A DNA stretch of 64,000 nucleotides from NCBI GenBank assembly GCA_903813345.2, contig CAIIXF020000001.1, positions 15,128,001 to 15,192,000 of the forward strand. The letters run 5' to 3'. Below, one piece after another: positions 1-64,000 of this stretch (its first letter is position 1; every line of letters begins with the position of its first letter). The stretch comes from Owenia fusiformis. Its lineage: Eukaryota. The position numbers and the translations under genes were made by a program. The notes below the pieces were generated by a model that saw nothing but the letters and a program-made list of their open reading frames with translations, did not search any database and was not told the DNA's origin.

Positions 1-258
1 AAAAACCGTTTATGTAACTTAAGTGAGGAATTAAGTAGACGATTCTGTTGTCTTCCGAACTATTTATTCAAAAATATGTACATTTTCTTAAACATATGAT
101 AGTCATACTGATACATGTTTGTGTTAAAAATGTCGTGGGAATTCTGCCTACAACGTGTGAAATAAGAAAAAAAGAAAAATTGTACCTTCGATGTTCCGAC
201 ATTTTGTTACCAAAACGGACCGTTTCGGTAACCAGCGTAATTGAGTGGATCACCAGTG
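1..258. mobile_element. Right arm of palindromic CACTGG-ended MITE (family A)
   Basis: Ends GTGGATCACCAGTG at 258; homologous to 35914-36390 and 40839-41159. Confidence 0.75.
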
Positions 259-1312
259 TTATTAGAGCGTCGGCGCACCGAAAGTGGATAAATGGGCAGG
301 GAATGTCAAATTAAATTCACATTCTGATGTGCATTATGCTGTTGCTATTGCGTGGGATCACTGATCAGATGGGTTTGATGTAATCCATGGTTATTATTGT
401 TCTTGTAAGATTAAAGGCAAAATATACTACATGTCACAAAAGTGCAAGGATGAAGACTTCACCTGTGAATATATTTCAGACAACGTATCTCATACACAAG
501 AGTATTGTACAGTCATTCAAAGTTTTGAACATTGAATCCTATTTGAGAGGTGATTTAAAAGATTTTACGTGTTGCAGGTTTTCCAAAGTCATTTCCATGT
601 GTGATATTGTCAATTTAATTGACCACAAGACACGGGCTACACAAAATAACATCTTGAACTGTGGAATGACTAGGGCAACTCATATAGAATGCCATTTTTA
701 TTTTTTATATTCTTATAAAATAAATTATGATTTACTCTTCCACAGGTTTCATTTTACAAATTCAAATGCACTTCCTGGGTTGAACACTCAATATAGAATG
801 CAACCTGTGTGTATACAATGTACAGGGCATTCAATAAGTACTGATGAAATGATGTGACTTTTTTAATCTCCCCCCTAAACTTAAGACCATATTTGGCTTC
901 TGACAACCGGCGAATTATAGAAAACAAACGGCGATTTTGGACTCTCGCCCCCTGCTATTGAAAGCCCAGATTGCAAAACATTTTCTAAAAATTGTCACTT
1001 AAAAGAAATCACTAAAATAACATATTTTCAATGAAACCTTTTGTAAGGGTCAAGTTGGCAAAGCATCAATTTATATCTGAAGAGCCAAGTTGTCACCTTG
1101 AAAACCACATAAGGAATGACCTTGGATGCAGTGATTGGTTATATAATGCACTGCAGTTATATGAAATACTGTTTTCAGATTGGCTAGAATGGAACACACA
1201 TTGCCTATCCATGTGTCAATTATCAATATCAACTATGAAAATTTAATTTTTTTTGAAAATGTGACAACTACGTTGTAGGTCGGGTATAGAATCCAGGTTA
1301 TAATAATAAAAT

Positions 1313-2003
1313 AACAAGGCATTAACATGACAAAATGACACCGCCTAGTTGCGCACAATATTATTAGTTCAATCTTAGTCAGATTTGAACTTCTGAGAAG
1401 TTGTAGATGATTTTGAAAAAAAATTGGTCAATTTGAAGCAAGTTGAAAAAATACCTTTTTAACCTCGAAAAGGTCATTGAAGGTCAAGTATTTTTTGTCC
1501 TTAAGAATGTCATTGAAGGTCAAATCTATAGTCAGATTTGAACTTTTGAGACATTCTAGATGATTTTGAAAAAAGTTGGTCAATTTGAAGCAAGTTCAAA
1601 AAATACATTTTTGACCTTTTTTACAATGAGAAGGTCATTCAAGGTCAAATCTCAAATCTAAAGTCAGATTTGAACTTCTGATAACTTGTCAATGATTTTT
1701 TTAAAAAATATGGCCAATTTGACGCAAGTTGAAAAAAAACCTTTTTGACCTTTTACCTTGAAATGGTCATTGAAGGTCAAATCTAAAATATAAAGTCAGA
1801 TTTGAACTTCTGAAAACTTGTAGATGATTTTGAAAAAGCTGAAGTCAGTCTAAAAGGTATTTGTTAAGTTATTGGAAATTTTAAGAATTTGTAACACATG
1901 CCAACCGCCACCCACCGATCACCAACCAGCAACTACCGGTTGCCACCACAAAAAGACGAAGACCACAACAATATGTCACCACTTTTTGGTGGTGACATAA
2001 AAA
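1313..2003 (-). mobile_element. Helentron-associated (HINE/pearl-like) non-autonomous element
   Basis: Reverse complement of 31296-32329: 5' hairpin ATGTCACCACCAAAAAGTGGTGACAT, short microsatellite-like tract, ~120-bp core tandem repeats, 3' sub-TIR and short palindrome. Inserted into an older dispersed repeat (~970-2200). Confidence 0.7.
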
Positions 2004-2288
2004 GTGTAATATTTTTTCTTGAATTCAGCAGATAATATTTTCTTTTACTGGAGATTAGAGATATTTTAATTTGTATAACTACATTAAGGCAATCTGAAAA
2101 TTGTTCCACCAAAACTGTTGAGTATTTAAGTTTAAGGGAACTATCTACTACTAGTTTCTGTCATTTAATCTGACCCGAATTATCCACTTTGATTAGCCAC
2201 TGCGGCATTCAGTAAGTTCTGATAAAAATTAAACTTGTGAATTTCTGAAACGTGCATTATTTAATGACAACATAGTAGTTGCTCATAC

Positions 2289-4526
2289 CTTGATACACAG
2301 TCTTTTGCAGATGTTGCAATTGATGGCAGACAATGGGTATGTCTTGCTTATGTATTGGTCCAGTTCAAGGATGCCTCTTGTACCAAGAGATATAATGCCC
2401 TTCCCCTAAAACACAATAAAATACATTGAAAATTTCATGATCATATTGTTATAATTGTCAGATCTTGAAGCTCTATAAAAACAAATAAAAGCTCCTCAAC
2501 AAGTCGAATTTCAAAGGTGTATCATACATATCACCTATATAGCACAGCGGTAGAGCACATGTACCAAGTATGCATAGGTCACGGATTTGATCCCCGGTTC
2601 AGGCAATACTTAATTTGCTTGTTTGCGTAAAGTACTTCAGGGTGTTTAGTTGAGCAGTCCATGACTCGCAAAAAGGCTGTGGTGTGTACTTGTATGCCTA
2701 TGTATGAGTGCACATAAAAGAACACCGGGGTTCTTCAAGGAGGGGTTCCTAGATCTGACTTCCATGATGATGCGTTAATTACGACCGTATATATACGGGA
2801 TATACTCAAGAGGTATTGCTCACCTTCAATGGTGGTAAACAAGATACAATATAATACAATCACACTTCAAACATTCTTGTTTTTTGCTTAGTGACATAGT
2901 AAATATATGATGAACTTCAAAACACCTGCCTTGTGTATTGTTATCCAGCCTGCTGTGGACAGAGATTCAATAAGTGTTTCAGCTTCTTTTTTTGTCATTC
3001 TCTTTTTACTTATGGTCTTTATCTCATCAGTGAGGTTGACTGCTTGTATTGTGTTGATCTCCCCATCCCCATTCACTATCTTTTGAACCTGTACATATTG
3101 CAAGTGTGATATAAATTAGATTACTGTATATAGAACACTGAAGCTGCACAGCTACATAAAGGCATTTTTCATCAATGTCAGCATTAACTATATTCTCTGG
3201 AACCAGTCATCTGACTATGCAATGTATATAATAAAGTGTGATGTGTGAATTCTATATTGGTCGGGGTATATGGACAAACTAAAGGCAAGATCATGTGAAA
3301 AATTCACACTTTAAGATGAACCGGCCAATTGTCTTAATGACATGAATGAAGGGTGTATTTGACTAATAGTAAAGAATTACTTACGATTTTTTTGAAAAGC
3401 TCAAGTTCATTGACGGTGTATGTTGCAAGGTGTGGGTTTTTCAAGAAGTCAGAGTCGTATGTATTCACCTGAAATATTTAAATGTTTCACATTTAAATTC
3501 TAAATCCAAAGATAAACCAAATATATTGAGCAGTATTAAAGAAGTCAAAGTGAAAAGAAATGGCACTGAAAAATATCCAAGTCTTCCAATAGGTTGGCTT
3601 TCATTTGCTTAGCATAACCATATACGAGTACATGCATACATTGCAATTCAAAAATATAAACCTAATAAACATTTAAAAAACATTTCATTTTTTCTTTCCT
3701 CTCCAAAATATGTCCTTAAATCTCAGCTGGGACTGGTCAAAGGTATTCAGATGGACAGGTGTTCACATTTCAAGGTGTTTACATGGTAATCTTAGCACAT
3801 GTATTTCACATTGGGAGGTGTACAAGAGGAGTTTAGATATACAGTTTTACTGGCCAAGTACATACCAATGCATAATATGAGGATCCTGTAAATTCACTGA
3901 GGCCTTTCTTTATTTCAATTCCAACTGGTTTGATGTTCCTGTTTATCTCTTGGACAAATTGTCCTAAGTTTGTTTGATCATAATTAGCTGAAAATATATA
4001 AATTAATGTGTATTTTATGTACACTATTGAAATGCCTCCCATCTGTAAATTAAATGGACAATGATGAATACATTATCATTAAGAAAAACACATAGTTTCC
4101 ATGGTTTAACATTGTAATTACCAACAGAAAATCATGTTTTTGCCAGTTATTGCTCAGTATTACATGTTTTTACTGTTAAAAAGTGGCTGTTCAAATGTGT
4201 AAGTATCTTGAAAAATATGTTCAGGTAAAATCACTTAAAAGTCTTCATAATCATGTAAAATTGCAATCCAAGAATGAGAGCTGTTTTTAAAGTAAGCATG
4301 GAACCTTATTACACTCACACTACACAACTTTTTCAGAAGAGCAATGTAAATTAGTAATAATTATCATGGTAACCATGACAGCAGGTTTACTAACTAAATC
4401 AATGGTCATACCTTCAAACCTTGCACAACTCGCCCTGTGGGCCATTTTTACACCAGACGCATCCATTATATTTTTGCTCATCAACATCTGTAAAAAAACT
4501 CTTTGTTCATCAGACATTGCCTCCAT
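2289..4526 (-). CDS. NSMCE1: Non-structural maintenance of chromosomes element 1 (Nse1, SMC5/6 complex); 5 coding exons visible, 3' exons apparently lie left of the window
   Basis: Phase-consistent exons 4526-4412, 3987-3866, 3468-3385, 3088-2930 (GC donor), 2405-2289. Spliced product: MEAMSDEQRVFLQMLMSK...EINRNIKPVGIEIKKGLSEFTGSSYYALVNT...YTVNELELFKKIVQKIV...MTKKEAETLIESLSTAGWI...ISLGTRGILELDQYI...CNICKRLCIK. This matches the Nse1 winged-helix region and the start of the RING-like domain. No in-window exon found for the rest of the RING. Confidence 0.9.
2531..2860 (+). mobile_element. tRNA-derived SINE
   Basis: A-box TAGCACAGCGGTAGAGC, B-box-like GGATTTGATCCC, body, (ATACA)n tail; second copy on the opposite strand at 16763-17088. 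Confidence 0.8.
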
Positions 4527-5469
4527 TGTTTATGAGATGCTTGGCATAAACTATGATGACTTGGCTAGGATCTTTGCTGGTGATGTATTGTAGATTTTTA
4601 GGTATCCAGGCCAATTCTTAGGTTACTTTGTGAATATTCTAAGATCAATCCTGTGAAGACTTTCCTATTTGCCTACTATATTCTAGTCCAGATGTACATC
4701 TATTAGGTGGTGTAAACTATTTGGTGTAGACTTTTGACTTTCTGGAGATCTAACTGGAAATAAACATAATAGAATTGTACTCAAGTAAAAAGAAATTGCA
4801 ATTTTCATGCAATAATTGTTTAATTATTGGTTAATAAATATTCATTTTGATTAGTGTTAATCTGTTTCAGTCAATATAAAATATTGAAATTAAAAGACTT
4901 CTTTGTTTTTTGTTTACAGAGTACATAAGAGTACATGTGAGTTATATAATAAAACAAATAGTGACAGCCAATTTTTGGCAAACAGTGTCAAAATTTTCCT
5001 ATGGAACATGTCAGTTGATAGGATAATCTCTCGGGAAAATATTTTGCAAAAAAAAGTTATTTCCCTCAATGTTGCTAGTACATAGGAGTTTGATTGCAAT
5101 AAACCGTGATGGCTAACATTGCCACGGTTGCACCAAACAGAATCCTGCATCTGATCATATGTGAGAATTATGTGTTAGTGCACTTGAATGAGTTTTTTTG
5201 TTGAAAACATGGGACCATGTAAATTGCGCTACGGGGCTTGCAGGGGGAAATCTCATTACCTATTACGCAATGCTCCACCAAGAGGGGGGAAAGCCCCAGA
5301 GATCACCACATCTGTTTGCTCAACTTCTCACCAGCTAGTTTTCAAAAATAACACGTTGCTGTGCTGTTTTAATCGATGTAAGCATGTTCACTACACCTTT
5401 CTTTATCTTGATCCAAAATAACAAAAACTATGATATAAATCAAAAAAATGACAGAAATTAGCCTGTAGT

Positions 5470-8250
5470 GTAGGCAGACAAACCAGCAGCCCTACCACCA
5501 TGCTGAGGAATCTGCAGCTGCCAGTACCACTACAAAACAGACATAATTTGACAAGAGTAGTCATGCTTTACAAGATAGTCCACCATAAGGTAGCCATTCC
5601 ACCAGCGGCATACCTTGAGCCAGTAGGATCTGTGACTAGGGGTCACAACCTACGCTACTTTGTCCCATCCTCAAGAGCACTGGGGATGAACTGGAAACGA
5701 GGGAGGTTTTGCCTCGTATCAAAATGGCGGCGCGTGAAAAAATTTCATTCGGTAAGATTTTTGTTTTTTACAATTTTCGTGCTTTTATCCTTCAAATTAA
5801 AACTTAATATTTGGCAAGTAAATAGTTTATAAGTTCCGGTTTTATAATATGATTGCAAATTAGAAATCAATACAGACATTGCTGAGATATTTACATTTCA
5901 ATTCTCTCACTTAGGAAACGAGGCACCTGTCTACATTTTGTAACAATGAAACGAGGCAATGTTTGACTTGCAACGAGGCAACTATTCTTTCTCTGATAGT
6001 GTCTACATTTATGATCTTATTTCCACCGTTCTTTCTGGTCACATACTACCGATTACGTTTTACCCGATATACATGATTATATATGTAAGAGTTAAAAAGA
6101 ATAACCATATTGTTTAAAGTACCAATACAGGCAAAAGCAATCACATCATATACAGGTACAATGATGGTACATGTGTACACATTCCAAATGTAGTTATACA
6201 TATTAGGCTATGACATGATGAGCTAATAAGAATGTATGATAAGCATGTAGGCCTATGTATATCTGATAATCTGTACAATCTGAATGTTTGATAAAGGAAC
6301 TTGATGATGCAGCTGAAGGTATGGAATGATTAAAGTTGCAGCAAAGAAAAGTCTAACTGTACCAATTTAGTTAAGCTACATGTTGTTAAAGTCCCCGATA
6401 AATCGGGCTACGTATACCGCCGTGTTTACATTAGGGGATTAGAAGAGTTTATTTTTTACTTAGGTATGCAAGCTACGTATATCAATATTAGGCCTTCATT
6501 CATGTACTCGTGTGCATGTAATCAGCATGCCCTTCAATATTATGTAAACCAGGCTATTCAAGTACTGTATAATGTACACTATTTATGTGTGTACTACATA
6601 CATACAATACAATTCCCTGGGAAACAAAACACAAATACTTTTTATATGTTCAAAATGAGCCATTTGATTGATGCAAACACTAAATAGCTTCATAAATAAC
6701 ATCTACAAAGTATATCTAATAGTAATTTTTAATTTCAATGGTGAAACTTCCCTGGTTACGATTATATGGGAAATCATCACGAGACGAAGATCGTTCGCCT
6801 TCCTGGCTTACCTCTGAATCGTGTACCCGGTAATCTCTTTATATAGTTTAGCGAGAGCGGTGCGCCTGCGCAGTTTTAAACTTTGGCGCACACTTTAAGG
6901 TTCATCTTTAAGTACAGAAAATGTCAATGCACTTCACTCGATTCATTCTTTGCTGCAGCTTAAAATTCATGCTAAGGAGTTATACTGTTTTATTTTTTAA
7001 ATATTTCGAAAACGTTAAATAGCATTGCTTTGAGTGTCAATTCCAATAAACGAGCCAGCTATCCGAGCTATCAATGGTAGCGCATATATCGTCAAAATGT
7101 TCTCTCAAATAAGAAAATCTCGTTCAAAGAAGTGCTATTTTAATAGCTAGGGAGCTTAAGCTACACGTATTTTAGAAATGGCGAACGTAAACGTGAAATG
7201 ACCCCTGGGAACTATAGTTCCGTTCTGGATTGACTTATACAAAGACCCAATTAAAACAGTTTAACTGATACCTTTGTAATCATTCATGCAAATAAAGACG
7301 TTGAAGACAAGAACTAGTTCTCTGAAGATTGCAATTTTACACGTTTACGTACACTTCTCTTTAAAACATGTGTCGTTAAACCTCCCTACTAATCGTACGC
7401 AAATGGGGCATTGTTGTTGCTCGAGATGGATATATTTGATAGAATATAATTCCAGATACGATAAAAAACGAATGACCATGGTAATAATTAAATGACTCGC
7501 CTATATTACAAAAATAGCAGAGTCAAGGAGCACACTGACATTGTCTCATTTGTGTACATTGGATTTTACTGTTTGTATTCTTTAATGTCTGTATGTTACA
7601 CGTTCAATGGCAAAGCCAAAATGATGAGACGCGTATACAAATGAACCTGTTTTCTCATCTAACGTTCGTTTCCGTACAGAGAGATTACCATCATGCTGTT
7701 GCATCATATGGAATACAATATCAGCAACGTTGTCGTTTCCTGTGTTACAGAAATAGCATTTGAACAGGGACGCTTCTTTTTGTAGGCCCCGTTCTGTAAT
7801 AAAAACAAAACATTTTTAATTAAATATGGTTGCCTCGTTTCATTCTTAAGAATGCTATATAGCTGCCTCGTTTCCTTGAGAAACATGCCTCGTTTCCTAA
7901 GTGAGAGAATTGATATGTAAATATCTCAGCAATGCCAGTATTGATTTCTAATTTGTAATCATATTATAAAACCGGAACTTATGAACTATTTACTTTCCAA
8001 ATATTAAGTTTTAATTTGAAGGATAAAAGCACGAAAATTGTAAAAAACAAAAATCTTACCGAATGAAATTTTTTCACGCGCCGCCATTTTGATACGAGGC
8101 AAAACCTCCCTCGTTTCCAGTTCATCCCCAGTGAAGAGTAGATATACATCTTTACTCATTTTTCCCTGCAACCATACGACTATGGAACCTTCTTTCAGCA
8201 AATGTAGCCATGATACATTCCCTGGACATTTTTAAGAAGGAGGCAATTGT
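5470..8250 (+). mobile_element. CR1/L2-type LINE ORF2 3' remnant, split by the 5678-8133 insertion
   Basis: Removing the insert and one TSD copy restores ...MLYKIVHHKVAI...TRGHNLRYFVPSSRVDIHLYSFFPATIRLWNLL...SLDIFKK, the typical CR1-group C-terminus (SFFP.TIR.WN). Confidence 0.75.
5678..8133. mobile_element. Non-autonomous DNA transposon with ~250-bp TIRs and 5-bp TSD (Transib/RAG-like ends)
   Basis: CACTGGGGATGAACTGGAAACGAGG...CCTCGTTTCCAGTTCATCCCCAGTG; TSD AAGAG at 5673-5677 and 8134-8138; subterminal AAACGAGGCA repeats; no transposase ORF. Confidence 0.9.
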
Positions 8251-8268
8251 GATGCTTTCGTACGAAGT

Positions 8269-8496
8269 CAGGGCTCTCGCCAGGCTTTTAGACTGTGGCG
8301 CAGCACCACACTCTATTTAGCTCCCTCCACACCCTATTGGCAAATCATGACTCTTTCCACAGTCTATACTTGACTAAATATACAATAATAGCATTTAAAA
8401 AGGATAAAATATGACATAAATATGATTTATCACGATTGAACGGTTATTCTGAAGATGTTCGCACCACACCCTAAATACATCCTGGTGAGAGCCCTG
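8269..8496. mobile_element. Short hAT-like MITE
   Basis: TIRs CAGGGCTCTCGCCAGG / CCTGGTGAGAGCCCTG; TSD not preserved. Confidence 0.55.
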
Positions 8497-8622
8497 TAAG
8501 TGATGACGATTTAAAAACGATTTTAGAAATTTTAAAGCACATTCACACTACAATTGTATATATACACCGCACACAAGCACACATAGTACGAAATATCCTC
8601 AAGAGGAGTCTGTACTGTAATA

Positions 8623-8663
<41 letters not shown>

Positions 8664-8725
8664 AGAAGATGAAGAGGAAGTGGAAGAGGAAGAGGAAGAA
8701 GAAGAAGAAGAAGACGAAGAAGACA
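8623..8725. repeat. (GAA/GAG)n microsatellite
   Basis: Directly visible; source of the poly-S and poly-F ORFs. Confidence 0.95.
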
Positions 8726-8726
8726 A

Positions 8727-9060
8727 AGACCCTATCTGTTGCAAGACTTTTGCTTGGCACAACCGTCACCATGTTATTAAGTGTTGTTAAGTTTCGCAAG
8801 GATCCTGCCATGACCATTGTAGTGTTATCGTGATAGCCTGATATAACCGTGACAATGCTATATTATACTGCATGGCCTGTCATGACCGTGGTAATGTCAG
8901 CCTGATATGACCATGACAATGCTATACTATATTGCAAGACCTGTCATGACCGTGGTAATGTTAAAGCCTGATATGACCGTGATAATGGTTGCACTTAGGC
9001 CTGTCATGATTGTGGTAATATTAAAGCACAATATAACCGTGACAATGGTTATATTAAGTG
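8727..9060 (+). repeat. Dispersed repeat family B with internal degenerate tandem units (CTGTCATGACCGTGGTAATG)
   Basis: Second copy at ~14383-15150. Confidence 0.7.
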
Positions 9061-9247
9061 ACATTAATAGCATGAGAATACTGTAATGAAAAATTTCATC
9101 GTTTATCTACCTTAAATATGTAAATCTAGACTACTACATGCCCATAGTCAGTTTTTTGTAAGGGGGGGGGGGGGGCTTGAAACCCCCCCGCACCCCCCAA
9201 AAAAATATTTCCCCATTCTAAACCAAGACCCTTTGTATTGTAAAGGA

Positions 9248-10905
9248 CAGTGGCGGATCAGGAAGCTAACAAGGGGACCCACATTTCAAGTCAGGAAAAA
9301 AATATCCGCGCTTGCACGGAAAAACTTTTTAGGGCCCTAAAACCAAAATTTGGGCCAAAATTTAGCAAATCTATGGCATGTTTTTTGAAAATTTGGCTTA
9401 ATATTGAAAAATAAGGCCTAAAAAGATTAAGTAATGCCCAAAAAGGCCCACTAAAGAGGTCCTATGATATTTTTTGGCCAACATTTATTTTGGACCAATT
9501 ATTGCCGCGCAGAAAACCTTTTAGGGCCCTAGAACTAAAATTTTGAAAATTTATAGCCCGTTTTTTTTGAAAATTTGGCCTAAAATTGAAAGAAATAAGG
9601 CGCGAAAAGGTCAAGTAAAAAGGTCAAGTAAAGGCCAACTAAAGTGGCCCTACAACATTTTTGGCCAAACATTTTTTGTCAAGGCCCATCCTAGGGGCGC
9701 GCATAAAATGTTTAGGGCCCTTTAACCAAAATTCGGGGGAAAATTTTGAAAATTAATGGCCCGTTTTTTAAAAATTTGGCCTTAAATCAAAAATAAAGCC
9801 TAAAAAGGTAAATCAATGCCCAAAGAGGCCTACTGAAGAGGCCCTACAATTTTTTGGGCCAAACATTTTTTGTCAAGGCCCATCCTAGGGGCGCGCATAA
9901 AATTTTTAGGGCCCTTAAACCAAAATTCGGGCGAAAATTTTGAAAATTAATGGCCCGTTTTTTAAAAATTTGGCCTTAAATCAAAAATAAAGCCTAAAAA
10001 GGTAAATCAATGCCCAAAGAGGCCTACTGAAGAGGCCCTACAATTTTTTGGGCCAACATTTTTTTCTGGGCCCAACCTTTTAGGGCCTTGGAACTAGGGC
10101 TGGCACGGAACGGAACGGAATCGGAACAGAACGGAATTCGGAACTTGGCTTCGGAATTCGGAACTTTCGGAATTTTGGACCTTATCTAAAATAGTTCCTA
10201 CTTCTCCCCTTAAGTTCTCATTTTTGTTACCACTGGAACAGTGTACAACTATATATATATATAAGTTGTATTATGTTTATTAAATACAAACACTAACACT
10301 ATCTAACTGCCAGAACAAGTGGCATAAATGTTCAAAACTAATGGCAAAATGTAAATGTCCTTGCCTTCTTGGCATACAACTGTTACTTTATATTGTATAT
10401 TATCTTTCTTACAATAATTGTCTCCTCTTATAGAATATATCTAAAACAATCACAATTTATTTATTTCTATCATTCATTACATATAAAACAACTTTACCAA
10501 GTGAAAATGTTTAATAATTATATATATTTATTGATTTCGTTTCATAGTACTAGTTCGCTATAGCGTGTTAGCGTGTCGCTATAACGATGAGTGAATGTTC
10601 TTTAAGGAAAATAAAAATTCCGAAAATTATCGGAATATGAGAAGGTAGGTCCGAAAGTCCGTTTCCGAAGGCAAAACCGGATGGTTCGGACAATAATTCC
10701 TTTCCCTGCCAGCCCTACTTGGAACAGATCAAGTAAAAAGGCCAAGTAAAGAGGCCGTACAATATTTTTGGCCAAACATTTTTTTCTCGACCCATCCTAG
10801 GGCCGCGCGTAAAATATTTTAGGGCCCTAAAACCAAAACTCGGGCCAAAATTTAGAAAATTTATAGCCCGTTTGTGAAAAATTAGGCCTGAAATTGAAAC
10901 TTAAA
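9248..10905. mobile_element. hAT-like element (CAGTGGCG start) with ~190-bp internal tandem repeats; right end not identified
   Basis: CAGTGGCGGATC at 9248; repeated TTTTAGGGCCC...AAATTTGGCC...GAGGCCCTACAA units; interrupted by 10095-10717. Confidence 0.5.
10095..10717. mobile_element. hAT (Ac-like) MITE with 8-bp TSD
   Basis: TIRs TAGGGCTGGCA / TGCCAGCCCTA; TSD CTTGGAAC (10087-10094, 10718-10725); subterminal CGGAA repeats. Confidence 0.9.
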
Positions 10906-11053
10906 AAATAAGCAATCAAATGACCATATTGAAACAGTTTATGTAAAAATAGAAACATTTATATTTATCCTAACTTTTGTCCTCTTTGTGTCCTCTTATA
11001 TTTTGATACTTCTCTGCCATGTTATTTTCGGAAAAATTAACATGGATGAAAAT

Positions 11054-11910
11054 TAGGGTGTCCCAAAAAATCACTTTTTTGGAGTTGAGCTTAGCACAGT
11101 TGGGGTTTGGTTCCTTTTGGGGAGTTTATTAAGTGTGTAAAATATTATAGAGACAGATCGATGTTTCAGTTGTTGGAATTAGACCTAAAAATGTAACGTT
11201 TTTGGCAAAAATCGCACTTTTTGACCAGATTTACTGAAGAATAATGGAAACCTACCTCACCTTCTGTTCATAAAAATGAAGGCTAAATGAAAGGTTGTGC
11301 ACCACATTACCACTCTAAGTAAGAATACTGCTGAGATTTGGGTATATACCCTCCAAAAAGACTCTGAAATGAGGCTAAAAATGACATATTTTAAGATTGA
11401 AATCAATGGGTAACATTCATACGTATTACAAATGTTTTATTTAGCTATAGATATGCAGATCACATAAGTAAGTTCAGATCAGTTCTTCAGGTCAGTTCTT
11501 CAGATAAAATTGTCCATATTGTCCATTTGTTGTTTGTTAAGGTTTTTAAAATCAAGAAGCTGGCGGTGATGGTTAACCACCATCTGAACACGATCGCGGC
11601 GATCCACACCCTTACTGTAGTTTGCGAACTCGGTACATCCTTGATTGCCCGTTCTGCACAATTGTTAACTACTTCCATGGAAGTAACGAGCTCCTTAAAT
11701 CTAATATACTCTGGAAAGTGGAAACTGATCCCAGTTGTCGGGATTAAATTCCATCCAGTGTACATCTACTTGAAAGAGGTCAAAAATTAACCATGACCTT
11801 TCCCCACCAAAGTTTTCAAGCGTGACGTCCCCTGGTCTTGTTAACAAGTGAACTTTCATTTGTGTTTTCTGTTGAGGAAAGTTCTGGGGACGACCTGCAT
11901 CTATCATTAC
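11054..11910 (-). pseudogene. hATm-type transposon end with frameshifted transposase C-terminus (11910-11500)
   Basis: Across two frameshifts: ...TLENFGGERSWLIFDLFQVDVHWMEFNPDNWDQFP/EYIRFKELVTSMEVVNNCAERAIKDV/TEFANYSKGVDRRDRVQMVVNHHRQ...*. The VVN..AER..K motif and the TAGGGTG terminus at 11054 fit hATm elements. Confidence 0.7.
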
Positions 11911-11942
11911 TCTGACGAACTCAGGCCATGAAAACAATTCTA

Positions 11943-12750
11943 CTATTTTTTTCATGGCCTGAGTTCGTCGCTAACATGCTAAATATAAGAGTTAGCTGAC
12001 GTTTGGGAGTCTGACTTACCTTCTAAAGGTTAGAACCCGAATCTTAATGAAACCATATCACCTTTGTTCCGTCGATGATGATGCATAAACACAGCATTTG
12101 ATAGAAATTAGTGTAAATGTTTTTCCGACATTTTCATTTTTCATCAATGTTGACTTCCGGGAAGGCGTTGTAGTTATCACGAAATAACGCATTGACCCTT
12201 AAACTTTACTTTGTTGACGTGTCAACCAAGCATGTCTGGTGTGAAAATTAAAAGAATATTAAGCAATGTTCTACATCCGCCAAGCTAAGTGAAGTAGCCA
12301 ATATTTAAAATTACCAATTTCAAGTGAAGTACGCAACGAACGAAACTGCGCGATCTACACTCCCACTATTGGTCTGAACGAAATGCTACATAGAAATATG
12401 AGCCGTCTGCTGTATTAGTCGATTAATAGAGTAAGACCTGTTGGTGATGCTTTATAATTTAGACCAAAACATTGAAGAACAAACGAACCTGTAAATCGTA
12501 ACGAACAAATATTCGGTTTTCACATATGTTCGGTAATTTTTCGTATTGAAACTTCCGGAACTTACAAGGAAATCATTCATCTTCACGGTCTTGGATGTTA
12601 TGGCAAATGCTCCATGGTTGACGGAACAAAGGTGATATGGTTTCATTAAGATTCGGGTTCTAACCTTTAGAAGGTAAGTCAGACTCCCAAACTTCAGCTA
12701 ACTCTTATATTTAGCATGTTAGCGACGAACTCAGGCCATGAAAAAAATAG
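11943..12750. mobile_element. MITE with ~130-bp near-perfect TIRs flanked by TA
   Basis: TA|CTATTTTTTTCATGGCCTGAGTTCGTCG...CGACGAACTCAGGCCATGAAAAAAATAG|TA. Confidence 0.85.
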
Positions 12751-12947
12751 TACGTGAATTTTGTTGTGGGGACTGGCAAAAGTAATTTTTGAAAGGGACA
12801 GATATTAGACATACTGAAATGCCAAGTATTTTATAGATAATATATTTAAAATGATCAAGATTATATAGCATAGTATATGGTATCTCTCTCGATCACTAAA
12901 AAGGGAAAATAATATCGAAGAAATATTCATACTCCCGCCATACTTAC

Positions 12948-13060
12948 AGATGATTGAAGAGCTCGCCAAGCATGAGCCACCACGTCTACTTTTGAGGGGC
13001 TTTTGAACTATCAATTTGCAATAAAGCATTATCAAGTTCTTCCCGCTATTTAATATCTTA
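12948..13060 (-). other. Candidate first (leader) exon of NSMCE1; 5' end approximate
   Basis: Consensus GTAAGT donor at 12947 next to the ETS cluster. The NSMCE1 ATG exon begins at an acceptor (TTTATTTCCAG, exon start 4753), so an upstream exon is required. Confidence 0.45.
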
Positions 13061-13149
13061 AGTGTTGAACATATTTAGTTATTTATGGGTGTTCATATTA
13101 CTAAATACATTGATGGACGATTGAGACAGAGGGAAGAAGAAAGATCAAA

Positions 13150-13185
13150 CCGGAAGTACAAACCCGGAAATACAGACACGGAAGT
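13150..13185. promoter_or_regulatory. Triple ETS/GABP-type motif cluster; likely bidirectional SRM/NSMCE1 promoter
   Basis: CCGGAAGT (13150), CCGGAAAT (13164) and ACGGAAGT (13178) at 14-bp spacing, ~150 bp upstream of the SRM ATG. A strong minus-strand donor CT|GTAAGT lies at 12948/12947. Confidence 0.6.
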
Positions 13186-13337
13186 GAAAAGTAACATGTG
13201 TTGAAATCACAAAAACACATGTGTGAAAGTGTCTAATTATATCGTTTGATTTTCAATTTGAACACCTATTTGTCGCTCAACAAACCAATCAAGAAGTTGC
13301 ACTAGACATAGGAGAGGTCGTATGTTGATATAAAACA

Positions 13338-30437
<17,100 letters not shown>

Positions 30438-31295
30438 AGTGTATCACACAGTATACAGCGAGGGTGCCAAATTCTCAACATTTACCATCAACAAAATCAG
30501 TAAAAAAATCACACAATACACAGCAGCATGTGAGGGTGCCATATTAACAGCATTTACCATAAAAAAATAGTAATAAGACATGGAAATGAACTTTAAAATA
30601 TTAATTTTAGTTGCTTTATATTACCCATGGGTACTGACCAGATCTCGTCATTCTTTGAGTATTCAAGGTTCTGTTTTGAACTGATCATATCACCAAATTC
30701 TCTAATATACTGAGCCCATTGCTCAAGCCAAGATACAACACATACTTAACTAACTCATGGAACAAAGAGGTATGCCAGTACTGTGACATTTACTAAATAA
30801 GTGGACAATAAGCTTTTGAGTGAATTAGGTTTTGTAATAACAAGGTCAGAAAGTGTTGGTATTTTCTATTGATCAGTGATCTTATCATTTGGGTTAGTAC
30901 CTTCTAGTACATGATATTTAATGTCATGGGGACTCTACAGGAATCTCTAGTCTCCCAGAACTAGTTAGCAAGAACGGAACATATATTATTTATAATGCCA
31001 TTGAGTTGATTTTAATCAGTGATGGCATTATGTTACCGTGTTCATGTCTCATTCTACTTTTATTACATGCAATTACAAACCCTGTTTTACCTCATTTCAA
31101 CTTAAAATGAATAAAATAGATATATTTATAATACAGGTCTCTCTTTTTACTTATTTGGTAACGCATATTGATAACATTGTATCTAATGTTCTACAATTAC
31201 TTTTTACTACAATAATACAAGCTCATTCGGTCACCATGGTAACCATTATATATTTTCTTTTATTCAAGATATTGAATGAATTGAATTCTTTATCA

Positions 31296-32329
31296 TTTTT
31301 ATGTCACCACCAAAAGTGTTATGTCACCACCAAAAGTGGTGACATATTGTTATGGTCTCCGTTTTTTTCCGACGGCGGTTGGTGGTTGGCGTCCGGCGGT
31401 TGGAGGTTGGCGTCCGGCGTCTGTAACAATTTCTTACAACTTCCTATAACTTAACAAATACTGTTTAGACTGACTTCAATTTTTTTCTAAATCATCTACA
31501 TGTTCTCAGAAGTTCAAATCTGACTTTAGATTTGACATTTGACCTTCAATGACCTTCTCAAGGTCAAAAAGGTCTTTTTTCAACTTGCTTCACATTGACT
31601 AAATTTTTTTTCAAAATCATCTACATGTTCTCAGAAATTCAAATCTGACTTTAGATTTGACATTTGACCTTCAAATCTGACTTTAGATTTGACATTTGAC
31701 CTTCAATGACCTTCTCAAGGTCAAAAAAGGTCAAAAAGGTCTGTTTTCAACTTGCTTCAAATTGACTAAAAAATTTTTTCAAAATCATCGTGTTCTCAGA
31801 AATTCAAATCTGACTTTAGATTTGACTTAAGATTTGACATTTGACCTTCAATGACCTTCTCAAAATCAAAAAAGGTCAAAAAGGTCTTTTTTCAACTTGC
31901 TTCAAATTGACTAAATTTTTTTTTCAAAATCATCTACATGTTCTCAGAAATTCAAATCTGACTTTAGATTTGACATTTGACCTTCAATGACCTTCTCAAG
32001 GTCAAAAAAGGTCAAGAAGGTCTTTTTTCAACATGCTTCAAATTGACTAATTTTTTTTTTCAAAATCATCTACATGTTCTCAGAAATTCAAATCTGACTT
32101 TAGATTTGACATTTGACCTTTAATGACCTTCTCAAGGTCAAAAAAGGTCAAAAAGGTCTGTTTTCAACTTGCTTCAAATTGACCAAATTTTTTTTCAAAA
32201 TCATCTACATCTTTTCAGAAGTTCAAATTTGACTTTACAAGTTCTCAGAAATTCAAATCTGACTTAAGTTTGAACTCATAATATTGTGAGCAACTAGGTG
32301 GTGACATTTTGTCATGTTAATGCCTTGTT
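31296..32329 (+). mobile_element. Helentron-associated (HINE/pearl-like) element with ~120-bp core tandem array
   Basis: T-run + ATGTCACCACCAAAAGTGGTGACAT hairpin, GGCGGTTGG-type repeats, about six core repeats (TTCAAATCTGACTTTAGATTTGACATTTGACCTTCAATGACC...), end GGTGGTGACATTTTGTCATGTTAATGCCTTGTT. Core-less short copies at ~32449-32575 and 62330-62461. Confidence 0.72.
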
Positions 32330-35300
32330 CTAACTATAGTAGTCTCAAACTGAGATTTCACGGGCTGATTAATATATCTTGTGATCAATTATTGTCTCAA
32401 TTGGCAAATGGCACAACTCTTCTTTATTTTGCAGAGAAATATAGTCTTATTATGTCACCACCACAAGTGATGACATATTGTTAGTCTCCCAACGTTTTGT
32501 AGACAGCGGTTGAAGTTCGGTGTCTTTAACAAATGGCATATGTAACAAAAATGGCAGGTGGTGACATTTTGCTTGCTCAATTTTGATCGCAGTTTTGATC
32601 AAGCCAAACCATATACTGTTACTATTGTTAAGTACCTCAATTGAAACTCTCAGTTCTGATTGGTTAATGAGCGGTCAACAATACTACTAGGTACTTACAA
32701 TGCTACTAAATTCTGTTGACTGCTACTTTTGAAAAAAAAAGTTTTTTAAATGTTGAAAAAATTGAAAAAATAAGTTGTGAAAAAAATTACAAATATATTC
32801 CACGGTATGGGGATTTTTTTGCAAAAATATGATACCTACACTTATCAAATATGTTTCAATATATGTTCAAATATGTCCAAAAATTTATACCTCAACAGTA
32901 AACTTTGAGAGTACTGTTGACCTAGACCTCCTGTCTTGGTCAACAGTAGTTTCAAAGTTTACAGTATATACAATTTTGCCAGTTGACCTCAAGAGAGGTC
33001 TACAATTGTAAGTCTAAGAAACAAATTCTATTTGAAAATGATTCACACATAGCAAGGCAAGCGGTGTCCGATTCCAGCCAATCCGAACACAGTATTTCAC
33101 ATACAGAACAGTGTGTGAAATATCAATAACACATGCAAGGTCACTAGTTAAACAGTTGTCATGGTGATGAATGGACTTTTCACATTGGATTTGATGACTT
33201 GTCAATTTGACCCTTTCAAAATCTTTCATTGAAAATGTGTGCCTTTAAGCGATTTCATTCCTTTTGGATGATTTTGTAGAAAAAAAAAATTGTAATGTGT
33301 GAAAAAAATTTAAGCCCAAGAGTAGACTCAATGCATTGTAGCATTGTATGATTCAGCAAACAATGCACTGAGTCCAGGGCTTAAATCCTTAATTTGATGA
33401 TTTGTGAAAACAAATTATGCATAAATGTAATGAAATGAGTTCAACTATCCTATAGAATAGAAAATGTTTTTTATAGTCACGACCGTAAATCTGACAAAAT
33501 GAGTGGAGGGGGATGATGAGATTTCTGATAGAAAATTCAACAAATTAGCAAGATTCATCTTTTTTACTTCAAAAATATGCGGGAAATTCAAATTTTCAAG
33601 TCATGACAATAATATTTGGATGTTAAACAATACTTTCAAACTGAACATTAATTATGGCAATAATATTTGGATATTAAACAATATTTCCAAACTCTACACG
33701 GTGCCTTTAATCTTAAAAAACGTATTACTTGAAACATTTTTTAATTATAGTCTCAAATTAGCTGCTAGTACGTCAACATTAAGTACAATAAGCTGCAGGT
33801 GCTAAAAGAACAATGTTGCACCCTCTTCTGCCGCGCTAATGAAATTGGTTTATTTAATTGGAAACTAATCCTCTTTATGTCTTATTCAAATCTACGCTAT
33901 AAATCAGAGTCTTAGACACTGATCATGGTATGAAATATCGGTAGGTACACAATGTCTCTTATGATAAGGCAATTCTTGATATAAATAGATAAACTCTCTT
34001 GAACAGTTCATGGAACCTCATATTTTTATTCCAGTTAATTAGTTGTATGCAATCCAAGTAGTATTTGCATGTTTCCCAAACATGTTCACTGTAACTAGTG
34101 GGAATTGTTTCCTCGTTTTCAGACAGGCATGATGATAAATCAGTGTATGTGAAATTAACCTGGGTGCATCACCTTAAAAACAATTTCATGAAATTATGGT
34201 TTTCATATTCTATTAATTCATTTGGCAACAAAGAGCGAAGAATATTACCCTGCGCTCAGAGTCTAATGTAAAGTCCGAAGACGAACTCTCTTTTAAGAAT
34301 CAAAGTCGAACGAATGCAAATGGACGTATATTCTGCAATGACCTTGAGCTTCTGATTTGACCTTGTTTGACCTCAATAATGTATTGTAAAACAACATAGC
34401 ATTGCCCCTGAAATGGCTTAAAATGCAATCGTTTTCAAAGAGTTTGATTTTCAAACTTGTAAGTAGAACACATCGATCGCAATCGATCGCAATCGATCTT
34501 TCTACTATTTTTTTTAATTATGATGATTCGTGAATCTATTTTACTAACACCAAACATGAATATTTTAGGTGAAATTTGAAAGAAAAGATGTTAAAAGATG
34601 TTACTGAATTAGTTGTTATATTCAAAAGAAAGATACTTGCAAATCACGTCAAAATATGCAAAATAAGGTATCCAGTTAATAAGTTTATTTGTTGATGTTT
34701 GCTAAGTACTGGCTGCATGGAGTTGCATCAGTTAACAATGTTTTGTACTAATAAGGACTAAGTCATACTTGAAAGGAACTGATTAAGAAAAAGTAGTAAA
34801 AAGATAAATTGATGAATTTAATATATAATTGGTTGTTAATGACGCCCATTCTCTACTATTTTAAACAAAGGAGCGAGTTGCATCTTGAAACTAGAAATTG
34901 AATGCCTCATCAGGATGGTTTTTCTGCCTTATAATTTTGAAAAATCATCAGTGGCCTAAATTAATGGATAACTTTCTGCAACCTCTGATTTGCTCATTTT
35001 TGTCATGTGTATAAGATTATAAGCCACATACGCAAGCCCATTATGATTATTTGTTAATACAAGGGATCCAATCACCAATCAGCGCTCGGGTATTACAGGG
35101 AGTACTAATAATCAGATTCCACCATCTACTGCCCCGCTAAATAGTAAACACGCATCAATTATTGACGTCACCCAAAGGCCAGAAAGTTGTACACTCTGAT
35201 TTGAGGTATTTAGACTTATTGGAAACGTTACCGAGGGAACTATTTAGTGGATGTTAATATTCAAGAGAAGGCGAGCAATTAAATTGGACCCACGCGTTTT

Positions 35301-35913
35301 TAAATATTGAATTCTTATAAGAACTTTTGACTGATTGTATCAAGAGTTGAGTACGGATTCCAAATAGGTAAGGACTACCTCAGTTTATATTATTGTTAAA
35401 CGATATTAATGTGTTTTTATTCAGTTTCACATTTTAAGCTCTGTCTTGGTTGAACCATAATAAATGTTTTACATCTAATAACCATTCCAAAATAAAGTAA
35501 TTAAAAATAGAGAGAGAGGCGATACTTTAGAAACTTATTCAAACAGGAAAGTGGAAAAAAGTTGTCCATTAAACATATGATACGCGGTGGGCCAAAATGT
35601 CCATGTATTATTAAGCTAAACAAGAACATTTCTAGAATTTGTAACCGGGACTTGCATTCGCAATTTGTAAATAGACAGTATGCAAAATGGTTGAAATTGC
35701 CCCTAGACTGAACAGTCAGTAAATTACTATACTGTAATAATAGCTTTAATTTATGTTATTATATAATTAAACTTTTGATGTATAGTAACTTCCATAGTTT
35801 TAGAAACTTTCTATTTTTGATGACTGAATCTGTGCGGAATCTGTGGAATCACCAAATTACTCTGCATGCAAAGTGGTTGAAGTGACAAGAAATCTCATCA
35901 ATCTTTCAATAGA

Positions 35914-36390
35914 CACTGGTGATCCACTCGATTACGCTGGTTACCGAAACGATTCGTTTTGGTAACAAAATGTCGGAGCGTCGAAGGTACACGTACGATT
36001 TCACGCGTTGTAGGCAGAATCCCCACGACGTTTTTTCTCACAAACGTATATCAGTATCATATGTTTTAGAAAATGTTCATGTTTGCGAAAAAATAGCTCA
36101 GAAGACAACAGAATCGTCGATTTAATTCCTCACTTAAGTTACATAAACGGTTTGGGTTAAAAGTGCAGATCTTAACTGTTTTTCGAAAAACCGTTTATGT
36201 AACTTAAGTGAAGAATTAAATCGACGATTCTGTTGTCTTCTGAACTATTTGTTCGCACATATGCACATTTTCTTCACACGTTTGTGTTAAAAAATGTCTT
36301 GGGAATTCTGCCTACAACGTGTGAAATAAGGAAAAGAGAAAAATCGTACCTTCGGTGTTCCGACATTTTGTTACCAAAACAAACCGAACC
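35914..36390. mobile_element. Palindromic CACTGG-ended MITE (family A), right end truncated
   Basis: Starts CACTGGTGATCCACTCG; the arms are inverted copies of each other around ~36170. Confidence 0.75.
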
Positions 36391-37218
36391 GAAATGTGCA
36401 ATGTCTTTTACCAATCATATCTTTTTATTTTTCGTTATTATCATACCAAACATTCAGAGATATAATATGTGTATCTTCGACCAAATGGAGAAAATTTCAA
36501 AGAATTTCGTAAATATGATAAAAAGTTCGAAAGGATGGAATAGAACAACTCCCACGTGAAAAAAATAGATCGTTACTTTTTACCATAATTTGACGTCATA
36601 ACTCTAATAAGAAATCCTATACCCACCAGCAATGTGCTCAAGAAGGGGATCTTCTATTGATGAAGTTAAACTGTTAATTACGTATAGAGGAATACACCAT
36701 TTTAAAAAGTTTTCAATCCAATGAAATTCTGTGAAAAATATCGGTTATAGAATGAAGGTCGAATTAATTTCAACCATTTTGCGATAACATTTGCTTCAGA
36801 TTCTGAAGTCTCTTCTCAGTTCAAATTTAGAGGTAGGGGTAACATATAGCATATACTTGAAATTGTAAGATAATTATAACGCTTAATATTTCTCAACGAC
36901 CCCTAAGAATGTTATACATCCTATACTTAGCTTATACATACCAAAAATTATGTCAGATGTGATCTATAAATGTGTTTATTGAGACGTGTCGCAAAAAGGT
37001 GGCGCATTTGTTTTTTAAGGGTATCGCGTAAATGTAACTTTGATTCCCCGGATTATAAGATAATATTCTAATTAAAGTTATATATCATTTTAAAGCTGTT
37101 TCGATGAAGATTTTAGATCAACTACACTCTGTTCACATTTTTGCGCGTTCGTTTTTAAAAAAGAGTTTTTTTACCAAAACATCTGGCAAATATCCCATGT
37201 TGACATGTTACATTTTGA

Positions 37219-37982
37219 ATTATTACCTCAACGAATGAAGTTCGGTAGGGATATAGTGAAGCCCTCCGTCCGTCAGTCCGTCAGTCAGTCAGTCCGTCCG
37301 TCCGTCCGGAAGATAACTCAAATATTAGTAGACGGATTTTCTTCATATTTGGTGGAAAGATGTATATTGATGAATAGTTTTACGCAAAAAAAACTTTTTC
37401 AAGATGGCCGCCGCTTTAAAAATGACGGGACTTTTTCGCAAAAATCATAAATTTTTCATTCTAAACCAAAGTAATTATTTATTGTTTGAAATTTTGGTAG
37501 TATATTTGCAACATCTATCTATTTCACATATATTCCGTGTTTTTCATCCTGACCCCCAGGGGCCGTGTATGGGGGGTCAAGAAAACAGAAATTTTCGCTA
37601 ATTTTTAGATCTTTCTGAAGTATAGCTTTATTATACTCAAATGAAAGGCAATTAAGAGTAGATTGCAAATATTGTATCTTTTTTCCTGATTCGAGCCTCG
37701 TAAAATTCAAAATGGCCGTCTAATGTACGATTTCGCAATAATTTTTCGATCCCTTCAAAGTATGGCTATATAATACTCAAATTGAAGGAATTTTGGAGTA
37801 GATCACAATTATGGTATTCTTTTTCAGATTTGTACCTCAGAAAATTCAAAATGGCTGCACAATTCTAAAATCTAAATTTTTCAATTTTAACCAAAGTAAT
37901 GAGTATAATTGGTTGGAATTCGGTAATTGATATTTTGTTCGTTGGGATTTGCTACTCCGCGGAGTTGCCATTATCTAGTTTT
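37219..37982 (+). mobile_element. Second Helentron-associated/pearl-like element
   Basis: 5' TTATTACCTCAACGAA sub-TIR, (GTCC/GTCA)n microsatellite at 37266-37308, internal repeats, 3' TTCGTTGGG, palindrome CTCCGCGGAG, then CTAGTTTTT. Nested inside inverted ends GAGACGTGTCGCAAAAAG (36981) and CTTTTTGCGACACGTCTG (~38639). Confidence 0.7.
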
Positions 37983-39524
37983 TCGTCTTTAAACGCTCAT
38001 AACTCAAACAATATATGACTATTATACTTATTTTTCGTCTTGATAAAGGTAGATGGAAGTTTTATTTCAAAGGATGAATTTTAGTAAGCGTCCCATATTG
38101 TGACGTCATAGAGTCTGAAAAATAGAATCTGTTGACAGCGACCTTTTTTGCTCATTTTTTGGTACCTTCAACTTTTCAGGTGTACATTAAACCAAAAATA
38201 CGAGATCAATTTTTAATAAATCATACATGATTATTTTGCTCCTAAACTCTAGTTTATTAATAAATAGTTGATTTTGTTCACAAAAGTATGTGTTTTCTGT
38301 TGTATGTGGAAAAGTGGAGGACGAAAGGTTTTCAAAATTCATTAAAATAGGGCTAATTTACGCCATTCGCCTATTTCCAAGCACAGCAACACGTATATTT
38401 ATTTCACCTAAAATATCAATTGATTCGTGTTTTATGATGCTCCTAGCCCACTACTGATATCAGAGTTATTCGTCTAAAATGTTTTGAGATATAGAGGTAA
38501 ATGTGGAGGACGAAAGGATTTCCATGTGTGTACATTTTTCTCAAAAACGTCACATTCTATCATGTTAAAAGCGAGGATCCTCTGGATTACGCCACAAAAT
38601 GTGTAACAATGCGTGCGCGAGCTTTTTGCGACACGTCTGAGCAAAATTGTTACATTCTATTCCTAATTTCACTGCTAAAATCGTCTAAAAATAATGTTTT
38701 AGACGGGTTTTGGCACTTCTTCTGTCAGTGTGTCAATGTTTATTTCAAACCTGTCAGTTATGACTAGTTCAGGATGGGCTTTACAATGGTATGAAGAATA
38801 TAACACATAGAAAATTATGTCATAGGCTTAGAGGAAATGTATTCCAAATTGTAATTTATGACGTAATTTAAAGGAAAAAGTCACATTTAGTGAGTTTGTG
38901 TGACACTACATGTACTTTTAACCATTGCTAATCTTTTTTTTAATTTTAATTTTTTTTAAATTTCCACCATTTATTTACAATATTTATGCCATGTGCCTCC
39001 AAGAGTTTGGCAATATTATTTAAAAAAATGAAAATGTTATGACTGATAAAGGACCATGCATCTTTTTTTCTTTACAGAGGGTATGCACATTTTACCTAGC
39101 TCTCTGTATAGCTAATAAACTAAACAATAATGATACTCAATACATAGAATAAGCACTAGTTCCCTAATTGAGTCTTTGTCTCATCTCATACCACGAACAA
39201 GCAATGAAGATGATCATATATAGTATTTTTGATAGAAAGCAGGTCAAATAGGGTGAAAATGGGCCAGATTGTTCTCAGGGGTCAGGTATTTTGAGGATTT
39301 TCTTTAGGCCTAAATTTATTTCAAATTCAATTTTACATTGTTGTGTAATAATTTACAGTTAATGCATAACTCACATCATAAACATATTTTGTGTTGAAAA
39401 ATCAAGATTTTTTAGTTTGATGAAAAATAATGAGGAAATTAATTCCTAAGCGCAGAAAAGTGGTTCAGAGAAAAAAGCATTCTGAAATTTTGGTTCTCAT
39501 TGAACACAATGGTACATACAATTT

Positions 39525-40090
39525 TATTTCCAACCTACCTAGACCAACTATTATATGAACTCAGACTTTGATTTCTATGGTCAGAAACTTAAATTCATGG
39601 CCAGAACGGGATGTTTTGGCCTTCGCTCCGACCTTCAAAGATGGGGTCAAGGCAATGGTATATGTCTCTTTTGTAACCTCAATGTTAAAGATACTGTACA
39701 GCATAGACTTTTTGTCTGTCCCTACTTTGGTAGTGATAGGAATGTATTTTTCAATAATGTTGTGTCAAACTGCAACCACCAACTCTCCTCTGACTTTCTA
39801 GCAGGAAGTGTACAACTAAAAACATGTTGGGCTCTGGGAGATGACACTTTAATCTTGTGGGGACATGATAATTACGTGAAGTTTGACAAATATGTCAAAT
39901 TGTTTTTAAAGAAAATACATGTACAGTGCACACAATAGTCGTATGCATGTTTTTAGTGGCCTTTTGCATGATATGTTTTATCCCATTTATATTTTATATA
40001 TGATGTATTGGATGCACCGATTGAGTGCCGCTGCTCTAAAAGCGTTTTCCAAATAAATAAATAAGAAATAAAATAAAACAAATAAAATAA
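39525..40090 (+). mobile_element. 5'-truncated non-LTR retrotransposon 3' end
   Basis: ORF 39555-39938 with CLFC-x8-H-x4-C zinc knuckle, then 3' UTR and (AATAA)n tail. Confidence 0.75.
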
Positions 40091-40838
40091 TTGCTTAAAT
40101 TTGAAAGTTTAGCATATTTAAAAAGTATTTTAAATACGAGAAAGAATTGACGATTATTAAAATTGCCACCCGAGTTAGATCGTAGCAAATCACCGTGATA
40201 CCATACATTTTTGAAAATGCTGTAAAACTTTTGCCTGATGATCTATTCAATGGAGAAAATATTTGTGTTTTACAGTGTTAAGTGTTGTATTTGACAGCTT
40301 GATGATCTAAAAATCGAAATTTTGTTTCTAAAATGTTTCTAAAATTATACTTGTTGAACAACCTTTTTTCAAAAATCATTTCTAAAAGTGTTTTTAAAGT
40401 GTTTTGTTAAAAGTGGATTTTCAAGTCGAAAAGTAATTTGAATGATTGTCGAAATGTCGATTAGGTAATCAATGTGAAGTTGGAAGCAATGCACAATTGC
40501 GTACGATTTACAGCGAAAAATAGTATGTACACTGTACATGTGAAAGCAAGTTGTTGTTTTACCACAAGGTGGGTTAATTAGAGATTATTAGTTTCTTGAC
40601 GATCGTCTTTTTTTATGTTATTTATAAATGTCAGTATATCTTATTAGTTAATTTTTAATAGTCCTGCACCAAGACTGTTTCTCCCCTGCGATTTCAACTT
40701 CTCAAGGTGTAACTGCATGCATGTTGTGTTGGAAAGGTGAGCTGTACGTGCATATGGGGGGACATAGTGTTGAAGCAAAACTAGCTCTTTATCAATATAT
40801 TACTTACACGAGGGTGCACTTTGTACGTATTGCAGCAT

Positions 40839-41159
40839 CACTGGTGATCCACTCGATTAGGCTGGAACCGTTTCGGTAACAAAATGTCGGAACGTCGAAG
40901 GTACGATTTTTCTTTTTAACCCCTACCGTTTATGTAATTTAAGTGAGGAATTAAATCGACGATTATGTTGTCTTCTGGGCTATTTTTTCGCAAACATGTA
41001 CATTTTCTAAAACATATGATACTGATACACGTTTGTGAGAAAAGATGTGGGGATTCTGCCTACGACGCGTGAAATAAGGAAAAAAGAAAAATCGTTCCGA
41101 CATTTTGTTACCGAAACGGTTCGTTTCGGTAACCAGCGTAATCGAGCGGATCACCAGTG
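40839..41159. mobile_element. Family A MITE with both ends and 5-bp TSD (Transib-like)
   Basis: CACTGGTGATCC...GGATCACCAGTG flanked by AGCAT (40834-40838 and 41160-41164). Confidence 0.8.
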
Positions 41160-42045
41160 AGCATGAAAAAACGTCCATTGAAAGATTTCAACAAAATGTA
41201 CAAGTTTAGCTGGTGTAGCAGAGTAGATGCACCTTCGTTTAGCCAGGCCAGGAAGCACACGCTCGTGTTCAAATAAGGCAGATACTGCACATTAAAGCAA
41301 ACATGTTAAAGGGGAATCGATGGTAATTGTCTCATGTTAAACTTGTTAAACACTAATTCATTGCAGTTTAGTGGGAAAGAAGTTACAGAAATGATAGATT
41401 TTCAGGGAAAATAATGGCTAATTGTGTCATCAAGGTGAATCGGTTTAATTGGATAACATTAATTTGAGATAAAAGGAACCCATTAAGTCTGGGCGAAGCT
41501 CCTAAATTATTCCTGTCCGAAATCGTATATAGTGGCAAAGTGACTTTTTATCGCAACTATTAGAGACCTAGAAAAGTGAGAATCAGATCACGAGCAACTT
41601 GACCAGAATTTTATCTAAAGGGACATTCCTTCCCAGAATAATATGCACGGTAGCCAGGCCCGTATCCAGTATAGGGGGGGGGGGGTTGAGTTTTCAAAAA
41701 TCCCCCCCTGGCTGCGGGCCTGGTAGCTATAACCATAATACATATACTTTCCATATTTAGCAAACATGGGCAAATGTTTTGATATGGTCAATGTTGATCA
41801 TTTCAAAATTGTAGTGTCGACTTAGAATCAAAGAAGAGATTATTAATAGACAAAAGAATATTCATCAGCTGGTTTTATTATTCTCAATACCACTTGCCTA
41901 ATGCTATATGCAAATTGAGTTGATGACATCAATTCGTGTGTTAAATTTTTAAAAATGGCAGGTTACTAGATATGAGCAATTCATTTTGAAATTGACCATA
42001 TCAAAACATTTTCCATATTTTGCTGGAAAGTATATAATATGTATG

Positions 42046-42690
42046 GTTTAAGTTTAAAGTTTAAAAATAGTTTATCACAGTGTCACCTGTGACATATACA
42101 ATTAAATACAATATAGTATAAATACATTAAGTACAGGTAATAAATCACAACCAGCCTGCATCGGCTTATGAGACACCATCAATTCAGAACAATATAAATA
42201 TAAAATAAAATATGAACTGCACAATGATTAATTATGTATTGATCATTGACGTTTTCTCCTGGACCAAAATTTAAAAACAGTTGCTGCAAGTTTATATTGG
42301 ATGCTGGCAGTTTTTATAAGAGTGAGCATTTTAATGTCTTGTGGCATATCTTTGAAATTGCAAGGGAGTAGGTTTTCAATACTTTCTAAGAAACAATCTC
42401 TAATGTCTGTGTATGCATGGCATTCTAAAAGGAAATGTTTTTCTGTTTCAACTGGGAAACCAATGTCTGAGCATACCTGGCATACGTTGTTGGAGGGGTG
42501 TGTTTGATAAACGTCTATGCATGAGTTATAGAGATCCGCATATAAGTCTGGACAACCCTCTAAGCAACAACGACTTTTGGGATTTAGAGCGATTTCTTCT
42601 TTGGTCTAAATATGCTGCCTTTAAAAATTGTTCAAAGATGCAATTTCATTATATTTAGACAATCTATTTTTATGTACTTCAATGACAAAA
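42046..42690 (-). mobile_element. Non-LTR retrotransposon 3' remnant (L2/Daphne-like zinc knuckle)
   Basis: Frameshifted ...QQR/CQVCSDIGFPVETEKHFLLECHAYTDIR...; short (TTAAAC)n tail. Confidence 0.7.
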
Positions 42691-43684
42691 ACTATTTATA
42701 CAGAAACCGTTGTTGATGATAACCATACCACTGTTTCACCATTGTTATAATACAATTCCAAGTTTAGCGCTCATTAAAAGACAACGAATGAGCGTAAAAA
42801 CTGCGCAGATGAGTGAAAACTGAAGGTGCAAACAAGAATTTCATACATCACCTTTTTAGTTCAATGATTAACAAATCGACTGCGCAATAGAATAATATCA
42901 TTATGGAAAATACCATATTTCTCATGGGGGCTCTTCAGAAAAATATTTCAATTTAGCGCCCATGGGCGCTATCATGGATGAGGCCCACCACGTAACTAGA
43001 TTAAAAAAATCTCCGGTAGGGTGATTGAAATCAAATTGAAATTAATAATTGTTTTTTTTTATGATTGCAATAGATAGGATTTCTTGTGTACAGTCCCTGT
43101 AGTGGTGGATTTAAAATACTGAGTCAACATTAATTTGTTGATTAGCAAAAACAAGATTTCGAGGCATGAAAGGAATATTTTCAAAGGCAATCACATTAGT
43201 AGCATGTAAAAGATCTCAAGACGAATATTGTTGCTGTTTAAGTGTCTTTGGGAATATTCACTCGCCAAGACATTCTGTCAAGTTGATAGAATCTTTAAAT
43301 TAATATTTTGTTAATCATATTGGATTGGACTCCTTGTGGAGATTAACTAATTTCGTAATCAACGCAGAGGGATCTGTTGAGAAATGTAAGGCTTGATCAC
43401 GGACAGCTTCACGTCATATTTGTTGTCGCGTTTGTGAACTGCTGAACTGTGTTGAATTTCTACACAAATATGTAGTTATGCCCATTTTGGTATTTTCTTG
43501 ATTAATCAGATTCCAAGTTGAAGATCGGTGGACACTGGTCGACTGTTGACCCATTGGTTGCCTGATATAGGCTAATGCCACGATTCAGTAAAAACGTCTT
43601 TGGTCTGACCAGTATACTTTATTATTATCTCTCGAAGTAAAATTCATTGAGGTCATTTGACGAATTGGGTTGCAAAGGCACAAC

Positions 43685-43685
<1 letters not shown>

Positions 43686-43723
<38 letters not shown>
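43686..43723. repeat. (CAT)n microsatellite
   Basis: Directly visible. Confidence 0.95.
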
Positions 43724-45493
43724 GCCTATTGATCATTATATCACTAGACGTACCGGATTGCAAACCATACGTGCATGTTGATCGGATGACGTGCCGAAAA
43801 CGCACCATTAAGGTCACCTGACGTACCTGTTTGATTTATCAATATTGATGACTGTCACGCAACCGGCATCGTACAAACTGCCTAAGATTGCAAAACAACT
43901 GCCAGTTTGTCAGTTTGAAACACAAATCTGTTTCCAAAATAGTGGGTGGATCGATTAAGGGTATTGTCTCGTAACAAAAACTATACACTGTTCACGGACG
44001 ATAGGATAAAAGTGCTCCCACATATCGCCTCCTCTGAGATCGAGAATTTCCGCTGGTATATGATCTACCAAAACAACCCACGCAACCAACTTACTTGAAG
44101 TGTTTTTGATATTTTTCCTTTTGGATTGCTGTTTCTATGAAATTGAGCACATCGACATTTTATAGTTGCATATTGATAAATAATTCAAAAGTCTAAATTA
44201 CGCATGCGATTAAGCCGATGCGTTTTAATCATGGGACTATTTTATGGAGACCGACCCTCTCAATCTCTTGTATTTCAGGTAACCATTTACCAGAGTGAAA
44301 GTCTGATGAAGTAGAAATCAATTATTCATGGAGTGTAATTTACGATCTCGATAGTTCGAACATGAAAAGGTTCAGCTTAGGGCGATGATGAATGATCAAG
44401 TCTGTTTCTTCTTAGATGTTACCAAAGAACCCATCAGTTTAAAATGTGATTACGTTTGTTTGAAATTGTCTGGCGACATTGTTGTAATCTTAGACAATAC
44501 TCACGAAACTAGAATCTCTGGTTTTGTTTTCATTTTCCACTGTCACTTGATGAAAACATGGGCGATTCACGTAATTTGACGTGTTGTTTAACCGATCAAT
44601 ATTAAGTGATCATCATCTTCTAAACGTAAACATACATTTTTTCTCTTAAATAGCTTTATAAATGTTTAGCTTATTAGTAGTGACTATATGTTGTTTGATG
44701 TTCACTTCTGAGTGTTTGGTTTGTCCTATCTATTTCACTAGGACGCTTTCCTTTACTTTGATGCTCCTTGATCAACGGAGTTGTCCAATGGATATAGTGT
44801 CTCTAAAAACGGTAAACCAGGTAATGCATTTTCGCTGTTGCGCCCATAAGGCAATGGGTATAGTTGATCAATAAGCACCCATATCCTTTGATGAAAGCGT
44901 TGTTGCGTGGGAAAACAGAGATAATCTTAATTATGAGTAAGATCGTCTTTGTCAATCACTTGTTCTTCGAAGACAACATTTTGCTAGGTTAGTGTTTATT
45001 CCAAATTGGCCCACGGGTTTCCTTCCTTGAACAATCAACTGAACAACATGGGAATGTTCACGAATGTCAGTTTGTAAGTTCTAGAAACTACTCATAAATT
45101 CATGCGCCGTTATCCTTGCCACCGCGATAAAAAAACTATTGTCGAAGAAATGGTCGTTTTACAACTACACTCTAGCTTTCAAGAAGTACAACAAGGCACC
45201 ATATTACTATACGTGATGCCTTTTAATTTTTCATTTGAAGTGAGATTAAAAGGGGATCATATTCAATCATGTATGGTCATTAATGAATAGTATAATTATA
45301 ATTATACTAAACATGTTTAGTCAAGTATTTATATTTATATTTGTGTTAATTTATATTTATACTAAAGAAGTGAAACAAAGAAATGCGACTTGAATATACT
45401 GATACATGTATATACTTTGTAATTCTTTTCTAGGAGTGACCAAAGAGTGCAAACAGCAATACCTGTAAATAGCAACTAAGGTTCCACAAGAAA

Positions 45494-48400
45494 ATGGTGC
45501 GTCCCGTCCTAGTCACCCTTGTCATATGCTGTGTAGTAGCACTCTACCAGACAAACGCCAACACACTCAGGCAAAAACGCTCTTCTACACCAAAAGGTAT
45601 GAAAAGGTTACGTAGGCCCAAATGCAGTTTCAGAAAAAGAAGACACACTTCTCACAAACCCATAAAATATCACGTTAACCCGTAATCGTAAACTTGACTA
45701 TAAATACTAGAAAATAACTATATCGGGAAGTGAGATTTTTCTGATTCATTACCCAACAGTATGTGTACGCATCATAATATAAAACCCAGAAGGTTTTACC
45801 TATTTCAATCAGAGACTCTGTTTCAATGAATATTGACTCCACCAATAACTGGCCTCCGGGGTATACTTATAACTTATTATGATGAGCGATGAAACATATT
45901 TATCATTGAGCCAGAATGAGATAGTAATATACTGCTGGTTGCGTTTATAGCTTTGCATTATACACGAACTAGAAAACCCAACCATTAGCATGATAACAAA
46001 TCTACATGTAAATGACTGAATGATAAAATATGATAACATTAAAAGGCTCTAAAAATAAATAATGGCTCGACTATTTTAACATGTATATCTAGAGAAATTT
46101 AATATATTTGTGATTAAAGGAGGGCAATTAGTAATTACTCAATTAATAATAATAATGTTAAGCTAATTGTCTCAAGTTTCGTGTGACGCGTTCGTTTCTT
46201 GGTACGTTGGAAGTCCCGCCATTTTTGCGCATCCGAACTATATCCGAACTGTGTATCACAGAGAAGAAATGTCGTAGAATTCATCAATAATGAGTTGGCC
46301 GCCATTTTGATTAATGCGCACTCTTGGTAATTGATTCGTTGATATGAAAAATTACTCGAAATAACATACACTGAGAGCATTTTTGTTATTATGCCCCCAT
46401 CCAATAGCTTACTTCAATTTATGACTGAATTTCACAAATCTTGTTATACTTCAGTTACAGTTAGTAGTGCTAATATACGACGGACAGAAATACACAAATA
46501 TATATTTAGATTTTATGCAAATGAGACCAAATGAGACTGTACGTTGACCAAAAGCGACTGTACGTTAACCAATTGAGATAAATCGGGATATCCTATTTAG
46601 CGTTCATTTGCTATTCATTTTGATAGCACTTTTCTTTTTCATGATAGTGTAGTATGGCACTGTTTTTGGTCATGATAGCTCAGAAGTTTAGATTGAGCGA
46701 GAGCAAGAAGGAATAAAGTAGGACACCCAATCTGTACTTTTTCTCTATTTATACTTTTTGCATTACATTGTCATATTCTTTTGATGTTCTCTTCGTAACA
46801 ACGGGACTACTATGCAATATATACAATGCTATTTTGTAATCTGTACCATGACAACAAATGAGAACATGATTATGCATAGATATGTTATGCATTATCAATA
46901 ATAAATGTTCCCCTATCTGTATCAATGAAGCCGTTAATTGCTATTAATACTAAAATCCCTAGAATCACATCGAGGTCAATATTGAGAGACTCATTGTCAT
47001 GGTGATGATAAACAACATATATTTTTGTTTCCAGACAGGGGTGCATTGTCACAACATCTAATAAGATGGTAAGATTATTTTTTATCTACTTATAAGCACA
47101 AGTCTGTCTCCAGCTCTTTAACTACAAATGGGCATTAGACAGATTTTATGAGTTCAAGATATCCTCTATTTGTGGTTTAAATGCTTAGTTAAACGCGAAC
47201 ATAAACCGCAAGATAATAAACGAGGTAATATTAGCATTTTATTTACCCCTTTACATTTTAAATTATTAATTAATTTGTAAAATATTGTACACAAATACAA
47301 AAACGTTGTGAAATTGTCTTTGTCTTCCACATTTGAAGTTGGAATAGAAATTCCGATATAACATAACATTTATGTTCATAAAAATCTATCAAATCACCTA
47401 AATCATCTGTGTGCGAATGCCAATGTCACCGCTTATTGAATGGTATTATGAATTGCATGACAATTTCTTTATGTATCATGCATGCACTCTCACATGCTGG
47501 TATCGAAAGATTTGTCCGCTGTGACGGAGCATGCTATTTTAATAAAAACACTAAGAATACTTCACAATTTATTTTTTAACTCATATTTTTCGTTATATCA
47601 AAGGAAATTCCTTACTCCATGCAATGGATATATCATTTGTGGGTAACACTCACTTCAATTTGTCCAATAGTGCTATGAGTAAAATCTATTGAAAACGGCG
47701 ACAGGGTATCAAACTACCATTTTTAAACTTTTTAATGGCATGATATAGTGACACGATACTATTTACATGTTTTCAACATAACGTTGAATGTATTAATGAG
47801 ATCTGGATGTATTGGGTCTTTTTAAATTTTTATAAAAAATAATATTTACATTTTTTGTCCGCTGTGACGGAGCAGTTTCACAGTTCATATTTGCAACTGC
47901 TCCGTCACAGCGGACAAAAATTTAAACATTTTTTTATAAAAAAAGTTAAAAAGACCCAATGCACCAATATCTCATAATACATTCAGAGTTATGCTGAAAA
48001 TATATGTAAATGTAATCGTGTCACTATATCATGCCATTTAAAAGTTAAAAAGGAAATGGTACACTTTGTAGTATGATACTAAGACTTTAAGTTTTCTTTA
48101 TATTTGATTAGATGCTTGAGATAGTAATGTCCTTCAATAAATAAATTAATACTCCGGTGCCATTTCCAATAGCTTTGCCTCCTAGCGTTATGGGACTTCA
48201 ACCAGAAGTGGAAGTTACCCGCAAATGATATGTCCATTGCATGAAGAAAATAATTTTCTTTGGTATTACGAAAAATATGAGTTAAAAAATAAATTGTGTG
48301 GTTTTCTTAGTGTTTTTATGAAAAATAACATGCTCCGTCACAGCAGACAAATCTTTCGATACCAGCCTGTGACGCTAAGTCACCGTATCGTAAGTGCCAG

Positions 48401-48903
48401 TTTAGCTTCAAAATGACGATGAAATTCACTAAGATCATTGATTCTTTCACTTCTATGGTGCCGGGTTATTGTAACATATTGTTCTAACATATTACATTGG
48501 TATGAAATTTTAAAGCCAAATTATGAGAAAGTGAATTAATTAAAATCTATGTGTACGAGAACGTTTAAAATCGTTGATCCTCATGTGCCATTTGAACAAA
48601 GTATAAAAACCATAGGCTCACTGTGTGAACCAACGAGGTTTACCAACAAGGCTTTGTCGGCGCGGGGGTAGTCCCTCTGTCGACGACACGTTCAATTGAT
48701 TACTGTAATTCCTAATACATTTCAGGATGAAAAAGAATTTTTACGACGAGTGTGCTGGTAGCTGCTCTGTGAATGCAAATGGCGAGGACGACTGTACCTG
48801 CTTTGGATACTTCTGTTCTGTGGAAACCAACGAAATACAGAATATCGGGGCACGGGAAGAGGGCGTCTGCAGTCCATTGGCGCAGTTCTGGGGCTACAAG
48901 TAA
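45494..48903 (+). CDS. Secreted six-cysteine prepropeptide, 104 aa (neuropeptide/toxin/defence-peptide-like), family not recognised
   Basis: Exons 45494-45596 (phase 1), 47035-47068 (34 nt, phase 1 to 2) and 48726-48903 join in frame: MVRPVLVTLVICCVVALYQTNANTLRQKRSSTPKDRGALSQHLIRWMKKNFYDECAGSCSVNANGEDDCTCFGYFCSVETNEIQNIGAREEGVCSPLAQFWGYK*. Hydrophobic signal peptide, furin-type site RQKR, canonical splice sites. An acceptor at 45433 implies an upstream non-coding exon. Confidence 0.75.
47491..48371. mobile_element. Foldback/palindromic MITE with CAC termini (Transib-like)
   Basis: CACATGCTGGTATCGAAAGATTTGTC...GACAAATCTTTCGATACCAGCCTGTG; flanks ACTCT/ACGCT (5 bp, one mismatch); TTGTCCGCTGTGACGGAGCA motif occurs four times in mirrored arrangement. 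Confidence 0.8.
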
Positions 48904-50064
48904 CTTAGTGCCTAGACACGGAAAACCTCTGGGACCACCAGTGATATGGGCCTAAGACAAGACATCGTTTCACACATTTAAAAACAATTTGAAACCGCTG
49001 AATTTATTCTCATTAACACATTTGTCTACCATATTTTTTATATTGTTTTCAATAGGCAAAGACTCTCATCAATGAGGTAAACTACATTATCAAAAACATA
49101 GTAAATGTAAATATACATCCGAATATCAGTGTACGTAATTCCCTCATGTGATCATTGTACGAATGAATTTGTAAATACTTTCCTTTGTTGTTTATATATC
49201 TGATTAGATGGAAAATAACTTGTATATCTCATTAAATGGATATTCAACTATTCTGTACTTTTTCAAAACTGCAATAGATGGAAAAATAAGGAAATAAACA
49301 GTAAATCCATGAAAACATCAATACCATGTTTAAGTTTTAAATTAATGATATCGAGCATTTTCTATTGTGAAACAGTCACATCAGCACTATTTTATTCTCA
49401 TTGGGAAAAGTATTTGCGAACAAGTATATAAAGTTTGTCGTGATGACTTGACCCCCCCCCACACACACGCTCTTTCCTCCATCGTTTACCACCAATATAT
49501 CACAACAAAATGGATGAACATCCGTAGAAGGAAACGTTGATATTCGTCATTTTAACCAAGAAGGGGGTCGATTTGTTTCCTAGGATTTTACCCGTAATGT
49601 TAATAGTAATATCCGGTTACTGATTCGAAAAGCTAGTCAGTCACAGGCAACTATATTCAGCAGGTCCAATAATCAGTGAGAATTCCTCACTTCAGCAACC
49701 AGGATGTTATCTGGTGAATTTCATAACGTCTTTTGGTTGCCTTTGTATAGTTTATTGACGTCCTGGTTGCCCTTGATCGATGTACAGGATGCTACTATTA
49801 ATATACGGGTAAAATATTTGAATACAAATCAACCTCATTCTTGGTGAAAATGAAAAAATTCAAAATTGCTTCATACGGAAATTCGTCAACGTTTTTTAAC
49901 CAGGTGGGGACCAGTGATATAACCTAAGTATATATTTTGTTCGGGTTTCATTTCAAACATCAATAAAAAAAATATCCACAATTCATGTAGCTTCAGATTC
50001 AGAATTCAGTTTATTTCATTTCTTTTGTCAATTTAATCTATTCAGTCTAAAGTCGCCATGTTTT

Positions 50065-53000
50065 CTAGTAACAACGTGGGGCTGGGCATGCACGTGTCTG
50101 CGTAGGGCACATTGGGTCCCTACTGTCCCGGGACTGGAGTCCGTTCTGCTGCATGAAGTACTCTGCCTCCATTCTTTCCATGTCGGGTTTCACTAGATAC
50201 AATCCATACTCGATGGATGTCATTGCAATGACACCTGCGAAAAAAATCAAAAAATGAATCAAAACTAAATGTCTTGAGTTACATATTTATTGTGAGGCCT
50301 CTGTTTTTAATTATAAGTTATCAGTTCAATTCTCAGTCATATACTTAATTTAAGTTCGATATCTGGTCATATTCGCAGACCTCGTACATTACTAAATTTA
50401 AATGCTGTAGAACATTAAATTACAAAGTCATATTTTGTCTGTATAAACTGTATATTACCAGAGTCAAAGTATGGGTAGTTGCTCCATGATCCCGAGTAGC
50501 GGACTCTGCCATCATCAACGTCACTCAAAACATCAAAAAATCCTGTCTCAGTCAATTGGAAACCACGCTTTAAAAAAGATAACGGCGATTACTTTACACC
50601 TCAAAGATGAGGTAATTTTAAAGAGGCTCTATGCCATAGGATAGCACAATCAAGACCCCTCTGGACTTTTTTGCATGTTGAGTTTCACCACACATATACC
50701 CATCTACTTACCAAAGAAGGAGTCCCAAACCCCCCTCTTTCAGTGTTAATTTTGCGATTGTGCTGGCCGACCTAATTATTTTCGAAGAAATTAATTCAAT
50801 CTAAAGTTTGAATATTCCGGGAAAGTCCTCCTGTTATCTGATTTGTCGTTGAATTTGTTTCTCATAAACCCGATTGGCTTCCTGGTTCAAGGCGCTTGTG
50901 GGCGCTTGTGTGACTCAATGGGGATTTCCCTCGATAGCCAAGGAATCGATTGTGTTTAATTATGGAGTTTGGTTGTTCTGTTGATTATTTCCGATATTTC
51001 GGCAATAATATACCCAAAAGTTATTCTAAAGATATATCCATGGTATGTGAGATATTATAATGAGCAATAACACTAGGACATCATTGATTGTCTGGGGGAG
51101 AAACCCATGGCATAATGCATCTTTAAGTTATCCTCCCTCTCCCTGCGCCGTACCCCACGCGTTCAGCAGCCACAAGACATTGGTACAGCCACTATGTCAA
51201 GAGAAAGAATGCTGGTATAATTTCAGCCAGATTCAACAGGCCACTTGGCTGTTGCCATTTTGTGCAGCTTCGTGACATAGTAGGGGGCATATCAAACAAT
51301 GCTCAATATCATTAGATGAAGTATCACTACATCTAGTACCAAGACTATCTCTTCGTCCCCGGCTCTTCGTTGTGAGAGATGGTCTTGGTTCTAGATAAAT
51401 ATCAACCACAGATCTATAATAATAATCAATATTCGATATTGTCAAGGATTATATGGTTAGTTCAAGAATAAACCGAATTTCTTTTACCTGGTCAATCCTA
51501 AGTATTCTGAGCCCAGCTTCGTAGTTGGACTGGTATGTCCAGTCGCCCTTAATGTATTGGTTGTGATCGATAGACTGTTGGGTAGAGATGAATGTGTCTC
51601 TCCAAACAGGATTCCTCAGATCTTTCACGTCCCAAAGGTATGTGTAAGTGTTCCTGAAAGATTCAGATACAGAAGTGTTTCGGGAAAATTCAAATGCAGT
51701 AAGGATAAGTAAGTTCGAGAACAGTTTCGTAACTTCCCATTTGAGTTCCTCCACAGACTACCCAAAACAATTAGTACTTTGTTTAAGCTTCTTCATGGTC
51801 TTAAAATAGGACAGAAACGTAATGGCCAATTCAAGACATAGCCGAAGTGGGAAAGCCTTGTTTGGTATAAAAAGAATCATCTAACATAGACTACCTTTCA
51901 ACCCCTTTTACAGCAAATGATGAAATTCACAAAGGAACAATGTCGATGACTCAACGACTAAACGAAAGGAAAAAAACGCTTGGAAGGTATAAGAGAATTT
52001 AAATCCGATAAACAAATTGCAGCGAATACAAATACCAAAATACAATATACAAAAACGTGGAAGTAAAGTATGATTTTTGCTACTCACTGATCACCGTTCT
52101 TCTCGTAGTATTCGTCCTGTTCGTCGTCTAATAGAAGCATTGTCTGGTCCTCAGTCAACCAACCCTTTAACACATTAAAATCAATTGAACAGTATTCTAA
52201 GATTGTTAGACCCCTTTGCATAATATAGAACCTCCAAGATGGAAAATACATTAACATAATTGTGTACAATTTAATTTTGTACAATTTTATCTTGTGCAAA
52301 GAGGCATGCCACAAAGGAAAGATATGGATTGAGGGAATTCTGACTATTTCATAAAAATGCTTTTCGGACAATAATTCATTTAATCGTTAAATAAAATAAT
52401 TGGTTACGAAGCTATTCACGAAAACAGATGAAATTGCCCCTCTCAGCATTCAGAGAGATTGTGGAAACTGATCCAATGTGATTTGTACCGTTTACAATGA
52501 GCACGTAGTTTCATCACCTGATGTGTGTATTTGGAGAGATCATATCCCATCTTGCTGACCATTACAGGGTTAGAACGGTCAGTGACATCAACAATAGTCA
52601 AAGAATCTTCGTTGTAATTGAAACAAATTTCTCTTCCAGTGTATCTGCAGATAAAACGTAACAAGTTTAATTCAGCAGTAGATGTTACAGGGATACAACA
52701 TGAATCGACCCTCTGTGTCCATGCGGTCCATTCGATTTAAATCTGTTCTATGGGTAGATTCGTAAAATGAATTTGATTGTTGACGTAACCAAAGATGCCA
52801 CTCTACTAAAATACTCTAATCAATAAATCGAGATAATGAAAATCCTCAGAGACAGAGACTGTTTGTATATTTACCTCCCATCTGGACCCCTGTAGATGAC
52901 ACACTGGGCATCGTGAGTGTAGCCATCCTCGGAATAACATCCGGCAAACACGGGCTGCTTCGGGTCTGATACATCAACCATGTGAAGACCACCTAAAACA

Positions 53001-55307
53001 TAATGTGAAAGAGTGTGCAACACTTGTAACAGACGCCAAAAACGAGTTTTGAGTGATTTTGTCAACACTTCTGTCGATACTGTCAAAATAATCAATAGCG
53101 CACCGTATGTTTTTATCAACATTATGTCTCAATACAAAAAGTAAAACCAAAATGAAAATGATAAAATCCTAATCTATGGGAAAGTGTAAAGATGTCTCAC
53201 TTGAACAAGATATGTAGTCGGACCAGTATGATCCGGATGCCCCAACGATGAAGATGGTATTTGTCTCCTCATTGGAGATAATGTTGTGAGAATTGCCGAC
53301 CTTGTTGTAGTGGAAGTCATGTGATACCACGCCAAGACTTTCCTGACCACGAAGTCTGGTCAAATCAAAGACCTGCATACCGTGACCCGATGCCTCTGAG
53401 CCAATGTAAGCGTGGTTGTTGATTACCTTAGCGTCTCTCCAGGAGCTGGTGGAGGTATGGGTAGGCAGGAAAGCGACCACAGTTGGGTTCTCGGGGTCTG
53501 GGGAAATACGGACGAATGAGGTACCTGTCGTCATACAGTGTATCACGTATTCTTCACCGTTGTCTGGATCCGTCCATCCCCAAATGTCGTTACTTTCACG
53601 GCTAGAATTTGACATAACATCAAATAATTGAATCAATAACAGATTAAGATGTCCCGGATACATTAAGTACATAAAAGGACGAGATGACCACCAATAGTAA
53701 TTTTAGACTATTCTTCTCAAATGATAAAGGCGTTAATTACTTGTAAGCATCATCATGATCCATGTCAAGGGCATCTAGGGACAAGAACGACAGTTGGTCG
53801 ATGTTATGACAAGCGAGGGGACTTGACGATCCGGGAATTGTACCAGCAGCTCCTACAAAGGCAATACTGGATGACTATTTTTTAAATCTATGATTTATAA
53901 CATGCTTATATTTTCTCCATCAATATTGCTGTCAATTATTGATAAAAATGACTAATTTACCATCGATGCATTTTCGAGGTCCGTCAGTTGGAGCCTGTCC
54001 CATGAGTTCGGGGCATGTGCCATCTTTGCGGCAACTCACTCTCTCAGCAGCACTCTTCAGTTTTTCTTTGGTCATCATCTTCATATATTGTCGGCCCGCG
54101 TCAAACTTGGTCGCTGTAAGTTCGAATGATTCCATCCTACCCTTCTTGAAGTTTGATGCGCAAGTCTCTCCTCCGCAACTGCTCCATTCTCCATACTGGC
54201 AAGTTGGTACTATTTTAAGATATCAGAAAAGTTATTTTTCATTAAATACTTAAAGCCCCGATGTTTAACCACTTAGTCTTAGCCAAAGGTCATCACAGTG
54301 CCTTGTGTCAATTTTTATTTCAAAAAGTGGTTTTTGAAGGGCTTTTTGTTCGAAAAATCATGAATTTATTTAAAACTAACTTTTAGAGGTCACACATATC
54401 TTTTAATAAGCGATAATTCACACCGAGCAATGTATACCATTTATCCCCATGTGTTTTTTGCCGAAAAAATAAGAAAATAGGTTCATTAATACGTGAGAAA
54501 TGAACACATCCATGCATGAAACTCGTCCAGAAAAAAATGCATTTCAAAAATTTAGTTCTCAAAGAAATAGTACCCATGGTACAATAATATTACTGCCACC
54601 TGAGTGATGTCACAATGAGGTCACTTAGGTTGCAAAATGTTTTTGATACGCTAAAACATTGAACTGGCACAGTACATATGACATTTTATTATTGAAATAT
54701 TGTGTCCGTTGTTCAATCTTTGGATTGGTGTTAAAAAGATAATGATTTTTGCACCTTATCGTGGGATATTGCTGATTAAAAAAATTCAATTTTGGTTGAA
54801 AAATGGCTTGAAATGAATGTTTGCGAAATGAAAAGCTGACAACTTTTTTTCAATATTCTTTTTTCTTTTCAAAATCTCTAAAGTAACCAAATAGTAAATG
54901 AGTGATGAAAACCTATTTTCTAATTACTATGACTTAAGTTTCTTACCTTGTTTTGCAAGTCCAACAGCAACTAGGGCTGCTATGGCAACAATGGAACTCC
55001 ACTATAAAAATACAAAGTGAAAATATTGTAATCGTAACCAATCAAATGAATCAAATTTTGATTACCTCGCATGATGCACTATATGATCAGAAATAGCTCT
55101 TAAAGGTCTTAAACATGTCCACAATATATAAAATAAAAGATTTCGGGTAAGTAAATTACGTACCCCGATAAGTGTACATCATTCGGATTACAAATTATTG
55201 TTCAAATAAAATGTTTGTGGAAATTATGAATCAATATCTGTTCACGTATACATATTATCTTTAGTTTCCTTATTTAGAATAAGTATATTTTAAAAGCTCC
55301 TTACCAT
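50065..55307 (-). CDS. Secreted choice-of-anchor B family (TIGR04312-like, LVIVD-repeat beta-propeller) protein, 11 exons, 528 aa
   Basis: Phase-consistent exons 55307-55305 (ATG only), 55001-54947, 54209-53961, 53852-53741, 53601-53201, 52992-52875, 52644-52518, 52164-52088, 51653-51488, 50567-50459, 50234-50065 (1587 nt). Signal peptide MWSSIVAIAALVAVGLA. Family motifs: NDIWGWTDP..GEEY, SWRDAK, GNSHN, GC..EDGYTHDAQCVIY.GPD.RY.GREIC..YNE, YTHQGW, DDEQDE, IDHNQY, YEAGLR, GSWSNYPYFDSG. Minus-strand AATAAA at 50015-50010. Confidence 0.88.
54254..54935. mobile_element. Diverged copy of the Kolobok-like family
   Basis: Colinear similarity to 17860-18687 (TTTCAAAAAGTGGTTTTTG, TTTTAGAGGTCAC, TTGGTGTTAAAAAGATAAT). 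Confidence 0.7.
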
Positions 55308-55358
55308 CCTCCCGAAAGCTCAATGTGACAGGATACAGATGCACTGGTCCCAGGTCCA

Positions 55359-55365
55359 TTTTATA
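55359..55365 (-). promoter_or_regulatory. TATA box of the choice-of-anchor B gene
   Basis: TATAAAA on the minus strand ~55 nt upstream of the ATG|GTAAGG first-exon end. Confidence 0.6.
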
Positions 55366-55431
55366 CCGCAATATTGAATACATTCTTATTGACGTTGTAA
55401 AATCATAGAGAAGATGGGGGTCACTAATCGC

Positions 55432-57051
55432 GGGCATGTTCTAAAATGTGTATTGGCGTCAAAGTAGTGGACTCTGTGGATCCAGCCATCATTTAGTCAT
55501 AATGTGATTAAAATGACTAAAATGTGACCCCTTATTAAGGCCACTGTTAAGGTATTTTGGCAGATGAATGACTAAAAAGTGGCCCCAAACTGGAGTATAA
55601 AGGACTGTATAAAGGGTTAAGTAAAAGGATGGTACCAAGTGATCTAACCCACCCAAGAAGCATGCTCAATTGAGTCCTAATTCCATCCCAATGGGGACAA
55701 TCTAAACCCAAAACTCATCTACATGCCTCCTCAATAACTTTGTTGTTTCACTTACAAATATTAACTGTAAAGTGAAGCTCCAGTCCTAATATTATAATGT
55801 TGAACCCTGGGACTGGAAAACCAATTTTACCTCAATTTAATTTGGAGAGGGGGCAAGCAATGGTAAAACAATTGATTAAATTTATTCTTTTCCACAACTA
55901 TCAATTTGTAAGGACAGATGAGAATACCAATTGATACAAAATGTTCCCTTACTGATATTATGATAGACGTTTGCAGTCAGTAGTTTAAATCCATCAGTAT
56001 ATATTTTATAAAATTGAAAAAACATATGGCGTGTAGTTGAATTATATTTTTGTCAAAATAACCAGGATTAAATCATTCACTTTTTGCTTTGCAAGTATAA
56101 CAAATATATATATCATTCCATTAAAAGGGTTGACTCTTAATGGCAGGGTAAATATGGAGGTGGGTGTGAAAAGTCACTTTTATTTGCTATTTTTTCCAGC
56201 CCCATGTCATTTCAATGGTAGCTTTCATCAAAAATTGCTACAAGTTTCGATTATTCTTATAAATACTAAATCTGAAAACTCTCTTTTCCCTGAAGCCCAT
56301 GTGATTTGAGTATTATTTATCGTTAATAGTAATTATTTCTCCATCACTTTTTTATCACTAACATTTTTATGGTGTTGGGCAAATGTTACTGAGAACAGAG
56401 CTTAAGTAAAAAAAAGTGTATCTGATCAGATATAAGAAAATTATCAAAACTATCGCTAATCGTCATATTTTCACCAAATCAAAAAATCTAGGGCAAATGT
56501 TACGTTTGATAATATCAGATAATAGTGATAATTATCAAAACTATTGCTAATAGTTATAATTCTAGCTACACTTTTATCAATTACAATTTCTTAGTCTGGA
56601 GGAAATGTTTCATAGAAAAGGGCCCGTGTGAAATTAGCATTATCTGATAATTTATGAAAACAATTGATAATTATCAAATCTATATAACACTGTCTACTCA
56701 TTGCTCTGTGCACGACCCTTGGTTGTCAATCCTTCTAAATTCCATGTTTTAATTTGAAAGGGAAGATCTTTTAAAAATCCACACATTTTTATTGCGCTTG
56801 GGAAAATACTTCATTATATCCCTTTTGAACTTCATTTGCTGGGGTAAAGATATTGATGGGTTTAATTCAATTTTTAGATATGTATTGCTTGAGACCATCT
56901 TTTAGTCAAAATACTTACAGGAAACCTAAATGGAGTATACATGTAGAGGGTTAAGTCCACTTTTTAGTAATTTTGTAAAGTAGTGTCTAAAAGATGGTCC
57001 AGAGTCCAGTCCACCTTTTCCTGGGGCCAGGCGTCTGTTTAGAACATGCCC
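55432..57051. mobile_element. TIR element (MULE/Merlin-like?) just upstream of the choice-of-anchor B TATA box
   Basis: GGGCATGTTCTAAA / TTTAGAACATGCCC; exact 7-bp flanking duplication TAATCGC (or 9 bp with one mismatch if the termini are GG..CC). Confidence 0.75.
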
Positions 57052-57499
57052 TAATCGCCGCCTCCCTTGGGTACTTCAAACTCCATTTATGAGGCCGATA
57101 AGAAGTGGAAATTCAAGATGAAGCTGTCACGATTATTTAGATAACTACGATTTTAAAGTTAATCTTGATGCCACGTGGCTATTCTCATGTAATTTCCAAA
57201 ATATCCAGGGTCTATTGATTTGTTTCTAATTCAATTATGCAAGTTTCAAAATGAATGTGTAAGAGGACTTTGTCACTTAAATACATGAAATATAAGTTTT
57301 AAATATTTGTTAGTTCTGGAACATTTACCCCCTCATCATTCAGAAAGCAGCAACGTAACATTTATGTTTAAAGTACGGATTGAATGTCTTCTATAATGCC
57401 ATGTATGCATTTGGCGATTGAAGATAATTTTTGTAAATGTAACTAATGATGATAATTGATAAATAAATAAATAATAAAAAAAATTGAGAAGGTATCGCT

Positions 57500-57905
57500 T
57501 TATAACAAGCCTTCTTGTTTTTGCGAATGCAAATGACGACTAGCGGATACCGATAACCAACTATGTTATGACAAACTCATTTAAATATGAATGGAATAAT
57601 GGCAGGTGCTATACACATTTAAATACGTTGCCAATACAATAGCAAGTTTATCCGGTAGCCGACTGCGTTCGAATTCGCGAATAAAAGGTAAGACTAAGCT
57701 TGTATTCGCGAATGCAACTAGCGCCTGTCGGCTACCGGATTTAAAACCTATACTATTTTATCGGAAATTCATCTAAATATGAATAGTATGGCGTGTATTC
57801 CGATGACTGGTCCGCCGATTTGCTAATTCGGCGGTTTAATATGAAACTAAATAGGTTAATCCGGTAGCCGCTAGCCGCTATTTGCATTCGCGAGTACAAG
57901 CTTGG
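57500..57905. repeat. Cluster of alternating inverted repeats (MITE-like)
   Basis: ATCCGGTAGCCG...TTCGCGA motif in four copies of alternating orientation; hairpin at 57650-57740. Confidence 0.55.
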
Positions 57906-59414
57906 CTTAACCATTGATTTGTATAAATTAGTCCGTCAGTTTGAAGTTGCAATATCAAACAACCCGTTTGTCGTATTATTCGCGAATACAACTCTTAGAC
58001 AACAAGTCAATATGAGAGTCTACACACATCGTGGTGTTTTATTGATATCTGAAGAACACGGTGACCCAACCTTGGTAAAACGTAGTATTAAAGTACTAAA
58101 CAACACAAAGACACACATCGGCCAGACTACACGAACTAGTTCACTAAAGGGGCCTTATCTCGTAGCAAGGCTTGGTATCAGGGTCATCGACAGTTATTGG
58201 GGCCACGTCAGTGATAAGTACGATTTAGATTTGGGGGGGGGGGGGCGTCAACGGCTGCAATCTGGCGTCGTTAACTATATAGCGGGGAATGTTCACTTGT
58301 AAATATCATTTTTCCACTGTACTTGTTCTTAAATTCATCTTCCGTTTGATTATTGCACTGTGCACTGTTTTTTTGGATGATGCGTTGGGTTTAGTATTTG
58401 GGGAGTTGTCAAGTAACTGTTAGTTTACAAAACATGACCACCCTCTTGGGCTAGGCTTTACTTATTTTTTATTAGCATAGGTGATGCGACTTAGGGCTAT
58501 GAAGAAGGAGAACGGTGATCCTTTCCACATTTCCTTTTCATTTGTGTAAAGGGATTTACTCTCCAGAAAACTGTCACAGTTTGTATTGATAATCGAATGA
58601 TTGCACAAAATACATGTTGATGGTAGCATTTAAATTTAGTACATTCCAGCAGTTTGATGTATGACGATGCCATTAATACTTACCCAAGCTGATTTGGGGG
58701 TTGCTCTGGACATATTGCATACAATAAGCACTAATGAGGTATTAAGGATTCAGGTAAGTCATCATTCAATTCTAATACAAGAAAACAAGTTTCTCGGGTT
58801 AGCAAATCCCAGCGAGTAAAGCATTTTATCAAAAATCATTCGTTATTTCGAACATTACAGTTTGTGAATAACCAGTAGCCATTGGTATTGTCTCCTTTTG
58901 GCAAAGTTTCCTCCCATGCATGACGTGGCGCGACGCCATATCAGAAATTACATTTGAGTAGAAGTCGCTATATAGCAGAGATTATATTCCGTATAAAAAT
59001 GTCGGCCATTTTGAATTCTTTCTTAATAAGCAGACATAATGACTATGATACATCAGCACACAAAATTTGAACCAGACGACTGCTTATTGTGTTACCAGAA
59101 GTATAAGAAGTGCCGGCCATTTTGAATTGAACAATCTTTGAAAATCGATCTCGAACAGAGGTTAAATTACCTTAATCTACTATCTCTAGAATTTGTATCA
59201 AATCAAAAACTGAAATTTAAGTTATCAGAATCATTTTCATGGAAAATGTGCTCCGTTAAGCAGGGATCCTGTGTCCCCAAAGCATCAGCAACCAAAAATA
59301 AATGGTATGTCATAAATGATATAAATGGCCGTAGTTTTCCTGAAAAAAGCAAGCAGGAAAGCCAGAAAAATAAAATTGAAATAAAGATATGCATTGTGAT
59401 ATCAAACTATACAT

Positions 59415-60868
59415 CGTCGCATGAGAATAACTTTGTACTATCTCACATTTTTACGGAACTGAGAAATCAAGGTTTGAAAGTTTAGAGGTCTGTATCTTAC
59501 TTAGTATTGCTATGTGAAACTTGATTTTTTGTATGTCACCTGGTCTCACCCTAGAGATATCTTATATGAAATATCATACCTTGAAACAATTTACAAGATC
59601 CTTTTTTAAAACTATTGAAATGGAGTTGATACAATTTCCCACCGGAATAACAGCTTATTTCTAATTTCAAATTGTCATATCTGATATCAACTGTTTCAAC
59701 CAATCAACTCTCTAAGAATTGGTCATGTGACGTGCAAAACTTGGAGTTATAACAATCTTACATTAAAACAAAGTATGCCAATATGCATGTTATTGTATCT
59801 AGAATGAAAAATAATGTTTTGCTTTGTAAAAAAATCTTCAAAAACCAAAGAATATTATTTAATAAAATAAAGAAAATTCAATTTATAAAACTTTAAAATC
59901 AATTTCTCAAATAAGTACAATTATTTCTCAATTTTAGAATCTCAGGACACCCTTCAAAAAGAATTTATTGCCTTTGAAACTAAGGCAGAAGTACAATGCA
60001 TTGAAACCAATGATGCCAATACGGTCCCCCACATATTTCCCTTGGTATAAACCCTGTAGCCTAAACCTCCCAGCACATTACAATGTAGCCCCTTAGGGCC
60101 GGTCCGCTGGTCATTATCAGGTTATTTTTGATACAGACCAGTTGAATTTTTCACTGGGTATAGGAGAATAACATTGCAACTGGTCCGTAATTCCATTTTG
60201 ACCAGCAGGTTTCAGATCCTTAGGGCCTAAGACATAACCAATTTTTATTACATGCACATGGAAGAAATTTGAAAATAGAAAAATAATTTCTAATTCATTT
60301 TAGATTAATGAAAGTGATGAAACCTCGATTTAGGTAATAACATTTTGTTCATTGGGATGCAGCTATCATTATCCATTCATTTTCTGTTGTTTGCTACTCT
60401 GTGGAGTACAATTGGGAATTGAAGCAATTGTAGAAGTGGAGGAGTGGCTCTTTGTAAAGAAATTGAACCAATTTGTTACTTTTCCAAAATAAAATGTAGA
60501 TGATCTAAAAACAATGATCCCAAAAATGCAAAAGAAAGGACAAATCTGAAAAACATACTAGTAACAAAATAACTAAAAAGATCCCAGATGTTCAGTGAAA
60601 AGCGCAAAGTAAATCATAGATGAAGATAAAATAAAATAAGTGTTTTAAGGGACTATACTAACATAAAGATAACTCCTTATTGATATAGTGTATGGTCAGT
60701 AAAAGTTAAAGCTAGTTTAAATAGATTAAGCTTTTTTTCACAAACTATAAAACATCATTTTGAAAGAGATTTCAATAGTATACAGACAGTGATTGCCTTT
60801 GAGCAATGTAGTGCAAAATATGACAGTTACTATTTGTTTTGATTACTATATCTAGTATATAACCTATT
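59415..60868 (+). mobile_element. Second, right-truncated copy of the 26311-28526 element
   Basis: Near-identical to 26311-27769 and begins at exactly the same TIR base. Confidence 0.9.
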
Positions 60869-61800
60869 TAGTTAGAGACCCATGCCTCTCTATCGTTTCA
60901 AAAAATGTACCTAACGTATCGGTCTCTGTTAATTTATGGCATCCATACTTTTCTGAAAGGTAACATATTGAGGTTCAATTTTCTGCCGGATGCCCTCGCA
61001 AACTCTCATTGGTTGCTCTATATTGTAGCATTCCGTTACCATGGTTACGCATCTATAGACATCCTACCTTGGAATCTTAAATCATTTGTAGCTTTGTCAT
61101 TATTTTGTCTATTGATATGATATTGGTATCAAATTAAACCTAAATAAATTTCTCATATAATTAAAATATTCAATTATGCAAATTAGCTCATTTGCATAAA
61201 TTGTGACGTCATAAATCTATTTTTCGTTCAGAATTCTCAAGTATGGCAATGTATCTTTAAGAACTGAAGCCGTACGATGGAATTTCTTCAATGTTATGAC
61301 TTTTATTCAATGAGCAGAAGGTTTAAGCAACATAAAAGTGAAAACTGATTCAAAATTGGATCAGAACTAACAAAGTTATTAAGCTTTCTGGGCAGCTACC
61401 ATGAACGTTATCATTGAACAATTAACGTTAAACATCTTACCTTAGAATTGAAATGTTTGGTAGCTTTGTCATTATTTGGTCTATAGAGGAGATCTTGGTA
61501 TCAAATTGATCCTAATTGAATAAACGGTATGGTAACGATATTCAATTATGCAAATTAGCTAATTTGCATAAATTATGATGTCATCAATCTATTTTGGGTT
61601 CAAAACTTCCAAGTATAGCAACAAATTTATTAGATCCGAGGTTGGATGGTGTAGTTTCTGCATAGTTTGTCATTTATTCTATGAGTGGAAGAGGTATGAG
61701 TAATATAAAAAAATATTCAAAATTGAATGAGTATTAGTAAAGTAATTCAGCTTTTGAGGCAGCTGCTATGAACGTTACTATTTGACAATCATAAATAAAA
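60869..61800 (+). mobile_element. Probable Helentron-like element with ~370-bp tandem core
   Basis: Starts with hairpin TAGAGACCCATGCCTCTCTA; duplicated CAATTATGCAAATTAGCT..TTTGCATAAATT at 61171 and 61543. Confidence 0.4.
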
Positions 61801-62737
61801 CACTGAAATAACAAAAATGAAACATGATGATGAAAAAAATGAAAGCTGATTCAAGCTTATTGAGTGAAAAATATATATTTTACATGTCACTGAATTAGTT
61901 GGTGTATAGAAATTCATAATTTTGACTGTCATTGACAGGGGTCAAAACAGTTTTTTTGATTTTGTAACATGATTTATTGTTTGTGAGAAAGTTATGGATT
62001 AATCAGTACGTGAATGGGTGAATGGTATGGTGAAATCTGTTATGTAATCTATAAATCTTTGAAATGATTTGCTTCATAGGCGTCAATCTATTTAAAAATG
62101 CGAAACATCGTGACTGGTCAAACATCAATATTTGTGCTGCAATTCAAGCAGTGAACATCTACATGAATTTTTAAACTGATTTGCTTCATAGGCGTCAATC
62201 TATTTAAAAGGACGAAACATCATGACTGGTCAAACATTAATATTTGTGCTGCGATTCAAGCAGTAATCATCTACATAACCTGTTAATACAAATTTATGAC
62301 ATTATATCACAAAATGTATGTCATTGCTGTTTTTATGTCACCACCAAAAGCGTTGACATATTGTTCTCCATTTGTCTCCATTTTTGAGACGGCGTTTGAC
62401 ATCTGTTTGGGATCTGTAACAAATGGTAGGTTGTGACATTTTGCATGTTTATGCCTTGTTTGAATTATTTACAAAATGTTATAAAAAATATCAAAATAAT
62501 ATATTTTTAAAAGCCTCATTCATTTTGAATTATTGCATTGAAGAGGATTCAAAGATTGACTTTTTGCATGCTGGTGACGTTGCGCCATTCTTACACCTAA
62601 AACCTAACCGATTTTACCATTGTATATGCTTTTTGAAGAAGGAAATCTTATTTGTTGAATTTTCTAGCAGAAATCGACTCCCTTCACTCATTTTGTCAGA
62701 TTACTGGCAGTGACATTAAAGAGACAATTTTTATTAT

Positions 62738-63717
62738 CTAGAGTGTCTCAAAAGATGAACCAAAGGTATATCAACAGCAAAGATAAATCAATCAATATTT
62801 TCAGATATTTTTGCATGGTCATTTAGGAAAAGCATGTAAGTTTTCTCTCCAATACTAATTTTTTAGTTCAGTCTTGCCTTTTTGATGCTTTAACCCTTTT
62901 TATACCATGTGTTTAATTTAACCTCCTTACATTTCGATAAAAGCCTGCATCCTTACTGCTACATTGTTTATCATATATGACAATGTTTCTGGTGGAATGT
63001 TTTGAATTTCCTTTCACATGTTGACCTCAAATTGTTCTATGTCTCTTGGCTTTGGGATAAACATAAATATGGTTCTTGAAGTCATTCCAGAGAAAATGTT
63101 TGGGGTGTCAAATCTGTTGAATAGGGAGGCCTTCACACTGTCTTTATATAGAAAGAAGAAACTGCTTTCATGGGAATTTTTGTTTGGCCCTTGCTGTACA
63201 TGGAGGGGCTCAAACTGTCTGGAACCACAGTGTTCTCATTTGGATATCATTCAGTCTCTGTAACTCTGGCAGATGGAACTCCATTATCAATTAACTGCTA
63301 AATCATTTGACGATAATTGAGCTGGTTCTCTGTGATTGTTCTGCCATCTTCAACCTTGGAACTTTTTTCTCTAGGGCTATGTGAAGGAGCATGTTAAGCT
63401 AATCCCACGCCAAAAGACCTAGAACAACATAAAGCCAACACCCAAAGAGAAATTAAAAACGTTCCACCTGAAATATTATCAAATGTGATGAACAATGTAG
63501 CACAAGGATACAAGCTGTTATCGAAATATGAAGTAAAAAGTAAAGGGTTAAATCATCAAAATGCAAGACTGAGCTGAAAACTTTGTATTGGGAAGGAAAC
63601 TTACATGCTTTAGCAACATGACCATGCAAAAATATCTACAAAATATCTATAAAATAAATATTGATTGGTTTAATCATGGTGTTAATATACTTTTGGGTAC
63701 ATTTTTGAGACACCTTG
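62738..63717 (+). mobile_element. Decayed Tc1/mariner element with ~160-bp TIRs
   Basis: Inverted ends GTGTCTCAAAA / TTTTGAGACAC; transposase relic NFFL*GYVKEHV at ~63360-63395 (cf. DFFLWGYLK motif). Confidence 0.7.
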
Positions 63718-64000
63718 TACTATTTATCATACCAAGCTATTATAGTTCATAAATAGCATTGTATTTTTATATTAAGTGTTGATGAAGCGAGGACTTTAAC
63801 CCAAGAGTTCCTACATCCATGTGACATTTATTTCCATGTGACTAACATCACCTTTATAGTGTAACTTTGAACAAATTAACGTTTTATCACCATGTCATCC
63901 ATGTGACATTGATATCCGTGTTAACATCACCTCTATGGCATTCATTCATGTTATAGCCATCTACATGTACGTATATGTAACATCAATATTCATGTAGCAT

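Follow-up and report, generated by a model that had tools for sequence, protein, structure and literature searches.

The window, by which we mean the whole 64-kb stretch of Owenia fusiformis DNA that was analysed, carries on its minus strand a gene of eleven exons whose spliced product, P0001, is letter for letter an Owenia fusiformis database protein. A search with four paralogues/homologues revealed no second copy of the gene in the window, which holds it as a single locus. The start ATG is the 3-base coding end of an exon (55307-55305, minus strand) and the stop codon lies at 50067-50065. A preliminary description had given the range 50065-54201; the gene extends upstream of 54201, to the ATG. 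The features of the gene and protein are as follows.

50065..55307, minus strand: coding part of the gene; the spliced translation is P0001 (528 aa), and all ten introns are GT-AG
55307-55305, 55001-54947, 54209-53961, 53852-53741, 53601-53201, 52992-52875, 52644-52518, 52164-52088, 51653-51488, 50567-50459, 50234-50065, minus strand: the eleven exons
54948..55307, minus strand: signal peptide with putative cleavage, residues 1-19; hydrophobic MWSSIVAIAALVAVGLAKQ, modelled as a helix at 2-15; intron after the ATG exon
54160..54207, minus strand: N-terminal TSR half, residues 21-36, PTCQYGEWSSCGGETC; C23, C31 and C36; corresponds to strand A
54103..54159, minus strand: variable loop, residues 37-55, with KKGR at 54147-54136; gap-rich, unconserved alignment columns; pLDDT <50 at 37-39
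53971..54102, minus strand: conserved linker, residues 56-99; D.GR..M...M..K helix at 57-82 and C79-C85-P86 loop
50188..53832, minus strand: choice-of-anchor B seven-bladed beta-propeller, residues 110-488; TIGR04312 match, spanning introns
50146..50181, minus strand: C-terminal helix leading out of the propeller, residues 491-502 (DSSP)
50068..50145, minus strand: C-terminal TSR half, residues 503-528, NGLQSRDSRDPMCPTQTRACPAPRCY; C515, C522 and C527; corresponds to strands B and C

The preliminary description had read the two ends as the halves of a split spondin-type thrombospondin-1 repeat (TSR). Its motif positions on the minus strand were correct, with CQYGEWSSCGGETC at 54201-54160 (residues 23-36; the start becomes 54207 if the preceding PT is included) and NGLQSRDSRDPMCPTQTRACPAPRCY at 50145-50068, and so was its split of cysteines, exactly three per end (23/31/36 and 515/522/527). 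The halves are separated by 466 residues in one 528-residue chain. Cleavage at KKGR, which had also been proposed, is unsupported: the motif falls within a variable loop that is modelled with low confidence, and 20 aligned homologues do not conserve it. The linker that follows is conserved in two homologue alignments, and its helix is present in the AlphaFold model; C79 and C85 are missing jointly in P0014 and P0025, and a comparable helix with a C.....CP loop occurs in eukaryotic homologues devoid of TSR ends.

The choice-of-anchor B propeller and its relatives

The choice-of-anchor B model TIGR04312 matches residues 110-488 of P0001 with 391.7 bits (cut-off 100; E 3.6e-117), over positions 5-363 of its 364, and exon 4 alone scores 133.8 bits. 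This is the sole NCBIfam family found at E≤0.01 for P0001, P0082, P0310 and P0324; in the same four proteins the choice-of-anchor I model gave no NCBIfam match at E≤0.01. The LVIVD profile (PF08309) also matches P0001, with 23.4 bits for a gathering score of 20.2 (E 3.8e-05), and Foldseek against the PDB and VIA-align returned seven-bladed propellers only, with Z of about 30, covering residues 117-492, outside the TSR halves. Matches in the ESM Atlas were all below 0.9 and consisted of LVIVD clusters, partly fungal. The module lies where the preliminary description had put it, between the segments at 21-36 and 503-528.

Relatives of bacterial type align to just residues ~100-492 of P0001, and two of the 150 best representatives align end to end. 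Bacterial choice-of-anchor B proteins (TIGR04312; PF08309) are about 45-54% identical to P0001, match over the full length of the domain and have an invariant set of His, Asp and Gln in common with it. They differ from P0001 in their sorting or accessory tails, including dockerin and P-domain, and none has either TSR half; the ten introns of the Owenia gene also set it apart from them. Choice-of-anchor B proteins presumably end in a C-terminal sorting or anchor signal, a concept that we take from the name of the model. Among 55 relatives without TSR ends, Por_Secre_tail was found in 14 and CHU_C in three (17/55 together), and no Pfam match to a sorting domain was found in P0001.

The propeller had been called microbial-type, a label to be softened: the family is mainly bacterial, but sponges and a cryptist have it too, without the TSR halves at its ends. 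The proteins of Sycon, Corticium, Oscarella and Goniomonas resemble P0001 in their signal peptide, linker helix, C.....CP loop and propeller; they differ in carrying a short C.G.C motif in place of the N half, in stopping a few residues past the propeller and in falling on the opposite side of the tree from the proteins with TSR ends. On this tree, computed from the propeller only, the 52 proteins with the ends form one side of a branch with a support of 100.

Complementary ends and matched cysteines

The N half of P0001 aligns with a C..W..W..C...C segment of its homologues that corresponds to positions 1-18 of the TSP1_spondin profile (PF19028), and the C half with a Q.R.R...CP...E...C....C tail that corresponds to positions 19-49. 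At E≤10 the profile finds six of ten family members and covers two stretches in each of them; those listed are N-terminal in five members (profile 1-16 to 1-33) and C-terminal in P0082 (residues 496-524 on profile 19-49). The top match is that of P0017 (E 7.7e-08, 32.9 bits). Among solved structures, the sequence that the family profile matches best is likewise a TSR, that of F-spondin (1szl; E 0.09, profile positions 19-44). At E≤0.1, TSP1_spondin was detected in 31 of 51 full-length homologues, as opposed to 0 of 55 that are devoid of the ends. All 51 full-length proteins share C23, W28 and C515, with C31 and C522 each kept by at least 90% of them. Judged from sequence, the cysteine pattern at the ends is beyond what chance would be expected to give, because the end residues are conserved across the 51 homologues and the profile separates 31/51 from 0/55.

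The TSR match sought in P0001 itself did not appear: neither the whole protein nor its exon ORFs gave a Pfam TSR match at E≤10, and four Owenia paralogues that were tested gave no Pfam TSR match either. The TSR motif combines an aromatic W..W ladder on strand A with R.R on strand B. Most homologues display W..W and Q.R.R; P0001 has Y25..W28 in place of W..W and an irregular arginine spacing (QSRDSR, with R508 and R511). The order of cysteines in P0001 is that of a TSR, C1..C2..C3 followed by C4..C5..C6; its contiguity over ~50-60 residues is lost, the halves lying at 21-36 and 503-528. The profile matches are those of homologues, and P0001's own halves are degenerate.

These shortcomings could suggest two independent Cys-rich end pieces with a superficial likeness to a TSR and no single module. 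Such a reading would account for the missing match of P0001, for homologue scores that all stay under the Pfam gathering score of TSP1_spondin (at most 32.9 bits, with 41 required) and for an E of 0.09 in the PDB match to 1szl. We consider it improbable: each end matches its own part of one profile, the two parts being complementary, the 31/51 versus 0/55 contrast holds, the N half is modelled as disordered in a protein that has no C half (P0020, see below), and the number of cysteines is equal at both ends in 49 of 51 proteins, including those with 2/2 and 1/1.

Cysteine counts at the N and C ends are 3/3 in 35 proteins, 2/2 in 13 and 1/1 in one, the parity being broken in P0035 (3/2) and P0272 (3/4). 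In the 2/2 forms the missing cysteines are precisely C3 and C6, and P0306, like its cluster mate P0340, retains C1 and C4 alone. In TSRs the disulfides connect C1-C4, C2-C5 and C3-C6, and the matched rise and fall of the counts is what this pairing would predict. On the propeller-only tree C3 loss requires four changes; joint loss of C3 and C6 forms two independent pairs on well-supported branches and four when every branch is counted, numbers with which a sign test cannot reach significance.

The two halves also occur together: dozens of relatives have both. Both halves are absent from 252 of the 338 relatives collected, and 29 family members show the C half alone. The latter have at most 60 residues ahead of the first propeller cysteine, versus 86-110 in complete proteins, and all begin inside the linker or the propeller, without a hydrophobic signal-like N-terminus. 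Because of this short N-terminal region and of these internal starts, we read them as probable 5′-truncated ORFs. The exception is P0020, which has the N half and no C half, its chain ending 16 residues past the propeller.

Structure models, proposed architecture and competing readings

AlphaFold modelled P0001 with a mean pLDDT of 91.4 and a pTM of 0.89. The N half reaches a pLDDT of 87 (residues 21-30), with isolated beta-bridges at residues 25 and 32; the C half has values of 84, 87 and 69 and folds into a B-C hairpin (strands 504-508/518-522). In the model of the natural protein P0020, the N half has a pLDDT of 44 and no bridges, a comparison that involves two different proteins and is based on pLDDT and DSSP. 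In these models both ends of P0001 are confidently placed, and the confidence of the N half falls from 87 to 44 in P0020. A complex prediction with residues 19-52 and 495-528 of P0001 (ESMFold2, without alignment) scored 0.02 and weighs neither way. As a caveat, the bridges at residues 25 and 32 of the P0001 model could in principle pair mutually.

Taken together, the domain architecture, the complementary profile matches, the co-occurring ends, the matched cysteine numbers and the confident modelling lead us to describe P0001, with a probability of roughly 0.75, as a secreted protein in which one discontinuous, spondin-type six-Cys TSR encloses a choice-of-anchor B propeller. Residues 21-36 would provide strand A and three cysteines, and the chain would exit at the would-be A-B turn, pass through the variable loop, the 26-residue helix with its small disulfide loop, the propeller (110-488) and a short helix, and return at residues 503-528, which would supply strands B and C and the remaining cysteines, three in number. 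As the ends of the closed propeller would emerge side by side, the halves could zip into a single three-stranded TSR, with disulfides C23-C515, C31-C522 and C36-C527 predicted to tie the chain head to tail; this packing and this disulfide map we infer. We think that the TSR would act as a covalent clasp stabilising the secreted propeller; possibly it would also be a matrix- or glycan-binding handle replacing the bacterial sorting tails.

The halves might pair in trans, each N half with the C half of a different chain, to give disulfide-linked head-to-tail dimers or chains, and the sequence evidence that the halves are complementary fits this arrangement, without exception, as well as pairing in cis. 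We nevertheless hold it to be unlikely, since the monomer model places both ends confidently and since propeller topology suggests that the strands at the propeller ends (~104-127 and 475-489) lie next to each other, in favour of a single chain. A gene-model artefact, with end exons mis-joined or belonging to another gene, could draw on the thin RNA support in the sequencing runs used (exon-bin depth of at most ~1.5, no splice joints), but it is barely credible given GT-AG borders at every intron, an end-to-end architecture common to six Owenia paralogues and one Dimorphilus protein, and the same collinear architecture, uninterrupted and in one frame, on intron-free metagenome or transcript contigs of 1.6-2.9 kb from other organisms. 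A dinoflagellate spliced-leader motif was absent from the 27 transcript-like loci searched.

Comparison with known systems and implications

Against the spondin-type TSR (PF19028, 1szl), the ends of the P0001 family match profile positions 1-18/33 and 19-49 and hold six cysteines in the expected order. They differ from it by the 466 residues, including a whole propeller, that occupy the position of the A-B turn in P0001, and by the absence of the G.G turn after the third cysteine. Few extracellular modules are as common as TSRs, which, to our knowledge, have been treated as small contiguous units. We regard the finding as a probable domain-insertion form of the TSR, and one that would be new: in the papers searched on choice-of-anchor B, LVIVD/thrombospondin, TSR domain insertion and discontinuous TSRs, we found no description of a TSR split around a propeller. 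A comparable construction is that of integrin beta (PSI/hybrid/beta-I), where a small Cys-rich domain is completed by a distant segment, with a long-range disulfide around inserted domains; folds and families differ, and the likeness would be one of construction only.

Bacteria share a further seven-bladed propeller with marine invertebrates, among them Owenia and Dimorphilus: MSP130/choice-of-anchor I, for which horizontal acquisition has been argued and most of whose proteins are predicted to be GPI-anchored (PMC11878542); the main text of that paper does not mention thrombospondin. It is a family separate from that of P0001, which in NCBIfam matches TIGR04312 alone at E≤0.01.

If the proposed architecture is true, a TSR fold can be completed by chain ends ~470 residues apart, with a strand of 16 residues meeting a hairpin of 26 around a 380-residue domain, and the family offers a natural model of how a domain can be inserted into a fold that is tiny and disulfide-layered. 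It would also show a mainly bacterial propeller family fitted with a eukaryote-style extracellular module. We can tentatively imagine, as a scenario that is more doubtful than the architecture itself, that a single old insertion of linker and propeller into the A-B turn of a TSR gave rise to a family of secreted propellers, covalently "padlocked" and almost circular, in annelids and in eukaryotes for which metagenome or transcript contigs are the sole source; the TSR, once re-formed, would have taken over surface or matrix anchoring from the bacterial sorting tails, and the invariant His/Asp hub would suggest that the propeller brings a metal-dependent activity to the matrix.

The case would in addition be a warning for annotation pipelines, as a TSR annotation is missing from P0001 and from four of its five Owenia paralogues, and nothing matches at the Pfam threshold. 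The matched losses of cysteine pairs, for their part, constitute ready natural variants for probing the disulfide map.

Gene structure and transcription

GC content in this AT-rich window is about 0.30-0.39. The minus strand of the region carries one intron-rich gene, in which stop-filled stretches separate exon-sized open frames. The longest exon is 100% identical to P0001, a 528-aa "unnamed protein product" from the annelid Owenia fusiformis, and splicing of the 11 exons listed here yields P0001 exactly, with GT-AG borders at 10/10 introns.

Exons of the P0001 gene
Exons 1-6: 55307-55305, 55001-54947, 54209-53961, 53852-53741, 53601-53201, 52992-52875; minus strand; exact translation to P0001
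Exons 7-11: 52644-52518, 52164-52088, 51653-51488, 50567-50459, 50234-50065; minus strand; exact translation to P0001

Two raw-read RNA-seq runs gave sparse reads in the exon-holding bins, first mates mapping exclusively to the plus strand, and no RNA reads in intron-only bins except at high-copy repeats; at their depth of up to about 1.5, no splice joints were reported. One such repeat occupies 50616-51130, in the intron between exons 51653-51488 and 50567-50459, where the contig depth of one run, X1, exceeds 20,000 versus about 18 on the flanks, and RNA reads align at 95-99% identity and continue into unlike flanks. One X1 contig links 50615 to 51131 with 10 other letters in between, which suggests an allele lacking the 515-base insert. 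A second repeated stretch (54325-54855, X1 depth 2,000-3,800) lies in the intron that separates the signal-peptide exon from the one encoding the N-terminal cysteine motif; it includes an ORF that was considered as a signal-peptide first exon and rejected. Elsewhere in the window, a 131-aa open frame (39543-39938, plus strand) contains a C..C...H....C-like stretch reminiscent of a retroelement reverse transcriptase tail.

The propeller core

Residues 110-488 of P0001 match the NCBIfam choice-of-anchor B profile TIGR04312 over positions 5-363 of 364 (3.6e-117, 391.7 bits for a cut-off of 100 bits), and the score against LVIVD (PF08309) is above the Pfam threshold. In the AlphaFold model built from a 150-sequence alignment (mean pLDDT 91.4, pTM 0.89), residues 117-492 resemble generic seven-bladed propellers, with a Z of about 30 (Foldseek, VIA-align). 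Scanning 1.84 billion representatives returned 7337 relatives at E<=0.001; among the best 150 of these, only P0025 and P0037 align to P0001 end to end, the others being limited to about residues 100-492 (45-54% identity), which indicates that both ends are additions to a common propeller core.

Within the propeller, a set of His/Asp/Gln/Asn residues (213, 245, 300-301, 354-355, 372 and 410-412), located mostly at strand starts of successive blades, is invariant or nearly so over 150 relatives, bacterial ones included, and resembles a binding or catalytic site at the hub, perhaps one for a metal. The closest solved propeller of the same size is the Mn-dependent phosphotriesterase 5hrm (TM 0.47, Foldseek). 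Ahead of the propeller, linker cysteines C79 and C85 are suggested to form their own local disulfide, since the Owenia paralogues P0014 and P0025, encoded on other contigs, lose both together.

The cysteine-rich ends

The two three-cysteine motifs noticed in the preliminary description are indeed present on the minus strand, at residues 23-36 (54201-54160) and 503-528 (50145-50068). The best explanation for these N and C halves is a discontinuous thrombospondin type 1 repeat (TSR) clasping both ends of the propeller domain, into which a conserved linker (helix 57-82, C79-C85 loop) would bring the chain and out of which helix 491-502 would bring it.

The expected likeness to a TSR profile held for many family members and not for P0001 itself, whose ends have no Pfam match at E<=10; the Owenia copy is degenerate (Y..W and QSRDSR) and the likeness is clearer in homologues. 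When the separate ends were scanned in whole proteins, rather than concatenated, TSP1_spondin (PF19028) matched in two stretches in 6/10 proteins, the N end falling on profile positions 1-16 to 1-33 and the C end, in P0082 (residues 496-524), on positions 19-49; the best E-value among these ten was 7.7e-08, all scores being below the 41-bit gathering score. At E<=0.1, the profile was found in 31/51 full-length family members versus 0/55 homologues without ends, 14 of which carry a type IX secretion tail. The top PDB-sequence match to the family profile was the F-spondin TSR 1szl (E 0.09).

AlphaFold assigns pLDDT 87 to residues 21-30 in the N half of P0001 and places isolated bridges at residues 25 and 32. 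Values for the C half are 84, 87 and 69, with a hairpin formed by 504-508 and 518-522, and the loop past C36 is disordered. P0020, which stops 16 residues past the propeller, served as a natural deletion control and was folded with the P0001 alignment re-ordered to place it first. Its N half, more canonical than that of P0001, reaches only pLDDT 44 with zero bridges, the remainder holding at 92 overall, which suggests that the C half orders the N half in the P0001 model, the comparison being between two different proteins.

Both halves also tend to be kept or lost together, as anticipated. Of the 338 collected relatives aligned to the family HMM, both halves are absent from 252, while each end carries three cysteines in 34 and lacks the third cysteine in 13. 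An apparent C half alone occurs in 30, of which 29 have at most 60 residues ahead of the first propeller cysteine, versus 86-110 in complete proteins, and begin within the linker or propeller, marking them as 5'-truncated ORFs; the remaining one, P0250, has an unrelated Cys-rich extension. Only three have the N half alone, two being cut within the propeller, which leaves P0020 as the sole candidate for a true exception.

TSR cysteines are connected C1-C4, C2-C5 and C3-C6. By direct count, N-end and C-end cysteines are equal in 49/51 full-length proteins (3/3 in 35, 2/2 in 13 and 1/1 in one), the exceptions being P0035 (3/2) and P0272 (3/4). The 2/2 forms lack precisely the third and sixth cysteines, and P0306 keeps the first and fourth alone, as does its cluster mate P0340. 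Such matched loss is what this pairing across the ends would predict, with limited statistical weight: third-cysteine loss requires four changes on the propeller-only tree; two independent pairs lie on well-supported branches and four on all, in the same direction and too few for a sign test. Alternatively, but less probably, N and C halves may pair between molecules.

For the intramolecular TSR clasp, we infer a role in covalent stabilisation and, perhaps, in matrix binding. The proposed cleavage at a basic KKGR site was abandoned, as this site is not conserved. No description of a TSR-clasped choice-of-anchor B propeller was found in the literature searched. The nearest published parallel found is MSP130, presented in PMC11878542 as a choice-of-anchor I propeller common to bacteria and invertebrates; it belongs to a different family.

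Carriers and origin

Among named organisms, both ends occur in Owenia (six paralogues, of which one lacks the N half in its gene model), in Dimorphilus and in a EukProt entry labelled Siedleckia nematoides. Many further carriers come from contigs of 1.6-2.9 kb encoding the entire protein in a single uninterrupted match, with UTR-like flanks and, in two, a poly(A) end. The propeller and a similar linker helix also occur, without TSR ends, in Goniomonas and in the sponges Sycon, Corticium and Oscarella.

A FastTree reconstruction on 377 propeller-only columns included 98 rows (51 full-length members, 5 named end-less eukaryotes and 42/237 other candidates). A branch with support 100 separates the 52 proteins with ends from all other rows, so the TSR-ended proteins may have a single origin. 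Two eukaryote-looking architectures, P0123 (1278 aa) and P0250 (611 aa), combine a choice-of-anchor B propeller with other Cys-rich end extensions.
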